Part shown: in pieces, positions 1 to 64,000 of the stretch
Numbering within the stretch: the first letter of the stretch is position 1
Layout: each line of letters opens with the position of its first letter
Assembly (NCBI GenBank): GCA_017505745.1
Contig: JAFVOP010000031.1
Location: 50,712-114,711, forward strand
Length of the DNA: 64,000 nt
Source of the DNA: Clostridia bacterium
Lineage (GTDB): Bacteria > Bacillota > Clostridia > Oscillospirales > CAG-272
Direction of reading: 5' to 3'
Position numbers and translations under genes: made by a program
The notes under the pieces: model-generated
What the model saw: the letters and a program-made list of their open reading frames with translations, nothing else
Told to the model about the DNA's origin: nothing
Database searches by the model: none

Positions 1-234
1 ACGGGAGCGACGGCAACCGCCATTCGCCAAGCTCTGGACGCCTATCGGGAAAAGACCGGCGCCGAGCTGCCGATCTACACCGATCCCGATTTTACGCGCG
101 CCGTGATGCTGGCGCGGAGCGTAGCAAAACCGGGTGACACGGTGCTCCTGTCCCCCGCATGTACCAGCTTTGACGCGTTCAAAAATTTTGAAGAGCGCGG
201 CGACACGTTCAAGCAGATCGTGCAGTCGTTCTGA
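1..234 (+). CDS. murD: UDP-N-acetylmuramoylalanine--D-glutamate ligase, C-terminal fragment (5' end outside window)
   Basis: Frame +1 is open from nt 1 to TGA at 232-234. It reads ...[35 protein letters not shown], the conserved Mur-ligase/MurD C-terminal motif. Absent from the ORF track because it has no start in the window. Confidence 0.7.
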
Positions 235-309
235 ATAAAAAACAAGAAGGAGAAAAAACATGGATCAGAATCCGTATCAATCCTATCAACCTTATGAGCA
301 AGCACCCCC

Positions 310-1254
310 GTGGTCAAAAACGCGGCCTATTACCGCGCCAAGGCAAGAGAGGTGCTCAAGCCTTGCTATTGGTATGCCGTTCTCGCGGCGCTGATCGCAT
401 CGTTTTTGGGCGGTGTTACATCCGGAGTCCCGGTGAATGTCAATTTCAATTTTGGCTCCGGCAATTTCTCGGAAACCAAAGTGCAGCTCGATTCGTTCCT
501 GCACAAGTTTGAGGAGAAGGGCTTTGCGGCCTTTGAAGAGGTGATGCCCTTCCTGATCATTTTTATCAGCATCTTTGCCGTAGCCATGCTGTTTGCGCTT
601 TTGCTGTATCTCTTCGTTGGAGCACCGGTGGCACTTGGGTATCAAAGATACAATTTGCACGTTGTTGACGGAGAAGGAAAAAAGCTGGACGTCCTGTTCC
701 GCTATTTTAAGGTGGGTTACCTGAAATCGGTGGGCGCGCGCCTGCTTTACGATCTGATCCTCGCCGCGTGCGCGTTGCCGCTGGCGGCCGTGAGCGGACT
801 TCTGCTCTGGGGCAACCGCGGCGTGATCATGAGTTTGTTCCGCGGAGACGCAACGCCTTGGGCGTGGGCCTCGCTGGCGTTGATCTCTCTCGTGATCTTC
901 GCCGTATCGCTTCTGACGGCCCTGCTGCAGACCTGGCTGAAATACCGCTATGCGTTTTGCTTTATGATTCTTGCGGAATATCCCGAGCTTTCGGTTTTGG
1001 ATGCCTTCCGCAACTCGGCGTCCCTGATGCGCGGCAAAAAATGGAGATTTTTCTGCCTGCAATTGAGCTTTTTGGGGTGGATCTTGCTTGCGACATTCTG
1101 CACCTGCGGAATCGGTGTGATCTTTCTCACTCCCTATAGGCAAGCGGCAAACGCGGCATTTTATGACGAGATTACCAACCGCACCGCCGCCAAGGAGACC
1201 GAATTCCCCAGCCTCAATCCCGACGATTACAGCCCCGACAACGCGCGGTGGTAA
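310..1254 (+). CDS. DUF975-family integral membrane protein
   Basis: N-terminus YYRAKAREVLKPCYWYAVLAALIASFLGG, several hydrophobic helices, and C-terminal FLTPYRQAANAAFYDEI are typical of DUF975. The GTG start at 310 has no Shine-Dalgarno sequence (see finding on ATG 260). Confidence 0.65.
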   Translation: MVKNAAYYRAKAREVLKPCYWYAVLAALIASFLGGVTSGVPVNVNFNFGSGNFSETKVQLDSFLHKFEEKGFAAFEEVMPFLIIFISIFAVAMLFALLLYLFVGAPVALGYQRYNLHVVDGEGKKLDVLFRYFKVGYLKSVGARLLYDLILAACALPLAAVSGLLLWGNRGVIMSLFRGDATPWAWASLALISLVIFAVSLLTALLQTWLKYRYAFCFMILAEYPELSVLDAFRNSASLMRGKKWRFFCLQLSFLGWILLATFCTCGIGVIFLTPYRQAANAAFYDEITNRTAAKETEFPSLNPDDYSPDNARW

Positions 1255-1343
1255 GTGCGGCGGGGAGCGGGTGTCTCCCCGTAAAATCAAACGGATCCAA
1301 TGCAAAGAATAGAGAACCGAAGAACAAAGAAAGTGAAAGACCT

Positions 1344-2606
1344 ATGACAGTTTCCGAAACCATTCAACGTCTTGCGGCAGAGGCCGAGCTTGCGCTGGCG
1401 CCGCATTTTGCGAGAATCGATCGCATATCCTTTGAGAATACCCAAAAGGTGATGGACGCCTTCCGCGAGCATCGCGTGTCGGACGGCATGTTCCAATCCA
1501 CCAGCGGCTACGGCTACGATGACCGCGGCCGAGACACGCTCGACGAGATCTGGGCCGACGTGATGGGGGCCGAGGCCGCCATTGTGCGCCATAGCATCGT
1601 CAGCGGCACGCACGCGCTTTGCATCGGCCTGTTTGGCATTTTGCGCCCGGGAGACGTGATGTATTCGGTGGCGGGCAAGCCTTACGATACCCTGGAGGAG
1701 GTCATCGGACTCTCGGGCAACGCGGGCGACGGCTCGCTCCGTGATTTCGGTGTCTCCTACGAGCAGACCGAGCTCACCCCCGACGGCAAATTTGATTTTG
1801 CCGCGATCGAAGACAAGCTGCGCGCCCTCGGTGAAAGGGTGAAGATGGTGTTTGTGCAGCGCTCCAAAGGATACCTCAACCGCCGCACGCTCAGCGTGGC
1901 CGAGATCGGAGAGCTGGCGGCCTTTGTCAAGGGCATCCGACCCGACGTCTACGTGGTGGTGGACAACTGCTACGGCGAATTTGTGGAGACGGTGGAGCCC
2001 TGCGCGGTGGGCGCGGATCTGGTGATCGGCTCGCTGATCAAAAATCCGGGCGGCGGCATGGCCGAGACCGGTGGATATCTGGCGGGCAGCAAGCGCGCCG
2101 TAGAGCTGGCAAGCTATCGGCTCACGTCGGTGGGCATTGGCGCCGAGGTGGGAGCAACGATGGGGCAGAACAAATCGCTCTACAAGGGGCTGTTTTACGC
2201 GCCGCATACCACGGCGCAGGCTCTCAAAACCGCGCACCTTGCAGCGTATATTTTTGAAAAGCTGGGATACGAGGTCGAGCCCCGTTGGGACGAGGAGCGT
2301 CACGATATCATTCAGAGCGTGATCACGGGCAGTGAGGAAGGCCTTTGCGCCTTCTGCCGCGGCATTCAGGCGGGCTCTCCCGTGGATGCTTACGTCACTC
2401 CCGAACCCTGGGCAATGCCGGGGTACAGCGACCGCGTGATCATGGCGGCGGGCGCCTTTACCCAAGGCAGCTCGATCGAGCTTTCGGCCGACGGCCCGCT
2501 CCGCCCACCCTACACGGCCTATTTCCAAGGCGGTCTTACCTACGAGAGCGGCAAGATCGGCATTCTTTCCGCCGCTGACAGCGTGCTGCGGGATTGCAAA
2601 TCATGA
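1344..2606 (+). CDS. PLP-dependent Cys/Met-metabolism family protein (YnbB / aluminium-resistance type)
   Basis: Internal ATG at 1344 of track ORF 1248..2606. Sequence ...FQSTSGYGYDDRGRDTLDEIWADVMGAEAAIVRHSIVSGTHAL...SLIKNPGGG resembles the YnbB-like beta-lyase family. Confidence 0.7.
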   Translation: MTVSETIQRLAAEAELALAPHFARIDRISFENTQKVMDAFREHRVSDGMFQSTSGYGYDDRGRDTLDEIWADVMGAEAAIVRHSIVSGTHALCIGLFGILRPGDVMYSVAGKPYDTLEEVIGLSGNAGDGSLRDFGVSYEQTELTPDGKFDFAAIEDKLRALGERVKMVFVQRSKGYLNRRTLSVAEIGELAAFVKGIRPDVYVVVDNCYGEFVETVEPCAVGADLVIGSLIKNPGGGMAETGGYLAGSKRAVELASYRLTSVGIGAEVGATMGQNKSLYKGLFYAPHTTAQALKTAHLAAYIFEKLGYEVEPRWDEERHDIIQSVITGSEEGLCAFCRGIQAGSPVDAYVTPEPWAMPGYSDRVIMAAGAFTQGSSIELSADGPLRPPYTAYFQGGLTYESGKIGILSAADSVLRDCKS

Positions 2607-2615
2607 AACACGAAA

Positions 2616-2647
2616 AGCGCCCGAAAACCAAACGGTTTTCGGGCGCT
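2616..2647. terminator. Bidirectional intrinsic terminator between convergent genes
   Basis: Perfect 14-bp stem AGCGCCCGAAAACC / GGTTTTCGGGCGCT with loop AAAC. An A-run precedes it and T-rich sequence follows. Lies between stops at 2606 (+) and 2655 (-). Confidence 0.8.
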
Positions 2648-2654
2648 GCTTTGT

Positions 2655-3791
2655 TTAGCGGGTCACGGATTCGTCATTGGCCTCCACTGCCAGACGGATG
2701 ATGTCGAGCGAGGCGTTGGGCTTTGCGCAGGCGTCCTGGCTCTCCCGCATGGCGCGGCGGAGCTGGGTATCGCCGGCTAAGCGAAGCCCGTTTTCGATCT
2801 GCTCGCGCTGTGATTTGGCGGGCAGAGAAAGTCCTTTTTCACGGAAGAAATTGAAATTGTAGGTCTCGCATCCGGGGATGGGAGCGGTGTGCACCGTGGG
2901 TGTTTTGCAAACGAGCGCCTCGGTGGAGGTGAGCCCTCCGGGCTTGGTGTAGAGAACGTCACACGCCGCCATGTACGTGGGGATCTCGGTGGTAAACCCG
3001 AGGATGTGCGCGCGGGAATTCCCTTCAAAGTGCTTTTCCAATGCATTGCGCAGGGTATCGTTTTTGCCGCAGATCACAATCAGCTCGGCATCCTTTCCCA
3101 TCGCTTGCTCAAGCTCCTTGGTAAAGGACTGCATATGTCCCGCTCCCATGCTTCCTCCCATGATCAGGTGGATCTTATGGTTGGGATGCAGTTGGAGCGT
3201 GGCGCGTGCCTCCTCCTTGGAGGGAAGATCCAGGAAGCGCAGGCTGACCGGAATGCCGCACGGACGGAGCTTTTCCTTTGGCAGGCCGCGCTTGAGGTAT
3301 TGCTCCTCCATCTCATCGTGCGCCAGGATAAAGTATTTACAGGTGGTCTCCTCCCAAAAGGGGTAGCAGGTATAGTCGGTGGCCACGGCGATCGAGGGCG
3401 GCATGGGGTGCCCCCGGCGTTCCAGGTACGCCACGGCCAGAACCGGGAAAACGTGGGTGGAAAGAATGGCGTCAAAGTGCTCGGCCTGCAAAAGCTCCAA
3501 TAGCTGAGGCGCAACCTTGGAGCAAACCCAGTATACCGGGGAATGCCCACCGTGCAAATGCTTGCTGATCCAAACGCCAAAGTTATATACGAAGCCGAAC
3601 AAATGCGGTGTGTGCTTTGCCATGCGGATGTAGGAGGTGTTGAGCTGATCGCTCACCTTTTTACTGGCAAGCCCGAAGAAATCAACGATGCGGCCGCGGT
3701 GTCCTTCCTTTTCAATTCGTTCCAAAAGAGCCTTTGCCGCGGCGTTGTGACCTTCGCCCGCGGTACAGGAAAGAATCAAAATGTTTTTCAT
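2655..3791 (-). CDS. MGDG-synthase family (GT28) diacylglycerol glycosyltransferase
   Basis: Start moved to ATG 3791 (SD AAAGGGAGAAAGG upstream). N-terminus MKNILILSCTAGEGHNAAAKAL and C-terminal ...LYTKPGGLTSTEAL match the UgtP/MGDG-synthase family. Confidence 0.7.
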   Translation of the reverse strand: MKNILILSCTAGEGHNAAAKALLERIEKEGHRGRIVDFFGLASKKVSDQLNTSYIRMAKHTPHLFGFVYNFGVWISKHLHGGHSPVYWVCSKVAPQLLELLQAEHFDAILSTHVFPVLAVAYLERRGHPMPPSIAVATDYTCYPFWEETTCKYFILAHDEMEEQYLKRGLPKEKLRPCGIPVSLRFLDLPSKEEARATLQLHPNHKIHLIMGGSMGAGHMQSFTKELEQAMGKDAELIVICGKNDTLRNALEKHFEGNSRAHILGFTTEIPTYMAACDVLYTKPGGLTSTEALVCKTPTVHTAPIPGCETYNFNFFREKGLSLPAKSQREQIENGLRLAGDTQLRRAMRESQDACAKPNASLDIIRLAVEANDESVTR

Positions 3792-3822
3792 AACTGTCCT
3801 TTCTCCCTTTCGGGATCGTAGA

Positions 3823-3848
3823 TTTGCATCGATTGGAATCGATGCAAA
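3823..3848 (-). promoter_or_regulatory. Perfect 12-bp inverted repeat in the 5' leader of the GT28 gene (operator or leader hairpin)
   Basis: TTTGCATCGATT-GG-AATCGATGCAAA, located between the promoter at 3875-3903 and the SD/ATG at 3791. Confidence 0.4.
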
Positions 3849-3874
3849 CAGAGGAGGCATCATAAAACAGATAT

Positions 3875-3903
3875 ATTGTACCACAAACCTTGCGATTTGT
3901 CAA
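3875..3903 (-). promoter_or_regulatory. Sigma-A type promoter for the GT28 gene
   Basis: Minus strand reads TTGACA, a 17-nt spacer, then TACAAT. Confidence 0.55.
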
Positions 3904-3970
3904 CTTCTCGAAAAAGAATAGCGGCAACTGCGCCCAAGGGACGGCAATCACCGCTATTTTTTTGCGCAAA

Positions 3971-4147
3971 TTACTTGTACTTGCGCTTTCTGGCTGCTTC
4001 AGACTTCTTCTTGCGCTTCACGCTCGGCTTCTCATAGTGTTCTCTCTTGCGAAGCTCGGTGAGGACGCCGGAACGGGCGGTTGCACGCTTAAAGCGACGA
4101 AGAGCGCTGTCCAGAGACTCGCCTTCCTTAACTCTGATTTCTGCCAT
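3971..4147 (-). CDS. rpsU: 30S ribosomal protein S21
   Basis: [61 protein letters not shown] at 4147 preceded by GGAGGGGAGGG. The track ORF is N-terminally over-extended. Confidence 0.95.
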
Positions 4148-4224
4148 CTTATATCCCTCCCCTCCGCTCGGTAAACAAGAGATAATATGCGGGGAATACT
4201 CCCAAAACAAAATTATCTTTTGGT

Positions 4225-4253
4225 ATTATACACGATTTTTGCCCTTCTGTCAA
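4225..4253 (-). promoter_or_regulatory. Sigma-A type promoter for rpsU
   Basis: Minus strand reads TTGACA, a 17-nt spacer, then TATAAT (full consensus). Confidence 0.6.
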
Positions 4254-4327
4254 GGGCTTTTTTTATTTTTCTCAAATTTTATCGTTTTTTTCAAGGCTCA
4301 CGCAATTTTCAGAAGGACCCGAAGGGG

Positions 4328-5344
4328 TTACTTCTGCGCTTCCAGGTCGGCAAAGATCGCGCGGATCTGTCCGAGCGATTCGCATTTCATCAGCTCGCCT
4401 CTGGCCGCCGCCGCGCCGCGCACACCGTGCAGGTACCACGCCATGTGCTTGCGCGATTCGGCAATGCCCACGCGCTCGCCTTTTTCGGCAACGATCATGG
4501 CGGCGTGCTCCAGGGCCACCTCCAGGCGTTCGCGCAGGGTAGGGGGCGTGTAGGGGAGACCCTCCATCGCGCTTCGGATCTCGGCAAAGATCCAAGGATT
4601 TCCCTGCGCGCCTCGGGCAATCATCACGCCGTCGCATCCCGTTTCTTTTTGCATACGGAGGGCGTCCGCGGCGCAAAAAATATCGCCGTTTCCCACCACG
4701 GGGATCGAGACCGCCTCCTTGACCCTTCGGATGATCTCCCAATCGGCCGAGGGCGCGTACATTTGCTTACGGGTTCTGCCGTGGACGCAGATCATTCCGG
4801 CCCCCGCGTCCTCGAGCCGCTTGGCCATCTCCACGGCGTTGATCGATTGCTCGTCCCAACCCGCGCGGATCTTGACCGTGACAGGCAACCTTACGGCGCG
4901 GCTCATCGCGCGCACGATCTCTGCGGCCAGGGCAGGGTCCTTCATCAGTGCCGCTCCCTCGCCGTTGCCCACAATCTTTGCCATGGGGCAGCCCATGTTG
5001 ACGTCGATCGCCGCCGGGGGGATCTCTCCGCAGGCGCCGCGGTAGGCACCGCTTTCAAGCAGCTGCGCGGCGCGCGCCATAAATGCGGGCTCGGCGCCGA
5101 AGAGCTGGACGGCCATGGGAGCTTCGTTGCGCATCACTGCCGCCAAGGGCGCGGTACGGACGCGCGCGTCGGTAACGGGGCGCTTGCTGTTTTGCTCGTA
5201 GCAAAGCGCCTTTGCCGATACCATTTCGCTGGTGGTGTATTCGGCTCCATAGCGCCTTGCCAGATGGCGGAACGGGCGGTCGCTGACCCCTGCCAAGGGG
5301 GCTAAAAACAGACCGTGGCGAATTTCGGTATCTGCAATCTTCAT
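4328..5344 (-). CDS. dusB: tRNA-dihydrouridine synthase
   Basis: LAPLAGVSDRPFRHLARRYGAEYTTSEMVSAKAL...IDVNMGCP...TVKIRAGWD...VHGRTR are Dus-family motifs. Confidence 0.9.
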   Translation of the reverse strand: MKIADTEIRHGLFLAPLAGVSDRPFRHLARRYGAEYTTSEMVSAKALCYEQNSKRPVTDARVRTAPLAAVMRNEAPMAVQLFGAEPAFMARAAQLLESGAYRGACGEIPPAAIDVNMGCPMAKIVGNGEGAALMKDPALAAEIVRAMSRAVRLPVTVKIRAGWDEQSINAVEMAKRLEDAGAGMICVHGRTRKQMYAPSADWEIIRRVKEAVSIPVVGNGDIFCAADALRMQKETGCDGVMIARGAQGNPWIFAEIRSAMEGLPYTPPTLRERLEVALEHAAMIVAEKGERVGIAESRKHMAWYLHGVRGAAAARGELMKCESLGQIRAIFADLEAQK

Positions 5345-5503
5345 GGCAACGTCCGATCCTTTCTGAAAAATATCGGCATTATTGTATCATATGTTTGCGC
5401 GATTGTCAAGTTTTGTTTCCAAAAACTGTCGGTTTGAAAAAAACATATTTTGCTCGGAAGCGCAAAAAATAACCTTGATTCTTTTTTGGAAAGGACGGCT
5501 CCA

Positions 5504-6967
5504 ATGCTGATATTGTGTGACGATTACCGCGAAAACGTACGCCGTATGGACGGGGCGTTGCGCGTCCGTGAAAATTTTGACCTGATCAAAAAGGTGCTCT
5601 ACGTGGGCTCGCAGGAGATCACGCTTTACTATCTGGACGGCTTTGTGGACGGGGGCTCCATGAACAAGCTGATGATCTACTTCCTCTCGCTGAAAAACCT
5701 GGGCGAGCCACAGTCTCCGGCAGGTGAGGCTGCGGTGCGCTTTTTCGTGGAGCACCATCTCCCTTACGTGGAGGGCGAATACACGAAAAACACCGATCTG
5801 ATGCTGCAAATGGTGCTCTCCGGCACCACCTTGATCCTGGGAGAGACCTTTGGGGAGTACGGCGTGATCGTCGATTCCCGCACCTATCCCGCGCGCTCGG
5901 TGGGAGAGCCCGATACCGACCGCGTGATGCTTGGCTCGCGAGACGGATTTGTGGAGACCCTGGTGTTTAACACCGCCCTGATCCGCCGCCGCATCCGCGA
6001 TCCCCGGCTTACCATGCATTATCTGTCGGTGGGAACGCACAGCAAGACCGATGTGGTGCTGTGCTATCTCGAGGGACAGGCCGATCCCAAGTACGTGGCA
6101 ACGCTGAAGCAGAAGCTGGACTCGATCCGAACGGGGGCGCTCTCAATGGGGCACGAGTCGCTGGCCGAGCTTCTGATCAAGCAACGCTGGTACAACCCCT
6201 TCCCCAAGATCCGCTACACCGAGCGCCCTGACGTTGCGGCGGCGCAGGTGCTGGAGGGGAGCGTTCTGATCCTTTGTGACAACTCTCCCGAGGTGATGGT
6301 GCTTCCCAGTACGATCTTTGATTTTATGCAGGAGACCAACGATTTCTATTTTCCGCCACTCACGGGAACCTATATTCGCATCGTACGGCACATCGTGTTC
6401 TGGGCGACGCTTTTGTTGGTTCCTATCTGGTTTCTGCTGACCAAAAACCCCGCGCTCACACCGCCGTGGCTGACTTTTGCGCTTCCCGAATCCACCGGAA
6501 AGATCCCGATCTTCGTTCAGCTCCTGCTGGTGGAATTTATGATCGACGGGCTCCGCATGGCGTCGATGAACACGCCCGACATGCTGTCCAATTCACTCTC
6601 GGTGGTGGGCGGCCTGATCCTTGGCGACTTCGCCGTGAGCGTTGGCTGGTTGATCCCCGAGGTCATCGTGTATATGGCGTTCGTTTCGATCGCCAACTTC
6701 TCCCAGCGCAGCTACCAGCTGGGTTACGCCTTCAAATTCCTGCGCATCGCGCTCCTGATCCTTATCCAGCTCTTCAATTTCATCGGATTTGCGGTGGGCT
6801 GCGCGGGGATCCTGCTCCTGCTTATCACCAATAAAACCGTCAACGGTAAACGCTCCTATCTCTATCCGCTTCTCCCGTTTCACGGGAAAGCCCTCCTCTC
6901 GCTCTTCGTCCGCCTGCGCAAGGACCGCATCTCGGGCGCCGAACGCGTGCGGGAGGATAGAAAATAA
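5504..6967 (+). CDS. GerA-family spore germination protein (SpoVAF-like)
   Basis: ATG 5504 with GGAAAGGA SD. Sequence ...DSRTYPARSVGEPDTDRVMLGSRDGFVETLVFNTALIRRRI...SKTDVVLCYLEG... plus a C-terminal multi-TM region. Confidence 0.75.
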   Translation: MLILCDDYRENVRRMDGALRVRENFDLIKKVLYVGSQEITLYYLDGFVDGGSMNKLMIYFLSLKNLGEPQSPAGEAAVRFFVEHHLPYVEGEYTKNTDLMLQMVLSGTTLILGETFGEYGVIVDSRTYPARSVGEPDTDRVMLGSRDGFVETLVFNTALIRRRIRDPRLTMHYLSVGTHSKTDVVLCYLEGQADPKYVATLKQKLDSIRTGALSMGHESLAELLIKQRWYNPFPKIRYTERPDVAAAQVLEGSVLILCDNSPEVMVLPSTIFDFMQETNDFYFPPLTGTYIRIVRHIVFWATLLLVPIWFLLTKNPALTPPWLTFALPESTGKIPIFVQLLLVEFMIDGLRMASMNTPDMLSNSLSVVGGLILGDFAVSVGWLIPEVIVYMAFVSIANFSQRSYQLGYAFKFLRIALLILIQLFNFIGFAVGCAGILLLLITNKTVNGKRSYLYPLLPFHGKALLSLFVRLRKDRISGAERVREDRK

Positions 6968-7160
6968 AAAATGGCGGGGAGAGAAACGTTCCTACAACGC
7001 CCCCGCGAGATCCGACCGCCAAGGGCGGTCGCCCTTCGGGCTTCGACCGGTGAGCCGTGAGTGAAACGAACGCGAGCCTTCTCAGAGATGACGCGGAGTG
7101 TTTATGCTGTGCTTCGCCGCGCTCCGCTCAGGATGACACGAGAAGTGTTCGTGCCAACCT

Positions 7161-7303
7161 CAGTTGCCGCTACGGCAATTTGAGCGTTGCTCAAATTGAG
7201 AGCCAAAGCGAATCGCGCTCTAAACCAACCAATTAAGAAAAAAATGTGTGGAAAGTTCTTGAAGGGGGACCGGGGGAAACTTCTTACAAGAAGTTTCCCC
7301 CGG
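7161..7303 (+). repeat. Copy A of a ~145-bp structured intergenic element (core palindromes plus terminal hairpin)
   Basis: Core CAGTTGCCGCTACGGCAATTTGAGCGTTGCTCAAATTGAGAGCCAAAGCGAATCGCGC. Terminal hairpin at 7270-7303. Paralogous copies at 23256-23402 and 54834-54977. Confidence 0.85.
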
Positions 7304-7316
7304 AAAATATTCCGCT

Positions 7317-8039
7317 TTACCCCTCAAAGCGCTTGGCGGCGGCGGTGAGGCTGTAATTTTTGATTCCGATGCGAATGGTTTCCCATTGCTCGGCGGAGCC
7401 GGCGAAGGTGACGCGACAGAGCGTAGCACAGTTGTAAAAGGCCATGTCGCAGATCTCCACGGTTACGCCGCGGATAAGGACTTCTTCTCCCGCACGCTTG
7501 GCGGGGTATTGGATCAGGGTCCGCTCGTCGGCGGTGTAGAGGACGCCGTCGATATCGCAATACGTCGCGTTTTGCGGACTGACCGAGATGTAGAGCAGAT
7601 TGGGGCAATTGGCAAAGGCCAGCTCCCCGATCTGTCGGACCGAGGCAGGGATCTGCACCGCTGTGACCGTGGAAGAGCCGTAAAAGGCGCGCGCATCGAT
7701 CGCCGTTACGCGGTCTCCCGTGGGGGCAAGCTCGGGGATGACCACACAGGCGTCGGCGCAGCTCCCAATGCTCACCAAGCGGCAGGTCCCGTCTCCTCGG
7801 CTGGCGTAGCGAAGTCCGCCGGGAGCCTCGGTATCCTCGGTCTCGCTCTCCGATTCGGTCTCCTCGGGGCGCGTGTCCGATTCGGTTTGTGTAGCCGAGG
7901 GCTCCGAAGCCGTTTCCTTTGGGAGAAACGACGGCTCCTCGCGCAGATGCGACACACAAACCGCCGCCACCGCAAAGGAAAGCGCAATGGCAAACGAAAA
8001 CACAAGCGTCAAAAGCAAGCCTTGGGATTGCGGTCTCAT
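7317..8039 (-). CDS. Membrane-anchored leucine-rich-repeat (BspA-type) surface protein
   Basis: ATG 8039 with AAAGGAG SD. N-terminal TM segment LLLTLVFSFAIALSFAVAAVCV, an acidic Ser/Thr/Glu linker, then LRR units (IPASVRQIGELAFANCPNLLYISV; ICDMAFYNCATLCRVTF). Confidence 0.7.
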   Translation of the reverse strand: MRPQSQGLLLTLVFSFAIALSFAVAAVCVSHLREEPSFLPKETASEPSATQTESDTRPEETESESETEDTEAPGGLRYASRGDGTCRLVSIGSCADACVVIPELAPTGDRVTAIDARAFYGSSTVTAVQIPASVRQIGELAFANCPNLLYISVSPQNATYCDIDGVLYTADERTLIQYPAKRAGEEVLIRGVTVEICDMAFYNCATLCRVTFAGSAEQWETIRIGIKNYSLTAAAKRFEG

Positions 8040-8240
8040 GGGGGTTCTCCTTTCTTTTGTACGTCCTATAAATATCCGATTTTTATTATGCCACGGCTTG
8101 CCTCGCCCGTCAAGCAAAACCGTATCCCGAAAACCGACAAAAAGCCGCCTCCCTCGTCGGATCCCGGCTCCCTTTTTGACCGCGCGCGGCGAAAAAGAAC
8201 AAACCAAAGCGGTTTGTGCGATGAAAATCTGAAAAAAGAC

Positions 8241-8269
8241 TTGCAATCGGAGCGGGACTGTGATACAAT
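8241..8269 (+). promoter_or_regulatory. Sigma-A type promoter of the HprK-like/PqqD/S24 operon
   Basis: TTGCAA, a 17-nt spacer, then TACAAT, 28 nt upstream of ATG 8297. Confidence 0.5.
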
Positions 8270-8296
8270 AAAGAAAATCCAAGAAGGGAGAGCGCT

Positions 8297-8995
8297 ATGT
8301 TTGTCATGGAATTGGCGGGTGTCCGCATGCGAATTGAAAATCGGTTCGAATTTGTGGAAAAGCAGTGCCGCGAGTACGTTTGCGAGGATGGCGAGGTTGC
8401 TTTTTCGGTAGCCGTTACCGAAGAGGAAATTGCCGAGGAGCAAAAAAACGGCGATTTTTCCGCCGCGTACTGTGAGAGCATCTGCGTTTACCGCCATATC
8501 TGCGAGCAGCTGGCTGTACATAACGTTTTTCTGATGCACTCGTCGGTCCTGGAGGTGGACGGATACGCCTACGCCTTTACCGCCAAAAGCGGCGTTGGAA
8601 AATCCACGCATACAAGGCTCTGGCTTAAAAACGTCCCGCGCGCCCGCGTGCTCAACGGCGACAAACCGCTGTACCGCCTGGAGCCCGATGGCTCGGTGAC
8701 GGTGTTTGGCACCCCCTGGAACGGCAAGGAGAACTGGGGCGAAAAGATTTCGGCTCCGCTGGCCGCCGTTTGCTTTCTCGAGCGCGGGGCAGAGAATTCG
8801 ATCCGCCGTGCCGAGGAGTTTGAAGCGGTGGGACGCTTGGCTCACCAGCTCTATTTGCGCGGCGACCGCACGCTGGTCAATCAACAGCTGGCCCTGATGG
8901 ACGGCCTGGTACGCGCCGTTCCCTATTACGTGCTTGCCTGCACCATTTCGGACGAGGCGGCACTTCTCGCGTGGGAGACCATGCGCAAATCTTAA
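8297..8995 (+). CDS. HPr-kinase-related P-loop protein (HprK C-terminal-domain-like)
   Basis: Walker-A-like AFTAKSGVGKSTHTRLWL followed by VLNGDKP...FGTPWNGKE, resembling HprK-related kinases found next to PqqD-like genes. Confidence 0.6.
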   Translation: MFVMELAGVRMRIENRFEFVEKQCREYVCEDGEVAFSVAVTEEEIAEEQKNGDFSAAYCESICVYRHICEQLAVHNVFLMHSSVLEVDGYAYAFTAKSGVGKSTHTRLWLKNVPRARVLNGDKPLYRLEPDGSVTVFGTPWNGKENWGEKISAPLAAVCFLERGAENSIRRAEEFEAVGRLAHQLYLRGDRTLVNQQLALMDGLVRAVPYYVLACTISDEAALLAWETMRKS

Positions 8996-9013
8996 TGTAA
9001 GGAGAAAATCATT

Positions 9014-9283
9014 ATGCGGATCAATCCCGATTTTACGATTCAAAAGGTAGGAGCCTCCTCCTACGTAGCCGTTCCGGTTGGAAAAACCAGCGAGACCTTT
9101 CACGCCATGGTACGCCTGAACGAAACGGGGGCCTTTTTGTGGAAGCGGATGACGGAAAAGGACTGCACTGAGGAGGATCTGGTTGCGGCATTGCTGGAGA
9201 CATATGAGATCGATGCCGAAACCGCCGCAAGGGACGTACATCGCATCGTAGAGATCCTGCGCGACAGTCGGGTGTTTGCATGA
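9014..9283 (+). CDS. PqqD-family peptide-binding (RRE-type) protein
   Basis: 89 aa with ...MVRLNETGAFLWKRMTEKDCTEEDLVAALLETYEIDAETAARDVHRIVEILRDSRV, the typical PqqD winged-helix signature. SD TAAGGAG. Confidence 0.8.
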   Translation: MRINPDFTIQKVGASSYVAVPVGKTSETFHAMVRLNETGAFLWKRMTEKDCTEEDLVAALLETYEIDAETAARDVHRIVEILRDSRVFA

Positions 9284-9717
9284 GCGAATCGATTGAAGAG
9301 GTATTGGCGCGGGACGGATATTATGTGCGCACCACCGTTGGGGTGAGCATGCGCCCCATGCTGCGCAACCGCCGCGACCGCGTGATCATTCGCCCCGTGG
9401 GCGAGGAACGCCTCAAGCGCTGGGATCTGCCGCTCTACCGCCGTCCCGACGGGAAATGCGTGCTGCATCGGATCATTGACGTAAAAGACGGCTATTACGT
9501 CATCCGAGGCGACAATACTTATGCCAAGGAACGCGTTCCCGACGAATGGGTGATCGGCGTGATGAGCGAATTTTATCGCGGCAAGCGCCACGTAACGGCT
9601 ACGCAGAAGAGCTACCGCTTTTACGCGGCGGCGTGGCAGACCCTCTATCCGCTCCGCTATCCGTTCCACCTGTGCCGTGTGCTGGCTGCAAAGGTCAAGC
9701 ACAAGCTTTTTGGATAA
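9280..9717 (+). CDS. S24/S26-family serine peptidase (LexA/signal-peptidase fold), apparently cytoplasmic
   Basis: GVSMRPML nucleophile motif and ...VLHRIIDVKDGYYVIRGDN. ATGA overlap with the PqqD stop indicates translational coupling. No N-terminal TM segment. Confidence 0.75.
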   Translation: MSESIEEVLARDGYYVRTTVGVSMRPMLRNRRDRVIIRPVGEERLKRWDLPLYRRPDGKCVLHRIIDVKDGYYVIRGDNTYAKERVPDEWVIGVMSEFYRGKRHVTATQKSYRFYAAAWQTLYPLRYPFHLCRVLAAKVKHKLFG

Positions 9718-9754
9718 AATATTTAAAAAGCGATTCCGATATTTGTGCATTTTT

Positions 9755-9800
9755 AACAACCCTTTTTCAAGGAAAATGAAAAAAGGGTTGTTATTTTTAT
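9755..9800 (+). terminator. Intrinsic terminator of the three-gene operon
   Basis: AACAACCCTTTT ... AAAAGGGTTGTT stem followed by ATTTTTAT. Confidence 0.75.
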
Positions 9801-9833
9801 AATTTTTATATTTTCTTTTTGAGAAAATGTATT

Positions 9834-9861
9834 TTCAAGACGTCTTGCGGTATGATATAAT
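9834..9861 (+). promoter_or_regulatory. Promoter of the MBL/GLUG gene (extended -10)
   Basis: TTCAAG, a 16-nt spacer, then TGaTATAAT. It leaves a leader of about 110 nt before ATG 9979. Confidence 0.45.
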
Positions 9862-9978
9862 AATCAAACAGGAACGTGTGAGACAGATGGTCGGGTCTGT
9901 CCCTCGAGCTTGTTCGCAGATGCGTTTTCCCCGAAAACAAGCATTTTAATCTGATTCATGGAAAGGAGAAAATGAAAC

Positions 9979-12861
9979 ATGAAAAAACTCGTAAGCCTAT
10001 TACTGGCATTCTGCAGCATCCTCACCCTGCTCGTATTCCCGGTTGGAGCCGAAACGGTGTCCACAACCGCCACGGGAATTATCGCGCCGCCGTCCAAAAC
10101 CGACCTGACGGCATACGTAACGGCCAACGGCACCAAAACCGTAACCGACGTGTACAACAACTGCCTTCTCCTTACGGTGGAAGGTACCACGGGAGGCGAG
10201 TGGAACACCTACCGCAACCTCCTGATCTCCAAGGGATATACCGAGATCGTAGGAAAATCCGAGGTTTCGGGATCCTCCAACAAGTGGGCCCTGTACGCTA
10301 CCGACAGCTACGTGGTCAACTGCTTTTACGATGCGGTCAGCAAGATCTCAAAGATCTCGATCGAGCCCCGCGACATGGATCTGGGCGTGTTTTCCAAGCC
10401 CTCTTCGGTCCAGCACGTTTGTGAGCCGATGCTGATCCAGATGGGTCTGGACGATAACACCTCCACCTCGCAACGGGATACCGAGCGCAGCGGCATGGGA
10501 TACATCCTGCGCCTGGCCGACGGTCGCTTCATTGTGTACGACGGCGGCTTTGAGGGGGTAACGCTCCAGAACGCCGACAAGATCTACAATATCATGAAAT
10601 CCTATGCGCCCACCTCGGGAGCTTATGCCAATCAGGTGGTTATCGCGGCTTGGGTGCTGACGCATCCGCACTCCGACCACATCGGCGCGTTTATGTATTT
10701 CACCAAATACTACATCGGATACACCGGCGCGCCCGCAACGCTTCAGAACGTGATCTGCAATCTGCCCAGCGCCGCGGAGAGCGCCTCGGATACCGATGCC
10801 GTGCTTGCATACGGCGCCGATGTGGACGCCGCTAAGGTGGACCGCTACAACAAAACGCTGCTGGCTCTGCAAGAGCTGGGGGTAAACGTTTACAAGGCGC
10901 ACGTGGGCCAGAAGTATTATTTCAACGAGGCCATGGTGGAGATCCTGTTCACGGCAGAAAACTTCCTGCCCGACCAGATCTCGGCGGCAAACTCGGATGT
11001 GCACGGCACCAACGCCACGTCGATCGTTTCGCGTGTGACCTGGGAGTGCTCCGCGTATACCTACTCCGCGCTCTTTACGGGAGACGCAAACTATTACACG
11101 GTCAAGGCGCTGAACAAGCTGTACGGCGCAAATCTCGCATCCTCCAATTTCGTGCAGCTTCCGCACCACGGATCGGTGAGTGAGTTCTCCGAGGGAGCGC
11201 CGCTCACAGCTCTGACCACCTTTTATAATTACGTAAATGCTTACCGCGCGCTCATGCCGGCGGGGGTTCGCTATGCCTACGTCAACCAGTGTAAGACCAC
11301 CACGGCGATCTACGAGGATGAAGCGCGCCTGATCGGCTATGCACAGAGATCCGGCAACCCAACCCCCAACCTGAGCCGTACGCTGATCGCAGGCTCCAGC
11401 GTAACCGCATGCACCCTTCAGTACAACACCAAAAAGGTGGTGGTGGAGACCTTTGCGGGCGCGGATTTCTATGCAACGGCTCCCACGCTGGCAAGCACAA
11501 CGGTTCCTTATAAGGACGGAAGCGTCTATCTGATCTACAACGAGGTGGGTCTGGCGGACCTGAAGGCCAGCCGCTCGTACCGCATGCTCAAGGATATGAC
11601 GGTAACTGTGATTCCCGGAGAGACCACGTATCCTCTGCTGCGCGACGATTTCTACGGCAACTTTGACGGCAACGGCTATGCGCTTGTGGTAAGAGCGCCG
11701 TCCACGGTCAGCCTGTCGTTTGCATCGGGTAAGACCAAGCGCGGATTGCTCTTCAATACGATCGGAGCCGTGACCACCGATGCAAACGGAGTCATGGCCG
11801 ACGATCAGGGCACGGTCAAGAATCTGGATATTTATGTTCCCTCGATTACGGTAAAGGGCTCGGTTGGCGGACAGTTCGGCGTGATCGCGGGAACCACGGC
11901 GGGATATTCGGTGATCAAAAACGTCAATCTGAACACCGGAAAGATCACAAAAAGCTCCACGGCAAACGCCAACGTGGGTTCGATGATCGGAAAGGTGCTT
12001 CACGGCACGCTGATTCAGAATTCCTCCTTTGTGGGGCGGATCGCCAACGGACTCACCGATACCACGGCTTACACGGCGGGCGGTCTGATCGGCTGTGTGG
12101 AAATGGTGGCGGACGATTCCTCCACCGCTAACGATAACGCGCTCCGGAGAACCGTGGGAATTCAGAATTGCTCGGTCAACGCGGGGTATTCCTCGGGCTA
12201 TATCAAGGCGTATAGCAATGCAGGAGGCCTGATCGGCCTGATCAACAAGAACCCCGTAACCGTTACGGTTTCGGGTACCACAAATACCAACGGACGTGTA
12301 ATCGCAACCACCAACGCGGGCGGCGCGATCGGAGCCATTACCTGCGCGGCCGATGTTTCGCTCAACGGCTTTACGAACAATGCGGCGGTTCCCGCATTCC
12401 ACGCGGGCGGTATTGTGGGGCAGAGCAGCTATGAGGGTGTGACTCTGGATGCTGTAAGCTGTACCAACACGGCAACCATCAAATCCACCGGTGGCGTGGC
12501 CTCCTCCAATACGGGCGGTACGGCGGGCGGCATCCTGGGATATGCAACGCTGGGAATGACGGTAACGGCAAGCAACTTTACCAACAGCGGAACCATTACG
12601 GTAGAGGTAGCGAATACGGCAAGGATCGGATCGCTCTTCGGCCGTCTCGGTACCACCGCAGGAAACGCTCCGGCGGTTACGGTCAACGGAGCCACCAACT
12701 CGGGCACCGTTTCCTCAAACGCGGTATACGAGGGCATTTGGGCAGGTCATATTTCGGGTGCCAGCAAAACGGCTACCTATTTCAACAACTGTGTGAATAC
12801 AAACACGGCCACCGCTGCCTTGAACCCGGTTGGCATCGGAAACGCCACGTCGATCTCCTGA
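9979..12861 (+). CDS. Exported MBL-fold metallo-hydrolase with C-terminal GLUG-like repeat region
   Basis: Signal peptide MKKLVSLLLAFCSILTLLVFPVGAE. MBL motif AAWVLTHPHSDHIGAF and later QLPHHGS. C-terminal half has about 8 repeats of the type AGGLIGCV / AGGLIGLI / AGGAIGAI / AGGIVGQS / AGGILGY. Confidence 0.7.
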   Translation: MKKLVSLLLAFCSILTLLVFPVGAETVSTTATGIIAPPSKTDLTAYVTANGTKTVTDVYNNCLLLTVEGTTGGEWNTYRNLLISKGYTEIVGKSEVSGSSNKWALYATDSYVVNCFYDAVSKISKISIEPRDMDLGVFSKPSSVQHVCEPMLIQMGLDDNTSTSQRDTERSGMGYILRLADGRFIVYDGGFEGVTLQNADKIYNIMKSYAPTSGAYANQVVIAAWVLTHPHSDHIGAFMYFTKYYIGYTGAPATLQNVICNLPSAAESASDTDAVLAYGADVDAAKVDRYNKTLLALQELGVNVYKAHVGQKYYFNEAMVEILFTAENFLPDQISAANSDVHGTNATSIVSRVTWECSAYTYSALFTGDANYYTVKALNKLYGANLASSNFVQLPHHGSVSEFSEGAPLTALTTFYNYVNAYRALMPAGVRYAYVNQCKTTTAIYEDEARLIGYAQRSGNPTPNLSRTLIAGSSVTACTLQYNTKKVVVETFAGADFYATAPTLASTTVPYKDGSVYLIYNEVGLADLKASRSYRMLKDMTVTVIPGETTYPLLRDDFYGNFDGNGYALVVRAPSTVSLSFASGKTKRGLLFNTIGAVTTDANGVMADDQGTVKNLDIYVPSITVKGSVGGQFGVIAGTTAGYSVIKNVNLNTGKITKSSTANANVGSMIGKVLHGTLIQNSSFVGRIANGLTDTTAYTAGGLIGCVEMVADDSSTANDNALRRTVGIQNCSVNAGYSSGYIKAYSNAGGLIGLINKNPVTVTVSGTTNTNGRVIATTNAGGAIGAITCAADVSLNGFTNNAAVPAFHAGGIVGQSSYEGVTLDAVSCTNTATIKSTGGVASSNTGGTAGGILGYATLGMTVTASNFTNSGTITVEVANTARIGSLFGRLGTTAGNAPAVTVNGATNSGTVSSNAVYEGIWAGHISGASKTATYFNNCVNTNTATAALNPVGIGNATSIS

Positions 12862-12883
12862 CGTGATCCGTCGCTTTCTCAAG

Positions 12884-12921
12884 AAAGCGGCCCAAGCGCC
12901 TTGGCGCTTGGGCCGCTTTTT
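12884..12921. terminator. Bidirectional terminator hairpin
   Basis: AAAGCGGCCCAAGCGCC / GGCGCTTGGGCCGCTTT (17-bp arms) followed by a T-run. Lies between convergent stops at 12861 and 12925. Confidence 0.8.
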
Positions 12922-12924
12922 GGA

Positions 12925-14208
12925 TCATTGGATCCTTCTGCATTCCAGATAGTAGCGTTTGTCGGGCGCGTGACCCATGGAAAAGGTCTTGCGGGGAAGC
13001 GCGCCGTCAAAGATCACGGTGCGGAAGAGCTCATCCTTGCGCATGCCTTCAAACAGAAAGCCCACGGCGTTCTCGCGTTCGACCAGTGTGCGGAGGGAGT
13101 CTTCTCCGTGGATGTAATCCACCGTCACCTCGGGGTGCTCGGCCACGTAGGCGTCGAGAAAGGCTTGGAGCGTGCCCACGGCCAGCTGCTGCACGGGGTG
13201 GGGAACGGAGAAGTCGGTTTCCCCGTCCGCGGTCACGCAACGGATCGATTGCGCGGCGGCAGAGCCGTTCAGAGCGGCAAGGGCTTGCCGCAGATCGCGG
13301 AGCAGAGCCTTCTGATCGGCACCGAATACCGCGCGATAGATCGGTTCAAATTGCAGGGCACCGTCGTGCAGGTTGACCAGCTCGACGAGTGCGTACCGTG
13401 CGGGATGATCCTTGGCCGCATCCACGCCAATCCTCGATTTGATCTCCTCATAGGCGGCTTTGGCGGCGGCCAGCGAATGGTTGCCGTCGCCCACGGCAAA
13501 GAGCAGAGGGGCGAGGGTGCGGTCTCCGTACTTCGCTTCGATCTCTTTGGGCTCGGTCAGGGCGGCCAAAGCGGCTTGCACGGCGGCCTGCTCGGCCTGC
13601 TCCAACCGATGCGCGCGCACGTGTCCGCCGCCAAGCATCAGGTCAAAGTCATAGAGCGGCTCACGGTCGGCACAGCTCCCGAGGATCGGCTCGATCACGG
13701 TGCGCTTGGGGTCGTCGATGAGAAGCATGACGTGCGGAAGCTCCACGGGGGCGTCGCGGCGGATCTCCACGCGCGGCGGGATGCGCTCCAAGACGGTCCC
13801 TTCGGTCGCGCGGATCAGAGCATCCGAGCCGCGCCGGAAGTCGTAGCATTCCAGATCAACAGTGCCCAGGATCCCGCGGCGGACGGTTCCGTCCGATTGG
13901 GTGCGCTCCAAGGCGATCATGGCGTTGGGATGCTCCTGCAGCACCGATGCCAGATAGGACTTCATCGCGGCGTTGATCGTTGGCACGCGCGCCTCTTTTT
14001 CGTCGAGGTAGACCTCGGGAAGGATCATACGAAGGGTGGACGGGGCATCTCCCACGGCCGCCTCCGCGCGCGCCCAGTATTCGGGCTCGCTGGTATACTG
14101 ATCGCAGGCGACCACCGCCCAACGTGTGCCGTCAACCTTGGAAAAGTCCGGCAACAGGATATCGGCCGCCGCAAAGCAAGCGGCGGAGCAGATTTCATTT
14201 GGATTCAT
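12925..14208 (-). CDS. DUF1015-like protein
   Basis: ATG 14208 with CGGAGG SD. Sequence ...IRATEGTVLERIPPRVEIRR...FAVGDGNHSLAAAKAAY...ALPRKTFSMGHAPDKRYYLE resembles the DUF1015 motif layout. Confidence 0.55.
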   Translation of the reverse strand: MNPNEICSAACFAAADILLPDFSKVDGTRWAVVACDQYTSEPEYWARAEAAVGDAPSTLRMILPEVYLDEKEARVPTINAAMKSYLASVLQEHPNAMIALERTQSDGTVRRGILGTVDLECYDFRRGSDALIRATEGTVLERIPPRVEIRRDAPVELPHVMLLIDDPKRTVIEPILGSCADREPLYDFDLMLGGGHVRAHRLEQAEQAAVQAALAALTEPKEIEAKYGDRTLAPLLFAVGDGNHSLAAAKAAYEEIKSRIGVDAAKDHPARYALVELVNLHDGALQFEPIYRAVFGADQKALLRDLRQALAALNGSAAAQSIRCVTADGETDFSVPHPVQQLAVGTLQAFLDAYVAEHPEVTVDYIHGEDSLRTLVERENAVGFLFEGMRKDELFRTVIFDGALPRKTFSMGHAPDKRYYLECRRIQ

Positions 14209-14375
14209 ACAGAGCCTCCGGGAAAAGAATTCTTTGCTAAAAAGTATAGCACACCGCGCGCCGTTTGTCAAGGCATGGACGGGTTGCGGAACGTTAAAAA
14301 AGAAAAGGAAAAGCTCTGATTGGCGAGATACTCCGATAAGAGTATCACACCAAGCGGAGCTCCTTTTTGAATGGC

Positions 14376-15689
14376 TTACGAAATCTCCGTGCCGCCCCAT
14401 TCCACCACGGTAAAGCCCTCGCGGGCGGGTGCGGACAGCTCCTGCTCGGGCAGGCTGACGTAGCTTTCGCTTGCCTGCCACGCCATAAACACGCGGATGA
14501 GCGTATCGGGGGCGGGATCTACGTCCAGCCTTGCCGACTCCGTGTAGGCATTCTCCTGGAAGGCGATGACGTTGTAGGGGTTGTTTTGCATCATCGGCAG
14601 CCAGAATACGATGAATTCATTCGCTTCCCGACGCGTCAGTCCCAACCGTTCCAGCGCGTATTCGAGAAATGCGGCGGTGTCCTCCCCCTTGACGCAAAAG
14701 CCCTTGGAGAAGTCATACTGCGCGTTGGTCGTGCCCTCCCAATACAGGTAGTTGTAGGTCTGTCCGTTGGCGTCGGTGAGGGTGCCGTCGGGATGCGCGG
14801 TCACCGTCCAGCCGTTTTGGTAGGATGGATAGGTGCAGGTCAGCTCCCCGTCCAGCGTGAGCCGGACCGAGACCTCGGTCTCGCGCTCGGGATAGAGGTA
14901 GATCACGGGCTTATAATACATGTCCGGATCGGGCTCCCAATCACTTGCCTCCACGGTGAGAAGATCGCACTCCACGCGGTTATTCTCCCCGTCGTAATAG
15001 GTGTTTTCGTAGGTGCAGAGCACCTGATCTCCCACACACCAATCCTCGGAGAGGGTGCCGTTGAGCTTGACCGTATACGGCATGGGGATCACGGGGGTGG
15101 CAAAGAAGCAGTTGGCGTAGATCGCGGTGATCCGGATGTGTGAAAAGATGTTGGGCTCACACACCTCTGCGGCGGTTTTATCCAGCCATTCCTCCGTGTA
15201 GTTGAGGTGGCGGAAGTTGTTGGAGATCCTCCAACCGATCGCACGGATCTGCGCGGGATAGGATTCCATCACGCCGCCCGTATAGATCACCTCCACCGGG
15301 CTTCCCACCTCGGCACCGATCTCGGCAAGGCCGCTCACGTCAATGCGGATGCGGTCGGCGCTTTGGCGCTCCCATTCGCTTTCCAGCGGCTCGATCAGAA
15401 CCGAGGAGCCGTTGATCTCGATCACCGTTGCGCTCACAACGTGCTCGAGCGATCCCTCCACTTGCGCAAACAGCTCGTTGAGCGATTTGTGGCGGTCTTT
15501 TCCGAAATAGATCTTCGTTTCCTCGTAAACGCCGTCGTCGTAAAGGTGTTTCCAATCCACGATCTTATACGTGAGGGCAGTGTAGGTGCGGGTCCCGCCG
15601 TCTCTGGCTTGCCCGGTGGGGATCGGCACAAACAGGATCAGTAACAAAACCGCGATGGCAACAAGTGGGATCCATAGCTTCTTTTTCAT
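14376..15689 (-). CDS. Hypothetical N-terminally anchored extracytoplasmic protein
   Basis: ATG 15689 with AAAGGAGGAA SD. MKKKLWIPLVAIAVLLLILFVPIP anchor. No recognised catalytic motif. C-terminal domain begins ...YYKPVIYLYPERETEV. Confidence 0.5.
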   Translation of the reverse strand: MKKKLWIPLVAIAVLLLILFVPIPTGQARDGGTRTYTALTYKIVDWKHLYDDGVYEETKIYFGKDRHKSLNELFAQVEGSLEHVVSATVIEINGSSVLIEPLESEWERQSADRIRIDVSGLAEIGAEVGSPVEVIYTGGVMESYPAQIRAIGWRISNNFRHLNYTEEWLDKTAAEVCEPNIFSHIRITAIYANCFFATPVIPMPYTVKLNGTLSEDWCVGDQVLCTYENTYYDGENNRVECDLLTVEASDWEPDPDMYYKPVIYLYPERETEVSVRLTLDGELTCTYPSYQNGWTVTAHPDGTLTDANGQTYNYLYWEGTTNAQYDFSKGFCVKGEDTAAFLEYALERLGLTRREANEFIVFWLPMMQNNPYNVIAFQENAYTESARLDVDPAPDTLIRVFMAWQASESYVSLPEQELSAPAREGFTVVEWGGTEIS

Positions 15690-15839
15690 GGAAGGTTCCT
15701 CCTTTGTATTCGGCGCCAACCGTTTGGCGCGCTCTATCCGTAACGTCGCTTTTTTTCTCTGTCGGTTACACCGCTCTGCTTAAAATATAACATGAATTAC
15801 GGAAAAATGCAAGAAAAGGGAAATGATTTTCCAAAAGAA

Positions 15840-15868
15840 TTGCATTTTATCGGCATTTGTGGTACAAT
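15840..15868 (+). promoter_or_regulatory. Sigma-A type promoter for tldD-pmbA
   Basis: TTGCAT, a 17-nt spacer, then TACAAT. Confidence 0.45.
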
Positions 15869-15905
15869 AAGGGGGATGAACTTACCAAACGAAGGGAGAC
15901 AACCT

Positions 15906-17285
15906 ATGATATCGAAAGCATTGGCGGAATCGGTGCTCGCGTGCGCAATGGCGGGCGGCGCCGATTTTGTGGAGCTCTACGGGGAGATCACCCGTAACAA
16001 CGCGGTCTCGATGGTAGACGGAAAGATCGACCGCGTGACCGATAATCTGATCTCGGGCGTGGGCATTCGCGCATTTTTGGGAACGCGGACAGTGTTTGCC
16101 TCCACCTCGGATACCTCGCGCGAGGGGTTGATGAAGTGCGCGCGGTCGGTGGCGGCCGCGATGGGCGAGCTTCGCGCGGTGGAGCGCGTGATCCTGAACG
16201 AGCGGATCTTTCCCAACATTCACCCCGTTCGCACCGTGCCCTCGGGCGTGGACGCCAAGGTGCGGGCAGACCTGCTCCGCGCGGGCTGCTTTGCCGCAAA
16301 GGACTACGATGCGTCGATCTCGCAGGTGTCGGGATCTCTGTCGGGCGTGGATCACACGATCTGGATCGCCAACACCGAGGGGCTTTACACCACCGACCGC
16401 CACGTGCGCACCCGCATCGCGGTATCTGCCGTAGCCAGCGCCGCGGGCGTGAACCAATCGGGCTCGGCCTCTCCGGGAGCCGGTATGGGGTTGGAATTTT
16501 TTGAAGCCGTGGATCCGCGTGACGTAGGCCGCGAGGCGGCCAGACAGGCAACCGTAAATCTGCGCGCCGACTACTGCCCGGCGGGAACCATGACGGTAGC
16601 CATTGAAAACGGCTTTGGCGGCGTGATCTTCCACGAGGCCTGCGGACATTCGCTCGAGGCCAGCTCGGTGGCCATCGGCGCTTCGCAAATGGCGGGCAAG
16701 CTCGGTCAGCAGATCGCAAACGCCAAGGTGACCGCCATTGATGACGGCACAATTCCGGGTGCGTGGGGCTCGGTGAATATTGACGACGAGGGAACGCCCA
16801 CGCAGCGCAACGTCCTGATCGAAAACGGCGTTCTCAAAAGCTATATGATCGACCGTCTCGGCTCGCGCCGCATGGGTCTCCCTATGACCGGAAGCGGCCG
16901 CAGACAAAGCTACACCTACGAACCCACCTCGCGCATGACCAATACCTTCCTTGCCAACGGCCCCGACAAAAACGAGGATATCATTGCCTCCATGGAATAC
17001 GGCCTTTACTGCCGCAAGATGGGTGGCGGCTCGGTCAATCCCCTCACGGGCGCATTCAATTTTGCCGTGACCGAGGGCTATCTTGTACGAAACGGTAAGA
17101 TCTGTGAGCCGGTACGCGGCGCGTCTCTGATCGGAACCGGCTCCGAGATCCTGCAAAACATCGACATGGTGGGGCAGAATTTGGAACGGGCCCAGGGCAT
17201 GTGCGGATCCTCCAGCGGAAGCATTCCCACCGACGTGGGACAGCCGCTCATCCGTGTTTCCACCATTACCGTAGGAGGTCGCTGA
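15906..17285 (+). CDS. tldD: TldD-family metalloprotease
   Basis: ATG 15906. Sequence ...GVGIRAF...HEACGHSLEA (HExxxH)...DDEGTPTQRNVLIENGVLKSYM. Confidence 0.9.
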   Translation: MISKALAESVLACAMAGGADFVELYGEITRNNAVSMVDGKIDRVTDNLISGVGIRAFLGTRTVFASTSDTSREGLMKCARSVAAAMGELRAVERVILNERIFPNIHPVRTVPSGVDAKVRADLLRAGCFAAKDYDASISQVSGSLSGVDHTIWIANTEGLYTTDRHVRTRIAVSAVASAAGVNQSGSASPGAGMGLEFFEAVDPRDVGREAARQATVNLRADYCPAGTMTVAIENGFGGVIFHEACGHSLEASSVAIGASQMAGKLGQQIANAKVTAIDDGTIPGAWGSVNIDDEGTPTQRNVLIENGVLKSYMIDRLGSRRMGLPMTGSGRRQSYTYEPTSRMTNTFLANGPDKNEDIIASMEYGLYCRKMGGGSVNPLTGAFNFAVTEGYLVRNGKICEPVRGASLIGTGSEILQNIDMVGQNLERAQGMCGSSSGSIPTDVGQPLIRVSTITVGGR

Positions 17286-17286
17286 A

Positions 17287-18630
17287 ATGATATTTGAAGA
17301 AATGAAGCAAGCATTGGTGGCCGCCGCCGAGCGCGCGGGGCTTACCCAATACGAGATCTATTCCCAATTGGAAGAAAGCATCAGCGCCGAAACCCTCAAG
17401 GACGAGATCAGCTCCTTTGCTTCCAGTGTGAGCGGCGGCATCTGCTTCCGCTGCATCGTGGACGGCAAGATGGGCTACGCCTCGGGCGAGCGGATGACGG
17501 CGGACGCGATGGAAGAGCTGGTCAGCCGAGCCATCTCCAACGCGCAGTGCATTGATAACGATGACGAGGTGTTTATTTTTGCGGGCTCTCCCGCCTATGC
17601 CACGCTTCCCGAACGGGAGGTGCGCCTGACCGATGCCAAGACCGTGCGCGACACGGCGCTGGCCTTGCAAACGGCTACCTATGCCGAGAGCGACAAGGTG
17701 GGCGACGGAACCCAATCGGCCGTGATCTCCGCCGTGCAGGAGATCCATCTGTACAACTCGAACGGCCTGAGCCTTTCCAACCGCGTGGGCATGAGCGGCG
17801 CGTACGCGATGCCCGTGGTGCGTGACGGGGAGGAGGCCCAGGAGTCCTTTGAGTTTGCGCTCGGCGCCTCGGCAGAGGCCTTTTCCGAGCTCCCGAAGAA
17901 AAGCGTGCAGAAAGCGCTGGACAAGATGGGCGCAGGCTTGGTGGAATCGGGAAAATACGACGTGCTCTTTGACGGAAAACAGTTCCGGCAGTTTCTTTCC
18001 ACCTTCTCTCCCGTGTTCTCGGCCAAAAACGCGCAGCTGGGGCTGTCGCTGCTGGCAGGCAAGGAGGGCGAGAAGATCGCCGCTGATTGCGTGACGGTCA
18101 CCGACGATCCCATGCAACAGGATTCACCGATGCAGACCTCCTTTGACGGCGAGGGTGTTGCCACCGCGCGCAAGAGCGTGATCGAGAACGGCGTGCTGAA
18201 AACCCTGCTCTACGATCTCACCACCGCCAAAAAGGCCGGTGTGGAATCTACGGGCAACGGACAAAAACAAAGCTATGCCGCGCCCGTGTCGATCGCGCCG
18301 TACCATTTTGCCATTGAGGCGGGGGAGAGGACCGAGGAGGAGCTGCTTGCGGCGATCGGAAACGGACTCTATATCACCGAATGCAAGGGCTTTCATGCGG
18401 GGGCCAACGCTGTGACCGGAGATTTTTCGATTGAGAGCGCGGGCTTTGTGATCCGTGACGGAAAGCGCGCCGAGCCGGTGAAATCCTTTACGGTTGCGGG
18501 CAACTTCTTCGAGCTTTTAAAGGCGGTCGATCTGCTTGGAAATGAGATCAAATGGGGCGTTCCCGGCAGCTTTACGGTGTTCGGCTCACCCGACGTTGTG
18601 GTCCGCGGCATGAGCGTGGCCGGAAAATAA
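17287..18630 (+). CDS. pmbA: PmbA/TldE-family protein (TldD partner)
   Basis: Adjacent to tldD with a 1-nt gap. Sequence ...FDGEGVATARKSVIENGVLKTLLYD...GFHAGANAVTGDFS. Confidence 0.85.
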   Translation: MIFEEMKQALVAAAERAGLTQYEIYSQLEESISAETLKDEISSFASSVSGGICFRCIVDGKMGYASGERMTADAMEELVSRAISNAQCIDNDDEVFIFAGSPAYATLPEREVRLTDAKTVRDTALALQTATYAESDKVGDGTQSAVISAVQEIHLYNSNGLSLSNRVGMSGAYAMPVVRDGEEAQESFEFALGASAEAFSELPKKSVQKALDKMGAGLVESGKYDVLFDGKQFRQFLSTFSPVFSAKNAQLGLSLLAGKEGEKIAADCVTVTDDPMQQDSPMQTSFDGEGVATARKSVIENGVLKTLLYDLTTAKKAGVESTGNGQKQSYAAPVSIAPYHFAIEAGERTEEELLAAIGNGLYITECKGFHAGANAVTGDFSIESAGFVIRDGKRAEPVKSFTVAGNFFELLKAVDLLGNEIKWGVPGSFTVFGSPDVVVRGMSVAGK

Positions 18631-18646
18631 GGAAATAAAAAAAGGG

Positions 18647-18667
18647 ACTGCCGCGAAAAGCGGCAGT
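18647..18667 (-). terminator. Intrinsic terminator (minus-strand sense, downstream of HIT gene)
   Basis: 7-bp stem ACTGCCG/CGGCAGT. On the minus strand it is followed by CCCTTTTTTTATTTCC. Confidence 0.55.
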
Positions 18668-18792
18668 ACCGAGAGACGGTAGACCAAACAAATGACTTTC
18701 GTCAGCTTGATGAAAGTTTTGGTCAAGCTTTTTCAAAAGCTTGGATACGTCGGTTGATTGGCGGTATGGAATATTTGAATTGTATGTTTCAG

Positions 18793-19134
18793 TCAATCCA
18801 ATTTTTCCGAAAGCTTCTTTCCGCCAAGCAGATGGAAATGCAGGTGCTTGACCGATTGGCAGCCGTCCTCGCCGCAGTTGGTGATCACGCGGTAGCCGTT
18901 GGTCAATCCCTCGGCCTTGGCGATCTGTGGGATCACCTCAAAGATGCGGGCCACCGACGCGCTGTTTGCGGCCGTTACGCCGTCGGCGGACGGAAGATGT
19001 GTTTTGGGAACGATCAAGACGTGTACGGGTGCCATCGGTTGGATGTCACGGAAGGCGTAGACGAGGTCGTCCTCATAAACCTTGGAGGAGGGGATATCCC
19101 CTGCGATGATCTTGCAAAACAGGCAATCACACAT
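18793..19134 (-). CDS. HIT-family (histidine triad) nucleotide hydrolase
   Basis: MCDCLFCKIIAGDIPS...QSVKHLHFHLLGG (HxHxHxx motif). ATG 19134 with GAAAGGA SD. Confidence 0.9.
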   Translation of the reverse strand: MCDCLFCKIIAGDIPSSKVYEDDLVYAFRDIQPMAPVHVLIVPKTHLPSADGVTAANSASVARIFEVIPQIAKAEGLTNGYRVITNCGEDGCQSVKHLHFHLLGGKKLSEKLD

Positions 19135-19246
19135 AACGGTAGTTCCTTTCACGGTTCAAAATGGGGAGCGCGGACTCCTTTTTTTAAAATTATAGCATAT
19201 TCCAATTGGTTTGTCAAGAAAAAAGACGGAAGGAGAGGGCTTGAAC

Positions 19247-20347
19247 ATGGATCTTTGCATCGAGCGCGATCTTTGGGAACGGCTTGCCGCAACCGACAAG
19301 AAGATCGTGATGTACGGCATGGGAAACGGCGCGGACAAGATCCTGCGCGCATGCGACGAAAAGGGCGTGACGGTGTGCGATTTCTTTGCCAGCGACGGCT
19401 TTGTGCGCGGACACCTTTTTCACGGCAAGCGCGTGCGGACGTGGGGAGAGATCAAGGAAACGTACGGCGCGGAGAACGTGACCGTCCTTCTTTCCTTTGG
19501 AACTTCGCGTCCCGACGTGTTGGAAACGGTCGACCGCATTGCCGCCGAAGCGGAGCTGTACGCGCCCGACGTGCCCGCATTTGGCGACGGGCTCTTTGAC
19601 CGCGCGTTTTTTGAGACGCACAGGGCCGAGCTGGAGGAGACCGAAGCGCTCCTTGCCGATGAGGAATCGAAGCGGATCCTTGCCAACGTGGTGCAGTATA
19701 AGCTGACGGGCGACATTCGCTTTTTAAAGGATGCCGTCAGTGATCCGCAAACGGTTATGGAAACGCTGGTGTGCCCCGGGGAGATCGAAGCGGCCGCCGA
19801 TCTTGGCGCCTACAACGGAGATACCGTGCGCGAGCTGCTCGCCCATGCGGACGGACGTGTGCGGACGGTGTACGCCATGGAGCCCGACGCGCGCAATTTC
19901 CGCAAATTGCAGGCCTACGCGGAGGAAGAGCGCCGTGCCGAGGTGATCCCCGTGAACGCGGGGGCGTGGTCGGAGCCGACAACGCTCTGTTTCGACGCGA
20001 GCGGAAACCGCAACGCCTCGTTTGAGAGCAACCGTTCCGCAACGCTTGCCGACCGACCCGTGAAGCTGAAAACGATCCAAGCCGATACGCTGGACCGCGT
20101 GTTGGGCGGCCGTCGGGTGGATTATATCAAGTACGACGTGGAGGGCTCGGAGAGAGAGGCGCTTTTGGGATCGCGGGAAACGCTGCGGGCGTATCGCCCC
20201 ACGCTGCTGGTCTCGCTGTACCACCGCAACGAGGATCTTTTCGCGCTTCCGCGCATGATCCGTCGGGAATTTCCGCAATACAAACGGCTTTATCTGCGCC
20301 GTTTTGCAGGGATCCCCGCATGGGACCTGAATCTGTACTGCAAATAG
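19247..20347 (+). CDS. FkbM-family methyltransferase
   Basis: ATG 19247. AADLGAYNGDTVREL and VDYIKYDVEGSEREAL are FkbM-family SAM-methyltransferase motifs. Confidence 0.7.
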   Translation: MDLCIERDLWERLAATDKKIVMYGMGNGADKILRACDEKGVTVCDFFASDGFVRGHLFHGKRVRTWGEIKETYGAENVTVLLSFGTSRPDVLETVDRIAAEAELYAPDVPAFGDGLFDRAFFETHRAELEETEALLADEESKRILANVVQYKLTGDIRFLKDAVSDPQTVMETLVCPGEIEAAADLGAYNGDTVRELLAHADGRVRTVYAMEPDARNFRKLQAYAEEERRAEVIPVNAGAWSEPTTLCFDASGNRNASFESNRSATLADRPVKLKTIQADTLDRVLGGRRVDYIKYDVEGSEREALLGSRETLRAYRPTLLVSLYHRNEDLFALPRMIRREFPQYKRLYLRRFAGIPAWDLNLYCK

Positions 20348-20382
20348 AAAAAGAAATATTTCAATATTTTTTGAAAAAAGGC

Positions 20383-20411
20383 TTGACAAACCGCTTTTGC
20401 CATGGTATAAT
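20383..20411 (+). promoter_or_regulatory. Consensus sigma-A promoter for the tRNA pair
   Basis: TTGACA, a 17-nt spacer, then TATAAT, 42 nt upstream of tRNA-Thr. Confidence 0.65.
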
Positions 20412-20453
20412 ATCCACGTTGCGATAGCGACGGGTTCGCTTGCGAACGTATTC

Positions 20454-20528
20454 GCTGGTGTGGCTCAATGGCAGAGCAGCTGATTTGTAATCAGCAGGTT
20501 GATGGTTCGACTCCGTTCACCAGCTCCA
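20454..20528 (+). tRNA. tRNA-Thr (anticodon UGU), CCA encoded
   Basis: Manual cloverleaf. Acceptor GCTGGTG/CACCAGC, D arm GCTC-AATGGCA-GAGC, anticodon arm GCTGA-TTTGTAA-TCAGC, T loop TTCGACT, 3' TCCA. Confidence 0.8.
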
Positions 20529-20561
20529 ACCAAGTCCACACAAACAAGTGGACTTTTATAT

Positions 20562-20647
20562 GGGAGATTTCCCGAGTGGCCAAAGGGGGCAGACTGTAAA
20601 TCTGTTGCGTCTTCGCTTCGGTGGTCCGAATCCACCATCTCCCACCA
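20562..20647 (+). tRNA. tRNA-Tyr (anticodon GUA), long variable arm, CCA encoded
   Basis: Acceptor GGGAGAT/ATCTCCC, anticodon loop CTGTAAA, long variable arm TGCGTCTTCGCTTCGGT, T arm GGTCCGAATCCACC, 3' ACCA. Confidence 0.85.
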
Positions 20648-20653
20648 GAAAAA

Positions 20654-20691
20654 AGCACACATTTGTCTACCAAGACAATGTGTGCTTTTTT
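20654..20691 (+). terminator. Intrinsic terminator after the tRNA pair
   Basis: AGCACACATTTGTC-taccaa-GACAATGTGTGCT followed by TTTTT. Confidence 0.85.
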
Positions 20692-20700
20692 CAACGAAAT

Positions 20701-20870
20701 TCGCCTTTGGCGAGTGATATATGGCTTTGCCATGTGAAATAGCTTCGCTGTGAAATATTTGCTACGCAAATGTGATGGGCGAATTTCATTTCACATTGCG
20801 ACGAAGGAGCAATATTTCACAATTTACGAAGTAAATTATTTCACATTCGGCGCCAGCCGAATATTTCACT
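20701..20870. repeat. Dyad-symmetric array: 4x GTGA(A/T)AT on the + strand, then 4x ATTTCAC, interleaved with mini-hairpins
   Basis: Octamers start at 20714, 20734, 20750, 20772. Complements end at 20794, 20820, 20844, 20869. Hairpins include TCGCC-ttt-GGCGA, GGC-ttt-GCC, AGC-ttc-GCT, TGC-tac-GCA, ATTTA-cgaag-TAAAT, TCGG-cgccag-CCGA. Confidence 0.8.
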
Positions 20871-20978
20871 TGAAAAGCTATCTAAAGTATGATATAATAA
20901 TAGTAGAAAGGCGGTGTTACTATAACTGATTCAAAGCCCCGCGACCTATCCACAGACTTTGCGGTTAAAGTTATAAAA

Positions 20979-21278
20979 ATGTGCGACGGTATCAAAGGAC
21001 ATTATTCTCCTGTAAACCAATTAGAGCGCTCCTCTACATCTATTGGCGCCAATATTCACGAAGCAAATTATGCTCATAGCAAAGCCGACTTTATTGCAAA
21101 GTTTCAAATTGCACTGAAGGAATGTTACGAAACTGAATACTGGCTTGAATTATTCGTGAAATCCGAATTGTTGGGTAGAGAGATTGCAAAAGATTTGTAT
21201 AATCAATGTGGCACGATTCGTAGAATGCTGATCGCTTCTATCAACACCGCAAAGGAGAACAGTGATGTCAAAAAGTAG
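20979..21278 (+). CDS. Four-helix-bundle protein (family often annotated as 23S rRNA intervening-sequence protein), start uncertain
   Basis: ...QLERSSTSIGANIHEANYAHSKADFIAKFQIALKECYETEYWLELF. In-frame upstream codons (from 20907) still look homologous but carry no ATG/GTG/TTG, so the N-terminus may be truncated. Confidence 0.65.
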   Translation: MCDGIKGHYSPVNQLERSSTSIGANIHEANYAHSKADFIAKFQIALKECYETEYWLELFVKSELLGREIAKDLYNQCGTIRRMLIASINTAKENSDVKK

Positions 21279-21681
21279 AGAATATATGTCTCATCATCCT
21301 GAAAATCCACCCGAATGGTATTGGATAAACGGACTTCACGATGCGGGCATTGTAGGTGTTGAATCGTTTGAATTTCCGTTTGATTATAACAAATTTATCG
21401 GAGAAAAAAGCAAATACAATCGAAATCTCTTGGTGTTAAAAATAAACGCAAAAGGCGCACTTTACGACACCTCCGTGGAAGAAATCCGCCTTTACAACTA
21501 CAAGATTTTAACACCAGACATATCTCTCGAAGGCAGGAAAACAATTTGGTGGTTGGCAGATATGCTGAGTGAACAAGATGACTATTACATCTTGGAGATA
21601 GCTTTACAAGATTTTGATTCATTCCCCGAAGATTTCACCTTTAAGATCAAATTTGATCGAGCAGAAGTCAAAAGAAAATGA
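21265..21681 (+). CDS. Hypothetical protein (138 aa)
   Basis: ATG 21265 with AAGGAG SD 7 nt upstream. Overlaps the previous gene by 14 nt. No recognisable motif. Confidence 0.5.
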   Translation: MSKSREYMSHHPENPPEWYWINGLHDAGIVGVESFEFPFDYNKFIGEKSKYNRNLLVLKINAKGALYDTSVEEIRLYNYKILTPDISLEGRKTIWWLADMLSEQDDYYILEIALQDFDSFPEDFTFKIKFDRAEVKRK

Positions 21682-21746
21682 TATCGAGAATGGTAGACAC
21701 CTTTTGTTCGTTTTTACCTCGTTTAGACACCTTTTCACTCGTTTAA

Positions 21747-21791
21747 GGCAACAAAAAGACCTGACACGGTGTGTCGGGTCTTTTTGTTGCC
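21747..21791. terminator. Strong bidirectional terminator hairpin
   Basis: GGCAACAAAAAGACC ... GGTCTTTTTGTTGCC (15-bp perfect arms with an inner GACAC/GTGTC stem), between convergent genes. Confidence 0.8.
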
Positions 21792-21845
21792 GGGAGACGG
21801 TGCCGCGAGAAACAGCACGAGAATTGCGCGTACATTCTTTCCTGT

Positions 21846-23129
21846 TTAAAGAATATAATCCGAGATGCAATCGTACCAATGCACGTAGGTTTCGCCGTTC
21901 ACGGTCAGTCGCTCGTTGTCGGGGAGCAGCTCGGTCCACGGCTTTCCATAGCGGTGACGCGCCCAATCGTTGTGATTGAATCTGCGCCAAAGCACCGTTC
22001 TGCCGTTTTTGTCGAGATATTGCTCCGAGACTACGCCGTCGTTAAAGCACTGGATGTCCATGACGCAGACCGTGTCATAGACTTTCCCGCCAATGGTGAC
22101 GGTGTAACGCCCCACGATATCCACGGTTTCCTTGCTCGTATGTCCTTGCACCACCGATCCCTCGCGTCGGAGCAAGCCCTTCGGGGAGAGATTTACTTCG
22201 TTTCCGCAGTTGTCCTCTCCAAAGCCCCAGTTTTGAAGAAACTCGTCGCCGTCGAGAAAGGTGTATAGCTTGCGAATGCCGTTCTCTACGTGGCTTTCCG
22301 CAAGATAGCGGCAGTGCGTGTCGGTCAGCTGCGCCACAAAACGGCGTTCCATCCGATCCACCATGCCCGTGCGGTAATAGTCCTCCACTCCGTATTGGAT
22401 TGCTTCGATCTCCACGCCCTCTATGCCGTGGATCTGCGCTTTCCCAACCACCTTCAAATCGGTATACTCCGTGCGCTTTCTGGAGGGCGCTTCATACAGT
22501 CCCCAGCTCAGCCGCTCGCCCAAACGGGGGATCAATAGCCAGCCCTGCAGCTCCTCCCATTTCACGGAGAAGGGCGGGAGCGGGGAAGGCTCGATTTGAT
22601 ATGCGGGTATCTTTTCGGGTAATTTGCTCATTTGGATATCTCCTTTCAATGATGGCGGATACGGATAATGTTGTCTGAATTTTTCTTTTGCATAGTGTAG
22701 GCGGCTTTTCACGGTTCCCAGCGGAAGTGACAGCCGCGTTGCAATCGCTTCTTGCGACAGATTTTTGAAGAAGTATAGGTACAGGATCTGCTTTTCTTTG
22801 TTGCCAAGCAATTCCAAAGTATCGCGTACGACGCTTTGCTCGGAGACACCGAGCCTTCCTGTGCTCAGGGCGGATTCGGAGAGTGCATCCAAGGAAATCT
22901 GCATCCGTTTGGCTTTTTCGCGGAAATAATCGTTGCATTTGTTGCTTGCAATGCGCAGAAGCCACGCCTTAAAGGCGGACGGATTTTGCAGACTCTCAAA
23001 TTTTAATGCCGCCGTCAGACAGACCTCTTGAATGATATCGTCGGCATCGAATTTGTGGGATACTTTATATCGAACAAAGCGTTGCAGGACGGTAAAATGT
23101 TCTTTTAAAAGCTCTTCAAATTCATTCAC
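21846..23129 (-). CDS. ECF-type sigma-70 family factor fused to a ~260-aa C-terminal domain of unknown function
   Basis: Region 2 (DDIIQEVCLTAALKF...FKAWLLRIASNKCNDYFR) and region 4 (LYFFKNLSQEAIATRLSLPLGTVKSRLHYAKEKF) occupy aa 1-165. They are followed by a soluble extension with no TM segment. Confidence 0.75.
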   Translation of the reverse strand: MNEFEELLKEHFTVLQRFVRYKVSHKFDADDIIQEVCLTAALKFESLQNPSAFKAWLLRIASNKCNDYFREKAKRMQISLDALSESALSTGRLGVSEQSVVRDTLELLGNKEKQILYLYFFKNLSQEAIATRLSLPLGTVKSRLHYAKEKFRQHYPYPPSLKGDIQMSKLPEKIPAYQIEPSPLPPFSVKWEELQGWLLIPRLGERLSWGLYEAPSRKRTEYTDLKVVGKAQIHGIEGVEIEAIQYGVEDYYRTGMVDRMERRFVAQLTDTHCRYLAESHVENGIRKLYTFLDGDEFLQNWGFGEDNCGNEVNLSPKGLLRREGSVVQGHTSKETVDIVGRYTVTIGGKVYDTVCVMDIQCFNDGVVSEQYLDKNGRTVLWRRFNHNDWARHRYGKPWTELLPDNERLTVNGETYVHWYDCISDYIL

Positions 23130-23255
23130 ATCCTCACCTCCTTGTAAATTCGGTTGAAATCGATCTCACGGATATAGACGGATTTGATGGACAAAAGGTT
23201 CAAAAAATGAAAAAACTCATTGGAGCATCGCGGCGATACCGTTTCGAGCGAACAT

Positions 23256-23402
23256 CAGTTGCCGCTACGGCAATTTGAGCGTTGCTCAAATTGAGAAGCG
23301 AAGCGAAACGCGCACAAAAGCGAATGCTTTCGTTATACATAAATGCGTAAAAAAGTTCTTGGGAGGGGTGTGGGGAGACCTTCTTTCCAAGAAGGTCTCC
23401 CC
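23256..23402 (+). repeat. Copy B of the ~145-bp structured intergenic element
   Basis: Core CAGTTGCCGCTACGGCAATTTGAGCGTTGCTCAAATTGAGAAGCGAAGCGAAACGCGC. Terminal hairpin GGGGAGACCTTCTT/AAGAAGGTCTCCCC at 23372-23402. Confidence 0.85.
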
Positions 23403-23446
23403 ACAACAAATCCAAAATTCAAAACACTAACTGCTATGCCTCTTAT

Positions 23447-24796
23447 TTAAGGCGCGTTGTCGCAAAGGACGTCGCAGGAGGTTTTTCCGTAATACGCGAA
23501 GCATGCAAGAATCGCCTCGTCCAGGCGCTCTCCCGCAACGGCGAGCGGAACAGCAGGCGGACAGGCCACGTGAAGAGAGGCCAGGATCCGTTCGTTGGCT
23601 TGCTCGAGAGAAACCGTTTCCCGCTTGCAAAAGAGCGTGTCGCGGATCGGCAGAGCACAGGCGGGAAGGGTAGAGAGGCTTGGGGGTGTGGCATGGATCG
23701 GAGTTCTTCTCGGAATCGCGTCCAAAGCTGCTTCCAGGCGTTCCCACGCGTTGGCGGGAAGCGAGGGAGAGAGCATCAAAACCGTAAAATCGGGGTCGGA
23801 AAACTCACATACGATCCCTTGCTCGGAAAGACGCGCGGCAAACTCGTTGCCGGTGTATCCAAAGGCCTTGGGGGCGAGCGTGATTTTCAGCGGCTCGTTT
23901 CCGATCAAAGGGAAGCCGCGCGCACAAATCCTTTTTGCAAAGCTTTCCGCTGTTTGCACATAGGAAGCCAGTGTTTCGGAAAATCCGTTGGCAAGGTAGG
24001 CGTTTACGGCGTCGAGCGATTGCAGGATCAGATAGGACGGGCTGGTGGAGCCAAAAAGCGAGAGGGCACATTTGGCCTCTTCCGCCATCCATGCGGGCGC
24101 GGTGGCGCCCAGGTGCAGGTAGGCGGCTCCCGTCAGCGCGGGGAGCGTTTTGTGCGCCGAATCGCAGCACAGGTCGGCGCCAAGGTCGAGCGGATGCTCG
24201 GAGGGGGTCAAAAATTTGAGATACGCCCCGTGCGCGTTGTCCACCAGAAGCAGGACCCCGTAGCGGTGGCAAAGCGCGGCGACCGACGCCAGATCGGCGC
24301 GGTTGCCGAGGTAATCGGGCGAGGTGAGATAGACCGCCGTTACGTCGCCGCGTTGGAGCCGCTGCTCCAAATGCTCCATGTCGATGGAACAGGAAAGATA
24401 GGAGGTCTCCTTGGAAGGCGCGATCCATTCGGGCTGAAAATCCAGAAGCGCCGCCGCCGAGAGAAAGGTCTTGTGTACGTTGCGCGCGGCCAGAATATGA
24501 AAGGCTTTGCCCTGCCGTACGGCATCGGCCTTGGCCAGATAGAGCATGGCGCGGATGCAGTGGGAGGAGCCCTCGGTGCTATACAGGGTGGAGGCCGAGC
24601 CGAAGAGGCGGGTGGCGTTTTCCTCGCTTTCGCGAATGATGCCATTCGCCTCGTACAGGCTGTCCGCACCCTCGATCTCGGTGAGGTCATAAAGCTCCGT
24701 GCCGAGCAGGGGTGTGCCCTTGTGCCCCGGCATGTGCAGCCTCAGCGCGTTTTCCTCACTGTACCGACGGACAAACTCGCAGATCGGGGTGTTCAT
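23447..24796 (-). CDS. Orn/Lys/Arg decarboxylase-family PLP enzyme
   Basis: ATG 24796. Sequence ...LRLHMPGHKGTPLLG...EIEGADSLYEANGIIRESEENATRLFGS...CDSAHKTLPALTG (PLP-binding Lys). ATGA overlap with the scfB stop. Confidence 0.75.
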   Translation of the reverse strand: MNTPICEFVRRYSEENALRLHMPGHKGTPLLGTELYDLTEIEGADSLYEANGIIRESEENATRLFGSASTLYSTEGSSHCIRAMLYLAKADAVRQGKAFHILAARNVHKTFLSAAALLDFQPEWIAPSKETSYLSCSIDMEHLEQRLQRGDVTAVYLTSPDYLGNRADLASVAALCHRYGVLLLVDNAHGAYLKFLTPSEHPLDLGADLCCDSAHKTLPALTGAAYLHLGATAPAWMAEEAKCALSLFGSTSPSYLILQSLDAVNAYLANGFSETLASYVQTAESFAKRICARGFPLIGNEPLKITLAPKAFGYTGNEFAARLSEQGIVCEFSDPDFTVLMLSPSLPANAWERLEAALDAIPRRTPIHATPPSLSTLPACALPIRDTLFCKRETVSLEQANERILASLHVACPPAVPLAVAGERLDEAILACFAYYGKTSCDVLCDNAP

Positions 24797-26181
24797 TCGT
24801 TCCCGTCTCCCAGCAGGCGCGAGACCTCCGCCATGATGGCGCACTCCATGCGCTTGCGGAAGAGCTTGCAGCCGTACTCGTACACGCCGCGCACCGAGCC
24901 CGTGGAATGGTAGGCATTGGCCGCGCAACCGCCCGAGCAATAAAGCTTGGCCCAGCAGTCGGCGCAGTCGGGGCGGGCGTAGACGTTGCAGGCGCAGAAA
25001 TCGTCCTGTACGGCCGTGTTGGAAACGCCGTCCCAGATATTGCCGAGCTTGAACTTCTCCTCGCCCACAAACTGGTGGCAGGGATAGAGATCGCCCCAAG
25101 GCGTGACGGCCATGTATTCGGTTCCCGAGCCGCAGCCCGAGATGCGCTTATAGATGCAGGGACCGCCCGAGAGGTCGATCATGTAGTGATAGAAGGTAAA
25201 GGGCTTGCCCGCGTGGCGACGTTCGATCATCAGCTCCGCCAGCTTTTCGTATTGCTCCAGAACGATGGGGAGGTCCTCCTCGGTCAGCTCCGAGGGATCT
25301 CCCGCGGCGCAAACCACGGGCTCCATGCTCAGCTCGGTAAATCCAAGGTCGAGCATTTGTTGGATATCCTTGAGAAAATCGGGATTTGCATGCGTAAAGG
25401 TGCCGCGCATATAGTAATTCTTGCCGCCGCGCGCCTCCACCAGCTTTTGGAATTTTGGCACGATGCGGTCCCAGCTTCCGTTACCCGCGTAGTCCACGCG
25501 GTAGCGGTCGTGGATCTCTTTTCGGCCGTCCAGGCTGAGGACCACGTTGCTCATTTCGCGGTTGGCAAAGTCGATCACATCGTCGTTGATCCCGAGCCCG
25601 TTGGTGGTAAGGGTGAAGCGGAAATTCTTTCCCTTTTCCTGTTCCACCTCTCTGGCGTAGGCTACGAGCTGCTTGACCACGTCAAAATTCATCAGGGGCT
25701 CGCCGCCAAAGAAGTCGACCTCCAGGTTGCGGCGGCTTCCCGAGTTTTCGATCAGAAAATCGAGCGCGCGCTTTCCAACCTCAAAGCTCATCACCGCGCG
25801 GTCGCCGTGGTATTTGCCTTGGCTGGCAAAGCAATAAGAGCAGTTGAGGTTGCAGGTGTGCGCCACGTGCAGGCAAAGCGCCTTGACCACGCCGCTCGTT
25901 TTTTGCTTCAATTCGCCCGCCATGGGACGGAAGGTGTCGGGGGTGAAGAGCTTTCCGCTTTCCTTGAGCTCCTCCACCTGCGCGTAGCATTCGGCAAGAT
26001 CGGCGTCGGTTATGCCGTCCTTTCCCTCAAAGCGCGCGTGCATTTCGGCAAGGACTTCCTCACGCGTGTGTGTTTCGAACATGGAAATGATGTCGTAGGC
26101 GATCTCATCCACCGCATGCACCGAGCCCGAGCAAATATCCAGAACGATGTTATAGCCGCCGAGTTTATATTGATGTACCAT
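24793..26181 (-). CDS. scfB: Radical SAM/SPASM thioether-forming SCIFF peptide maturase
   Basis: CLHVAHTCNLNCSYCFA (CxxxCxxC) and C-terminal SPASM cysteines (CGSGTEYMAVTPWGDLYPCH...CADCWAKLYCSGGC). Immediately downstream of the SCIFF precursor. Confidence 0.9.
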   Translation of the reverse strand: MVHQYKLGGYNIVLDICSGSVHAVDEIAYDIISMFETHTREEVLAEMHARFEGKDGITDADLAECYAQVEELKESGKLFTPDTFRPMAGELKQKTSGVVKALCLHVAHTCNLNCSYCFASQGKYHGDRAVMSFEVGKRALDFLIENSGSRRNLEVDFFGGEPLMNFDVVKQLVAYAREVEQEKGKNFRFTLTTNGLGINDDVIDFANREMSNVVLSLDGRKEIHDRYRVDYAGNGSWDRIVPKFQKLVEARGGKNYYMRGTFTHANPDFLKDIQQMLDLGFTELSMEPVVCAAGDPSELTEEDLPIVLEQYEKLAELMIERRHAGKPFTFYHYMIDLSGGPCIYKRISGCGSGTEYMAVTPWGDLYPCHQFVGEEKFKLGNIWDGVSNTAVQDDFCACNVYARPDCADCWAKLYCSGGCAANAYHSTGSVRGVYEYGCKLFRKRMECAIMAEVSRLLGDGNE

Positions 26182-26265
26182 AGCTTTTCACGGGCCCCGG
26201 TTCTGCGGTCGCCCGTATCCTCCAAAAATCCTCCCCGAAAAGTGGGGGTAGTCAAAAAAACAGGG

Positions 26266-26305
26266 GCGCGGGGAGGAATCCTTTCGAAAGGTTTCCTCCC
26301 CGCGC
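26266..26305 (-). terminator. Intercistronic attenuator/terminator hairpin between scfA and scfB
   Basis: GCGCGGGGAGGAA...TTCCTCCCCGCGC with an inner CCTTTCGAAAGG palindrome. On the minus strand a T7 run follows 5 nt later. Confidence 0.7.
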
Positions 26306-26323
26306 TCGATCCCTCAAAGAAAG

Positions 26324-26476
26324 TTACTTGCTTTCCTTTTTGTTTTCGCACTGCTGGTTTGCAATGCCGCAGCTGGTTTTGCAAGCAGACTGGCAAGAGG
26401 TCTGGCACTCACCGCAACCGCCGTTCTTTGCGCTCTCGCACAGGTTACGGGTTTCCAAGGTCTTGATATGTTTCAT
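26324..26476 (-). CDS. scfA: SCIFF six-cysteine ranthipeptide precursor (50 aa, not in ORF track)
   Basis: Hand translation: MKHIKTLETRNLCESAKNGGCGECQTSCQSACKTSCGIANQQCENKKESK*. SD GGAGGA lies 7 nt upstream. The GGCGECQTSCQSACKTSC core is the SCIFF signature. Confidence 0.9.
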   Translation of the reverse strand: MKHIKTLETRNLCESAKNGGCGECQTSCQSACKTSCGIANQQCENKKESK

Positions 26477-26511
26477 TTCGGTATCCTCCGTTTGATTTTT
26501 TCGTTAGGGAC

Positions 26512-26540
26512 AGTATATCACAAAAAATAGGTAAAGTCAA
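26512..26540 (-). promoter_or_regulatory. Sigma-A type promoter for scfA
   Basis: Minus strand reads TTGACT, a 17-nt spacer, then TATACT. Confidence 0.5.
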
Positions 26541-26589
26541 TATTTTTGCGAGAAATAATAGGAAAAACTCGCATTTTTTCGGCTTTTTT

Positions 26590-27207
26590 TCAGCGGATAA
26601 AATTGGTCGAAACGCGTTTTTCGGGTTCGGGAAGGCCATAGGCTTCTTTCCCAAGCGCGATGCTGCGCATCAGAAAGACCATATTTGTGGCCAGCGTGCG
26701 CATCGACTGCAGGCCTTCGGCATCCTCGGCGGCCTCTCCCGGTCTTGCTCCGTGCACGCTGTTCCAGTATTGGCCGGAGGCTATGGGCATGCCCGAGATG
26801 GTAAAGTATTTGTTGAGCTGATCAAAGGTTGCCGAGCAGCCTCCGCGCCGCGCCACCGCAACCGATGCGCCTACCTTCATTCGCTTGGAAAAATGCGTAC
26901 TGTAAAACAGACGGTCCAAAAATGCGGTGAGCGTGGAATTTGCCGAGGCATAGTAAACGGGGCTTGCTACCACGATACCGTCGCAGGCTTCGAGCAGAGG
27001 CGCTGCCTCATTGACGGGATCATCGACGATGCATTTGCCGGTCTGCGCGCAGGCGCCGCACGCCACGCATCCGCGGATCGCCCGATTTCCAATGTGGAGA
27101 AGCGTGACCTCCACACCTTCTTTTTCAAATACGGCAATCATTTCGCGCAGAGCCAGCGCGGTGTTTCCGTTGGCGCGCGGACTGCCGTTGATCAGTAATA
27201 CCTTCAT
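26590..27207 (-). CDS. Flavodoxin-like NAD(P)H-dependent FMN reductase / iron-sulfur flavoprotein family
   Basis: MKVLLINGSPRANGNT...CVACGACAQTGKC...VVASPVYYASANSTLTAFLDR. Confidence 0.8.
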   Translation of the reverse strand: MKVLLINGSPRANGNTALALREMIAVFEKEGVEVTLLHIGNRAIRGCVACGACAQTGKCIVDDPVNEAAPLLEACDGIVVASPVYYASANSTLTAFLDRLFYSTHFSKRMKVGASVAVARRGGCSATFDQLNKYFTISGMPIASGQYWNSVHGARPGEAAEDAEGLQSMRTLATNMVFLMRSIALGKEAYGLPEPEKRVSTNFIR

Positions 27208-27307
27208 ATCGCTCTCCTTGTAAGCCCATTTTTTATCAGTGTATGCTTATTATAGCATAGAAAAGACGGGTTTGCAAGATTTTGCGGAGATGTTTTTGCG
27301 CGCGGGA

Positions 27308-29113
27308 TTATTGGATCTTTTGATTGGGCGTGATCAGGACCTTGCTGTCCGAGCCGTCGTAGGGAAGTACAAATACGGTGGTATCAAATTTTGCGTAGAA
27401 GACCTTGGAGAATTGCAGCAGGGGCACCACCCAGTCCTTCTTTTCCCAGGTGCCGATCTTGTGCGGGCCGAGCGGGATCAGCGAATATTTGGGGGAGGCA
27501 AGCACGGGATAGCGAGGATCGGTGGGGCCGATGGAATGGTGAGGAGCCTGATAGAAATCGACCTCCAGATCATCCCCGTACATGTGGATCATCACCTGAT
27601 TGGAATCGGTATGCGTATCTCCGTTGAAGAGGATCGTTTGTCCTTCAACGGTCAGTCTGGAAACGATGGACAGGTTATTGGAGGCTCCCAAAGCAACCCC
27701 CGAACGCAGATCGTGTGTGTAGAGGATATCAAGTACGGCATCGCCAAAGCGGTATACCTGCCCGGGATGACACTTGTGAACTGCCGTGCCCGTCTTTTCC
27801 AGCTTTGCAATAACGGCGCGGTATGCATGGATCTTTTCATCCAGATCGGCGGTTTTGTCGGTTGTTGCGCCTGCCTGATAATCCGAGGGATTATTGATCA
27901 GCAGATTTTTGACGCGGTATTGCGAGCTGTTTGCGTAATTGTTGCAGAAATATTCAAAAGCGCCGATGTGGTCGTTATGCGGGTGCGTGATCACCCAGGC
28001 GGCAATAATGATATTGTTGGGATTGGGGGCGTATTTTCTCATCACCTGCAGCAGTCGCTCGCAGCATTGGTACTCCTTGTATTGGGAGTCGTTATGACCG
28101 CCGTCCCAGATCAGGAACTGACCGTTGGAAAGGCGAACCACATAGCTCATGCCGTTGTGATCCTCGCTTCCGTAGGGCGTGATGCCGATCTGGATCAGAA
28201 GCGGCGAGGTAACCTTACTCGTGGCGGTATTTTCATAGCTGATATATGCATTTTTCTCCAACGGCTCGATGATCAGGCGGGACGTATCATTGTAGGCGGT
28301 GTGGATCGCGGTGACCGTATAGGAGGAGTTTGCATACAGGGCATACGGATTGTCGCTGTTAAGGATCTCGCGGCTTTCCCTTTGGGTATAGCCGGCGGCA
28401 GCCAGCTGAGCGAGGTAGCTGTTGTGATCCTGAAGAGACATTTCATGAAGGGCCAGTACGTAGCAGCCGTCGCCCGCGTCGGTGAGAGTGTACTCGTTGT
28501 CTGCGGGGCTGGCAGGAAGCTGATTCACCATCGAAAGCGCGGTGCCGCTCACCGTTGTGTCGGCAGGGATCACGATGCTTTTATCCTCGGTTACAGACTC
28601 TTCCAGAAGCGTGATAAACCGCTCCACGGCAATGTCCAACGAGGTGACGGTGGGCGCAGTGATCACGATCTTATTGCCAACCGGAGCAATGAGATAATCT
28701 CCCCAGGCAACGGTAGCCAGTGCCTGCTCGGTTTCCCCGTAGGCGGTGATTCCGATCAGGATCTCCCGGGCTTTGGAGTCGTAGGTCTCATTTTTGGGAA
28801 TGTAGTCGTCCTTTACGGAAACCTTATCTCCGGTGAGATCTTCAAGGACGTTCTTGATCCTTGCGACATGCGCCTTTTCAAAAAAGGTCGTGTTGTCATA
28901 ATCGTAAGGGTAGACGATGTTAAACAGGGCGTCTCCTTCTTTGGCAATGACGATGTCCTCGTCTGCGGGAGCGGTTTCGGTTTCGCTGACCGATTCGCTC
29001 TCGGAATCACTCTCCGCAGCGTCGGTATCAACGGGAGGCTTGCCCGACTCGCAGGAAGAAAAGGTCAGCAAAAGCAGGCAAAGGGCAAGAAGAAAAGAAA
29101 GATGTTTTTTCAT
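27308..29113 (-). CDS. Lipoprotein, MBL-fold metallo-hydrolase (paralogue of 9979..12861 N-terminal half)
   Basis: ATG 29113 with AAAGGAG SD. Lipobox LLLLTFSSC. AAWVITHPHNDHIGAF and QAPHHS motifs. Shares the pre-MBL domain pattern (...IEP...LLIQIG...GMSYVVRL.NGQF.I.DGG) with the 9979 protein. Confidence 0.7.
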   Translation of the reverse strand: MKKHLSFLLALCLLLLTFSSCESGKPPVDTDAAESDSESESVSETETAPADEDIVIAKEGDALFNIVYPYDYDNTTFFEKAHVARIKNVLEDLTGDKVSVKDDYIPKNETYDSKAREILIGITAYGETEQALATVAWGDYLIAPVGNKIVITAPTVTSLDIAVERFITLLEESVTEDKSIVIPADTTVSGTALSMVNQLPASPADNEYTLTDAGDGCYVLALHEMSLQDHNSYLAQLAAAGYTQRESREILNSDNPYALYANSSYTVTAIHTAYNDTSRLIIEPLEKNAYISYENTATSKVTSPLLIQIGITPYGSEDHNGMSYVVRLSNGQFLIWDGGHNDSQYKEYQCCERLLQVMRKYAPNPNNIIIAAWVITHPHNDHIGAFEYFCNNYANSSQYRVKNLLINNPSDYQAGATTDKTADLDEKIHAYRAVIAKLEKTGTAVHKCHPGQVYRFGDAVLDILYTHDLRSGVALGASNNLSIVSRLTVEGQTILFNGDTHTDSNQVMIHMYGDDLEVDFYQAPHHSIGPTDPRYPVLASPKYSLIPLGPHKIGTWEKKDWVVPLLQFSKVFYAKFDTTVFVLPYDGSDSKVLITPNQKIQ

Positions 29114-29334
29114 ACAAACGGACTCCTTTTTTATAGAATTCAACGAAATTATAGCTTTTTCATAAAAGGAAGTCAATGATAATTTCGATACTGACTTGAA
29201 GTTTTCGAAACAAAAATTGCAGGGTGGCTTCTGCATTTCGTATAAAAAAAGAGCGGTTGATGTGTCTGCGATAAAGCAGACAGAACGGCATAACCTAAAA
29301 ACGGATATGCCGTTCTTTTTTCTCCAATCCAACC

Positions 29335-30238
29335 GCGAGTTGACTTTTCTTTGACAAAAATATCGTTTTTAAAAGCAGAAACGATACTGAATTCACCGCC
29401 GTTGTCCGTAAGTAAAAGTGGGGAAATATCTCCAAAGTTAAAGTCTAAAGCCTTTAAACTCAGCTTTTAGATTTTGGATTTTATTCGCCGCTTCGGCTAC
29501 TGTTTTGTTGTCGAGCAACAATCCAATCATAAAATCGCTATTTACAAAATGAATCGTCATAATGACCTTGCCGCCTATTCTACCGATTACCGTATCAAGT
29601 TGCACAAGAGGTAGATCGCTGTTATCTTCGACGAAAGCAAGAAAATCGTCAAAAGTACGACCTTCACGAGCCCATTTGGGTACGTAATCGCTTTCTTTTG
29701 AATTCCTTGGCTTGAATTTTACAGCTCTCGGCAGATCCATTGGTGTAATTGAATAATATCTCTTTTGGATATGACGGTATACGGTGGCTGTTGATATGGG
29801 CAAATTGTTGGATTGAATAATGTGGTAGATGTGTTGCCCATTTTGTACTGCTTCCGAGATGATACGTTCTGTTTCGTAAAAGCTTTCTTTGTTCAGGGGT
29901 ATTCCGGTACGAGATTCTACAAGTACCGTATCGTATTCAGCTTGTGCTTTTTTTGCAGTATATAGTTGCCGTCTATACGGACAACTGCTACGGCTTTTCT
30001 TTTCGCAACCGTTACAAACGAATGGGGCTTTTAAGAGCTTGGGACATACTTCTTCCGTTCGTACAAACGAATTTGTATATGGCTCCATGTGGATCTTCAC
30101 TTCTCGTGAAATCGTCGTTTGGCTTTTCCCGATCCGTTGTCCGATTGCCCTAAAGGTCATTCCTTTACTTAGGCATTCTTGAATTTTGATTCGATCGTCA
30201 AGTGTCATGTGCTTGTTTTTCTTTTCGTTGTTTCTCAT
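29335..30238 (-). pseudogene. IS30-family transposase, frameshifted and 3'-truncated remnant
   Basis: Intact N-terminal HTH and linker (MTLDDRIKIQECLSKGMTFRAIGQRIGKSQTTISREV...), stop at 29438. The DDE region continues in another frame (...LLTDNGGEFS...) and then ends. Confidence 0.8.
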
Positions 30239-30378
30239 AGTCTGAGTCCTCCTTTTCTCAGACTAAATTCTACCACAAAATCCTTCTCAGAGTAAATGCA
30301 ACTTCTAAATTGCATTGTTGCATTTACTTTGAGAATTTACATTTCCTTAAAAAAACAGTGGAAAATTAGTCTCTTGTG

Positions 30379-30407
30379 TTGACTTTTCGACATTCTTGTG
30401 CTATAAT
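30379..30407 (+). promoter_or_regulatory. Consensus extended -10 promoter driving the polysaccharide operon
   Basis: TTGACT, a 17-nt spacer ending in TGc, then TATAAT. Lies 87 nt upstream of ATG 30494 and about 140 nt beyond the IS30 remnant. Confidence 0.6.
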
Positions 30408-30493
30408 GACATAGTATGAATGGCGTTTCTTTGAAGAGAGATGAACCTCAATATTCCATGTTCCAATATTAATTTCAATTGAGAGGTTGTAGT

Positions 30494-31711
30494 ATGGATG
30501 TAAGAATGAATGTTTCTTTTTCTCCGCCTGATGTGGGAGAAGAAGAAATTCAAGAAATCTCAGAAGCATTGCGCTCTGGATGGATTACCACAGGGCCAAG
30601 GACAAAACTTTTGGAAAAAAAGATTGCTTCATATGTTGGCACCGAGATGTGCGTGTGTTTAAACTCGCAAACCGCGTGCGCGGAGTTAGCGTTGCGTGTT
30701 CTTGGTGTTGGAGAAGGAGATGAAGTAATTACGTCTGCCTACACGTATACCGCATCTGCTTCTGTTATTGACCATGTTGGTGCTAAAATTGTTTTGATTG
30801 ACACGCAGAAGAACAGTTTGGAAATGGATTACGATGCGCTTGAAGCGGCAATTACCACTGAAACAAAGGCAATTATTCCTGTGGATGTGGGTGGTGTACC
30901 TTGCGACTATAATCGATTGTTTGAAATTGTCGAGCGAAAAAAAGAGCTTTTCACTCCCAATAACGAATTACAGAGAGCAATTGGTAGAGTTACAATTATG
31001 GCTGATGCCGCGCATTCTTTGGGGGCGTCTCGATATGGAAAGATGACTGGAAATATTGCAGATTTTTCTTCTTTTTCTTTTCATGCGGTGAAAAATCTTA
31101 CAACCGCTGAAGGCGGTGCACTAACTTGGCGAACAATTAAAGGGGTAGACAACTTAGAGATATATAAGAAATTGCAATTGTTAAGTCTCCACGGCCAAAG
31201 TAAAGATGCTCTTGCTAAAACTCAATTAGGCTCTTGGGAATATGACATTATCGGGACATGGTACAAATGCAATATGACCGATATTGCGGCGGCAATTGGA
31301 TTGGCGCAAATGAAGCGGTATCCAAAATTATTGGAGAAACGAAGGAAGATTATCTTGAGGTATGATGAGGCATTTGCTCCATTGGGCGTGTGGGGTCTAC
31401 CTCACTACACGGATGAGTATACATCTTCGGGTCATTTATATTTGACGAGAGTGCCGGGAATCAAAGGAGAACATCGTAACGACATTATTTCTAGGATGGC
31501 AAAACAGGGAATTGCTTGCAATGTTCACTACAAGCCGCTACCTATGCATACGGCATATAAAAAACTTGGGTTTTCCATTGAGGATTATCCTAATGCATAT
31601 GCACAATTTGAAAACGAGATCTCACTCCCGCTGCATACAGGGTTAACTGGTGAGCAGGTGGAGTACGTGATTGAAAACTATCAGAAGATTGTGAGCGAAT
31701 ACATAAGATGA
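30494..31711 (+). CDS. DegT/DnrJ/EryC1/StrS-family PLP sugar aminotransferase
   Basis: ...SGWITTGPRTKLLEKKIASYVG...ADAAHSLGA...FSFHAVKNLTTAEGGAL (PLP-binding Lys). Confidence 0.85.
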   Translation: MDVRMNVSFSPPDVGEEEIQEISEALRSGWITTGPRTKLLEKKIASYVGTEMCVCLNSQTACAELALRVLGVGEGDEVITSAYTYTASASVIDHVGAKIVLIDTQKNSLEMDYDALEAAITTETKAIIPVDVGGVPCDYNRLFEIVERKKELFTPNNELQRAIGRVTIMADAAHSLGASRYGKMTGNIADFSSFSFHAVKNLTTAEGGALTWRTIKGVDNLEIYKKLQLLSLHGQSKDALAKTQLGSWEYDIIGTWYKCNMTDIAAAIGLAQMKRYPKLLEKRRKIILRYDEAFAPLGVWGLPHYTDEYTSSGHLYLTRVPGIKGEHRNDIISRMAKQGIACNVHYKPLPMHTAYKKLGFSIEDYPNAYAQFENEISLPLHTGLTGEQVEYVIENYQKIVSEYIR

Positions 31712-32442
31712 TGCTTCGAAAGTGGGATGCTCTTCCTCCTGAAATGAAAACCGAAGAAGTTCGTAAGTATTATGACATCTTGAAAAAGAAGCGAGTAAGT
31801 CTGCTGTTCAAAAGACTGTTTGACATTGTTGGTTCATTGTTTCTGCTGACAGTGTTGTTTCCTGTCTTTTTAGTTTTATCCATTGCGATCAAAATTGATA
31901 GCAAAGGGCCTGTTTTTTACCGACAGGTCAGGGTGACGCAGTACAATAAGCACTTTCGTATCTTTAAGTTTCGATCGATGGTTCAGAATGCAGATCAGGG
32001 CTCACAAGTTACTGTTAGCGGTGATACAAGAGTGACACGCGTCGGAAAGATTGTTCGAAAATGCAGATTGGATGAAATCAGTCAATTGATTGATGTTTTG
32101 CGCGGAACGATGACGTTTGTGGGAACTCGCCCCGAGGTTCCGAAATATACGGAACGATATACTCCTGAAATGATGGCCACACTTTTGCTTCCTGCCGGTG
32201 TAACTAGTTTGGCGAGTATATACTATAAGAATGAGGCCGAGTTGTTGAATGCGTCGGAAGATACAGATAAAGTGTATATAGAGCAAATTCTTCCCGCGAA
32301 AATGCACTATAACTTGGGAGCCATTGAGCAGTTCAGCTTTTTTGGTGACATCAAGATCATGTTTATGACAATGTTGGCGGTTTTGGGGAAGAAATACGAA
32401 GGGAACCACGAATCAAAAGAAAGAGAAACGGTGTCATCATGA
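31708..32442 (+). CDS. Polyprenyl-phosphate sugar phosphotransferase (small PglC/EpsL-type initiating transferase)
   Basis: KRLFDIVGSLFLL..., FRIFKFRSM, DEISQLIDVLRGTMTFVGTRP. ATGA overlap with the upstream gene. Confidence 0.85.
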   Translation: MMLRKWDALPPEMKTEEVRKYYDILKKKRVSLLFKRLFDIVGSLFLLTVLFPVFLVLSIAIKIDSKGPVFYRQVRVTQYNKHFRIFKFRSMVQNADQGSQVTVSGDTRVTRVGKIVRKCRLDEISQLIDVLRGTMTFVGTRPEVPKYTERYTPEMMATLLLPAGVTSLASIYYKNEAELLNASEDTDKVYIEQILPAKMHYNLGAIEQFSFFGDIKIMFMTMLAVLGKKYEGNHESKERETVSS

Positions 32443-33191
32443 AAAAAGGACTTGTTTCAGTTATAATGCCTACATACAATTGTGGCAAGTTTATAGGAGA
32501 AACATTAGATTGCATACTCGCACAAACGTATTCGGTATGGGAGATCATTATTGTGGATGATTGTTCCACAGATAATACGAAGGAAATAGTCCGGTTATAT
32601 ACGGAGAAGGATAGTCGCATTAAATATTATTGTTTGGACACAAATTCTGGCGCTGCCGTTGCTAGAACTGTGGCAATGAAACTTGCGGAAGGTGAGTATA
32701 TGGCTTTTTGCGATAGTGACGATTTGTGGATGCCCGAAAAACTGGAACGACAGCTGGAATTTATGCAAGGCAATGATTACGCTTTTTCCTGTACTGCATA
32801 TGAACAGATTGACGAAAAAGGAGAACGTTTAAATCGTATAATAAAGACGGTAAAAAAAACAAATTATAACAGACTTCTTTTGGATTGTCCTGTAGGGAAT
32901 TCCACCGTTATGTACAATGTGGAAAAAATGGGAAAGTTTGAGGTGCCGGATATCCGGAAACGTAATGACGATGCATTGTGGCTTCAGATGCTGAAGAAAG
33001 AAGCGTACATTTGGGGGATGCCAGATGTGTTGATGAAATATCGGATTCGACAAAACTCTATTTCCAGCAATAAATTGAAGGTGATCAAGTATCATTGGAT
33101 TTTGTATCGAAAAATTGAACATTTGAATCTGTTTCGTTCGGCCTTTCACGTTTTTTGGTGGTGTTTTTTAAAGGTGTTTCGGATAAAGTAA
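32439..33191 (+). CDS. Family-2 glycosyltransferase
   Basis: VSVIMPTYNCGKFIGETLDCILAQTY...IIVDDCSTDNT...FCDSDD. Confidence 0.85.
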   Translation: MKKGLVSVIMPTYNCGKFIGETLDCILAQTYSVWEIIIVDDCSTDNTKEIVRLYTEKDSRIKYYCLDTNSGAAVARTVAMKLAEGEYMAFCDSDDLWMPEKLERQLEFMQGNDYAFSCTAYEQIDEKGERLNRIIKTVKKTNYNRLLLDCPVGNSTVMYNVEKMGKFEVPDIRKRNDDALWLQMLKKEAYIWGMPDVLMKYRIRQNSISSNKLKVIKYHWILYRKIEHLNLFRSAFHVFWWCFLKVFRIK

Positions 33192-33218
33192 TTTTTAGTT
33201 TATTTGGAGGTTGACAAG

Positions 33219-34544
33219 ATGTCACTTTACGAAAAAATTGTTAAAAGAGAAGAAAAACTTTCGCTAATTGGACTGGGTTATGTGGGGATGCCTATTGCAG
33301 TTGCATTTGCAAACAAGGGTATTGATGTTGTTGGTTTTGACTTAAATAAAGAGAAGATCAATTTGTACAGGAATGGAGTGGATCCTACTAAAGAAGTTGG
33401 GAATGAAGCTATTAAAAATACAACGGTTTTCTTTACCTCCAATGAAAAGGATTTGCAAAAAGCAAAATTCCATATTGTGGCTGTGCCGACTCCTGTCAAC
33501 ACAGACCACACGCCGGACTTAACGCCTGTAATTGGTGCTTCTAAAATTGTGGGTAGAAACCTAACAAAAGGATCGTACGTTGTATTTGAATCCACTGTGT
33601 ATCCCGGCTGTACGGAAGATGTATGTATTCCTATTTTGGAACGTGAATCCGGGTTAAAATCAGGTGTTGATTTTAAAGTAGGTTACTCACCTGAAAGAAT
33701 CAATCCTGGCGACAAGGTGCACAGACTAGAAAACATAAAGAAAATCGTCTCTGGGTGCGATGAGGAGGCTTTATGTGTAATCAAAGCGGTATATGACATT
33801 GTTATTGAAGTTGGAACGTACCCAGTGAGCAACCTTAGAACCGCAGAGGCAGTTAAGGTTGTGGAAAACAGTCAAAGAGATATCAATATTGCATTTATGA
33901 ATGAACTTGCCATGGCTTTTGATAAAATGGATATTGATACTAACGAAGTTGTGGATGGGATGAATACCAAATGGAACGCCCTTGGTTTTCGTCCTGGTTT
34001 AGTTGGCGGTCATTGTATTGGTGTCGATCCCTATTACTTCACCTATCAAGCGGAAAAGCTTGGCTATCATAGCCAAATTATTCTCAACGGCCGTATCGTA
34101 AATGATAGCATGGGAAAATTTGTTGCAGAAGCGGCAATTAAGCAAATGATTGCTGCCGGAAAGGCACCTAAAAAATCCAAGGTCTTTATTTTTGGTTTGA
34201 CTTTTAAGGAAAATTGTCCGGACACTAGAAACAGCAAAGTGGACGATATAATTAAAACACTGAACGAATATGAGATCGTTCCCGAGATTGTGGATCCTTG
34301 GGCAAGCGCAAAAGACGCCATGAATGAGTATGGAGTGACGTTGAGCGCGATGGGGAATGTTAAAGATGCCGACTGTATTATCCTGGCGGTTGCTCATAAT
34401 GAGTTTAAGAGCCTTTCTATGGAGGATATAAAAGCAATGTTTGCCAAGAACTTGACAGACGAGGAAAAGGTTCTTATCGATGTAAAGGGTCTGTATTCTA
34501 CGGCAGATCTAAAAAAATCTGGCATGAGATGGTGGAGGCTGTAA
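33219..34544 (+). CDS. Nucleotide-sugar 6-dehydrogenase (VipA/TviB, WecC/Cap5O-like; UDP-N-acetylhexosamine type)
   Basis: LSLIGLGYVGMPIAVAFA...HIVAVPTPV...ESTVYPG...GYSPERINPGD...GGHCIGVDPYY. Confidence 0.8.
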   Translation: MSLYEKIVKREEKLSLIGLGYVGMPIAVAFANKGIDVVGFDLNKEKINLYRNGVDPTKEVGNEAIKNTTVFFTSNEKDLQKAKFHIVAVPTPVNTDHTPDLTPVIGASKIVGRNLTKGSYVVFESTVYPGCTEDVCIPILERESGLKSGVDFKVGYSPERINPGDKVHRLENIKKIVSGCDEEALCVIKAVYDIVIEVGTYPVSNLRTAEAVKVVENSQRDINIAFMNELAMAFDKMDIDTNEVVDGMNTKWNALGFRPGLVGGHCIGVDPYYFTYQAEKLGYHSQIILNGRIVNDSMGKFVAEAAIKQMIAAGKAPKKSKVFIFGLTFKENCPDTRNSKVDDIIKTLNEYEIVPEIVDPWASAKDAMNEYGVTLSAMGNVKDADCIILAVAHNEFKSLSMEDIKAMFAKNLTDEEKVLIDVKGLYSTADLKKSGMRWWRL

Positions 34545-34572
34545 TATTGAAAATCCAATTGGAGATTAAAAG

Positions 34573-35712
34573 ATGAAAATTCTACATATTAATTGTAACT
34601 ACTTGGGGACCGCACTTCATCAGATTATGATAGAGAAGCTGGATCAAAGGGGGGTGGAGAATCAGGTATTTGTTCCTATACATGATAAATATAAATCCGT
34701 AATAATTCCAAATGGGAATGTTTGTGTTTCCGAATGCTTTCGGAAATGGGACCGTTTCTTTTTCGACTTTAAGCAAAAGAAGATTCTTGAGGCAATAGAA
34801 CGAAGCGTAGATGTTTCGTGTTTTGATCTTATACATGCCTATACACTTTTTACTGATGGAAATTGTGCCAAACAATTGTCTGAAAAATATGGAATACCTT
34901 ATGTAGTGGCAGTTAGGAATACAGATGTAAATTATTTCTTTAAAAACCGGATATTTTTACGGAATCGGGGGATACGGATCCTCAATAAAGCGGAGATTGT
35001 GTTCTTTTTGTCGGAAGCATATCGTTCCAAAGTGATAGAAACATATGTGCCGCTGGATTGCCGAGAAGATGTTTTTCAAAAGAGCATTCTGGTTCCCAAT
35101 GGGATTGATGATTTTTGGTTTCAAAATTCTTTTAAAGAGTCCAAGTATATAAGGGACGAGAAGAATGTTCGTCTGGTTTATGTGGGCGATATTGATAAAA
35201 ACAAAAATATTACAACGACTCAGCGAGCGATGGGGATTCTTCGCCAAAAAGGCTATTGTCCCCATTTGACGGTGGTTGGAAGAGTAAAAGATAAGGATCT
35301 TTATCAAAAGATTTTGTCGGATGCCGATACAACATGTATTCCATTCATGAAAAAAACGCAACTGCTTGACCTATACCGCTCCAATGATATTTTTGTAATG
35401 CCGTCTATCCATGAAACTTTTGGATTAGTTTACGCAGAGGCTATGAGCCAGGCTCTTCCCGTCATTTATAGTAAAGGTCAGGGGTTTGACAAGCAGTTTC
35501 CGGATGGCGAGGTTGGGTACTCTGTTCAATCCCGTGATGCTGCTGATGTAGCAGAGGGCATTGAAAAAATTGTTCAAAATTACGATGCTATTTCTGCTCG
35601 TGCAGTGAAATCTATCGAGAAATTCAGATGGGCAGCTATTGTGGATGATTATGTGGCAACATACAAAAAATTGTTGTCTTGTAAAATGGTTGAAAGAGCG
35701 GAGTTATTATGA
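34573..35712 (+). CDS. GT-B (family 4-like) glycosyltransferase
   Basis: C-terminal ...FVMPSIHETFGLVYAEAMSQALPVIYS (E-x7-E type motif). Confidence 0.75.
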   Translation: MKILHINCNYLGTALHQIMIEKLDQRGVENQVFVPIHDKYKSVIIPNGNVCVSECFRKWDRFFFDFKQKKILEAIERSVDVSCFDLIHAYTLFTDGNCAKQLSEKYGIPYVVAVRNTDVNYFFKNRIFLRNRGIRILNKAEIVFFLSEAYRSKVIETYVPLDCREDVFQKSILVPNGIDDFWFQNSFKESKYIRDEKNVRLVYVGDIDKNKNITTTQRAMGILRQKGYCPHLTVVGRVKDKDLYQKILSDADTTCIPFMKKTQLLDLYRSNDIFVMPSIHETFGLVYAEAMSQALPVIYSKGQGFDKQFPDGEVGYSVQSRDAADVAEGIEKIVQNYDAISARAVKSIEKFRWAAIVDDYVATYKKLLSCKMVERAELL

Positions 35713-36494
35713 TCAAAATTACAAACAAAAAAGCAATATTAAACATCAATCATTTGCTATTTTATAATGGTGAAGATCTTTTCTCCTTGCCGAAGGGTGT
35801 AGTTTTTTACCACGGATTGAACGCGGCACATGTAGAAAAACTAAAAAAAAGACATTCTTTCCATCATGAGCGTGTGCAGTATACGTTAGTCCAAGATATT
35901 TCGGTGGATGAAGAGAAACTTTTTAGTGGATATACCAAAACTTATCAAAATGAAATTCGACGTTGTAGCCAAACAAAGGATATCAAATTTTTTACGAAAG
36001 TCATAAGCAGTGAAGAAAAAAGGCTGTTTGAGTTGTTTAAGCAGACTTATAATGCAATGTTCAATGACAAGCATATAGATATGAAATTCAATAGCCAGTA
36101 TCTTATTCACTTGGCTGAGAACAATTCGTTGGTGTATTCTGTTGCATATGTAAATGGAGCGCCCTCTGTTTTTCATGCATATATTGTGGATGGAGATAGG
36201 GCGCAACTCATGTATTCTACGTCAAATTTGAATGTGGATAAGCAGTTGCGAAACGAGATCGGCAGAAACAATAAAATGCTTCACCACGAGGATATTCTCT
36301 TTTTGAAAAACCGGGGGGTTTCCATCTTGGATTGGGGCGGAATTGGTGATGTCGAAAATCTGTCTGGTATTGCGAAATTTAAAATGGGGTTTGGTGGACA
36401 GGTTGACACGTGTTATCATCTGTTGGTTCCCAACAGTTTGCTTGGTATGTTTGTTGTTCAAGTATGGAAATTAAAGCATCGGAAGAAAAAATGA
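35709..36494 (+). CDS. FemAB-like / Acetyltransf_6-type acyl(aminoacyl)transferase
   Basis: C-terminal ...LHHEDILFLKNRGVSILDWGGIGDVENLSGIAKFKMGFGG resembles the FemX/FemAB-like GNAT-fold family. Assignment is by motif only. Confidence 0.5.
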   Translation: MIKITNKKAILNINHLLFYNGEDLFSLPKGVVFYHGLNAAHVEKLKKRHSFHHERVQYTLVQDISVDEEKLFSGYTKTYQNEIRRCSQTKDIKFFTKVISSEEKRLFELFKQTYNAMFNDKHIDMKFNSQYLIHLAENNSLVYSVAYVNGAPSVFHAYIVDGDRAQLMYSTSNLNVDKQLRNEIGRNNKMLHHEDILFLKNRGVSILDWGGIGDVENLSGIAKFKMGFGGQVDTCYHLLVPNSLLGMFVVQVWKLKHRKKK

Positions 36495-37225
36495 GTAATG
36501 TATTTTATGTAAACGCGGATGATTTTGGGTATTCAGCCCGTGTTAATGAGGCAATTGTTGCATGCTTCAACAAGAAAATTGTGAATCGGACCACCGTGAT
36601 GGTCAATATGCCTTCCTCAGAAAGTGCTCGTTTTTTGGCGAAAGAAAACGGTTTTTTGGATCGCGTGGGTTTGCATATTACTCTTACGGAGGGCCAGCCG
36701 ATTTTAGAGACAACGAGGACAAGTTTTCTTTGCGATAATACTGGATATTTTACAAAGGAAATCCGAAAAAGAAAATACCTTTTTTTCCTAACACCGGCAC
36801 AAAAACAGATTGTGGTGAGTGAAGTAGAAGCACAGATTCAGCGATATGTTTCTGACGGATATACGCTTATGCATGCCGATTCGCATCAGCATGTACACAC
36901 CAACCCGTCCGTTTATTTTGCGATTCGTCCATTATTGAAAAAACATGGATTTAAATCTGTTCGTATATCTCGCAATCTTTTTTCGAGTGTTGGACGAAGT
37001 GTATTAAAAGAACTTTATAAGCGGTTATTCAATACAATTGTAAAGAGGGATTTTAACCGTAAAAATTGTTTTATGGGAGCGATCAGTGAATATGAGGTGG
37101 CAAAGAACCTGGTGTTGAAGGGGGGAAATGTGGAAATCATGGTGCACCCGGATTATTGCAACGGAACTCTTGTTGATAAAACAAACAACATGAACATTGC
37201 TTTGGAGAATTACACGTTCATTTGA
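36491..37225 (+). CDS. YdjC/ChbG-family carbohydrate deacetylase
   Basis: MSNVFYVNADDFGYS...GLHITLTEG...MHADSHQHVH. ATGA overlap with the upstream gene. Confidence 0.75.
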   Translation: MSNVFYVNADDFGYSARVNEAIVACFNKKIVNRTTVMVNMPSSESARFLAKENGFLDRVGLHITLTEGQPILETTRTSFLCDNTGYFTKEIRKRKYLFFLTPAQKQIVVSEVEAQIQRYVSDGYTLMHADSHQHVHTNPSVYFAIRPLLKKHGFKSVRISRNLFSSVGRSVLKELYKRLFNTIVKRDFNRKNCFMGAISEYEVAKNLVLKGGNVEIMVHPDYCNGTLVDKTNNMNIALENYTFI

Positions 37226-37275
37226 TTGGCTGTTGTTCCATTTTTCTTTCATTGTGATGTTTAGGAGGACTGATT

Positions 37276-38343
37276 TTGGAATATTCAAAATTATTTTTCG
37301 TTCTTTTATTGCTTGTGCTGTTTTTGATTGCACGTGTTGCTGAAAAGAGAAATTCAAAATTTTTGTTATTTGTAATCTGTGTAGTTTTGTGCCTGTATTC
37401 TGGGTTGCGTCACATGACGGTGGGAATTGACACAAAAAACTATTACGAGATTATATACAATATCGATCAAGGGTATGGTGTATATACGAACGAAATTGTT
37501 TTTACAGGATTTTGCAAATGGATGATGGAGTTGTTTCATTCAATTCCGCTTATCATTTTCTTGATGTCATCGTTCACTTGTATTTTGTTTGTATTAAGAT
37601 TTTGGGAGTTGCGCGAGCGTTGTAGTTTTCCTTTCATGCTCTTGGTGTTTATGGGATGCTTTTTCTTGCGTTCCATGAATATTATGAGACAGTTTGTTGC
37701 GATCGCTGCCATTTTCTGGGGTACTAGATTTCTGGATCAGCGAAAATATATAAAATATATATTGACTCTTCTGCTGGCAGTATCATTCCACACCTCTGCC
37801 GTGATCGGTTTTGCTATTATGTTTGTATACCTGTTTCGCGACTATCAAAAATCGAAAAAAACAAGATGGATTTTAGGCATTTCTATTGTTCTGGCTCTAA
37901 TTGGAGGCGTTACACTTATTCAAGAAGTTTGGGATCAGTACGACCACTATTTCGAAGATCAAACGGTAGCGCTTGGATTGATGCCTGTTTATAAATTATT
38001 GATTTTTATCGCGACTTGTCTTTTGACCGGTGTTGCGCGCTCCCGCATCACCGTGCCGGAGAGGAGGGCCGCTGCGGAACTCGATAAAACTTCTTCGCTT
38101 TTATACTGTTTAGGTATATTGATTACCTGTTTAGGTTTTTTCTATCCGTTTATGGACAGAATCGGTTTGAGTTTACTGATGTTTGAAATCCCGTTTTGGG
38201 GTCAGGCAATAAAACTGAAGTCGTATCGCTTTTTCTTTGTATTGATGCCGCTGGTCTTTATCGTTTATGAGATTTATTTTCAGCTTTCGGGGAATGGGCT
38301 TGGTATCTTTCCGTATCATACGATTTTCTGGAGGGGATACTGA
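37276..38343 (+). CDS. EpsG-family polysaccharide polymerase (Wzy-like)
   Basis: About 10 hydrophobic helices. N-terminal ...LYSGLRHMTVGIDTKNYYEIY is typical of EpsG. TTG start 6 nt after AGGAGG. Confidence 0.7.
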   Translation: MEYSKLFFVLLLLVLFLIARVAEKRNSKFLLFVICVVLCLYSGLRHMTVGIDTKNYYEIIYNIDQGYGVYTNEIVFTGFCKWMMELFHSIPLIIFLMSSFTCILFVLRFWELRERCSFPFMLLVFMGCFFLRSMNIMRQFVAIAAIFWGTRFLDQRKYIKYILTLLLAVSFHTSAVIGFAIMFVYLFRDYQKSKKTRWILGISIVLALIGGVTLIQEVWDQYDHYFEDQTVALGLMPVYKLLIFIATCLLTGVARSRITVPERRAAAELDKTSSLLYCLGILITCLGFFYPFMDRIGLSLLMFEIPFWGQAIKLKSYRFFFVLMPLVFIVYEIYFQLSGNGLGIFPYHTIFWRGY

Positions 38344-39539
38344 TGGGAGAAAAAAAGAAAATCCTTCATATAACGGGCGTATTGCCGTTGCCACAATTTT
38401 TTGAGACCGAGTTCAAGGAAAAGGACAACGATTATTTGTTCGAGGTTTCTGACGAGTTAGAAACTCGTGGCTATCAGTTTTCATATATTCGTACGTGCGT
38501 TTATTCTAACTGTTTGTTGGCAAAATTAAAACCGAAGTGGAAAATCTATTCTAAGGTGCCGCGCGTTTATGAAGCTAAAGGGCATATGGTGAGGGCAATG
38601 TTTAATCTTACTTTGCCGGGTGCGTTTGGGCTTCCTCTCACTTCCAGGCTTTCCTTGGCACGATATCGCTCGGATTTGAAACAATATAAAGATTTTTCGC
38701 TGATCCATGCACAATACATTTATCCTGCAGGTCTTTATGCATATTATTTGCATCAGATATACAACATTCCGTATGTTCTTACTTTGAGAAGAGCAGATTT
38801 GCAATCCATAGAATCTCCTTTTACAAGGGGAACAACCAAGAAAATTTTGCAAAATGCTGCTTATATCACATGCCCCAGCTTTTCCCATGGAAAATTGTTG
38901 GAGGAAAAAAGCGGATATACTGTGCACCCCGTTTCTCATGGAATTCGAGAGTCCTTTCTTTTTTCTTCTGTTGATGTCAATAAAGTTCCTGTTATCAACG
39001 TGGTCGCTCGTCTTTACGGTTGGAAACGCATAGACCTTCTGTTGGATGCTTTAGCGGATGTGAAAGGAAAGTACACCTTGAATATCATTGGGGACGGAGA
39101 GTGCATGGACGATTTAAAAAGACAAGCTGAAAAAAATTCAATTCCCTGTGATTTTAAAGGATTCATTTCCAATACTGAGACGATTGATTATCTGAAAAGA
39201 GGGGATATTTTTGTTCTTCCCAGCGGTGAAGAAACGCTTGGACGAGCTTATTTAGAGGCATTGGCAACTAGCAATGCGGTAATTGGCGTGAAGAATTCTG
39301 GGGTTTGGGGTTATGTGGACGAGACGGCTATGTTGTTTATGGAAAAGGATTCGGTGGAATCTTTGCGAACTATTTTGCAGTCTCTTTTGGATAATCATGA
39401 ACAAATTGCCTCCTACAAGAAAAAAGGGTATGAAAGTGTAGCCAATGGATTTACTTGGAAAGCAATTGCCGATGAGTATGAAAAGTCCTATGAACAAGCA
39501 ATGATGAAAGAGGGCGAAGAATTTATAAGCCATGAATAA
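38343..39539 (+). CDS. GT-B (family 4-like) glycosyltransferase
   Basis: ...FVLPSGEETLGRAYLEALATSNAVIG (E-x7-E type motif). Confidence 0.7.
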   Translation: MGEKKKILHITGVLPLPQFFETEFKEKDNDYLFEVSDELETRGYQFSYIRTCVYSNCLLAKLKPKWKIYSKVPRVYEAKGHMVRAMFNLTLPGAFGLPLTSRLSLARYRSDLKQYKDFSLIHAQYIYPAGLYAYYLHQIYNIPYVLTLRRADLQSIESPFTRGTTKKILQNAAYITCPSFSHGKLLEEKSGYTVHPVSHGIRESFLFSSVDVNKVPVINVVARLYGWKRIDLLLDALADVKGKYTLNIIGDGECMDDLKRQAEKNSIPCDFKGFISNTETIDYLKRGDIFVLPSGEETLGRAYLEALATSNAVIGVKNSGVWGYVDETAMLFMEKDSVESLRTILQSLLDNHEQIASYKKKGYESVANGFTWKAIADEYEKSYEQAMMKEGEEFISHE

Positions 39540-40998
39540 TACAAATACAGATTTAAAGAAACGAGCATTGAGTGGTTTCGTGTGGAAATTTTCGGAACGC
39601 ATCGCTGCACAGATAGTTTCTTTGATTGTTACCATTGTACTTGCCCGGCTGTTGCTTCCAGAAGATTATAGTGTGGTTAGCATTGTAGCAGTCTTTTTTG
39701 CTTTTGCTGACGTACTTGTTTCTGGCGGCTTGAGTACAGCGCTGATTCAGAAAAAAGACGCAGACCGCTTGGATTATTCTACAATCTTGTACGTTAGTGT
39801 TGGAATTTCGCTGGTTATATACGGAGTCTTTTTTTTCGTTGCACCCTATGTTGCTCGGGTTTACGAGAAGGAGATTTTGGTGGCTGTTATTCGAGTGATG
39901 GGACTGGTTTTGATTCCTAACGCAATCAAGTCTATTCTCTGTGCCTATGTATCCAATTGTTTGGAATTTAAAAAATTCTTTTTTTCAACCATTGGCGGGA
40001 CAGTGATTTCCGGTGTTGTGGGGATTTTGATGGCAAAAGCTGGGCTTGGTCCCTGGGCGCTTGTTGTGCAACAGATGATTAACACGATTGTGGGTACGCT
40101 CATTTTGATTATTGTAACTCGTTTCAAACCAATGCTTGCTTTTTCGTGGGTGCGCTTAAAAGGCCTTTTTCAGTACGGCTGGAAAATATTCGCAACGAAC
40201 ATCATTGACACAATATATAATGAAATTAATCCGCTGATTGTTGGTCTTCGCTATACGCCTGTCGATCTTTCGTATTACTCGAAAGGTCAAAGCTTTCCTA
40301 AACTTATCAACACTACCATGTCGGATACATTTGCTTCTGTTTTGTTTCCAGTAATGTCCAAGGTGCAAGATGATAAGAATCAATTACTGAATATGACAAG
40401 GAGATTTATGCAAATCTCTACCTATTTCGTGTTTCCTATGATGGTGGGTTTTTTTGCTATTTCGGATAATTTTGTGAGCTCTGTTTTGACCGAAAAATGG
40501 ATGCCGGCATCGATGTATATCAGAATTTTTTGTTTAAGCGGAATGTTTACAATCGTTACAAAAGGCAATCTGCAGGTAATCAAAGCTTCCGGTAGAAGCG
40601 ACATTTTGCTTATTTTAGAAATCATTAAAAAAGTACTGTATTTTATTGTGATAGTATTGTTCGTTTTTTTTAGTGAAAGCCCAGAGATTTTCGCCCTTGC
40701 TTCTTTGATCAACAGTTTGATTGCTTTAATGGTTAATTGTATCCCGAATAGAACGCTGATCGGATATCGGTTTCGAAAACAGCTGAAAGATATTGTTCCC
40801 AATCTCTTATTAGCGTGTATCATGGGAGTGGCGGTCTATTTGATGAATTATATAAACCTAACCCCGCTTGTGTTGATGATTTTACAGATTCTTGTGGGTG
40901 GGTTGGTTTATCTTTTTATATCGGCTGTTTTTCGACCCATTGGATTTTTATTAGTTTTTCAATCGATGAAGGATTTTATTGCAAAGCGCAAAGGATAA
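39532..40998 (+). CDS. Wzx-type oligosaccharide flippase (MOP superfamily)
   Basis: 488 aa, about 12-14 TM helices. N-terminal ...LKKRALSGFVWKFSERIAAQIVSLIVTIVLARLL is typical of polysaccharide-biosynthesis flippases. Confidence 0.8.
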   Translation: MNNTNTDLKKRALSGFVWKFSERIAAQIVSLIVTIVLARLLLPEDYSVVSIVAVFFAFADVLVSGGLSTALIQKKDADRLDYSTILYVSVGISLVIYGVFFFVAPYVARVYEKEILVAVIRVMGLVLIPNAIKSILCAYVSNCLEFKKFFFSTIGGTVISGVVGILMAKAGLGPWALVVQQMINTIVGTLILIIVTRFKPMLAFSWVRLKGLFQYGWKIFATNIIDTIYNEINPLIVGLRYTPVDLSYYSKGQSFPKLINTTMSDTFASVLFPVMSKVQDDKNQLLNMTRRFMQISTYFVFPMMVGFFAISDNFVSSVLTEKWMPASMYIRIFCLSGMFTIVTKGNLQVIKASGRSDILLILEIIKKVLYFIVIVLFVFFSESPEIFALASLINSLIALMVNCIPNRTLIGYRFRKQLKDIVPNLLLACIMGVAVYLMNYINLTPLVLMILQILVGGLVYLFISAVFRPIGFLLVFQSMKDFIAKRKG

Positions 40999-41005
40999 TA
41001 GTTTT

Positions 41006-42292
41006 ATGAGTAAGGTAAAAGAACTTGTCAAAAAAAGCCTTGGCTATGTGCAGCGTCGCATTGCATCGCGAAATGTAACCAAGTTTCAAAAGAGGACAAG
41101 GAAAAGAGTTCAAAGAAAAGAAGCACTGAGCATCGTTTTTTTGATTCAGTTTCCGGAGATGTGGAATTCATATAAAACGATCTACGAGCATTTTTCTGCG
41201 CTGGGAAATGAGGTGTCCCTTTATATATTAGCGGTCCCAAAGCGAGTGAGTGTCGAAAACGGATATGGAACATTCTGTGAGAGAAATGAGGCGTTCGATT
41301 TTTTTAAAAAAAATGGAATTTCGGCAATTGATGCATACGGGAATGGCTCCTGGTTTCCTATTAAGAATTTGACCCCTGATTATATTTTTGTACAGCGTCC
41401 ATATGAGGCACATATGCCCAAGGAGTATTCTCTTTATCGGCTTTCCAAGGCGGGGACTGTGTGTTACGTTCCTTATGGGGGACGAATGACCAAGGGGATT
41501 CATTTGAGTTTGGAGTTTAATCACGCCTTGTTGAACAATGCCTATATGATTTTTGCAGACTGTACAGATAGTTACAATTACATATTAAATAATCCTGGGG
41601 TAAAAAAACGAAAAGTATTTGATATTGGATATCCGCGGTTTGATTTAATCGAATCTCCGGATCGTAAGATTGAAAAGCCGGTCCAAACATTTCTATGGAC
41701 CCCGCGATGGGCGTATGATCAGGTTACTGGGTACGGTCACTTTTTAGATTATTTCGAATGCTTAATGCTGTACTTTGAAACTCATAAGGATTTTAGACTA
41801 ATTATTCGTCCACATCCGTTGATGTTCCCGAATTTTATTCAGAAGGGATTGCTTTCCAATGAGGAATATCAAGGAATCCAAAAAAGGGTGACAGAGGCTA
41901 TCAACGTATCTTTTGATGAAAATGCGGATTACCTAATTACGTTTAAAGAGAGCGATGCATTGATTTCGGATGGATCATCGCTCCTTTTGGAATATTTTGT
42001 GACCGGAAAACCTATTTTGTGTTGCATGTCTTGTTTTGAAGATCCAACTGAAATAACTCAACGGCTCCAAGAGTGTTTTTACACGATATCTAATGCAGAT
42101 CAGCTTATGGAGGCGATTGTTCATATTACAGAAAATGATGACTATAGGGTTGAACAACGTATAGCACTGATTAAAAAAATCAAGCATGGAAGTTTTCAGA
42201 TCGGTAGGGCAATTGTAAAAGAAATTCTTGAGGATGCAACCGCTGAAAAAATTATGGAGGCGTATGATTATGAGCGAAGTAAAGGTGATTGA
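41006..42292 (+). CDS. TagB/TagF-family CDP-alditol phosphotransferase-like protein
   Basis: ...FLWTPRW...IRPHP...SDALISDGSSLLLEYFVTGKPIL resembles the CDP-glycerol glycerophosphotransferase family C-terminal domain. Confidence 0.6.
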   Translation: MSKVKELVKKSLGYVQRRIASRNVTKFQKRTRKRVQRKEALSIVFLIQFPEMWNSYKTIYEHFSALGNEVSLYILAVPKRVSVENGYGTFCERNEAFDFFKKNGISAIDAYGNGSWFPIKNLTPDYIFVQRPYEAHMPKEYSLYRLSKAGTVCYVPYGGRMTKGIHLSLEFNHALLNNAYMIFADCTDSYNYILNNPGVKKRKVFDIGYPRFDLIESPDRKIEKPVQTFLWTPRWAYDQVTGYGHFLDYFECLMLYFETHKDFRLIIRPHPLMFPNFIQKGLLSNEEYQGIQKRVTEAINVSFDENADYLITFKESDALISDGSSLLLEYFVTGKPILCCMSCFEDPTEITQRLQECFYTISNADQLMEAIVHITENDDYRVEQRIALIKKIKHGSFQIGRAIVKEILEDATAEKIMEAYDYERSKGD

Positions 42293-43109
42293 GGGGGCTG
42301 ATTTCAGAAAAATGCAATTGCTCCAGGTCGAAATGCTTGTAGAGCTTGACCGCGTGTGTCGCGCAAACCACATTAAGTATCAAATTTGGGCAGGAACGCT
42401 TTTGGGAGCGGTTCGACATAAGGGTTATATCCCGTGGGATGACGATGCCGACGTGGTGATGCTTCGAGAGGAGTATGAAAAATTTAAGAAGTGTATTGAT
42501 CAACTGAATCCGGACATTTGCTTTTATCAGGATCATGAAACAGATCCCGAGTACAGATGGGGTTATGCTAAGTTAAGAAGAACGGGAACTACCTATGTGA
42601 GACTTGGACAGGAGCACATTAAGTGTCAGACTGGTGTGTTCATCGATATATTCCCATTGGATGATGTTCCACGAACAACATTGGGACAAATGTTACAGGA
42701 TTTTCATTGTTTTATTCTCAGAAAAATCTTATGGTCGGAAGTTGGAAAATACCAGGAACACGGGCTGTTAAAGTGGTGGTATACACTACTTTCGAAAATT
42801 CCGGTACGGTTTGTTTTCAAGCAACTTGATTTTTATGCCAAAAAGAGTAGCAATCATTCACCCAATATGGTAAGAACACTTTGCTATACGTCGATTGGTA
42901 AACTTTACCGTAAGCATCCGATTAAGCAACGATACGGTATGCCAAAGCGATGGTTTACTAATCTTGAAACCTTTGAGTTTGAAGGTAGAATGTTTTGGGG
43001 CTTGAAGGATTACGATGAGTATCTTACTTTTTCCTTCGGCGATTATATGCAACTTCCCCCGGAAGACAAACGGGTACAGCATGCTCCTGTTTCAGACTAT
43101 AAATTTTAG
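42270..43109 (+). CDS. LicD-family phosphotransferase
   Basis: ...LLGAVRHKGYIPWDDDADVVM...FIDIFPLD. Confidence 0.8.
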   Translation: MSEVKVIEGADFRKMQLLQVEMLVELDRVCRANHIKYQIWAGTLLGAVRHKGYIPWDDDADVVMLREEYEKFKKCIDQLNPDICFYQDHETDPEYRWGYAKLRRTGTTYVRLGQEHIKCQTGVFIDIFPLDDVPRTTLGQMLQDFHCFILRKILWSEVGKYQEHGLLKWWYTLLSKIPVRFVFKQLDFYAKKSSNHSPNMVRTLCYTSIGKLYRKHPIKQRYGMPKRWFTNLETFEFEGRMFWGLKDYDEYLTFSFGDYMQLPPEDKRVQHAPVSDYKF

Positions 43110-43118
43110 GAGTCATTC

Positions 43119-43616
43119 ATGAATTTGTATTTAAGGCAGCTATCTGTAGATGATGGCAAAGATGTTTATGCTATGCTTAAGGATATTGAAGAAGTGGAAA
43201 ATTCGTTTACGAATCCTGTTAAACAGATGTCATATGCGCAGTATCGTGAATGGTTAATTCAACAGGATAATTGGCATAGGGGTGTCAATCTTCCGGATGG
43301 CTACAGTGCTCAAACCATATACTGGTTGATGATGGACGAAATCCCCGTTGGAATTGGAAAGATTCGTCATCGTTTGACTGAAAGTTCAAGAATCAACGGT
43401 GGAAATATTGGATATGCCATTGCAACTGCTTATCGATGTCGTGGATTGGGAACGGAGCTTTTGCGATTACTGTTGAAAAAAGCCAAGCAAATTTCATGTT
43501 CGGAAATCCTGTTAACTGTAGACAAAAATAATTTTGCTTCCAGAAGTGTAATTGAAAAAAATGGAGGCAGGTTTATAAAAGAAGATGACCAAAGGTGGTT
43601 TTTTTCTGTTTACTAA
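43119..43616 (+). CDS. GNAT-family N-acetyltransferase
   Basis: ...GYAIATAYRCRGLGTELLRLLLKKA (acetyl-CoA binding R-x-x-G-x-G motif). Confidence 0.75.
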   Translation: MNLYLRQLSVDDGKDVYAMLKDIEEVENSFTNPVKQMSYAQYREWLIQQDNWHRGVNLPDGYSAQTIYWLMMDEIPVGIGKIRHRLTESSRINGGNIGYAIATAYRCRGLGTELLRLLLKKAKQISCSEILLTVDKNNFASRSVIEKNGGRFIKEDDQRWFFSVY

Positions 43617-43643
43617 TTTTTTAATGTAGAGGTTTGAATTATT

Positions 43644-44702
43644 ATGTATTATTTGGATGTTAAAATTGAGAAGTTGCATCGTGTTTTTGATCAACATGAG
43701 AGAAAAGATTATTTGAGATTGGATCTGAATGAAAATCCGGGGGGGCTTCCTCAGGAATTTATTGATGAGGTGCTTACGGGAATTACTCCTCAGTTTGTTG
43801 CACAGTATCCAGAAACACTTCACTTTACAGAGGTTTTGTCAAATCATCTTGGAACAGATATTTCCAATTTGTGTCTAGTAAATGGTTCTGCGGAAGGAAT
43901 TAGATATATTATTCAGGCTTTTACTTCAAAAAACGGTAGAATTGTTGGAGTTGTTCCCTCTTATTTTATGTTCCAAATATATTCCGAAATGTACGATAGA
44001 AATTTTGTAAAGGTTCCTTACGAAGAGGATCTGTCTATGAATATTGATAAAATAATTGCTGAACTTACTGAAGAAACACAGCTTTTAATTCTTTTGAACC
44101 CAAACAATCCTATGGGAAATGTCTACACGGAAGATGAGTTTGAAAAAATAATGACTGTTGCCAGAGAAAAGCATGTTACTGTTTTGGTTGATGAGGCATA
44201 TCATTATTTCTATCCTAAAACATTTATTCGCTATGCACTACAGGAGGAACATGTATTTATTACTCGAACTTTCTCCAAGTTGTTTTCACTCGCGGGTTGT
44301 CGCTTGGGATATGTTGTTGGCTGGGCAGAAGGAATAAAGATGGTGCAAAAAATGTGCACGCCGCATAATACCAACGCCTTTGCAATGAAGTTTGCTGAGA
44401 AGATTTTGACTACTCCTGGAATGTTGGAATCCTTGATTTCGAAATTCGAGCAGGGGAGAAGGTTTTTGATTGATACATTGGATGCAAATGGATATGAGCA
44501 TAAGGGTGAAACTGGAAACTTTATATTTATCAAAACCAATACCGATGCACAACAAATCGTGGAGCGAATGAAGGAAGAAAAGAAAATTTTGATAAAGGCG
44601 TATTCGAATGTAGGTAAGTTTGGAACCTGTTTGCGTGTTTCGATCGGCGAACCGCAATTTATGAAACGATTTACCGATGCACTTTTTGAACTTGACCGCT
44701 AA
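43644..44702 (+). CDS. Class I/II PLP aminotransferase-fold enzyme (HisC / CobD-like)
   Basis: LRLDLNENP..., LLNPNNPMG, ITRTFSKLFSLAGCRLGY (PLP-binding Lys). Confidence 0.75.
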   Translation: MYYLDVKIEKLHRVFDQHERKDYLRLDLNENPGGLPQEFIDEVLTGITPQFVAQYPETLHFTEVLSNHLGTDISNLCLVNGSAEGIRYIIQAFTSKNGRIVGVVPSYFMFQIYSEMYDRNFVKVPYEEDLSMNIDKIIAELTEETQLLILLNPNNPMGNVYTEDEFEKIMTVAREKHVTVLVDEAYHYFYPKTFIRYALQEEHVFITRTFSKLFSLAGCRLGYVVGWAEGIKMVQKMCTPHNTNAFAMKFAEKILTTPGMLESLISKFEQGRRFLIDTLDANGYEHKGETGNFIFIKTNTDAQQIVERMKEEKKILIKAYSNVGKFGTCLRVSIGEPQFMKRFTDALFELDR

Positions 44703-44719
44703 AAAAATAGGAGGCCCCT

Positions 44720-46060
44720 ATGAAAAAGGTTATAACGTATGGTACTTACGATTTATTGCACCATGGTCATGTGAAGCTGTTGGAAAGAGCGAAGGCGTTA
44801 GGGGACTATTTGATTGTTGGTGTGACCGCAGACGATTTTGATGTATCTCGAGGGAAAATCAATGTACAGCAGTCTTTGATCGAAAGAGTAGAAGCTATTC
44901 GTGCAACAGGAATTGCCGATGATATTATTGTTGAGGAATATGAGGGACAAAAAATTGATGATATCAAGCGATATAACATTGATATATTTACTGTTGGATC
45001 GGATTGGATTGGGAAGTTCGATTATCTGAATGAATTTTGTCAAGTAATATATCTTCCTCGCACCGAAGGGATTTCTAGTTCTGAGCTTCGTTCGGAGGAT
45101 CGTCGATTGCGTTTAGGGCTTGTTGGTGAATATCAATATATTAACAAGTATGTTAAGGAGGCATCTGTTGTAAATGGTTTGACTGTTTCTCACATATACG
45201 CAGAACATACCGATAATATTGAGAAAGAAAACAAATGTTTAGTGACAAGTTTAGATTACGAGGCTTTTTTGAATGAAGTAGATGCGGTTTTTATTGCCTC
45301 GCGACCAGAGCTACACTATGAGCAGATCAAGAGTGCTTTGACAAAGAAAAAGCATATATTGTGTGAATCTCCGATTGCTTTGAGCGAGGAGAAATGTATC
45401 GAGTTGTTTGCGTTAGCGGAGCAAAATGATTGTGTGCTAATGGATGCTATCAAAACTGCATATGCAACCGCTTTTTCTAGATTGCTGTTATTGGCTAAAA
45501 CTGGGAAAATAGGTAAGGTGGTATCTATAGACGCCACTTGCACTAGTTTGATGAATCGAGAACGTATAAAGGCGTTAAATAATGAATGGAAAAGCATTTG
45601 TGCGTGGGGGCCAACCGCTTTGCTTCCAATATTTCAGTTACTTGGGACTAATTTCATAAAGAAAGATATTGTTACCAAGTACCTATCGAAAACAAAAAAA
45701 TTCGATGCATATACAAAAATCAATTTTGTATATCCAAACGCGACTGCAACAGTGCAAATTGGCAAAGGGGTTAAGTCTGAAGGAGATCTTGTGATTATGG
45801 GAACGGAAGGATTTTTCTATGTACCATCTCCGTGGTGGAAAACAGAATATTTTGAGGTTCGGTATGAAAATCCAGCAGATAATAAACGTATTTTCTATCA
45901 ACTGGAGGGTGAAGGCATTCGAAATGAATTGGTTTCCTTTGTTAGATCGATTCAAGGCTTGAGAACTGTAATCCATATAGACAAGAATGTATCTGTCCGT
46001 ATTTCTAAAATAATAGAGGATTTTGAAACTGGCAAAGATGTAACGGAAATTGTATTTTGA
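44720..46060 (+). CDS. Fusion: TagD-like alditol-phosphate cytidylyltransferase (aa 1-~128) plus Gfo/Idh/MocA-type oxidoreductase (aa ~130-446)
   Basis: N-terminal MKKVITYGTYDLLHHGHVKLLERAKALGDYLIVGV...YLPRTEGISSSELR (HxGH and RTEGIS motifs of TagD). C-terminal ...KKHILCESPIALSEEKCIELFALAEQ (the EKP-type motif of the Gfo/Idh/MocA family). One uninterrupted ORF. Confidence 0.8.
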   Translation: MKKVITYGTYDLLHHGHVKLLERAKALGDYLIVGVTADDFDVSRGKINVQQSLIERVEAIRATGIADDIIVEEYEGQKIDDIKRYNIDIFTVGSDWIGKFDYLNEFCQVIYLPRTEGISSSELRSEDRRLRLGLVGEYQYINKYVKEASVVNGLTVSHIYAEHTDNIEKENKCLVTSLDYEAFLNEVDAVFIASRPELHYEQIKSALTKKKHILCESPIALSEEKCIELFALAEQNDCVLMDAIKTAYATAFSRLLLLAKTGKIGKVVSIDATCTSLMNRERIKALNNEWKSICAWGPTALLPIFQLLGTNFIKKDIVTKYLSKTKKFDAYTKINFVYPNATATVQIGKGVKSEGDLVIMGTEGFFYVPSPWWKTEYFEVRYENPADNKRIFYQLEGEGIRNELVSFVRSIQGLRTVIHIDKNVSVRISKIIEDFETGKDVTEIVF

Positions 46061-46082
46061 GATTTCGTCTATAATGGCGTAT

Positions 46083-47033
46083 GCGATTATTGGGTTGGAT
46101 GTGTCAATGACTGTTTATATAGGAAGGAATATCGTTTGGCGGAGATCGAAGCACTCGCAGTTAAGCCTCTGGGTTTTGCGGGGACGTTTGTAAAGGAAAA
46201 TTTTTCCGACCGTACATTGATTGACTAGCTATTTTCCTAACATTAATTTACCGTTGTCCGGAATTTTGCGATTCAGGTGAGAGTACGCTATTCAATTATG
46301 AATCTGGATGTGTATATTGAAGGCAATATTATCGAATTGTATAATGCTATTTAAACCTTTCGAGCATTAACGAACATCGAACATCCAGTGGAGCAGTTGG
46401 CCTATGTATCTTTATCTTCGGTTTATAGGGGAAATGAGATAGTTCCGTATCCCACCAGCGATAAAGTGGATACTCCTGTGTCTTTACGCGGCAACCTAGA
46501 AGGCAAATAAATTGTTAGCACGCACCTATTCCATTTTATATAATATTTCTTCAACAGTGATTTGTTTTTTAAGATTTATGGACCGGCGAGATGTCCAGAT
46601 GTGTCGTGTTTTGACTTTACAAACAAGTTGATAAAAGGAAAAATTATCTGGCTTCTCAACCGCGGAAATTACATGTGCGATTTCACTTATGTGGATGATA
46701 TTGTAGGGAGCTATACGGGTGATACAAGGTGTCCCGAAACAATTGGGAGAAGAGGATGATATACCGCTTCCGCCCTATCGCGCATACAATATTGGAAACA
46801 GCAGTCCTGAAAATTTGTTGGATTATGTGAACATTTCGCGCGAGGGTTGGATGTGTGTGGAAGTGTTGTCTATAAATTATAATATTGGAGCCTAGAAGGA
46901 ATCGGGTTCTATGTAACCCGGAGATATCACATATACAGATGCCTCTGTACTCGAACAAAACTTTGAGTTTAAGCCTCTGCCCTCTTTGCATGAGGACTTT
47001 TGAGAATTTGTGGATAATACAAAGGATTTATAA
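46083..47033 (+). pseudogene. NAD-dependent UDP-glucuronate 4-epimerase-like gene, heavily decayed (5'-truncated, multiple frameshifts and stops)
   Basis: Fragments in three frames: AIIGLDV..., ...LAYVSLSSVYRGNEIVPYPTSDKVDTPVSL, FFKIYGPARCPD...NRGNYMCDFTYVDDIV, ...YNIGNSSPENLLDYV. Together they follow the order of SDR epimerase motifs. Confidence 0.7.
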
Positions 47034-47134
47034 CTTATAACCCTAGAATGGATAACCATGCAGAAATCAGTTGCTATGGGGAAGCACTCGTAGGGACTGC
47101 AGAAACGCATATAAAAAAGAAAGAGAGAAAAAAC

Positions 47135-48319
47135 ATGAAAATTGCAGTTGCTGGAACAGGCTATGTTGGCCTTTCTATTGCTATTCTTTTGGCACAACAC
47201 AACCAAGTTACCGCGGTTGATATTATTCCTGACAAGGTGGACATGATCAACCAAAAAAAGTCTCCCATTGTTGACAAGGAGATTGAGGAGTTTTTGGCGA
47301 CCAAGACTTTGAATTTGATTGCTACAACTGATGCTGCATCGGCATACAAAAATGCCGATATGGTTATTATATCGACTCCTACAAACTATGATTCGAACAA
47401 AAACTATTTCGATACCAGCTCTGTGGAGTCAGTTATCGAGCAGGTCATGGAGGTGAATCCCGATGCCATTATGGTTGTCAAATCTACCGTTCCAGTTGGT
47501 TTCACTGAGAAGATTCGGGAGGACCTTTGTTGCGACAACATTCTGTTCAGTCCCGAGTTCCTTCGAGAGGGAAGAGCGCTCTATGACAATCTTTATCCGA
47601 GCCGAATTATCGTAGGCGTGCCTGCAAAGAACGATAGATTGCATAAAGCGGCAGAGAAATTTGCCGATCTGCTTCGGCAGGGAGCTGCCAAAGAAAATAT
47701 TGAGGTTCGTTATATGAATCCCACAGAGGCAGAGGCGGTCAAGTTGTTTGCAAACACCTATCTTGCACTACGTGTGTCGTTCTTTAATGAGTTAGATACT
47801 TATGCGGCTGTCAGAGAGCTTGACACCAAGTCGATTATCGAGGGCGTTGGGTTGGATCCGAGAATTGGCAATCACTACAATAATCCTTCCTTTGGTTACG
47901 GCGGTTATTGTCTGCCGAAGGATACCAAACAGTTGCTTGCCAATTATAGAGATGTTCCACAAAATATCATTTCTGCTATTGTTTCCGCCAATAGTACGCG
48001 AAAGGATTTTATTGCAGATCAGATTGTTTCCAAGCATCCCAAGATAGTTGGGGTATATCGGCTGACGATGAAAGCGGGAAGCGACAACTTTCGTCAATCT
48101 TCGATTCAGGGGGTTATGAAAAGAATCAAGGCCAAAGGAATCGAGGTTATCGTATATGAGCCGACAATGAAAGAGAATGTATTTTTTAATAGTCGAGTCA
48201 TTCGTGATCTTGCAAAATTCAAGGAGCTTTCCGATGTGATTATTGCGAACCGATATCACGAAGATATTGCTGATGTAATTGATAAGGTTTATACTAGAGA
48301 TCTGTATTTTAGAGATTGA
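47135..48319 (+). CDS. ugd: UDP-glucose 6-dehydrogenase
   Basis: [20 protein letters not shown]...VKSTVPVGF...[21 protein letters not shown]...GGYCLPKD. Confidence 0.9.
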
Positions 48320-48338
48320 GAGGGGATGAGATATTGTA

Positions 48339-49514
48339 ATGAATGCGGCGGAACGATTTGAGCATTTTTATAAGAAGCCTCCACAGAAAATTGCGTTCAC
48401 CCCATATCGTGTTTGCCCAATTGGCGCACATAGCGATCACCAACTTGGAAAAATTACAGGCTTTGCTATCAACAAAGGGATATATATTGCATATGGTCCT
48501 GAGGAAAATGGCGTTATTGAGATTCAGTCTCTTCAATTTGATAAGCGTGTACAATGGCATGTAGAGGCAACCCCAAAAATTCGTGAGAATGATTGGGCTG
48601 ATTATCTTCGTGGCGCCACAATCGCTCTACACAAGCGGTATGCGCTCCGTCGAGGACTTTGTGCTGTGATTGAGGGGGAGCTTCCAATTGGCGGATTGTC
48701 TTCCTCCGCTGCCGTGATTATTACATTCCTTTCGGCTCTTTGCACGATAAATAAAATTGAGTTGACGGCCGAGGAACTTATTACAATTTCCAAGGAAGCT
48801 GAAAACAACTATGTTGGTGTTTCTTGCGGCAAGTTGGATCAATCCTGTGAAGTATATTGCAAAAAAGATCATTTGCTATACATGGATTTAAAAGATGATA
48901 GTTATGAACTCATTCCGCAACATTCTAGTATGAAACAGCACAAAATCGCCATCTTTTTTAGTGGGATAGAGCGTAGTCTGACTGGCTCTGCTTTCAATAT
49001 GCGTGTGGATGAGTGTAGAAGTGCGGCGTATGCGCTGAAAGCATATGCGGGAATGGAGTACGGAAATTTCGAAGAAACAAATCTGCGCGATGTGCCGTAT
49101 GAAGTGTTTTTAAATTTTCGTGAGCGCTTGCCAGAAAATTGGAGAAAGCGTGCCGAGCATTGGTATACGGAGTATAGACGTGTAGAGATGGGTGTTGAAG
49201 CATGGAAACGAGGCGATATTGAGGAATTTGGCCGATTGTCCTTTGAAAGCGGATGTTCTTCCATCTACAATTGGGAGACCGGATCTTCAGAATTGAAGGA
49301 ACTCTATGAGATCATGACGCGAACCGACGGTATTTACGGAGGACGTTTTTCCGGTGCGGGCTTCAAGGGGTGCTGCATGGCATTAATTGATCCAGCGTAT
49401 GAAGAGTATATCAAGGAAATGGTAAAAAAAGAGTATTTAAAAATTTTTCCGCATTTGGAGGGAAGATACTCTGCCCATATTTGCGAAAGTGCGGATGGAG
49501 TACAGTTGAATTGA
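48339..49514 (+). CDS. GHMP-family sugar-1-kinase (galactokinase-related, atypical substrate motif)
   Basis: GHMP motif PIGGLSSSAAV. The N-terminal substrate motif reads PYRVCPIGAHSDHQLG instead of the canonical GalK G-R-x-N-L-I-G-E-H-x-D-Y. Confidence 0.7.
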   Translation: MNAAERFEHFYKKPPQKIAFTPYRVCPIGAHSDHQLGKITGFAINKGIYIAYGPEENGVIEIQSLQFDKRVQWHVEATPKIRENDWADYLRGATIALHKRYALRRGLCAVIEGELPIGGLSSSAAVIITFLSALCTINKIELTAEELITISKEAENNYVGVSCGKLDQSCEVYCKKDHLLYMDLKDDSYELIPQHSSMKQHKIAIFFSGIERSLTGSAFNMRVDECRSAAYALKAYAGMEYGNFEETNLRDVPYEVFLNFRERLPENWRKRAEHWYTEYRRVEMGVEAWKRGDIEEFGRLSFESGCSSIYNWETGSSELKELYEIMTRTDGIYGGRFSGAGFKGCCMALIDPAYEEYIKEMVKKEYLKIFPHLEGRYSAHICESADGVQLN

Positions 49515-49526
49515 TGGGGGAATGAT

Positions 49527-50267
49527 ATGAAATGTTTGATTCTTGCGGCAGGATATGCGACTAGACTGTATCCATTGACCGAAAACTTTCCCAAGCCACT
49601 TTTGACCGTGGGGGGAAAAGCCATTCTTGACTGGCTGGTGGACGATATTGCTCTTTCTGGTATGGTTGACGAATATTTTGTTATATCCAACCATAAATAT
49701 TGGCGCTATTTTTATGAATGGAAAAAAACTAAAAAACAGAAAATCATCATTGTGGATGACGAAACGAATACGAATGATACACGTTTGGGAGCGGTTAAGG
49801 ATATTCAATTTGCAATTGATCAACGGAAAATTGATGATGACATGCTTGTAATTGCCGGAGACAATATTTTGGATTTTAGTTTGACAAAGTTTATTTCATA
49901 TGCAAAAGAAAAAAAAACCTCTTGTATTATGCGCTACTATGAGCCAGACGAGCAAAAACTTTTGAAATGTGGTGTTGTTACAATTGATTCAAAAGATCGA
50001 GTTTTAAATATGACAGAAAAATCCCCTAATCCAGCAACCCACTGGTGTTGCCCCCCGTTTTATTACTATACTCGAGAAGATGCTAAGTTGGTGAAAAAAG
50101 GAATTGATAGCGGTTGTGGCATCGATGCTCCAGGAAGTTTTATTGCGTGGCTTTGTAAGCAGACCGATATTCATGCCATGGAGATGCTAGGGAAGCGGTA
50201 TGATATTGGTAACTTGGAAAGTTATGAAAAGGTGAAAGCAGAATATTGCGGTATTACAGTATCTTGA
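49527..50267 (+). CDS. Sugar-1-phosphate nucleotidyltransferase
   Basis: MKCLILAAGYATRLYPLTENFPKPLL (G-x-G-t-R-l motif). Confidence 0.8.
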   Translation: MKCLILAAGYATRLYPLTENFPKPLLTVGGKAILDWLVDDIALSGMVDEYFVISNHKYWRYFYEWKKTKKQKIIIVDDETNTNDTRLGAVKDIQFAIDQRKIDDDMLVIAGDNILDFSLTKFISYAKEKKTSCIMRYYEPDEQKLLKCGVVTIDSKDRVLNMTEKSPNPATHWCCPPFYYYTREDAKLVKKGIDSGCGIDAPGSFIAWLCKQTDIHAMEMLGKRYDIGNLESYEKVKAEYCGITVS

Positions 50268-50328
50268 CTGTAGTATTGGTTTGAAACAGGCGATCTCTGT
50301 GGTCGCTGTTTGGGGAAGGAGCAAAAAA

Positions 50329-51528
50329 ATGGAAGTACAAATTGAAGACATCATGCTTGCTCTGATCCGCAAGGTTGTTTGCGATAGAGAAATCAGCGCA
50401 ACGGTTGAAAATGCCATTATTCCGGAGGTTTTTCCGCAGTTATATGTGCTTTCCAAATCTCACGATATGGCGCATATCGTAGCACATGGACTTTCAGAAC
50501 TAGACCTGTTGGGAGAAGATGATATTTCACAGAAGTTTCAAAAGCAAAAAATGTTGGCGCTTTATCGTTATCAAAAGATGAGTTATGAGCTGGAGAGGAT
50601 CTGCCATGTATTAGAGAACGCCAAAATACCTTTTATCCCATTAAAAGGGGCTGTGATCCGTCAATATTATCTTCAACCCTGGATGCGTACCAGCTGCGAT
50701 ATTGATGTGCTTGTTCATGAGATACATTTAAAATCCGCGATTGATGCTCTGACAGACCAATTGCATTACAAAAATGGGGGACAAAGTTCCCACGATGTTT
50801 CTTTGTTTTCTAAAAGTGGAGTTCACGTAGAGTTGCATTATGATTTGATTGAGAAAATTCGTTATCCTACTGCTGTAAAGTTGCTTTCCAAAGTATGGAT
50901 TTATGCGGAACCTCAAAGCGGGTTCATGTATCACCATCGGTTGAAAGAAGAGATGTTTTACTTTTATCACACCGTACATATGGCGAAGCATTTTGAAAAT
51001 GGTGGGTGCGGAGTGCGAATGGTGGTAGATCAGTGGATTTTGGATCATTGCGTGTCTTGCAATATTGACAACCGTAATTCTTTAATTTTGGAGGGCAATT
51101 TAAAGCAGTTTAATGACTTGGCAAAAGCCTTGGCAGACGTATGGTTTTCGAATGAAAGGGGGAATGAATTAACTAAGGCGATGTCTGCATACATTATAAC
51201 AGGTGGGATTTACGGAAACAGGGAAAATAGCGTGGCAGTAAAACGCTCAAAAGAAGGGCGCTTCTGGAGATATGTCATGTCACGTCTTTTTTTACCATAT
51301 GATACTCTTTCTAGACAATACCCTATTCTTCAAAGAAAAAAATGGTTACTCCCTTTTATGCAGGTTTGTAGATGGTTTCGTTTGTTCCGCAAAGAGAGTA
51401 TGAAACGCACTGTTCGTGAGTTGAAAACGAATCGGAATATGTCAAAAGAGAAAATTCTCAGTACAACGGATCTTTTGAGAAATCTTGGGCTGAATGAAAA
51501 TGCCAACTCGTTAGACAAAAAATGTTGA
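50329..51528 (+). CDS. Uncharacterised nucleotidyltransferase family protein (NTP_transf_5-like)
   Basis: ATG 50329 with AAGGAG SD. Sequence ...IPFIPLKGAVIRQYYLQPWMRTSCDIDVLVHE...HVELHYDL resembles the PF14907-type family (recognised by eye). Confidence 0.6.
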   Translation: MEVQIEDIMLALIRKVVCDREISATVENAIIPEVFPQLYVLSKSHDMAHIVAHGLSELDLLGEDDISQKFQKQKMLALYRYQKMSYELERICHVLENAKIPFIPLKGAVIRQYYLQPWMRTSCDIDVLVHEIHLKSAIDALTDQLHYKNGGQSSHDVSLFSKSGVHVELHYDLIEKIRYPTAVKLLSKVWIYAEPQSGFMYHHRLKEEMFYFYHTVHMAKHFENGGCGVRMVVDQWILDHCVSCNIDNRNSLILEGNLKQFNDLAKALADVWFSNERGNELTKAMSAYIITGGIYGNRENSVAVKRSKEGRFWRYVMSRLFLPYDTLSRQYPILQRKKWLLPFMQVCRWFRLFRKESMKRTVRELKTNRNMSKEKILSTTDLLRNLGLNENANSLDKKC

Positions 51529-51584
51529 CTTTGGGCATTCGAATTTTTTGACGATACATGAAAAGGGCAAAGTAGACAGGTTAC

Positions 51585-51884
51585 AACGGAACTGTCCCTC
51601 CATAGTGACAAAGGTTTCATTACGTTTTTCAAGCATATTTCAACCTAACAAAATCATACCGCACCATGCCGTTAATGTCAAGTAGGGGAAATCCTTATGA
51701 CAACGCTATGGCTGAAAATTTCTTTTCCATTCTCAAAATCGAGCGTATTTACCGAACCAAACTCAGAACCTATGAGGAGGCGCGCCTCCTCATAGGTGAA
51801 TACATCCACTTCTACAACAACGAACGTATCCAACTCAAAACAAAACTGACACCACTCGAGAAGCGATGCCAGTTTGTTGCTTAA
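51585..51884 (+). pseudogene. IS3-family transposase (OrfB) 3' remnant with frameshift
   Basis: ELSLHSDKGF, then a +1 shift, then HYVFQAYFNLTKSYRTMPLMSSRGNPYDNAMAENFFSILKIERIY...FYNNERIQLKTKLTPLE, the conserved end of IS3 DDE transposases. Confidence 0.8.
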
Positions 51885-51920
51885 TTATTATTTTTTCTAC
51901 CTTAATGTGCTTTTTTATAC

Positions 51921-51945
51921 TGCCCGCACAATTTGGAGCAGTTCA
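51921..51945 (+). repeat. Probable IS3 right terminal inverted repeat (right edge of the low-GC island)
   Basis: TGCCCGCACAATTTGGAGCAGTTCA. Its complement starts TGAAC... and ends ...GGGCA, matching the TG...CA style of IS3 ends. GC content rises immediately after. Confidence 0.4.
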
Positions 51946-51974
51946 AAACGAATGGGATGCTCTTGTTGCTTGTT

Positions 51975-52532
51975 TCAGTTTTCCAGCTGTCTGCCCAAAA
52001 AGCCGGCGGCGGTGAGGATGAGCTTGGTCTCCACTTCAGTACCGGGGACGTCACGGCGCGTGTCACGGGGTTGGTCGGTAACCGATGCCACGCAGCCCAC
52101 GATATCTCCGGCGCTGATGATCGGCATGGCGCAGCTGACGGAATACGCGCCCCCCTCTGCCAATACGGGGATCGGCTCACTGTCCTCGCGGTGGAAATAC
52201 AGGCTTCTGCCCTCAATGATCTGCTCAAGCTCCTCGGAGAGAGCCTTCTCGGTGTAGTCCTTTTTGGGGACTCCCGCACAGGCGATGACGGCGTCGCGGT
52301 CGCAGATCACCACCGAGAGGGAGCAGGTTTTGTGGAGGGTCTCGGCGTATTGCGAGGCAAACGCAGCAAGCTCTCCAATGGGAGAGTACTTCTTGAAAAT
52401 GACCTCTCCCTCGCGGTCGGTATAAATTTCGAGAGGGTCGCCCTCGCGGATGCGCATGGTTCTTCGGATCTCTTTGGGGATAACAACACGTCCGAGGTCA
52501 TCGATTCTTCTGACAATTCCTGTGGCTTTCAT
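51975..52532 (-). CDS. spoVT: Stage V sporulation protein T (AbrB-family regulator)
   Basis: MKATGIVRRIDDLGRVVIPKEIRRTMRIREGDPLEIYTDREGEVIFKKYSPIGEL plus a GAF-like C-terminal domain. Confidence 0.9.
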   Translation of the reverse strand: MKATGIVRRIDDLGRVVIPKEIRRTMRIREGDPLEIYTDREGEVIFKKYSPIGELAAFASQYAETLHKTCSLSVVICDRDAVIACAGVPKKDYTEKALSEELEQIIEGRSLYFHREDSEPIPVLAEGGAYSVSCAMPIISAGDIVGCVASVTDQPRDTRRDVPGTEVETKLILTAAGFLGRQLEN

Positions 52533-52688
52533 ATATATAAAATCTCCTTGTTTGACAGATTTGTGATGTTAGTATCTGCAAAGGTAATCGATTTATGCGG
52601 CATATATTGACTTTTTTATGCGATTGTGATATAATTTAGAAACTTTAGAAGCGGAAGATCAAAATTCAAAAAGAAAGGAACGCGTCAC

Positions 52689-53594
52689 ATGAAGTCCAAA
52701 AGACAACTGGCCTCCAACCGACTTTTTCATTTTTGTCTTGTTTTGGGAGTGTTTTTTGGATGGGGCTCGGTCAGCTTTTTTATAGAAGACAACGTAGCAT
52801 GGGGATGGGGATTTGGAGTCATCGCACTCCTTCTTACTGTGATCCCTGCCATATTTACTCCCTACTGTTACGTATTTGACCGTGACGGAATTTCCTTGCG
52901 CTACGTATTTCTTCCCGTGGAACGGTATCTGTGGAAGGACATATACGCAATTGAGGTTGAAGATACGAGTACAAGCTCAAGATCGCTCCTTTTTGAATTA
53001 TTATTCGCCTATGTTTTTGCTATCAAAGGTCAAAACGTAGGAAAAAAGAGATTTTATATGAATGGGCACGTTCGCAAGACGCATCGAACGAAAAAATTGT
53101 TTGAAGCCTATTGGGACGGAACGGTTACAGGGTATTTGTTTGAGGACACCAAGGCATGGATCCGTAAGCGCAAAGCGAAAAAACAAAAGGAAATCAAGCA
53201 ACAGTTCACCGATGAAATCGTTCCGATGGAGCGGGAGATCCGGGCCGATGTGAGGAGCTGGTTAACCCCGTTGGTGGAGCAGGCGAAGCAGTACGGTCTT
53301 TCGGTCAAGGCAACGTATGTTTCTGTCACGAAGGATGGGGAAGAGCACTGTTCCAGGCCGCATGAGGGATACACGTACCGGATGATTGCGGAAATCGCGT
53401 ATGCGAATGAAACCGAGGAAGCGCGCACCGTTGCTGTAAGCGTGGATCTGCTCTACGTCCGCCTGGGAAAAACCGCCTATCGCGGTGTAAAAAACGAACA
53501 CGCGCAGGAGGAGCTGCAATTCAGTCTTTCGGACGTTATAAACGAAATTCATAAAAACGGAATTGAGACGTATTGCAACAATGAGGCGAAATAG
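52689..53594 (+). CDS. Hypothetical membrane protein (two N-terminal TM helices, bPH-like segment, basic linker)
   Basis: ATG with AAGGAA SD. LFHFCLVLGVFFGWGSVSFF and WGFGVIALLLTVIPAIF helices. No catalytic motif recognised. Confidence 0.5.
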   Translation: MKSKRQLASNRLFHFCLVLGVFFGWGSVSFFIEDNVAWGWGFGVIALLLTVIPAIFTPYCYVFDRDGISLRYVFLPVERYLWKDIYAIEVEDTSTSSRSLLFELLFAYVFAIKGQNVGKKRFYMNGHVRKTHRTKKLFEAYWDGTVTGYLFEDTKAWIRKRKAKKQKEIKQQFTDEIVPMEREIRADVRSWLTPLVEQAKQYGLSVKATYVSVTKDGEEHCSRPHEGYTYRMIAEIAYANETEEARTVAVSVDLLYVRLGKTAYRGVKNEHAQEELQFSLSDVINEIHKNGIETYCNNEAK

Positions 53595-53710
53595 AAGAAA
53601 AAAGCGGAGCGTAAAAGGCAGGTTCTCATAAGGAAGTTTGATTTCTCCTTGTAGAGACCGGCATCCTCGACGGTCCGAGACATATTTTGCTATGCAGGAA
53701 ACAAATAATT

Positions 53711-53744
53711 AACCCCCAACAGATTTTACAAATCTGTTGGGGTT
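53711..53744. terminator. Bidirectional terminator hairpin
   Basis: AACCCCCAACAGAT-tttaca-ATCTGTTGGGGTT followed by TTAT, between convergent genes. Confidence 0.8.
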
Positions 53745-53747
53745 TTA

Positions 53748-54251
53748 TCATATTCCGTAACGTATTGCCTTCCATTCGTTCCAAAAGGCAATATAACCGT
53801 TTCGATCAAATTCATCTTCGGGTAATTTTTTATCTGCAGCGGCATTATAAAATGCTTCTACTTGGTCTGCAAAAGCAAAGACGGTTGTTTTATATTCATC
53901 AAATAATATTTCCGTTCTTTCTCCTGCTTCTGTAACTAAAACAACATTGCCGTTTTCGTGCAAAACCGACCAATCAACTCCGTTAGGGCAACCGCAAATA
54001 TCAACTTTTGAAAGTTCTTCATTTGCTATCATAAAAAAGCCACAGCAAGGAAGCATTTGATTACTCTCATATATTTTATGATCTTCCTTCAAGGATTTCA
54101 GCAAATACAATGCGGTAGAACTGACTGTTGCGTCATCATATTCCAAAACTTCATGTCCTATGATCGCTTTTGCATTTCCGTGAAGACACAGATCCTCGAT
54201 GGGATCTACCCCTTCCATCCAATGAAGATTGGATACACTGATAGAAAACAT
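53748..54251 (-). CDS. Hypothetical cytoplasmic protein (167 aa) in a low-GC pocket
   Basis: ATG 54251 with GGAGG SD 6 nt upstream. No motif recognised. Confidence 0.5.
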   Translation of the reverse strand: MFSISVSNLHWMEGVDPIEDLCLHGNAKAIIGHEVLEYDDATVSSTALYLLKSLKEDHKIYESNQMLPCCGFFMIANEELSKVDICGCPNGVDWSVLHENGNVVLVTEAGERTEILFDEYKTTVFAFADQVEAFYNAAADKKLPEDEFDRNGYIAFWNEWKAIRYGI

Positions 54252-54371
54252 ATGTAACCTCCGTTATCGCCAGTTTCGCCTTTGTATTACAAAGGCATAG
54301 GGCAAAGCCCATACCCCTACAATACCGAATATATTATATCATAGATTAGCAGAGAAAGCAAGAGTTATATT

Positions 54372-54540
54372 CCGACTCCGTCGGAGTAATATTATACGGC
54401 TCCGCCGTGTAGTGATATTGTTCGGCTTCGCCTCACAGTGATATTTTATTCGCCCCTTTAACTTGCGAAGCAAATATCACTCGGTGCAAGCCGAATACCA
54501 CTGCGTACACAATGCAATTGTGCGCAATAGAACTCACCCA
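54372..54540. repeat. Second dyad-symmetric octamer/mini-hairpin array (same family as 20701-20870)
   Basis: GTAATATT (54386), GTGATATT (54412) and GTGATATT (54438) at exact 26-bp phasing, then AATATCAC (ends 54480) and AATACCAC (ends 54501). Hairpins CCGAC-tcc-GTCGG, ACGGC-tcc-GCCGT, GGC-ttc-GCC, TTGC-gaa-GCAA, TCGG-tgcaag-CCGA. Confidence 0.8.
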
Positions 54541-54598
54541 AGGCGAATAAAACTGCCCAACCTCCTTATGAGAAGTTGGGCAAGCCCCGCTTTTTTAC

Positions 54599-55089
54599 AA
54601 TGTCATTCAGTTAAGGAATCATGAAAGGCTCTCCCACCGGGAGAGCTGGCGCCGTAGGGCGACTGAGAGGGGATTTTATTCCTATAAACTTCGTTAGCGT
54701 AAAACAGGATGCTTTCCATATCAAAATTAACTTCATAGAGCATTTAGTGGTCGAAGGCTTCTCTACGCGAAGCCGCCCTAAATGCTAGCGGGAGCATCGC
54801 GGACATCGCGGCCATATTGTTTAGAGCAAACATCATTTGCCGCTATGTGCAATTTGAGCGTTGCTCAAATTGAGAACCGAAGCGAAACGCGCACGAAAGC
54901 AGCCAATTTCGCAATAAAAATGTGTGTAAAGTTCTTGAAAGGGGTCTGGGGGAAACTTCTTACAAGAAGTTTCCTCCAGAAAACATTACGTTAAGGAAGC
55001 CTTTGCTTCCAAAGCCCTCTCCGTCACGCTGTCGCGTGCCACCTCCCCCAAAGTGGGAGGCTTCGTTTTTGTTCACTGAATGACGTTGC
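54599..55089 (+). mobile_element. MITE-like non-coding insertion (~490 bp) with terminal inverted repeats and a 10-bp direct-repeat flank
   Basis: Left end AATGTCATTCAGTTAA (54599-54614). Right end TTCACTGAATGACGTT (55072-55087), matching 14/16 as an inverted repeat. Exact GCTTTTTTAC at 54589-54598 and 55090-55099. No ORF inside. Confidence 0.6.
54834..54977 (+). repeat. Copy C of the ~145-bp structured intergenic element (inside the MITE-like insertion)
   Basis: Core CATTTGCCGCTATGTGCAATTTGAGCGTTGCTCAAATTGAGAACCGAAGCGAAACGCGC. Terminal hairpin at 54948-54977. Confidence 0.85.
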
Positions 55090-55206
55090 GCTTTTTTACC
55101 GCCCGCAAATAAAAAACGCCTGCGCTCTTGACATTTCTCCCCGATGTGTGATATGATTATGGAAGGGAACGGTTGCAACCGGCAAAGCAAAGGAGAGGAT
55201 GGGACG

Positions 55207-56070
55207 ATGCTGACAAACGAATCGGTAACGGCTTGGATCACCGACCGCATGAGCCGCTATGAATATAACAATCTGAAGGAGCTGGAGGGCTTTGCCTTTG
55301 ATGCGCCGCTGGTGGGCTTCAGCCGCGGAGACGATCCGCTCTACGCCTTTTACAAGGAGCATATCGATCCGCACTTTTATCGGCTTCCGCAGGAGTGGCT
55401 CGAAGCGGTGTTGGGCGGGAGCTATGACCCGTCGGGGATCAGCGTGATCAGTTGGGTGCTTCCGCAGACCGTGGATACGAAGGAAAAAAGCCGCAAGTGT
55501 GTGGATTGTCCGCCGCTGGAATGGCAGATGTCCCGCGTGCACGGAGAGGAATGCAACCGCGCCTTGGCGGAGGCGTTGGTGGCGCATTTGACCGCGCAGG
55601 GGATCCCCTCGGTGGCACCCATGCTCTCCGAGCAGTTTTCCTGGGGCGAGAGCGAGGTTCACGGAAAGATCTCCAATTGGTCCGAGCGGCATACGGCGTA
55701 TATCTCGGGACTGGGTACCTTTGGGCTTTGCGACGGCCTGATCTCCGAAAAGGGCAAGGCCGCACGCTACGGCTCGGTGATCGTCTACGCGCCGCTGACG
55801 GCTACCGTGCGTAAGTATTCGACCTACAACGAATACTGCATGGCAAAAAACGGCTGCACCGCCTGCATTCGTCGATGCCCCGCAGGAGCCATTACAAAGG
55901 ACGGGCACGACAAAGCCAAGTGTGTTGCTTACCATCGGGACGCCATCAAGTCGATCTGCCACGAGCGGTACGGCTATGACGGCTATTCGGTTTGCGGACT
56001 CTGCCAAACGGGTGTGCCGTGTGAGAGCGGGATCCCGACATGGGAGCCGAGGGAACAGACCGCGGAATGA
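55207..56070 (+). CDS. 4Fe-4S dicluster protein (epoxyqueuosine-reductase / reductive-dehalogenase-like)
   Basis: ATG 55207 with AAGGAGAG SD. Cys clusters CTACIRRCPAGAI and CGLCQTGVPC. Confidence 0.5.
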   Translation: MLTNESVTAWITDRMSRYEYNNLKELEGFAFDAPLVGFSRGDDPLYAFYKEHIDPHFYRLPQEWLEAVLGGSYDPSGISVISWVLPQTVDTKEKSRKCVDCPPLEWQMSRVHGEECNRALAEALVAHLTAQGIPSVAPMLSEQFSWGESEVHGKISNWSERHTAYISGLGTFGLCDGLISEKGKAARYGSVIVYAPLTATVRKYSTYNEYCMAKNGCTACIRRCPAGAITKDGHDKAKCVAYHRDAIKSICHERYGYDGYSVCGLCQTGVPCESGIPTWEPREQTAE

Positions 56071-56092
56071 AATTGAGGAAACATGTGTGGAA

Positions 56093-56130
56093 AAGGGTTC
56101 TCCCTCTGCCGCGGCGGAAGGAGAACCCTT
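56093..56130 (+). terminator. Terminator-like hairpin
   Basis: AAGGGTTCTCC...GGAGAACCCTT followed by only TT. The T-tract is weak. Confidence 0.45.
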
Positions 56131-56241
56131 TTGACGCCGGTTTTCTCTTTACAGATTCATATGGGACCCACACCCTTTGGCGACTTTGAGAAACGCGGTT
56201 CTTTCTTTTTGGCTCTTTTCTCTCTGTTTTTGGCTTTTGGC

Positions 56242-56271
56242 TTGACAAGCATTTTTGGAGCATGTTATAAT
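56242..56271 (+). promoter_or_regulatory. Sigma-A promoter (extended -10) for the GH78-like gene
   Basis: TTGACA, an 18-nt spacer ending in TGt, then TATAAT. Confidence 0.5.
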
Positions 56272-56324
56272 GAACAAAAATGCGGAAAATCATACGCACA
56301 AGCTGCAAAATCAAGGAGGTTGCC

Positions 56325-58547
56325 ATGCAAAACGTAGGAGTTTGGGCCAAGGAGCTGGACGGACAAATGAACGCGAACGCATTGTTTTTAATGCGTATCG
56401 ATTCCGAAACCGATCGCGCGATATTGGCGCAGATCGCCGCCGTTGACGTGTTTAAGGTGTGGATCAACGGAAACAGTGTGTTTTGGGGTCCCGCGCGTGC
56501 GGCGCACGGTTACGCCACACTTCACCGCTTGCGCTTGCCGCTGAAAAAGGGAGACAACACGCTGGCCATTGTAGTCTCTTCTTATCTTGCGGCAAACTAT
56601 TCGTGCGCCAAGCAGGCTCCGTTTTTCTATTTCCGCGCGCAACAGGGCAATAGAGAGATCACCGCGCGCGATTTCCTCTGTTACCGCTACGTCGAGCGGC
56701 TCCAAAAGGTGCAACGCTATTCCTTCCAGCGCGGATTCTCCGAAAATTACGTCATGGAAACCGATTTTGCGCAGTCATTGGAGAACTATCTGACCGGCGG
56801 TACCCCGCTTTCGGTGGTGGAGAGACCCACGCCAACGCTGCTTGACGAGATCTTTTCGCTCCCGCTGTTGGATCGCGTGTCCTCTGCCGCGCTGCTCTCA
56901 CGCGGAACCTTCGCGTTGGACGAAACGCTGGAGCCGTGGAAGAATCGCTCGATCGATCTGGTAGGCAATTGCTTTGACGGCTATCCGAAGGACGAATTGG
57001 CGGAATGTGTCAGCGATGCGGTCAGCCGGTTCGTCTATCGGGAGATGCCGGGCGCTTCCAACGTCCTGCATGCAGGAGAATATGCCCTGTATCGCTTTGC
57101 GCGCAATCTGTCCGGCCTGCTTCGGCTGCGGGTAACGGTACGGGAGCGCGCGGTGATGTACGCAACCTATGAGGAGATCGCGGCTACAGACCGCCCGGGA
57201 GTGGATCCCTTCCGCATTGGATGCTGCAACGCGGTGAAGTGGGAGCTGGCGCCGGGCAGCTATACGCTCGAAACGATGGAGCCCTATACGGCTCGGCTTG
57301 TACAGCTCTATCTGTGGCAGGGAGAGCTGACGGTGCACTCCGTTGATACGGTGCGGATCGAGAATCCCAACGCCTACAACCTCTCGTTTGTCGCCAAGGA
57401 TGCGGATCTGACGGCAATCGTTGCGGCGGCGCAGCACACGCTGGCGCAAAATTCCTACGACGTTCTGATCGACTGCCCCTCGCGCGAGCGCGCTTGTTGG
57501 ATCAACGATTTTTACTACACGCACCAAAGCGCGGAGCTTTGCTTTGGAAGCACCGACGCCACGCGCGCGTCGCTCCTCCCCACGCTTCTCGGCAAGGGGC
57601 TTTCGCATCTTCCCGAGGGCATGCTTCCCATGGTGTATCCGGGCGATCACCTCGACGGCAACTACATTCCGCTTTGCGCCATGTGGTATCTTTTCACGCT
57701 TTGCAATCTGCTCGACCGCGGACAAATGGCCGAATATCGCGCCCCGGCCAAGGAAAAGGCCTACGGTGTGCTGCGGTGCTTCCGGGCGTATGAGAACGAG
57801 GACGGACTTCTGGAGAATCTGGGCGGTTGGATCTTTGTGGAATGGTCGGCGGCGGGCAGTCGCGCGTTCGTCAGCGGAGTGAACTATCCCTCCAACATGC
57901 TCTATTATAAGACCTTATGCGCCGTGGGAACCACCTTCAAAGATGCGGCACTTCTGGAAAAAGCCGCGCGTGTAAAGGAGGCGATCCTTGCCCAATCCTT
58001 TGACGGTACCTTTTTCCAGGATAACCGCATCCGTGTGGACGGCAAGCTGACGCTGCAGGGGCATATTTCCGAGACCTGCCAGTATTACGCCTATTTCTCG
58101 GGCGTGGCGACCAAGGAGCAGTTCCCGGAGCATTTTCGCTTGCTGATCGAGCGGTTCGGTCCCTTCCGCAACCGCGCGCAGCTGTATCCCGAAATCGATG
58201 CATCGAATATCATCGTGGGGCTTCTCATGCGTCTGGATCTTCTCAACGAGGCGGGCGAATACCGCCGTGTGATCGACGAGACCAAAGCCATTTTCGGTTG
58301 CATGGCAGAGGGCACGCAAACGCTGTGGGAAAACACCACCGCAAAGGCCAGCTGCAATCACGGCATTGCATCCTACGTGATCCGGCCGCTGCTGCGCGCG
58401 ATGATCGGGCTGGACGGCCCCACCTCCGAGGGACTCTCCCTGAGCGATTCCTTTTGTGCCGACGTGGATTGCGAGGTGCGCCTGCCGATCGGTGGCCGCA
58501 GCGTAACGGTTACGGTGGCCAACGGGGTACGTACGGTAAAGGACTGA
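56325..58547 (+). CDS. GH78-like alpha-L-rhamnosidase family protein (six-hairpin glycosidase)
   Basis: ATG 56325 with AAGGAGG SD. The VLIDCPSRERACWINDFYY motif (DCPxRER) is characteristic of GH78 catalytic domains. Confidence 0.6.
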   Translation: MQNVGVWAKELDGQMNANALFLMRIDSETDRAILAQIAAVDVFKVWINGNSVFWGPARAAHGYATLHRLRLPLKKGDNTLAIVVSSYLAANYSCAKQAPFFYFRAQQGNREITARDFLCYRYVERLQKVQRYSFQRGFSENYVMETDFAQSLENYLTGGTPLSVVERPTPTLLDEIFSLPLLDRVSSAALLSRGTFALDETLEPWKNRSIDLVGNCFDGYPKDELAECVSDAVSRFVYREMPGASNVLHAGEYALYRFARNLSGLLRLRVTVRERAVMYATYEEIAATDRPGVDPFRIGCCNAVKWELAPGSYTLETMEPYTARLVQLYLWQGELTVHSVDTVRIENPNAYNLSFVAKDADLTAIVAAAQHTLAQNSYDVLIDCPSRERACWINDFYYTHQSAELCFGSTDATRASLLPTLLGKGLSHLPEGMLPMVYPGDHLDGNYIPLCAMWYLFTLCNLLDRGQMAEYRAPAKEKAYGVLRCFRAYENEDGLLENLGGWIFVEWSAAGSRAFVSGVNYPSNMLYYKTLCAVGTTFKDAALLEKAARVKEAILAQSFDGTFFQDNRIRVDGKLTLQGHISETCQYYAYFSGVATKEQFPEHFRLLIERFGPFRNRAQLYPEIDASNIIVGLLMRLDLLNEAGEYRRVIDETKAIFGCMAEGTQTLWENTTAKASCNHGIASYVIRPLLRAMIGLDGPTSEGLSLSDSFCADVDCEVRLPIGGRSVTVTVANGVRTVKD

Positions 58548-58560
58548 CGGTTGTATTTAC

Positions 58561-58606
58561 AAGGCTCCCACTTCAAACGCCGGTTTGGAGCGGGAGCCTT
58601 TTTTTG
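58561..58606 (+). terminator. Intrinsic terminator of the GH78-like gene
   Basis: AAGGCTCCC...GGGAGCCTT long hairpin followed by T7. Confidence 0.85.
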
Positions 58607-58642
58607 AAATGTGTGCAAATTGCCAAATTTGGAAGAGTGGAC

Positions 58643-58671
58643 TTGACAAATCCTTCCGTTTCTGCTATAAT
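58643..58671 (+). promoter_or_regulatory. Consensus extended -10 promoter of an orphan leader/sRNA module
   Basis: TTGACA, a 17-nt spacer ending in TGc, then TATAAT. Confidence 0.6.
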
Positions 58672-58677
58672 GAAATT

Positions 58678-58847
58678 GACCGTAACAGGTTTGACACAAG
58701 CAAACGCCCTGACATCCGCGCGAACGTGCGGTGCCGAGAGCTTTTCTATGGCGAGAACGTGGTCAATCGGAAAATGAATCGGTATCGATCGAGATATGCG
58801 CGCAAATGCGGGGAGAGCCCGCAGCTTTGCGCGTTTTTTTGCTTTTT
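58678..58847 (+). ncRNA. Candidate ~165-nt structured RNA (riboswitch-like leader or sRNA) ending in a strong intrinsic terminator
   Basis: Enclosing helix ATTGACC (58681-87) / GGTCAAT (58761-67). Terminator GCGCGCAAA-TGCGGG-gagag-CCCGCA-gc-TTTGCGCG followed by T7 at 58797-58840. Class not recognised. Confidence 0.4.
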
Positions 58848-58892
58848 TGCAGGCAATTTTTGAAATTTGGAAGAGAGAAGGAGGAAAGGGAA

Positions 58893-58952
58893 ATGACGAA
58901 ACGCTTTTACAAAATTTTGAGCATGGGGTTGGTGTTGATCTTGAGCGTTTAA
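58893..58952 (+). CDS. 19-codon ORF with strong SD (MTKRFYKILSMGLVLILSV*), possibly a vestigial signal-peptide exon or small membrane peptide
   Basis: GAAGGAGGAAAGGGAA precedes the ATG. The hydrophobic, signal-peptide-like sequence stops abruptly. Confidence 0.3.
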   Translation: MTKRFYKILSMGLVLILSV

Positions 58953-59043
58953 CGTCCTATGGGTTTTGCCTACTCGGACCGATAGGACTTCCGCCAAATA
59001 TGATCGCCAAAAACACACACAAAACAGAGGAAAGGAGCATATT

Positions 59044-62000
59044 ATGAAACAGAAATACCGATACATGAAAATGATTGCACTGTTTTTATCTCTGGTTATG
59101 ATCGTATGCTCCACGCCCATGACGATTATTGCAGAGCCGGTGGAGACCGACTCGGCGGAACAGCAAGTCTCCGACGGAATGATCTCGGAGAGCATGGAGA
59201 TTGTGGAGAGTGAGAAGATAGAAGGTATTGCAGAGGTGATATCCTTGCGCGAAGAAAATGCCAAGCATTTCAAGCGCACGGACGGCACCTATGAAATGGT
59301 GGTGTATCCCACGGCGGTGCACCGTAAGGATGAAAACGGAAATTGGCAGGATATTGACAACAATCTGACGTTGCAAACCGTAAAAAACGCTTCGTTTTAT
59401 GCCACCGCCGACGCAAGAACCCGATTTGCAAAGTCGTTTGCGTGGAATCAAGAGCTGTTTGCGCTGAATGAGGACGGATATTCAATTTCCATGACGTTCG
59501 TTTCCAATCAGATCAGCACCGGCACGGTGCAATTTTCGGAAACCCGCGTGGAAAACGCGCCCGCAAGGTCGGATACCAAAGAATTCAGTACGGTAAAAGA
59601 GGCGGCAGAGATCAACAATACAAGCTCGATTTATTATTCGGGTATCAATGCCACCACCGATCTGGAATACGTTTTAAACGGAAATAGCGTAAAGGAAAAC
59701 ATTATTGTAAAGAGCAAGGGCGGGAACTACAAATACACCTTTGATCTTTCGTTGGGCGGCTTGGTTGCGGTGCTGAATGAAAACAACACCGTAAGCCTGA
59801 TCGATCCCAAAACGGCAGAGGTGCAATATCGCATTCCCGTGCCGTATATGTACGATGCCAACGGGGCGCGCTCCTATGACGTGACCTACACGTTGCAAGC
59901 ATTGGAAGCAGGGGAATATCGGCTTGTGATTTCTGCCGATGCCGATTGGATCAACGCCGAGGGAAGAGCCTTTCCCGTGGTGGTTGACCCGGTGATTGAA
60001 GAGGTTGCAGGGCAGGACACCTATATCGATTCCTTGGCTCCCAGCTATAATTTTGGATATAATGACGATATGATCGTGGGCTCCACGCAGATCGCGTTTA
60101 TCCAAGGGGAAATGCCCGAATTGCCCAACGGTGCCGACGTCACACATGCATACCTCACGGTTTCGTATTACTACGATTACGGTGTGGATTCGGGATCAAC
60201 AACGCTGGGGGCGTATCAGGTGTTGCAGCCTTGGGATGAAATGACTTTGAAGTGGAATACCGCAAATGCGTATACCAATCTCGGTATTTCCTCAACGCTG
60301 TTGTATAGCCAAACGCTCTACGGCTCCACGGGTGCTACGAACGATGAACCCGATTGGATCGGATTCGATATCACGGATGCCGTGGCTTCGTGGTATGACG
60401 GAACAGCGTCGAATTACGGCATTGCACTCCGTTATCTCAGCGGAGCAAACGATTCCGTGTATTTGCACACCTACGATGCTTATCCGGAGTATAGTGCGTA
60501 TTATACGGTGGTATACAGTTACAACATTCCCGACGGCGTGTATGCCTTGAAGAACGTTGGAAACAGCGGGCTTTGGATGGATACGCAAAACGATTCCAGC
60601 GAGGCAGGCAAGCATATTCAGCAGTATGCATATAGCACCGCTCCCACCGCAAGCTTTTCTAGAGGTGGCTTGTTCAAGATCTCGCGGGTGCCGAATACGG
60701 AGCTATACGTCATTCGGTTAATGACAAACAATCTCCTTACGTTTGGAATCTCGGGCAATGAGATTCTCACCGTGGAAATTCCGGAAGACGATGCCGATGT
60801 GGATGCGGCGAAGCTCTTCCACATTGAGTACCAAGACAACGGATTTGTACTCCGTCCTCACAATTCCACATACGTGATTACGGCAAATCAAACCACGGCG
60901 TCGGGCGCGGCAGGAGCCCCCAATTCCTATCTTACCAAGGTACTGCAAACCAACGCAACCTCCAGCGCAAAATGGACGTTGCATCAGTATACGGGAGTGC
61001 AGAAGAGTGGAGGGACATTGAATTTTCCACTTTCTTGGATTGATGTAGGTATTATTACTCATAATACATATTATGCGGATGCAGTTGTTTATTCGACGGA
61101 AATAAACGCAAATACCCCGTATATTATGATAGATTCAAGTGATGAAGATATCGTGTATTCTATGTGGGATTGGGAAAATAAGGTTTTAACTATAAATGCT
61201 CAAATTCCGGGAACTATCAAATTGAATTTGAGGGTCAACTCTCCGGATTACTCTGTTATTGAGCAAGTTGGTCAATACAATTTCAATATTCTTCCCGAAG
61301 AGGGGGCTTATTACATTAAGAATGCGGGAACAGGAAGATACATTGATGTAGAAGGTCCTTCAGAGTCTTCCGGGGCGGTCATACAAGAGTGGGGCTTTCA
61401 CACAGGCGCTCAAGAAAAATGGATTGTGGAGCATGTTGATAATTGTTATATTCGCTTAAGATCGGCATACAGTGGCTTATATATGGGCGTCGATTCGAGC
61501 AATCCTTCTTTAGTGCGGCAATATAGTGTTGAAAATGATTATACTCTTTGGAAATTTGACGATACTGCTTCCGGTCATGTGAAGCTGATCTGTAAGGCTT
61601 TGGAATCAAGTTCCAATGTTCTTGGTGTTTCTTCTTCAGTTTCTTATAATGGCTTGGATTTAACACAAACAACATATTCGGAAGATGCTACTCTTACTGA
61701 TGAATGGTATTTATACCTTTTTAAGGATGCCTCCTTTGTAGCCATTCCCCTGTCTGATTGGACGGATTCTGGTAATCCTTTTACTGGTCCGATCGAATCC
61801 ATTCAAGGTATTGGGTATAGTGATTGTTATGATAATTATTCAAATATTTCGAACAGTATGATAAAAAAAGAGTTCGTGGAACGTATGCAATTTTCGAGAA
61901 TTACTGTAATACGAACTCACGGGTTGCCTAACCTCATTATGCTGAAAGGAGATATGTTGAATAGAAGCGATCTTTTGGCAATGCCGGCAGATACGCTCCA

Positions 62001-62331
62001 GTGTTCTGAATTGATTGTATATGTGGCATGCGAAACGGCACAGGGTGGGAAATATGCTGAGAATTTGGTTGCGGCCACGATTGATGCAGGTGCCCGGACT
62101 GTAATAGGTTTTGAAAATTCGGTAGCAACAGGTGCAGCAACGCGGTGGATTTCTAAATTTTTTGAATATTATGCTGACTATAGTATGGTTGATAGCAAAA
62201 ACATTGATGATGTTCTTACTGATACGGATGATTATATGCAAGATGATCCGCAATATGAATTTACAGTCAACGGGGAATTGATTACATTACGTACTTTTGT
62301 AATCGCCGGTGAAAGTGAATTCCCTAATTGA
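59044..62331 (+). CDS. Exported 1095-aa multidomain protein: DNRLRE-type domain, two ricin-type (QxW) lectin-like domains, C-terminal ~200-aa domain with His-Gly / Ala-Cys dyads
   Basis: ATG 59044 with GGAAAGGAG SD. Signal peptide MKQKYRYMKMIALFLSLVMIVCSTPMTIIA. DTYIDSLAPSYNFGYNDDMIVG...LQPWDEMTLKWNTA (DNRLRE-like). IQQYAY.../AKWTLHQY and IQEWGF...EKWIVEH...YTLWKF (ricin-like). C-terminal ITVIRTHG...LIVYVACETAQGG. Confidence 0.7.
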   Translation: MKQKYRYMKMIALFLSLVMIVCSTPMTIIAEPVETDSAEQQVSDGMISESMEIVESEKIEGIAEVISLREENAKHFKRTDGTYEMVVYPTAVHRKDENGNWQDIDNNLTLQTVKNASFYATADARTRFAKSFAWNQELFALNEDGYSISMTFVSNQISTGTVQFSETRVENAPARSDTKEFSTVKEAAEINNTSSIYYSGINATTDLEYVLNGNSVKENIIVKSKGGNYKYTFDLSLGGLVAVLNENNTVSLIDPKTAEVQYRIPVPYMYDANGARSYDVTYTLQALEAGEYRLVISADADWINAEGRAFPVVVDPVIEEVAGQDTYIDSLAPSYNFGYNDDMIVGSTQIAFIQGEMPELPNGADVTHAYLTVSYYYDYGVDSGSTTLGAYQVLQPWDEMTLKWNTANAYTNLGISSTLLYSQTLYGSTGATNDEPDWIGFDITDAVASWYDGTASNYGIALRYLSGANDSVYLHTYDAYPEYSAYYTVVYSYNIPDGVYALKNVGNSGLWMDTQNDSSEAGKHIQQYAYSTAPTASFSRGGLFKISRVPNTELYVIRLMTNNLLTFGISGNEILTVEIPEDDADVDAAKLFHIEYQDNGFVLRPHNSTYVITANQTTASGAAGAPNSYLTKVLQTNATSSAKWTLHQYTGVQKSGGTLNFPLSWIDVGIITHNTYYADAVVYSTEINANTPYIMIDSSDEDIVYSMWDWENKVLTINAQIPGTIKLNLRVNSPDYSVIEQVGQYNFNILPEEGAYYIKNAGTGRYIDVEGPSESSGAVIQEWGFHTGAQEKWIVEHVDNCYIRLRSAYSGLYMGVDSSNPSLVRQYSVENDYTLWKFDDTASGHVKLICKALESSSNVLGVSSSVSYNGLDLTQTTYSEDATLTDEWYLYLFKDASFVAIPLSDWTDSGNPFTGPIESIQGIGYSDCYDNYSNISNSMIKKEFVERMQFSRITVIRTHGLPNLIMLKGDMLNRSDLLAMPADTLQCSELIVYVACETAQGGKYAENLVAATIDAGARTVIGFENSVATGAATRWISKFFEYYADYSMVDSKNIDDVLTDTDDYMQDDPQYEFTVNGELITLRTFVIAGESEFPN

Positions 62332-62351
62332 GATGGATGATGGAGGGTAAC

Positions 62352-63386
62352 ATGAAAAAAGTACACGGTTTAGTCCTGTTTTTTTGTTGTGCCATTCTTT
62401 TTGTTTTAGGTGGCTGTCAAACACAAGACTCTCCCACGGATGTATCAAATTCAGAAAGTTCGAACTTTGAGGAGTATATCGATACTCAAAAAAGTTCAGA
62501 ATCCGAGAAATCAACAGCTGACCCAAATGTAAAGTTGAATTTTGAAATGCAGGTAACAACCACTTTTGAGGATCCTTCAATTTTTTTGAATGTGGAGCGC
62601 GTTTCGGCCTTTGACGGTGATGTTTGCACGGATCATGAACCTTTAAAAACACTTCAAATGACAATTTTGGGAGTTCCCTATACTTTGATTTATCAAAGCT
62701 CCGGAATATATGGAAAATCCGGGATTCATTTTCATGAATATCGTTTGGAGGGTACAGAGAAGGGAAAAGTGGCAATTCACGCGGATACGGGTGAAATAAT
62801 CAAATATACCAGAGTTCCATATTTCGCAAATTTGACTACTGAATCAGATTACGTTGATTTCATCAAAAATATTGCCGGAGAAAAATATGAACTGGATTCG
62901 TACGAGTATCGAACTTCTACATGGTATTTTTCAGATACCTATGAGAATGGGGTTCCGTACCATAGAAGCCGGGAAGTGAATGGCTTTTATATTTGCGGAG
63001 AAAATGAGCGTGTAAAGTCACATAGCTTTAATTATATAAAAACGGTAGGGGGCATTGATACGAATGAGTTGATTGAAACAGAGTTTTACGTTGAAGATCA
63101 AGTGCTCTCTCTGGTAATGTTCGATATACACTACGAGGAAAACATATTTTCCAATTTGTTGGAACATTGGGAGAAGTTTGAATTTTCTTTGGATGAGTAT
63201 ATTCACGCTCACTTGCATCCTCGCGTTCTCTCTTTAAACTCAATGAATGCTGGCCACACATTGTTTGTAAAGGGAGACCAACTTTATGTGTTATCGGTGA
63301 TTACTGTTTCGATTGATATGGAAGGTGTGTCTGACTTTTATACCGGTGCATACATAGTTACGCAGGTAATTGAAACTCCTGATTAG
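62352..63386 (+). CDS. Lipoprotein of unknown function (344 aa)
   Basis: MKKVHGLVLFFCCAILFVLGGC lipobox. Low GC. Lies 20 nt after the stop of the large exported protein. Confidence 0.6.
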   Translation: MKKVHGLVLFFCCAILFVLGGCQTQDSPTDVSNSESSNFEEYIDTQKSSESEKSTADPNVKLNFEMQVTTTFEDPSIFLNVERVSAFDGDVCTDHEPLKTLQMTILGVPYTLIYQSSGIYGKSGIHFHEYRLEGTEKGKVAIHADTGEIIKYTRVPYFANLTTESDYVDFIKNIAGEKYELDSYEYRTSTWYFSDTYENGVPYHRSREVNGFYICGENERVKSHSFNYIKTVGGIDTNELIETEFYVEDQVLSLVMFDIHYEENIFSNLLEHWEKFEFSLDEYIHAHLHPRVLSLNSMNAGHTLFVKGDQLYVLSVITVSIDMEGVSDFYTGAYIVTQVIETPD

Positions 63387-63394
63387 AGATAACT

Positions 63395-63424
63395 CCCCGC
63401 CGCCCGCATTGTGGGCGGCGGGGG
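63395..63424 (+). terminator. GC-rich hairpin after the lipoprotein gene (no T-tract)
   Basis: CCCCGCCGCCC-gcattgt-GGGCGGCGGGG. Confidence 0.4.
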
Positions 63425-63508
63425 AACCGGGGAATTTCTATTTGAACCCCACAGATATCAATCATTTGCGCCAAATATACAACTTGCTATACCGGGAGGT
63501 GAACTAAG

Positions 63509-64000
63509 ATGAAAAAATTTTTATGCATTCTACTTTCCATATGGATGGTACTTGCTTTTGCCGGATGTGATCCGAATAACGGAAACGATATCGATACGAG
63601 CTCGGACACCGAATCGGATACGATGAAGGATACCAACACCGAAACGGAGAGTGTAGAAGATACGGAAATTGAATCCGGAATAGGGACAAAGGATCCAACT
63701 CGCCCGGACTATTCCTTGATTACCGTTGATGGCAATCATTATTTGGTGTTTGATAATGTTTTAAATCATACGTATACGTACCCCCCTCAGGAGGCTTGGG
63801 TGATGTTTGATTCTATAACAGAGTGGAAGGATCACGTAACCAAAGGTACTCTGTCGGATTATGCCAAAGCAATCATTGTGGTTGCTTTTGAGAAAAACGA
63901 TATTGGATTTAAAATTTGCAATTTTAACAATCTGTTTGTTCCGGTCTTGCCCGAGGATGTGGTTTCTTCGACGGTTCGTTGGTGGAGCGAATCATACTCG
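63509..64000 (+). CDS. Second lipoprotein of unknown function, 3' end outside window (not in ORF track)
   Basis: GGGAGG SD 9 nt upstream. MKKFLCILLSIWMVLAFAGC lipobox, an acidic Thr/Asp/Glu linker, and an open frame for 164 codons to the window end. Confidence 0.6.
   Translation, partial: MKKFLCILLSIWMVLAFAGCDPNNGNDIDTSSDTESDTMKDTNTETESVEDTEIESGIGTKDPTRPDYSLITVDGNHYLVFDNVLNHTYTYPPQEAWVMFDSITEWKDHVTKGTLSDYAKAIIVVAFEKNDIGFKICNFNNLFVPVLPEDVVSSTVRWWSESYS

Follow-up and report, generated by a model that had tools for sequence, protein, structure and literature searches.

Tandem arrays of structured intergenic units, most likely mobile DNA, in an uncultured ruminant-gut Clostridia lineage

Three intergenic sequences in a 64-kb window—the whole stretch of DNA that was analyzed—belong to a repeat family that has a modular unit, forms head-to-tail arrays, varies between close strains, lacks coding potential, and at one locus is bounded by terminal inverted repeats (TIRs) and a target-site duplication (TSD). 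We read the three copies as units, two of them truncated, of what would be a lineage-specific, noncoding, modular repeat, and we favor, with confidence somewhat above even, a mosaic repeat that resembles MITEs and BOX/BIME elements and belongs to an uncultured Clostridia lineage of the ruminant gut. The small tandem arrays, together with a miniature transposon that has inverted ends and a 10-bp duplication, make it most likely that the repeat is selfish mobile DNA and not a novel regulatory RNA. Of the options raised by an initial sequence-only reading—an sRNA or cis-regulatory RNA, a REP/MITE core, or a protein-binding module—the REP/MITE type is the best supported, whereas a cis-regulatory RNA finds no support.

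The copies were located by reading and aligning the window, in which an exact 27-mer, GCAATTTGAGCGTTGCTCAAATTGAGA, occurs on the + strand at 7175, 23270, and 54849; no match is expected by chance (0/100 dinucleotide shuffles of the window). This establishes the three same-orientation copies that the sequence-only reading had placed there, and the two palindromes that it described as abutting, P1 and P2, are present in each core and share 3 nt (CAA) in an overlap. The conserved AAAGTTCTTG ahead of the terminal hairpin is likewise present as described. Within the 64 kb, the 23-nt palindrome P2 has no sites beyond these copies with up to three mismatches allowed, and nhmmer with a unit profile finds only the same three. 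The proposed delimitation of a ~145-bp element was in error: Pairwise blastn and profile searches extend the homology of all three copies beyond it (Table 1), and 7161–7303 is a truncated piece of a tandem-array unit of about 265–310 nt. In copy A, the leader and hairpin 1 are missing, as is most of the left conserved arm; copy C retains a leader (GTTAGCG), both hairpins, P2, and a trailer.

Table 1. Repeat units, their parts, and the composite at locus C (window coordinates)
Feature	Position	Strand	Description
Unit leader			GTTARCG-TAAAA...AAAACTATCTTGTGG
Unit hairpin 1			Variable, between leader and left arm
Unit left arm			AGCGGGAGCATCGCGGCGATACCGTTTAGAGCGAACATCAG, before P1/P2
Unit linker			AGCGAAGCGAAACGCGCAC, then small hairpin, then AATAAAAATGTGTGTAAAGTTCTTGAAAGGGG
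Copy A	7148..7316	+	Truncated unit; unit-profile positions 123–293 (nhmmer)
Copy A core	7164..7198	.	P1 and P2 palindromes, read from sequence
Palindrome P1, copy A	7164–7178		TTGCCG-cta-CGGCAA
Palindrome P2, copy A	7176–7198		CAATTTGAGC-gtt-GCTCAAATTG
Hairpin 2, copy A (terminal type a)	7270..7303	.	15-bp perfect stem
Copy B	23221..23411	+	Unit without hairpin 1 and leader; profile positions 101–282
Hairpin 2, copy B	23369..23405	.	17-bp perfect stem; compensated differences from A and C
Target-site duplication, left	54588..54597	.	CGCTTTTTTA
Composite enclosing copy C	54598..55088	+	491 bp, MITE-like; inverted-repeat alignment A4
IR-L	54598..54682	+	Left ~85-bp imperfect terminal inverted repeat, terminus CAATGTCATTCAGT
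Copy C	54691..55000	+	Sole full-length unit in window
Hairpin 1, copy C	54739–54786		
Palindrome P2, copy C	54850–54872		
Hairpin 2, copy C	54945–54980		One G.T pair
IR-R	55008..55088	-	Right inverted repeat, terminus CAACGTCATTCAGT
Terminator-like signal in IR-R	55042–55073	+	Hairpin 55042–55060, then T-tract
Target-site duplication, right	55089..55098	.	CGCTTTTTTA

Alignment of all copies gives the order of the full unit as leader, hairpin 1, left arm, P1+P2 core, linker with a small hairpin, hairpin 2, and trailer. Arrays consist of one to two or more units in head-to-tail order, as seen in contigs L031 (spacing 287 nt), L032 (263 nt), L030, and L034 and in the sequence over P0005, and the head-to-tail junctions have GTTARCG in common. 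Hairpin 2 takes two forms. The last unit always carries a long, perfect hairpin 2 (type a); units that precede another unit carry a type b junction, with an inserted AACGTGC-aa-GCACGTT hairpin and a degenerate hairpin 2.

Copies outside the window were traced by translating the core in its three open frames and searching protein databases for the resulting spurious ORFs. Six spurious "proteins" were found over other copies, and contigs L029–L033 carry the same core in one to two tandem units. One of the proteins, P0005 (MBR2020002.1), comes from the same metagenome-assembled genome (MAG) as the window (locus tags IKA05_) and covers two tandem units at a contig end. Together with copies in related strains, these contigs bear out the dispersed family that three copies in 64 kb had been taken to imply, with units at five or more distinct loci. 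Logan contigs also end within the element; such breaks, like the same-MAG copy at a contig end, are expected of a multi-copy repeat. The element itself is noncoding, since reading frames are not conserved and indels are not multiples of 3: The ORFs over the copies lie in different frames and carry frameshifting indels, on which ground a small-protein reading was rejected.

A related strain, found through protein cluster look-ups, allowed the orthologous loci A (L034) and B (L037) to be read. At locus A it holds 1.4 units (L034 6950–7338) against 0.6 in the window, and copy A is a retained fusion of the two units seen there. At locus B (L037 8010–8274) it holds a full unit with hairpin 1 and a remnant of a preceding unit, both of which the window copy has lost. 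Copies A and B are deletion derivatives of longer arrays known from the related strain.

Evidence for mobility comes from locus C, where copy C sits inside a composite whose left repeat, IR-L, aligns to the reverse complement of the right repeat, IR-R, over ~80 nt at ~60% identity. The 10-bp direct repeat that flanks the composite is identical at 10/10 positions; the uninterrupted site would read ...GGGCAAGCCC-CGCTTTTTTA-CCGCCCGC... (right flank also written CCGCCCGCAAATAAAAAACGCC...). The same arrangement recurs elsewhere: L032 has IR-L, two units, and IR-R (about 745 bp) between wholly different flanks, and in L030 IR-R abuts a third flank, giving at least three different IR-R flanks (window, L032, and L030). 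Throughout the DNA examined (the window and the fetched loci), the IR modules are found only beside arrays. Locus C combines four MITE features, namely TIRs, a TSD, small size without a transposase gene, and occurrence in several contexts; it is the one copy with clear TSD and TIR bounds. No TSD was seen around the L032 composite, and no TIRs were found at copies A and B or in L029. These three keep parts of the trailer, and copy A and L029 also keep the first bases of the IR-R inner end; because these remnants persist, we infer that all three are decayed insertions.

Two observations concern the surroundings of composites on other contigs. Just outside IR-L in L032 (797–842) lies a hairpin, GAAGGGAAGCTTCTT-tca-AGAAGCTTCCCTTC, that is a covarying relative of hairpin 2, which makes this composite seem to have landed beside, or within the tail of, another array. 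In L030, a PlsC-type acyltransferase ORF (716–964, - strand) ends after 82 aa exactly at the array start, reflecting either insertion into the gene or a chimeric metagenome contig.

In its ends and duplication, the composite resembles known small elements. IS4-family ends start with CA and generate direct repeats of ~10 bp, about one helical turn; those of the IS4Sa subgroup read CA------T with 8–10-bp repeats and those of IS231 CAT-------AA--TAA with 10–12-bp repeats (PMC2266710, Table 1). The composite ends, CAATG..., with their 10-bp TSD are compatible with the IS4Sa pattern and in part with that of IS231, the fit to both end consensus sequences being partial; in our own comparison, they agree with the IS231 end consensus at 6/8 specified positions (PMC2266710, Table 1). 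Like IS4-derived MITEs and mobile insertion cassettes of the IS231/IS4Sa subgroups, the composite, at 491 bp in the window and about 745 bp in L032, is both small and noncoding, with inverted repeats that begin 5'-CA, a 10-bp direct repeat, and varied flanks. Unlike them, it has unusually long TIRs (~80 bp) that are mutually only ~60% identical, and its interior is a variable-number array of ~270–300-nt structured units with an invariant palindrome. No transposase with ends like those of the composite was found.

These features suggest the following course of events. In the intact form, the array would be the interior of a miniature inverted-repeat transposable element with ~80-bp TIRs ending CAATGTCATTCAGT. 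The TIRs and the 10-bp duplication would be the signature of cut-and-paste transposition by a DDE transposase supplied in trans, and the 5'-CA ends and ~10-bp duplication point to an IS4-family-like enzyme. Unequal recombination or deletion could then change array length among close strains, and copies A and B may be ancient insertions whose ends, along with some parts of their units, have disappeared. The hairpins would be selected or maintained as palindromes, their structure kept while their sequence drifts, and P2 would be kept base for base. A DDE-mobilized MITE does not evidently require covarying internal hairpins or a frozen internal palindrome, and both point to an additional function, as RNA or in protein binding. 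The invariant double palindrome and the fast-evolving, always-paired hairpins may mark a transposon-carried module, either a new structured RNA made from the mobile tandem array or a "portable operator" that attracts a dimeric protein at each site of insertion, a suggestion that we offer as doubtful.

The hairpins preserve structure at the expense of sequence. Hairpin 2 has stems of 15–17 bp across the three window copies (dG about -28 kcal/mol on either strand in copy A), with arms GGGGGAAACTTCTT/AAGAAGTTTCCCCC in copies A and C and GGGGAGACCTTCTT/AAGAAGGTCTCCCC in copy B. All three arm differences noted in the sequence-only reading are indeed compensated on the opposite arm, and two further compensated differences lie in the outer pairs. 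Across the family, type a occurs as six distinct sequences with substitutions compensated at five pair positions, and the second unit of L030 (L030u2) has a compensated 1-nt deletion (AAA/TTT to AA/TT). Hairpin 1 occurs as eight distinct sequences, every one of which folds. In its 9-bp basal stem, 97% of cells are paired, compared with 30–46% in slid controls; four of the nine pairs have changes on both sides, and the covariation score of 0.405 exceeds the 0.115 of shuffles, with 0/500 shuffles reaching the observed value. This formal pair count covers hairpin 1; the other hairpins were judged from per-copy folds. An RNAalifold run on a MAFFT alignment was set aside, as the 3' arm of the copy B hairpin was misregistered there, so that its counts understate covariation.

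The inference of structural selection drawn earlier from hairpin 2 holds insofar as the changes are compensated, but it does not identify an RNA. The helices are almost wholly Watson–Crick and equally stable on both strands, and with no strand asymmetry, covariation alone is no proof of RNA. Of the few noncanonical pairs, those in copy C favor the + strand and those in L031/L032 the - strand; these G.U and A.C signals conflict, and no strand can be assigned from them. Such a pattern is as expected of DNA palindromes, which may be selected as DNA or kept symmetrical through hairpin-templated repair. An alternative helix between TTCTTG and CAAGAA, proposed as mutually exclusive with hairpin 2, is present in the sequence; at 6 bp against a 15–17-bp hairpin, however, it is never predicted by folding, and it is missing from the "internal" unit type of other contigs.

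The core behaves in the opposite way. The 10-bp arms of P2 are identical in 12/12 core-bearing copies, including copies whose flanks are only ~70% identical, and the single change among these 12 falls in the 3-nt loop (GTT to AAA). An invariant stem with a free center probably reflects sequence-specific binding by a dimeric protein rather than an ordinary RNA helix. Arms frozen while the loop can vary thus suggest a protein recognition site, bound by a mobilizing enzyme or a host factor.

We therefore weighed the mobile-repeat reading against explanations in which the unit acts as RNA or as host DNA. The unit could be a multi-copy structured noncoding RNA gene, an sRNA array on a mobile cassette transcribed from the + strand and ending at the IR-R terminator, with hairpins 1 and 2 as structural clamps and the core hairpins as a functional, protein-bound domain; we regard this as unlikely. 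Hairpins 1 and 2 vary in ways that preserve structure, folding z-scores lie between -4 and -5.5, the core is invariant, and copy C has one G.U pair on the + strand; all of this is consistent with such a gene, and bacteria commonly have tandem sRNA gene duplicates. The best argument for a + strand transcription unit is the good intrinsic-terminator-like signal at the array end: A terminator scan flags the IR-R hairpin and not hairpin 2, and IR-L has lost the T-tract corresponding to that of IR-R. This asymmetry would suit transcription across the array and keeps the RNA explanation alive. Conserved transcription signals within the unit are lacking, however. The leader (TTARCG-N17-yATAtc) is not called as a conserved sigma-70 promoter by a scan, matching at most 3–4/6 positions per hexamer; its -10 position varies (CATATC, TATATC, TTATAT, CATGTA, and CACTGT); and visual comparison with the consensus sequences for sporulation sigma factors, LexA (Cheo box), CodY, CcpA, and Rex gives partial matches only. 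The leader resembles a weak promoter in some units; a sigma-70 promoter is not supported. As first reported, no T-tract follows hairpin 2: In the three window copies, it is followed on the + strand by GGAAAATA, ACAACAAA, or AGAAAACA and on the - strand by GGTCCCCC, ACACCCCT, or AGACCCCT. The solo copies A and B have neither leader nor terminator, the hairpins are equally good on both strands with non-Watson–Crick pairs favoring + or - by copy, and in P2 it is the loop that changes and never the stem by covariation, whereas RNA helices typically behave the other way round. The units are like the tandem sRNA families LhrC1-5 of Listeria and PrrF1/2 of Pseudomonas in being head-to-tail, ~100–300-nt structured noncoding copies. 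Those genes each have their own promoter and U-tract terminator at fixed loci, whereas the present units have no conserved promoter or terminator and their loci are polymorphic. An Rfam comparison, suggested along with the sRNA idea, returned no family for the element at gathering thresholds; relaxing to E ≤ 10 gave only noise-level miRNA-type hairpins, and at locus C only the flanking Gut-1 sequences matched. On balance, we infer that the element lacks an RNA role.

A role for the double palindrome as a host operator or nucleoid-protein site, with the remainder of the unit hitchhiking, appears very unlikely. Absolute conservation of the P2 arms around three free central nucleotides is typical of dimer operators, and the arrays resemble plasmid centromeres such as sopC, which are arrays of palindrome-carrying repeats. 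The palindrome nevertheless occurs only inside units, with no degenerate or isolated copies elsewhere in the 64 kb, and it keeps no consistent placement with respect to promoters and genes; close strains differ by gain, loss, and truncation of units, which speaks against an essential host site. We consider it highly improbable that the units are remnants of a hairpin-dependent single-stranded DNA transposon (IS200/IS605-PATE or REP/RAYT) recognized by an HUH (Y1) transposase. Hairpins that keep structure with free sequence lie subterminally at both unit ends, perfect Watson–Crick palindromes fit DNA hairpins, GTTARCG is common to the head-to-tail junctions, and the strand of positive GC skew holds all three window copies; a single orientation for three copies would, however, arise by chance with probability 0.25. 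Whereas IS608-type ends resemble each other, the left and right hairpins here have unrelated sequences; no target tetranucleotide or pentanucleotide emerges as conserved, and no Y1 transposase or RAYT occurs in the 64 kb or the fetched loci. The only clean insertion, at locus C, has TIRs and a 10-bp TSD, neither of which HUH elements make. Least credible is an intrinsic terminator or attenuator of adjacent genes, to which we give almost no weight. Hairpin 2 does sit 14–45 nt past the stop codons of - strand genes at loci A and B, but it has no T-tract on either strand and is part of a 170–310-nt repeat unit. Gene arrangements also differ, with copy A flanked by GerA (+) and LRR_5 (-) genes in convergent orientation, copy B by two - strand genes (PLP decarboxylase-like and sigma-70-like), copy C by divergent genes, and the L029 element by two codirectional genes. 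With convergent, tandem, and divergent settings all represented, a cis-regulatory leader or gene terminator is unlikely, and the cis-regulatory RNA considered in the sequence-only reading is not supported. An integron attC array, defined here by an imperfect palindrome between an inverse core RYYYAAC and a core GTTRRRY, plus cassettes and an intI close by, was also rejected: The junctions contain GTTARCG but no complementary inverse core upstream of the hairpins, and the window annotation includes no integrase.

The mobile-repeat reading also has counterparts among other bacterial intergenic repeats. Pneumococcal BOX elements (boxA-boxB(n)-boxC) are modular, intergenic, noncoding, and dispersed, with a variable number of internal modules and strong predicted structure. 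The present repeat shares this description—modular, intergenic, variable in internal copy number, structured, noncoding, and dispersed—but its modules are about five times longer and show no sequence similarity, it has TIRs and a TSD at one locus, and its host is an uncultured Clostridia lineage. The REP/BIME sequences of Escherichia coli are extragenic clusters of palindromic units and short motifs, with strain-variable copy number, that host proteins can bind; REPs are ~35-bp units in alternating orientation, mobilized by RAYT. The present repeat likewise forms extragenic clusters of palindromic units with strain-variable copy number, but its units are long, head-to-tail, and tied to TIRs and a TSD.

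Broader nucleotide searches located no relatives in other collections. Blastn against plasmid and phage collections found nothing similar, and a viral scan found nothing. Scans of JGI metagenomes with two core patterns gave 0 hits and 5 chance hits; since L033 and L034 have the exact core yet were missed, that collection evidently lacks samples that carry the family. A search for the palindrome, its loop left unconstrained, in a genome collection that does not include the source genome returned unrelated hairpins and one repeat from MAG CAYJCI01 (labeled Desulfovibrionaceae). The latter is an AT-rich dispersed repeat in nine or more copies (L003–L007, L009, L010, L013, and L015), often at contig ends, with a sharp start at TAGTCGACGCTGAAAAAC; ~165 nt in, it has the same 10-bp arms, CAATTTGAGC-nnn-GCTCAAATTG, in unrelated flanks. 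Having only these arms in common, it was rejected as a family member: The resemblance was judged to be accidental or of independent origin, and the repeat is probably the end of a separate transposon.

If the mobile-repeat reading is correct, the family adds an uncharacterized MITE-like element built around a structured-unit array of variable length, and a fragment of it will not be mistaken for a candidate riboswitch or sRNA. It would explain assembly breaks in this ruminant-gut Clostridia lineage, where contigs end inside the element, and it flags spurious "hypothetical proteins" (e.g., MBR2020002.1 and P0001–P0004) as repeat translations. Should P2 act as a recognition module for protein or RNA, the element would offer a natural means of dispersing such sites.

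Other small repeats lie close to the copies. A second family of about 160 nt (starting CCCCCGCGAGATCCGACC and ending GCTCAGGATGAC) is found at window 6986–7146, L034 6799–6955, and L033 47–170; it abuts copy A on the left, and in L033 it abuts an oppositely oriented core fragment. These arrangements suggest that distinct small repeats inserted into or next to one another. Rfam Gut-1 matches occur as two pairs: 20692–20761 (+) / 20783–20871 (-), at 66.8 and 57.2 bits, above gathering, and 54362–54449 (+) / 54469–54555 (-), at 29.7 and 34.5 bits, below gathering. The composite at locus C begins ~40 nt to the right of the second pair. Both Gut-1 regions (~200 bp) are homologous to each other and to L034 and L037 (nhmmer E about 1e-7); as closely spaced, mutually homologous inverted pairs, they behave like palindromic-repeat arms and not like a solitary sRNA gene.

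Several gene-level features of the window were also recorded. Just upstream of the first Gut-1 pair, tRNA-Thr(TGT) (20454–20528) and tRNA-Tyr(GTA) (20562–20647) stand in tandem, with a 23S_rRNA_IVP (four-helix-bundle) gene (20979–21278) downstream; gene order beyond this point differs between the window strain and the related strain. At 23447–24790 (-), an Orn/Lys/Arg decarboxylase-family protein is encoded (Pfam E=3e-32), where the ENA annotation calls an opposite-strand 447-aa ORF, 23570–24913 (+), with no Pfam match; the JGI contig of the related strain calls the decarboxylase correctly (449 aa). Beside the decarboxylase gene, a SCIFF peptide and its radical-SAM maturase occupy 24793–26400, and a separate peptide-maturation locus at 8297–12861 comprises ScmC (PF27840), PqqD, a 145-aa ORF, and a 960-aa protein without a Pfam match. 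The region 28000–52000 consists of codirectional glycosyltransferase and sugar-nucleotide genes at 39–44% GC, compared with about 57% elsewhere, with strong positive GC skew, and is probably a horizontally acquired surface-polysaccharide locus.

Follow-up and report, generated by a model that had tools for sequence, protein, structure and literature searches.

The three-gene operon at positions 8297 to 9717 of the window, by which we mean the whole 64,000-nucleotide stretch of DNA that was analysed, is clostridial and, on sequence evidence, distantly related to the core of the linear polyphosphorylated peptide (LPP) pathway of Bacilli. We think it probable, at roughly 65%, that the operon is the enzymatic core of an LPP-type RiPP pathway, found in a lineage of Clostridia where the three maturation proteins alone have stayed together. 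The case is built on the genes and their order, on homology, modelled fold and catalytic motifs, on purifying selection, and on the lack of partners in cis throughout the clade. The only unusual feature of the operon is that no gene for a substrate peptide or an exporter lies beside it.

The LPP pathway was described in May 2026 (Popov et al., Nat Commun; PMC13381572). In Paenibacillus alginolyticus DSM5050 the genes lie in the order A-K-B-S-D-N, and LppK, LppB and LppS together generate the "linear polyphosphorylated peptides". Evidence from gene deletions, mass spectrometry and cleavage assays in vitro showed that LppK adds several phosphates to Ser3 of the LppA core, and that LppS (catalytic residues S29, H68 and D93) needs LppB to cut off the leader. 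Each cluster has one to three precursor ORFs with the leader YxxPxVLxHQxIxFETxxS; LppD is an MsbA-like ABC exporter and LppN an NTP_transf_5 enzyme. The pathway was defined in Bacilli only, from 126 peptidases. The domain table of that study lists TIGR02228 in 126/126 neighbourhoods together with 67 hits to TIGR04249 (ScmC), which we take to be the LPP kinases. A sequence-only reading of the window had described the operon as a module of unknown function that recognises, phosphorylates and cleaves. The kind of module is already known, because the K-B-S architecture is that of PMC13381572, where the proposed logic was demonstrated experimentally for the homologous LppB, LppK and LppS of P. alginolyticus.

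The operon is compact. The genes for K (8297..8995, 232 aa), B (9014..9283, 89 aa) and S (9280..9717, 145 aa) are co-directional on the + strand, a ribosome-binding site (AAGGAGA) precedes B, and B and S overlap by ATGA. Genes, order, positions and overlap are as the sequence-only reading had them, and so are the motifs AKSGVGKST in K and GVSMRPML in S. That reading also gave the operon its own promoter at 8241 and a terminator at 9755. At 8241..8269 (+) there is a sigma-70-like site (TTGCAA, 17 nt, TACAAT, with TG before the -10 hexamer) that matches 9/12 consensus positions, its putative promoter function being read from that consensus; the same scan found 5 such sites in the region where 1.5 are expected. 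No terminator was called at 9755 by the consensus scan, because the stem is A/U-rich. RNA folding does find one: an intrinsic-terminator-like hairpin and U-rich run at 9754..9803 (+), in which 16 base pairs (9754-9793; dG -17.2 kcal/mol, z -1.99) are followed by AUUUUUAUAAUUUUU. An Rfam scan of 7900-10100 returned nothing credible.

K is a predicted LppK-like peptide kinase, with an N-terminal region of about 75 aa followed by an HprK/PEPCK-type P-loop fold of the ScmC family. Its motifs are His81, S98-G-V-G-K-S-T104, N120-G-D-K123 and P140-W-x-G-K-E145; the P-loop, His and GDK motifs do not vary within the family, and the K motifs are present in 79/81 loci. Single-sequence HMM matches are weak (TIGR04249 ScmC, E 0.0098; HprK_rel_A, E 0.014). 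The local Pfam copy gave no match, Hpr_kinase_C included, and sequence and profile searches against the PDB returned only P-loop matches (ABC ATPases) or chance matches. The K relatives in full loci match TIGR04249 at 4e-8 to 5e-6, and HPr kinase models (Hpr_kinase_C / TIGR00679) at E 2e-4 at best, far under the cut-off. The assignments of K and S, weak by single-sequence HMM, are confirmed by Pfam PF27840 ('ScmC', a precomputed match for K), by the structure model and by the catalytic motifs. A literature search on 'ScmC' found unrelated acronyms only.

As modelled, K has the HprK/PEPCK-type fold. The alignment-based AlphaFold2 model has a pLDDT of 94.3 and was used in place of a single-sequence model (pLDDT 38.6). 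A Foldseek search of the PDB with it placed HprK/P (1jb1, E 3.9e-6) first and PEPCK next, with modest TM-scores of 0.35-0.51. The kinase fold is thus present in the structure prediction, and the resemblance to the HprK C-terminal kinase domain noted earlier holds, but in fold only. K shares the P-loop fold and the motif order with HprK/P and PEP carboxykinase, whereas its N-terminal domain is unlike that of HprK/P and its gene context has no link to HPr. Homology between K and LppK is drawn from common family models and fold.

B is a discrete PqqD-type RiPP recognition element (RRE), as had been proposed; its match to PF05402 is solid (E 5.3e-18). It is 41% identical to the RRE of SSN cluster 4 of PMC13381572. 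Alignment to LppB is partial, with 26-38% identity over about 45 aa (E 8e-6 and 6e-3). In the crystal structure of LppB the Tyr and Pro of the leader are held by N33, Y60 and D70. These correspond to N36, Y64 and D74 of B, and the pocket residues are conserved both in the clade to which the window operon belongs and in related loci that carry precursors.

S is predicted to be an LppS-like leader peptidase of the SipW/archaeal signal-peptidase-I type. It matches TIGR02228 below the cut-off (E 3.5e-6) and no model in the local Pfam copy, and sequence and profile searches against the PDB gave chance matches only (beta-lactamase inhibitor protein; signal peptidase I, E ~1). By BLASTP it is 29% identical to LppS over 94 aa (E 4e-7) and matches a Ruminococcus peptidase of SSN cluster 9 far better (31% over 133 aa, E 3e-21), which places it outside the characterised clade. 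S had been read as a Ser-Lys-type peptidase. That assignment fails: Ser23 (GVSMRP), His63-Arg64, Asp78 (GDN) and Glu84 are invariant, and there is no invariant Lys such as S24 LexA-type or bacterial S26A peptidases use as general base in their Ser-Lys dyad. Among S-type proteins of our census the G.SM.P motif is present in 54/54, HR in 51/54 and Glu at GD+6 in 50/54; Glu84 aligns with the essential Asp93 of LppS. By its residue pattern S is a Ser/His enzyme of the archaeal type, that of the SipW/Sec11/archaeal type I signal peptidases (MEROPS S26B), with which it shares the G-x-S-M-x-P, H-R and G-D-N boxes and, as predicted, a Ser/His mechanism in which no Lys serves as general base. Unlike these enzymes, S has only 145 aa and no N-terminal membrane anchor, and it is predicted to be cytoplasmic, where the RRE rather than the Sec translocon would deliver its substrate.

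Three enzyme types in K-B-S order are thus common to the window operon and to LPP clusters. Moreover, the same kinase and peptidase models (ScmC/TIGR04249 and TIGR02228) are matched, the RRE is in both cases a discrete PqqD protein with an Asn/Tyr/Asp groove, and the genome also has a capsule/EPS locus holding an NTP_transf_5 gene. The differences are just as plain. The window proteins are only about 26-38% identical to their LPP counterparts, the third catalytic acid of the peptidase is Glu where LppS has Asp, and the operon lacks a precursor, an MsbA-like exporter and an NTP_transf_5 gene. S and B fall with SSN clusters 9 and 4, clostridial clusters that were listed but left unanalysed in PMC13381572, and not with cluster 1; the RREs of clusters 9 and 4 were classed there as 'other', not as LPP RREs.

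The trio is not peculiar to this genome. We collected 80 related species-level loci, and in 35 of 60 species-level loci with enough flank PqqD and peptidase genes lie next to K; the trio recurs in the same order, and the three genes do co-occur across genomes. An MsbA-like exporter (ABC_membrane+ABC_tran) is directly downstream of S in about 20/80 loci and an NTP_transf_5 gene is nearby in 14/80, so that related clostridial loci extend the trio to K-B-S-D-N. LppA-like precursor ORFs are present in 19/80 loci. They carry the motif YExPxMEVIxFExEDVITTSG followed by a variable tail; relative to the LPP leader the motif is shifted, with 3 residues fewer from the Pro to the FET motif, and it has a conserved DVITTSG block. 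The published LPP motif has no true match in the window or in any locus, and in 12 loci where no precursor had been detected, the small ORFs on the upstream side of K revealed no further precursor class. Some precursors lie away from the kinase gene, at most 5-10 kb from K (loci L022, L052 and L075).

The window operon belongs to a clade in which the three genes always stand alone. Its nine further loci (L005, L008-L012 and L088-L090) belong to it with kinases that are 61-77% identical; in every one the trio sits between unrelated housekeeping genes without an exporter, and we found no precursor within up to 10 kb on each side. In L005 the 300 bp that separate K from B were searched for a hidden precursor and held only repeat-like sequence.

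The window itself agrees with this picture. Regex and profile searches in six frames found no LPP-type or clostridial-type precursor anywhere in the 64 kb, which upholds the earlier statement that none is present in cis. A lenient scan ([YWF]xxPx[LVIMFA]) of the N-termini of SD-preceded ORFs gave chance or internal matches only, such as YYKPVIYLYPE, which is internal to a larger minus-strand gene. The earlier view that cyclase, B2 protease and radical-SAM enzyme are missing also stands: among the window ORFs scanned or matched to annotated relatives there is no lasso cyclase (Asn-synthase-like), transglutaminase-like B2 protease or radical-SAM enzyme, nor is there an MsbA-type ABC exporter (ABC_membrane).

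Two partners for the trio had been suggested within the window. One, the MBL-like exported protein immediately downstream, can be set aside, as can the LRR_5 protein upstream: neither is conserved beside the trio, whose neighbours are quite unlike those of the window in relatives with kinases 75-77% identical. Because neighbouring genes are not conserved, none is plausible as a fixed substrate. The other is an NTP_transf_5 gene at 50281..51528 (+; PF14907, E 2.5e-34), an LppN homologue that lies outside the operon, 40.5 kb from the trio. At the level of the family the suggestion is borne out by LppN itself, by fusion proteins of K and NTP_transf_5 among relatives, and by a profile seeded with the window protein, which finds the NTP_transf_5 genes beside K-B-S in the 14 loci mentioned above. 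The window gene, by contrast, is not inherited with the trio. It is the last gene of a Wzx/Wzy polysaccharide (EPS) island of low GC content (0.38-0.41, against 0.52-0.61 elsewhere), and is a possible partner in trans. The ORF directly downstream of it, examined as a candidate precursor, is a fragment of an IS3-type transposase.

How would such a minimal core work? By homology to the P. alginolyticus system we infer its substrate, phosphorylation, cleavage and product. The groove of B would bind the YxxP-type leader of a ribosomal precursor peptide, and K would phosphorylate, once or several times, a conserved Ser that directly follows the leader or lies close to it. B would then present the leader/core junction to S, which as a cytoplasmic SipW-like Ser/His peptidase would cut the leader away. 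Both the precursor and whatever exporter or NTP_transf_5 enzyme there may be would be supplied in trans by genes at other sites of the genome, which is where the substrate is most likely encoded. Partners in trans have precedent, because Supplementary Data 1 of PMC13381572 includes peptidases whose RRE and precursor are elsewhere in the genome, and because some precursors in our census are up to 5-10 kb away.

The substrate might instead be an ordinary cellular or secreted protein encoded elsewhere, for which the trio was co-opted, with the RRE guiding phosphorylation-dependent N-terminal maturation. The trio's solitary state in every sampled genome of the window clade, without an exporter and with unrelated housekeeping flanks, speaks for this reading. 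Published LPP precursors reach 200 aa (PMC13381572), and two precursor-profile matches in our census are in ORFs of 121 and 165 aa. In about a quarter of the loci with enough flank, K has neither B nor S nearby, a hint that the kinase is used more widely. We consider this explanation unlikely, however, since loci carrying small precursors have matching RRE groove residues, and we found no window protein with a leader-like N-terminus. It is similarly doubtful that the clade with K-B-S only has turned RiPP machinery into an intracellular system of protein maturation or regulation; if it has, the RRE would deliver an ordinary protein for Ser phosphorylation and for N-terminal clipping by a Ser/His/Glu peptidase.

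Could the trio serve a lasso peptide? In paeninodin and pseudomycoidin clusters (PadeK, PsmN, split B1/B2) an HprK-like kinase phosphorylates a Ser of a precursor bound by a PqqD-like B1 protein, sometimes with an NTP_transf_5 partner; both enzyme types are known to tailor lasso peptides of Firmicutes. The window operon resembles this arrangement in its PqqD-type RRE, and B matches the NCBIfam lasso_PqqD models (9e-10 and 2e-5). Lasso enzymes are also encoded by over half of the Bacilli with LPP clusters, and the two kinds of cluster are often adjacent. The trio could therefore be an accessory, supplying kinase tailoring and a second RRE and peptidase, to a paeninodin-type lasso cluster elsewhere in the genome. 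We find that improbable. Neither the window ORFs nor the gene families that recur around K in related loci include a macrolactam cyclase or the cysteine protease B2, and leader removal in the window would fall to the serine signal-peptidase-like S. A lasso pathway has its own B1/B2 pair and would have no need of a SipW-like leader peptidase. Moreover, the LPP and lasso RREs of Bacilli discriminate against each other's leaders.

It is very improbable that the trio is a decaying, non-functional remnant of a full A-K-B-S-D-N cluster, even though the precursor, exporter and nucleotidyltransferase of related loci are missing here and some relatives have an insertion of 300-500 bp between K and B. 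The three ORFs are undamaged and no catalytic motif is lost, and the three-gene form persists in at least 10 loci with different flanks. Within the window clade dN/dS is 0.10-0.29 for K, B and S (six comparisons per gene), which indicates purifying selection; together with the retained groove residues, this suggests that the trio is functional.

Hardly credible at all is a reduced SynChlorMet cassette (ScmC and ScmD with two radical-SAM/SPASM enzymes; TIGR04248-04251) whose radical-SAM/SPASM partners are encoded elsewhere: Pfam and NCBIfam do put K nearest ScmC, B is PqqD-like and weakly matches ScmD (E 0.026), and one relative is a radical-SAM+K fusion protein, but K scores 15.3 bits against an ScmC cut-off of 125, and the recurrent neighbours of K are the peptidase, the ABC exporter and NTP_transf_5, with no radical-SAM enzyme among them.

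If the operon is an LPP-type core, as we favour, the window and its relatives would represent a sister lineage of the LPP pathway that is abundant in gut and rumen Clostridia. With a precursor motif of its own and the minimal three-gene form, this clostridial lineage adds to the number and variety of systems where the mature product and what it does may be sought. The K-B-S-only form would provide a natural experiment on whether maturation enzymes can act on precursors from distant genes. There is also a gain for annotation: K is labelled 'hypothetical protein', and S and its relatives carry the NCBI label 'S24/S26 family peptidase', which can now be replaced by a specific predicted role. The kinase family concerned is large: it comprises about 7,300 clusters at 50% identity, with relatives in no fewer than 579 stretches of species-representative genomes.

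Popov et al. (Nat Commun 2026; PMC13381572) define a RiPP family, the linear polyphosphorylated peptides (LPP). Their conserved clusters, which often sit inside capsular polysaccharide loci, encode a precursor (LppA), an HprK-like kinase (LppK), a discrete RRE (LppB), an SpI-like peptidase (LppS), an MsbA-like exporter (LppD) and an NTP_transf_5 enzyme (LppN). Heterologous expression and deletions showed that LppK adds one to four phosphates to core Ser3. LppS removes the 27-residue leader after an FET motif and cleaves the unphosphorylated precursor poorly; in vitro it cleaves only with LppB present, and its S29A, H68A and D93A mutants are inactive (PMC13381572). The sequence-only reading had seen in our operon a module of unknown kind that would recognise, phosphorylate and cleave. 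The observation was sound, and that scheme is essentially the published LPP mechanism (PMC13381572); the peptidase class, the neighbouring partner and the unknown kind have had to be given up. The best supported reading, to which we assign a probability of about 0.65, is that kinase K, RRE B and peptidase S form the enzyme core of an LPP-type pathway belonging to a sister lineage in Clostridia, with the precursor encoded elsewhere in the genome.

The anatomy of the operon is as first described: three co-directional ORFs, K (8297–8995, + strand, 232 aa), B (9014–9283, +, 89 aa) and S (9280–9717, +, 145 aa). An 18-nt gap separates K from B, AAGGAGA precedes the ATG of B, and B and S overlap by ATGA. 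A consensus scan places a sigma-70-like site with an extended −10 at 8241–8269 (+). Downstream, at 9754–9793 (+), RNA folding gives a hairpin of 16 pairs (dG −17.2 kcal/mol, z −2.0) with a U-rich run after it; the stem is A/U-rich, which is why the consensus terminator scan missed it. Scanning the operon region with Rfam returned no credible match.

K has no match in our local Pfam copy, is precomputed in the protein database as PF27840 ('ScmC'), and matches the TIGR04249 ScmC and HprK-related kinase A models weakly. Its relatives from fuller loci reach 4e-8 to 5e-6 with TIGR04249 and about 2e-4 with the HPr(Ser) kinase model. An AlphaFold2 model of K from a 39-sequence alignment (pLDDT 94.3, pTM 0.90) has as its top Foldseek match in the PDB the Lactobacillus casei HprK/P (1jb1; E 3.9e-6, probability 1.0), with PEP carboxykinases next; the predicted structure has the kinase fold on which the original assignment hung. 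His81, S98-G-x-G-K-[ST]-T104, N120-G-D-K123 and G-T-P-W-x-G-K-E are invariant in a 52-sequence alignment of the K family and are the residues expected of a P-loop kinase of HprK-type fold. These motifs occur in 79 of 81 loci.

B is, on its sequence, unambiguously assigned as a PqqD-type RiPP recognition element (PF05402, E 5e-18). Compared with sequences from Supplementary Data 1 of the LPP paper (PMC13381572), it shares 41% and 37% identity with the RREs of SSN clusters 4 and 9, and 26–38% with LppB over a stretch of about 45 residues.

S is another matter. It had been assigned as an S24/S26 peptidase of the Ser-Lys type, and NCBI names its relatives 'S24/S26 family peptidase'. S scores best with TIGR02228, the model for archaeal/eukaryotic-type signal peptidase I (E 3.5e-6). 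Ser23 (in G-x-S-M-x-P), His63-Arg64, Gly77-Asp78-Asn79 and Glu84 are invariant, and the conserved positions of S relatives include no invariant Lys. Invariant Ser23, His63-Arg64, Asp78 and Glu84 with no such Lys point to a SipW/Sec11-like Ser/His enzyme, and the Ser-Lys assignment falls. Unlike true signal peptidases, S has no N-terminal membrane anchor in its sequence. Its alignment with LppS spans 94 residues at 29% identity (E 4e-7). S is closer to the lone Ruminococcus peptidase of SSN cluster 9 (31% over 133 residues, E 3e-21), and matches SSN cluster 4 peptidases at E 8e-12 and 6e-9. Ungapped alignment pairs Asp93 of LppS (GD+6), an essential residue there, with S Glu84 (9529–9531). This position is Glu in 50 of the 54 clostridial census peptidases, which suggests that the SipW-type active site here is a Ser/His/Glu variant.

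K belongs to a large family of 7,316 clusters at 50% identity (E ≤ 1e-3), and at least 579 stretches of species-representative genomes match it. We profiled 80 of those loci with our own HMMs, 60 of them with adequate flanks. K, B and S occur together in 35 of the 60, mostly in the order K-B-S; eight have K and S only, three K and B only, and in 14 K stands alone beside unrelated genes. Clustering of neighbour ORFs revealed one further recurrent family, an ABC_membrane+ABC_tran exporter of about 560 aa whose gene comes right after that of S in about 20 loci; NTP_transf_5 follows in 14. Fusion proteins link the pathway components independently, joining a ScmC-like kinase to NTP_transf_5, Peptidase_S24-like, radical-SAM or tyrosine-phosphatase (Y_phosphatase3) domains (representatives P0243, P0313, P0309, P0318, P0316 and P0337). 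At two loci (L036 2296–3273; L055 10779–11741) an Rce1-like (CPBP/CAAX) intramembrane protease lies directly downstream of K, with no PqqD or peptidase, and may be an alternative processing partner there.

Small ORFs in the relatives probably encode LppA-like precursors whose leader is shorter. A search of the region upstream of K for short ORFs with a ribosome-binding site and a [YWF]xxP motif gave peptides of 33–42 aa, such as MKEVYETPEMEVVEFETEDIITASGELPFVPAE (L071) and MEKYETPVMEVIEFETEDVITTSDDDDITMPEI (L078); a profile built from them found candidates in 19 loci, at times two per locus and up to 5–10 kb from K. These candidates (about 30–75 aa, near clostridial K-B-S genes with or without exporter and NTP_transf_5) include L071 9217–9318, L078 63–164, L067 2251–2379, L062 9344–9475, L040 7553–7693, L075 728–862 (−) and 20575–20709, and L016 8645–8809 (−), with others in L022, L024, L028 (two), L052, L053, L066, L074 and L087. 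Their consensus, (K)YE[TS]PxMEV[IV]xFE[TN]xDVIT[TA]SG followed by a variable tail (acidic or Gly/Pro/Cys-rich), is similar to the LPP leader YxxPxVLxHQxIxFETxxS. It differs in being three residues shorter from Pro to FET and in its additional conserved DVITTSG block. The consensus motif strings are not present in the searchable literature.

Nine further loci carry a kinase 61–77% identical to K (L005, L008–L012, L088–L090). All are K-B-S only, with no precursor hit, MsbA-type exporter or adjacent NTP_transf_5. Their flanks, which include MutS/MutL/TGT, HAD hydrolases, GDSL lipases and PAPS-reductase-like genes, are unrelated to those of the window and mostly to each other's, so the 960-aa MBL-like and LRR_5 proteins beside the window operon are incidental. 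The former had been put forward as a partner; neither is conserved beside the trio in other genomes, and we rejected the LRR_5 protein too. The MBL-like protein (9979–12861, +) combines a Sec-type signal peptide with long repeats rich in Gly, Thr and Asn, and is one of two large proteins with a weak metallo-beta-lactamase domain (the other at 27308–29332, −). Inserts of 300–500 bp separate K from B in L005 (10697–10993) and L088 (10697–11200); the L005 insert holds AAATGCAAAATGCAGAATG-type repeats and no credible ORF. In L089, whose kinase is 75% identical, there is an NTP_transf_5 gene (1–842, −) beside glycyl-tRNA synthetase, about 9 kb upstream from K-B-S, a hint that genomes keep the nucleotidyltransferase even where it is unlinked from the trio.

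The window trio shares the defining enzymes and their order with LPP, yet departs from characterised LPP systems in having no cis precursor, no exporter, a different sequence cluster and Glu for the catalytic Asp. The ScmC signature of K and the TIGR02228 signature of S are the same weak family signatures that LPP clusters give, the paper's domain table having TIGR02228 for 126 of 126 peptidases and 67 TIGR04249 hits (PMC13381572), which we take to be its kinases. The published survey lists clostridial clusters 4 and 9 as RRE-associated, with RREs classed 'other' and precursors 'ND', and analyses only cluster 1; it also documents Bacilli with the peptidase separated from RRE and precursor (PMC13381572), a precedent for partners in trans. 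With no precursor in cis, the trio might instead have been co-opted for a protein substrate. We think this unlikely: N33, Y60 and D70, which bind the leader's Tyr and Pro in the LppB crystal structure (PMC13381572), are kept as N36, Y64 and D74 both in the window clade and in precursor-carrying loci. Service to a distant lasso cluster is rather less probable; the top NCBIfam models for B are lasso PqqD chaperones, but the window contains neither a lasso cyclase nor a B2 protease, and no radical-SAM partner either. We give little credence to the trio, pared down as it is, being a remnant, since pairwise dN/dS in the window clade is 0.10–0.29 for each gene (rough values, as synonymous sites are saturated), which argues against decay. 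Least probable of all is a reduced SCM cassette.

An LPP-type pathway could draw on a second region of the window. An NTP_transf_5 gene (50281–51528, +) is the last gene of a 21-kb low-GC island (30479–51528; GC 0.38–0.41, versus 0.52–0.61 around the operon) encoding a Wzx/Wzy-type polysaccharide pathway: DegT aminotransferase, Bac_transf, GT2 and GT4 glycosyltransferases, EpsG, flippase, glycerophosphotransferase, sugar-nucleotide enzymes and GNAT. The island was probably acquired horizontally; an IS3-family transposase C-terminal fragment (51666–51884) directly follows it, and then spoVT (51975–52532, −). Its NTP_transf_5 may act in trans, echoing the capsule association of LPP, though it is not inherited with the trio. 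The window also holds an adjacent TldD/PmbA metallopeptidase pair (15792–18630); such pairs process some RiPPs, for example microcin B17, and are also housekeeping genes.

Follow-up and report, generated by a model that had tools for sequence, protein, structure and literature searches.

Inverted pairs of the Gut-1 motif behind tRNA genes and ahead of variable cassettes in gut Clostridia

Introduction

Gut-1 was published as a single motif resembling a small RNA (sRNA), present in the 'human gut only' and described without organism, context or function, and covariation led its discoverers to class it as 'certainly RNA' (Weinberg et al. 2010, PMC2864571). The corresponding Rfam family, RF01706, carries the type 'Gene; sRNA'. 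For Gut-1, RF01706 and the function of PF05635, our literature search returned only the 2010 discovery paper and general reviews of diversity-generating retroelements (DGRs). To our knowledge, no catalytic activity is known for PF05635, the 23S rRNA IVS protein family; Avd is a nucleic-acid-binding accessory of a reverse transcriptase.

Here we analyze a window of 64,000 nucleotides from a Clostridia bacterium (Oscillospirales, CAG-272; contig JAFVOP010000031.1, positions 50,712 to 114,711), in which a repeat array follows a tRNA operon. As a motif, this array is not new: both of its halves are copies of the Rfam family Gut-1. The likeness comprises a full-length model match above the gathering score, covarying hairpins separated by GUGAAAU and a source in gut Firmicutes. 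Unlike the published motif, Gut-1 is here one half of an obligate inverted pair, located behind tRNA genes and before PF05635-led cassettes. With the 23S rRNA IVS and the Avd of DGRs, the locus shares a gene of the PF05635 four-helix-bundle family, placed in a stable-RNA transcription unit beside a long inverted repeat. However, the PF05635 gene lies here downstream of the repeat with its own promoter rather than in a stem excised from rRNA, and neither a reverse transcriptase nor a template or variable repeat is found nearby. The complete architecture, running from the tRNA CCA end through a terminator, array B, an inverted array A, a promoter and a PF05635 gene to variable cargo, appears to be undescribed so far.

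Results

The tRNA operon has a perfect promoter (TTGACA-17-TATAAT, 20383-20411; promoter scan) and comprises, on the + strand, tRNA-Thr(UGU) as its first gene (20454..20528; ARAGORN and Rfam tRNA) and tRNA-Tyr(GUA) (20562..20647; ARAGORN), whose CCA end is encoded. A unit of about 230 bp starts at the base directly after this CCA with a hairpin, hp0 (20648..20692), detected by inverted-repeat search and locus comparison. Its arms of 16 nt are 100% complementary (GAAAAAAGC...GCTTTTTTC), with an A6 run on one side and a T6 run on the other. The GC-containing stem, upstream A-run and downstream T-run of hp0 are those of an intrinsic bidirectional terminator; a simple terminator scan restricted to loops of 3-8 nt omitted it, its exact arms being 13 nt apart. 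Homologues of hp0 accompany the unit in other genomes, as seen by locus comparison. Array B begins directly at the T-run of hp0, and the placement of the array immediately after the tRNA-Tyr terminator, made in a sequence-only reading of this DNA, is therefore correct.

The repeat element spans 20692-20871 and consists of two inverted Gut-1 copies. Array B (20692..20778, +), recognized by RF01706 and by a single-module model, is co-oriented with the tRNA and matches Gut-1 with 66.8 bits at 20692-20761 (+), against a gathering score of 50. Array A (20783..20871, -), the inverted Gut-1-like copy, reaches 57.2 bits at 20783-20871 (-) against the same gathering score of 50, and its matches to the single-module model score 48.6 and 30.5 bits. 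Three hairpins separated by GUGAAAU, with compensatory changes, form the Gut-1 layout, and the window array has the same layout. In order, array B reads CAACGAAAT, hairpin, GTGATAT, hairpin, GTGAAAT, hairpin, GTGAAAT, hairpin, GTGAT, while array A contains four - strand GTGAAAT heptamers and three hairpins, with GTGAAATGAAAT as its central end. The ends of the pair read TTTTCAAC/GAAAT and ATTTCAC/TTGAAAA, the slash marking the border.

Four octamers had been claimed on the + strand. Three of them stand, as GTGATAT at 20714 and GTGAAAT at 20734 and 20750, whereas the one at 20772 is only a degenerate GTGAT. The four complementary ATTTCAC copies, ending at 20794, 20820, 20844 and 20869, were confirmed in the sequence, and the mini-hairpins said to separate the repeats proved real by inverted-repeat analysis and by alignment to the Gut-1 model. 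Unit spacing is irregular, at 16-26 bp. The 180 bp of the array hold seven exact GTGAWAT/ATWTCAC heptamers. When the window was block-shuffled 1000 times with its composition preserved, the richest 180-bp span contained one or two heptamers in 969 of the shuffles and never more than four. Beyond the arrays, the window shows no enrichment of the heptamer, and a Chi-like hotspot was discarded on this ground. The reported GC transition was likewise borne out, with values of 0.58 at 19-20 kb and 0.42 at 21-22 kb, just downstream of the array.

An inverted-repeat search also revealed a long-range repeat, with a 5' arm (AACGAAAT-TCGCC) at 20693..20705 and a distal arm (GGCGAATTTCATT) at 20778..20790, in the centre of the pair. 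The 5' arm has alternative partners, namely the local GGCGA of hairpin 1 or the distal arm. Across 80 pairs representing seven sequence classes, the three-way covariation of this repeat amounts to 6.24 of 7 Watson-Crick pairs, versus 4.14 after permutation. As a separate observation, the two arrays of the read-through strand can fold together as a long stem (z = -10.5).

An outward promoter (TTGAAA-17-TATAAT with a TG extension; 20870..20898, +; 11/12 matches in the promoter scan) abuts the last heptamer, and extended -10 elements occur at the equivalent position in the loci L157, L085 and L330. The PF05635 gene (20922..21278, +; Pfam E=3.8e-25), encoding a 23S rRNA IVS protein with a four-helix bundle, matches the 23S_rRNA_IVP profile with 88.6 bits versus a cut-off of 33.8, and is homologous to PDB 2RLD (E=2.3e-23), its closest solved relative, which consists of five chains. 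Its start codon is ATA in the window and ATG in L121, from the same species in another sample (tblastn, 97% identity). The stop of this gene is overlapped by a cargo ORF of 139 aa from the ORF list (21262..21681, +), which has no Pfam match and whose position is occupied by unrelated genes in other loci. An exact-protein look-up of the FkbM gene in the window found none on record.

A second array of the same family, also announced by the sequence-only reading, is present at 54362-54555 as a diverged pair of GTGATAT type, with the variants GTGATAT, GTGGTAT and ATATCAC; its halves score 29.7 and 34.5 bits, below the gathering score. Its array B (54469..54555, -; GTGATAT/GTGGTAT subtype) reaches 34.5 bits against the gathering score of 50 and is preceded by an hp0-like hairpin (CCCAAC...GTTGGG; 54556..54580, -). 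Array A (54362..54449, +; 29.7 bits, again below 50) is inverted relative to array B. As in the first pair, a long-range repeat (TTCGCC/GGCGAA) is visible at array B. An outward promoter (TTGCTT-17-TGaTATAAT; 54333..54361, -), read from the sequence, is followed by an ORF of 167 aa (53748-54251, -; ORF list) without a Pfam match. No further pairs of the GTGATAT type were found in the fetched loci.

The comparative material consists throughout of metagenome bins and contigs. In about 90 related loci, the order is tRNA-CCA, bidirectional terminator, array B, inverted array A, extended -10 promoter, PF05635 gene and variable cargo. In each of 19 other loci Gut-1 matches array B, always co-oriented with the upstream tRNA, and the orientation of the pair was convergent in 39 cases versus divergent in one. 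The 46 non-redundant tRNA-linked pairs lie behind 24 anticodon species and share the CCA/GAAAAA junction of the window: 45 of the 46 tRNAs have the CCA end, and in most pairs it is followed by GAAAA with 0-1 extra base. Internal pairs without a tRNA retain (G)CCA or short tRNA-Gly 3' fragments, and the pair is also found behind hairpins of protein-coding genes. Terminators directly after the CCA also occur at tRNA genes without a pair (L326 and L328); therefore, part of the 'precise junction' may be the ordinary end of a tRNA operon here. In Akkermansia bins, single-orientation arrays were found with neither a tRNA nor a partner array, which indicates that the module array can exist outside the tRNA/pair architecture.

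The pair lies 25-58 bp before the start codon in 58 of 63 PF05635 relatives (92%; 74-96% identity, with enough upstream sequence), and a co-oriented tRNA is present as well in 41 of these 63. An adjoining PF05635 gene is absent from about 70% of the pairs found by motif alone. The genes after PF05635 are unrelated from locus to locus. In L135, tRNA-Trp is followed by two successive pair-PF05635-cargo blocks and then by pair-cargo; in L085 and L042, cargo is flanked by pairs. L158 contains four tandem empty units versus one in L164, a contig of the same species, and the homology of the two stops right after the last ATTTCAC, with one hairpin module swapped. All pairs of one locus have a uniform orientation, and direct recurrence between unrelated small genes is seen in L135, L085, L042, L158 and L187. 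One unit composed of hp0, the pair, PF05635 and a MazG-like cargo (91-98% identical) is located behind tRNA-Arg in L154, behind tRNA-Pro in L152 and L146, and behind non-tRNA DNA in L148; the similarity sets in immediately behind the CCA. At the orthologous tRNA-Thr/tRNA-Tyr locus the pair is kept in L124 and L330, with the neighbouring FkbM only 73-78% identical. Because it is retained there across species, the pair can persist stably over long periods. The ORFs read next to the pairs included no recombinase, transposase or reverse transcriptase, and no target-site duplication was visible at the flanks CCA/GAAAA (left) and TTTCAC/variable (right).

Since aligning whole arrays with MAFFT gave no structurally consistent result, we built a model of the single module, which consists of an invariant GTGAAAT and a variable mini-hairpin of 5-8 bp. 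Over 112 distinct modules, each base of the heptamer (G, T, G, A, A, A, T) is invariant, stem cells are paired in 98.4% versus 62.5% when shuffled, both sides change in 7 of 9 stem pairs, and the covariation score is 0.80 versus 0.15 when shuffled. Between the window and the orthologous locus L330, three compensatory double substitutions were found. In an alignment fitted to the module model, which itself disfavours G-U, just 2 of about 770 variable stem cells are G-U pairs, and G.T is not commoner than A.C in the stems. The loops are polar, being TNC and TNNC on the GTGAAAT strand and GNA and GNNA, closed by C-G, on the other. A GNA or GNNA loop closed by C-G is a classic, very stable DNA mini-hairpin loop, and a near absence of G-U is atypical of structured RNAs. 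The near-absent G-U, the G.T/A.C balance and the loop types hint at a constraint at the DNA level, and the hairpin covariation, scarce G-U and polar loops fit DNA hairpins at least as well as RNA. The promoter scan of the window found no consensus promoter reading into either array. With no such promoter and almost no G-U, support for RNA as the active form is weak.

Discussion

As our best explanation, plausible though short of probable and drawn from sequence comparison, we propose that the array is a junction or recombination-site module of tRNA-linked cassettes in gut Clostridia, which would also insulate transcription. The unit of about 230 bp starts at the base after the tRNA CCA and consists of hp0, array B and the inverted array A. 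Each array is a run of oriented modules of heptamer plus mini-hairpin, with a covarying long-range inverted repeat enclosing array B; after array A come an extended -10 promoter, often a PF05635 gene, and then variable cargo. The unit may be recognized as a folded single-stranded nucleic acid, DNA being likelier than RNA, by a factor that reads heptamer plus hairpin, and could be the place where cassettes are added, lost and exchanged. In addition, hp0 and the arrays could act in both directions as a transcriptional barrier between the tRNA operon and the cassette promoter. The PF05635 protein, presumably a pentamer and a homologue of Avd, would be the sole linked candidate partner. Cassette exchange might also proceed by plain homologous recombination between resident copies instead of site-specific recombination.

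In its most far-reaching form, which we consider doubtful, this proposal makes Gut-1 one half of the border element of a hitherto undescribed class of mobile cassettes in gut Clostridia, and not an sRNA gene. These cassettes would insert precisely after the CCA of practically any tRNA gene, stack there in direct arrays, be headed by an Avd-like PF05635 gene and move via ssDNA or RNA. The ssDNA route would involve attC-like movement with an unlinked recombinase. On the RNA route, a trans-acting reverse transcriptase could copy the tRNA 3' trailer and switch template onto the tRNA CCA end.

Integron attC sites and cassette arrays resemble the pairs in having a conserved fold with variable sequence and short conserved boxes, as well as one orientation between small unrelated accessory genes, with empty or tandem sites. 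They differ in that the ends of the pairs, which were checked, lack the RYYYAAC/GTTRRRY boxes and any GTTRRRY core, and in that many mini-hairpins stand here in place of one bulged hairpin. Here each cassette carries a promoter of its own, often together with a PF05635 gene; tRNA 3' ends serve as the platform, at many loci per genome; and the neighbouring ORFs that were read included no integron integrase. REP/BIME elements (REPIN) with RAYT likewise combine short conserved tags with imperfect palindromes in many copies per genome, as inverted doublets in intergenic positions behind genes and terminators. However, the REP palindromes of a genome have a conserved sequence, while in the pairs conservation is confined to the 7-mer, each half has 3-5 modules, the linkage is to tRNA ends and PF05635, and no RAYT was identified. 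Integrative islands at tRNA genes share the tRNA 3' end, a variable cargo of low GC and, at internal borders, incomplete remnants of the tRNA 3' part; in contrast to them, the pairs involve 24 tRNA species, have their junction after and not within the tRNA, lack an integrase and form units of only 0.2-1.2 kb.

A pure transcriptional insulator would be a rather unlikely substitute for the proposed junction module. According to it, a bidirectional terminator or road-block made of hp0 and both arrays separates the highly expressed tRNA operon from the promoter that follows, and cassette variability is a side effect of a permissive, repeat-rich region. This agrees with the symmetric A6/T6 runs at hp0, the promoter directly after the pair and the pairs behind hairpins of protein-coding genes. 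Polymerase arriving from either side would meet the GNA/GNRA-capped hairpins of the distal array, each followed by U-rich AUAUUUCAC, one of which was flagged as terminator-like by the scan, and the long array-on-array stem of the read-through strand (z = -10.5) could be processed. Yet a terminator does not need an invariant 7-mer, many stems are AT-rich with short U tracts, and the three-way covariation of the long-range repeat, the tandem empty units and the near-obligate link with one PF05635 subfamily are left unexplained. That Gut-1 acts as a small non-coding RNA, such as a protein sponge with repeated GUGAAAU between hairpins, seems quite unlikely to us; array B would then derive from read-through of the tRNA or from its 3' trailer, and array A from antisense transcription. 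The curated family, rated 'certainly RNA' by its discoverers, the strong covariation, the oriented modules with polar loops, the single-orientation arrays in Akkermansia bins and a G.T versus A.C asymmetry of 19 to 6, favouring a fold of the tRNA-sense strand across both arrays, all speak for an RNA. Against it, neither array has a promoter in the window, array B starts on the T-run of a strong terminator, the obligate inverted partner (39 to 1) would have no obvious role, the variable stems are almost free of G-U, and the linkage is to genome positions (tRNA 3' ends and cassette borders) and not to a regulon.

Two further explanations are, in our view, very unlikely. The pair could be an operator or nucleoprotein platform, in which about ten heptamers, five per half, serve as dsDNA sites for the pentameric PF05635 protein or for a host regulator of the adjacent promoter. 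The presence of the pair at 25-58 bp ahead of the start codon in 92% of the PF05635 subfamily, a last heptamer that overlaps or abuts the -35 region, the five chains of PDB 2RLD and the roughly 5 + 5 heptamers per pair are in line with such a role, but about 70% of the motif-found pairs lack an adjoining PF05635 gene, the 16-26 bp heptamer spacing means no helical phasing, and dsDNA binding does not account for selection on hairpin pairing and loop polarity. Equally improbable is a non-autonomous miniature element (a MITE or REP/BIME doublet) that inserts at terminator hairpins or tRNA 3' ends by means of a trans-acting enzyme encoded elsewhere, with cassettes merely piling up beside it. Arrays that resemble terminal inverted repeats with several binding boxes, the many arrays at contig ends, suggestive of repeat-induced assembly breaks, the hairpin modules common to copies within one genome, the tandem units and the presence or absence of the pair at orthologous loci would suit it; the lack of a target-site duplication, the fact that the two arrays are not copies of each other, the hp0 and CCA remnant that accompany the unit and the vertical persistence of the pair at the tRNA-Tyr locus would not.

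Several other candidates were rejected. The statement that the array is not a CRISPR holds, with repeats of 7 nt in place of 23-55 nt, inverted arrays and self-complementary spacers. An iteron, plasmid-type origin or partition site, also suggested from the sequence alone, finds no support: where direct repeats of 17-22 bp in helical phase would be expected, the spacing is an irregular 16-26 bp, the halves are inverted, the spacers are covarying hairpins, and the neighbours are tRNA genes and PF05635, with no rep or par gene present. Compared with MITE or insertion-sequence ends, the arrays do have the inversion, but their flanks show no target-site duplication. As for a CRP/FNR or Rex operator, half-sites of the TGTGA and TTGTGAA kind do occur, yet they repeat directly at intervals of 16-26 bp, and the sole inverted TGTGA...TCACA pair has a 15-nt spacer. 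A type III toxin-antitoxin RNA does not fit modules that are not identical tandem repeats and lack a toxin gene. A phage origin was dropped after viral contigs yielded, apart from one convergent case (L219), little more than isolated chance matches. An orientation set by replication was also discarded: the first and second pairs are mutually inverted, yet the cumulative GC skew rises across both.

Returning to the junction module, the suggestion that the array is recombination-site-like is favoured by the CCA position at 24 tRNA species, the variable cassettes, the direct arrays and the occurrence of one unit behind different tRNAs. The accompanying idea of a scar of a tRNA-targeted element is abandoned, because heptamers and hairpin pairing alike are clearly constrained. 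The sequence-only interpretation as a whole is partly supported; it did not recognize that the two halves belong to a curated Rfam family, annotated as an RNA rather than a DNA-binding site.

These findings link Gut-1, an orphan in Rfam since 2010, and PF05635, a very widespread family of which Avd is the only understood member, to tRNA 3' ends and swappable cassettes, and provide both with a testable setting. We know of no classical integrons in Firmicutes. Should the pair prove to be a site of recombination or insertion, it would represent a cassette-capture system in Firmicutes and would explain the small variable islets beside tRNA genes in abundant gut Oscillospirales. Even as a mere insulator, the mirrored combination of an invariant 7-mer with hairpins of free sequence would be an unusual and compact design.

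Results

By every sequence and structure test, the array that follows tRNA-Tyr is a member of the Gut-1 motif (Rfam RF01706). Scanning the window against Rfam at curated thresholds returned three matches, one tRNA and two copies of Gut-1, located at 20692-20761 on the + strand (66.8 bits) and 20783-20871 on the - strand (57.2 bits), each composed of three hairpins with GUGAAAU between them. Both exceed the gathering score of 50, so the dyad-symmetric array described in the sequence-only reading consists of two convergent copies of a known motif. The motif was thus already catalogued, and the finding itself is real. Gut-1 was discovered as 43 examples, all from human-gut metagenomes and in no sequenced organism, and was rated 'certainly RNA', without a cis-regulatory role or a known function (PMC2864571). 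In the discovery alignment, the upstream flanks already contain a tRNA 3′ end with a terminator and the downstream flanks contain inverted copies, a point that the paper leaves without comment (PMC2864571). A search of the searchable library found no mention of Gut-1 in later papers. Within this literature, the obligate inverted pairing, the junction with the CCA end of many tRNAs, the link to the PF05635 protein family and the cassette arrays seem to be new.

The array (20692-20871) starts at the T-run of a perfect hairpin with 16-bp arms, directly 3′ of tRNA-Tyr (20562-20647). GTGATAT at 20714 and GTGAAAT at 20734 and 20750 lie on the + strand, followed by four copies of ATTTCAC (read on the + strand) ending at 20794, 20820, 20844 and 20869; the repeat copies proposed earlier were found at their positions, except that the fourth + strand copy, at 20772, is only a degenerate GTGAT. 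Seven exact heptamers within 180 bp are far beyond chance: 1000 block shuffles of the window gave no more than four per 180-bp span, and at most two in 969 of them. The heptamers are separated by short self-complementary stretches, where mini-hairpins had been described. The second array of related type is also present, as a diverged GTGATAT-type version at 54362-54555.

In the window, a promoter scan placed a strong promoter (TTGAAA-17-TGaTATAAT) against the inverted array, upstream of a PF05635 four-helix-bundle gene (20922-21278) that it is predicted to drive. The start codon of this gene (20922-20924) is ATA in the window, where the next in-frame ATG is at 20979; a second sample of this species (contig L121, position 9682) has ATG here, and the gene may be inactivated in the window, or ATA may be a sequencing or strain variant. 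Facing this cassette inside the low-GC islet, a - strand gene (21846-23129) encodes a protein of 427 aa whose first 150 residues contain sigma-70 regions 2 and 4 and whose C-terminal ~270 aa have no Pfam match.

Setting ~20, and later ~86, related pairs in one orientation yielded a common layout. The layout runs from the tRNA CCA through an A-run and a hairpin (hp0) to a T-run. Array B follows as CAACGAAAT-X-loop-X'-GTGAAAT-hairpin-GTGAAAT-hairpin-GTG.., then the centre of the pair, X'-ATTTCATTTCAC, and finally the inverted array A, with hairpin-ATTTCAC three to four times before unrelated flank; directly beyond the last ATTTCAC, loci are no longer alike. The word X, 6-7 nt long and of seven classes (for example TTCGCC in the window, AAATCC and TCGTTC), is complementary to two copies of X', the local one in hairpin 1 and a distal one at the centre. 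Its pairing reached 6.24 of 7 Watson-Crick matches vs 4.14 when permuted (maximum 4.63 in 2000 permutations), which indicates that array B is enclosed by a covarying 11-14-bp inverted repeat competing with hairpin 1.

The pair at 54362-54555 has the layout of the first on the opposite strand, closing with an extended -10 promoter and an ORF of 167 aa that has no match in Pfam. Two heptamer subtypes occur in one genome, GTGAAAT at 20692-20871 and GTGATAT/GTGGTAT here, and the discovery alignment of Gut-1 likewise contains the GTGAUAU subtype. Both pairs carry TTCGCC/GGCGAA as word X, and they share some of their hairpin modules. Upstream of this pair, in - strand reading, ~540 bp (54600-55140) extend to a Fer4_16-type gene (55144-56070), with no convincing ORF and no Rfam match at curated thresholds. 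The pair also lies near the right-hand side of a polysaccharide biosynthesis locus (29000-52600), a 40%-GC block within a 57%-GC genome, whose genes, all on the + strand, include a DegT aminotransferase, two UDP-sugar dehydrogenases, a Polysacc_synt_3 flippase, a cytidylyltransferase and NTP_transf_5; an HTH_38 gene on the - strand precedes it.

The comparisons rest throughout on metagenome bins and contigs. Scanning one genome per species for the pattern gave 120 loci, ~58 of them genuine hairpin arrays, nearly all from gut or rumen Clostridia (Oscillospiraceae, Ruminococcaceae, Acutalibacteraceae, Christensenellaceae, Faecousia), the group to which the uncultured organism of the window belongs. 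Arrays were convergent in 39 cases vs divergent in one. Directly 3′ of tRNA genes we found 46 non-redundant pairs, covering 24 anticodon species; the CCA end is present in 45 of these tRNAs and is followed in most cases by GAAAA, with 0-1 extra nucleotide between. Array B is co-oriented with the tRNA without exception, and the curated Rfam model matched it in 19/19 loci, array A reaching threshold in only 3/19. A metagenome search with the PF05635 protein gave 63 relatives, at 74-96% identity, for which 300 bp or more of upstream sequence was available; a pair ends 25-58 bp before the start codon in 58 of them, 41 of which have a co-oriented tRNA further upstream. In the reverse direction, a PF05635 gene adjoins only about a quarter of the pairs found through the motif.

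Terminators with an A-run from the first base after CCA also occur without a pair (L328 4334-4380, L326 4409-4445), and the precise junction may partly be a general feature of tRNA operon ends in this lineage. Bins labelled Akkermansia contain (A)GTGAAAT-plus-hairpin arrays with GC-rich stems in single orientation (L007 2314-3301, L107 3193-3445, L013 7007-7082, L084 3815-3894), sometimes repeating every 450-900 bp, without inverted partner or adjacent tRNA; either the module is used differently there, or the contigs were misbinned.

Genes after PF05635 are unrelated between loci and often overlap its stop codon; on inspection of the sequences, this cargo looks like MazG, NUDIX, histidine phosphatase, P-loop kinase, cytidine deaminase and ASCH proteins. 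One locus (L135) carries tRNA-Trp, then pair-PF05635-cargo twice, then pair-cargo; cargo is flanked by two pairs in L085 and L042, and two tandem pairs precede PF05635 in L187. Four tandem empty units occur in L158 vs one in the same-species contig L164, with identity lost directly behind the last ATTTCAC and a single hairpin module exchanged internally. Within any one locus, all pairs share orientation. A unit of hp0, pair, PF05635 and MazG-like gene, 91-98% identical across four contigs, sits after tRNA-Arg (L154), tRNA-Pro (L152, L146) and non-tRNA DNA (L148), with similarity beginning at the first base after CCA. Where internal copies have no tRNA, hp0 is often still preceded by (G)CCA or by short pieces of a tRNA-Gly 3′ end. 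A recurrent ~60-nt module, in which AAAATATCTTTTT comes after a T-arm-like GAGTTC(G/A)A.., is found immediately behind array A or immediately in front of an internal hp0 (L039 ~3600-3680; L056 ~200-330, - strand; L148 2680-2735; L156/L158 ~3840-3905); it may be a degenerated 3′ half of a tRNA, or else mark the end of the cassette.

The window, L121, L124 and L330 all have the pair at the orthologous FkbM / tRNA-Thr / tRNA-Tyr locus; only a remnant of PF05635 follows it in L124, and an acetyltransferase takes the place of PF05635 in L330. L326, from a related species, has no pair, and L328 is laid out differently. Behind tRNA-Tyr in L326 (4409-4470), the terminator is followed by part of the tRNA-Tyr 3′ end in inverted copy (TGGTGGGAGAT..GGATTCGGAC), and the contig end repeats this inverted stretch, which may be an assembly artefact. 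Unrelated to the pairs, an element in one strain (L153 3802-5450) is inserted at an A/T-rich site at the 3′ end of the cassette's kinase gene; on inspection of the sequence, its 422-aa and 67-aa ORFs look like a tyrosine integrase and an excisionase of the kind known from the Tn916 family.

The spacers between heptamers are structured: 49% of 567 distinct spacers contain at least five Watson-Crick pairs vs 5% when shuffled, with 222 different stem arms. A single-module covariance model found 223 modules in 95 sources. In the best of these, 112 distinct modules, pairing holds in 98.4% of stem cells vs 62.5% shuffled (0/500 shuffles reached this value), seven of nine pairs change on both sides (325 cells), and the covariation score is 0.80 vs 0.15 shuffled and at most 0.14 in slid controls. 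Together with three compensatory double substitutions between orthologous hairpins of the window and L330, this shows that hairpin pairing is under selection.

G-U occurs twice in ~770 variable stem cells, in an alignment fitted to a Watson-Crick seed; in a less biased spacer scan G.T was no commoner than A.C (12 vs 28). Loops are polar relative to the heptamer, the GTGAAAT strand carrying TNC triloops (TTC, TGC, TCC, TAC) and TNNC tetraloops, closed by C-G in 288/358 cases, and the opposite strand GNA and GNNA (GCAA, GTAA, GAAA and others). With their sheared G.A pair, C-GNA-G and GNRA-type loops are known as classic DNA mini-hairpins of very high stability; among RNA tetraloops, GNRA is a classic as well. 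G.T exceeds A.C by 4 to 1 in array B in sense orientation and by 15 to 5 in array A in antisense orientation, which favours folding of one continuous strand, from tRNA to PF05635, by 19 to 6; these numbers are small, and strand-biased deamination could give an equal outcome. Taken as one long strand, the two arrays can also base-pair with one another (minimum free energy -86.8 kcal/mol, z = -10.5).

Discussion

The unit is an oriented composite, internally mirrored, with the tRNA end as its left edge. It precedes a promoter and, in many cases, a PF05635 gene, recurs between variable genes, and is found as the same unit at different tRNAs. Our reading, tentative and held at somewhat less than even chance, has three parts. 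The unit would serve a cassette system as its junction or recognition site, where a putative factor would recognise heptamer plus hairpin in folded single-stranded nucleic acid; hp0 and the arrays would also separate tRNA transcription from cassette transcription; and the PF05635 protein, a homologue of the reverse-transcriptase accessory protein Avd, would be the first candidate partner because it is the only linked protein. PF05635 is pentameric in 2RLD. The main weaknesses of the cassette-junction reading are that no recombinase, transposase or reverse transcriptase was seen linked to the unit, that no target-site duplication was seen at it, and its long persistence at one locus; further ones are the pair-less terminators right after CCA and the single-orientation Akkermansia arrays. 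The unit resembles integron attC sites in its conserved fold, free sequence and position between cassettes, but is built differently and fails the attC box test.

The pair could instead be purely a bidirectional insulator, which we consider unlikely. That the arrays are genuine sRNAs, as the Rfam listing has it, is somewhat less likely still. The near-absence of G-U, the polar loops and the strand-following G.T asymmetry are unusual for an RNA family. The promoter scan of the window found no consensus promoter for either array, and array B starts at the T-run of a terminator. An operator for the adjacent promoter is improbable, and to the same degree so is a MITE- or REPIN-like repeat; REP/BIME doublets are alike in placement and inversion, but unlike in sequence conservation. 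The 23S rRNA intervening sequences share with the unit the combination of PF05635, inverted repeat and stable-RNA operon.

Taken together, the pairing, the CCA junction, the PF05635 link and the cassette arrays put the 'sRNA' label in question, and these links make two orphan families, Gut-1 and PF05635, testable.
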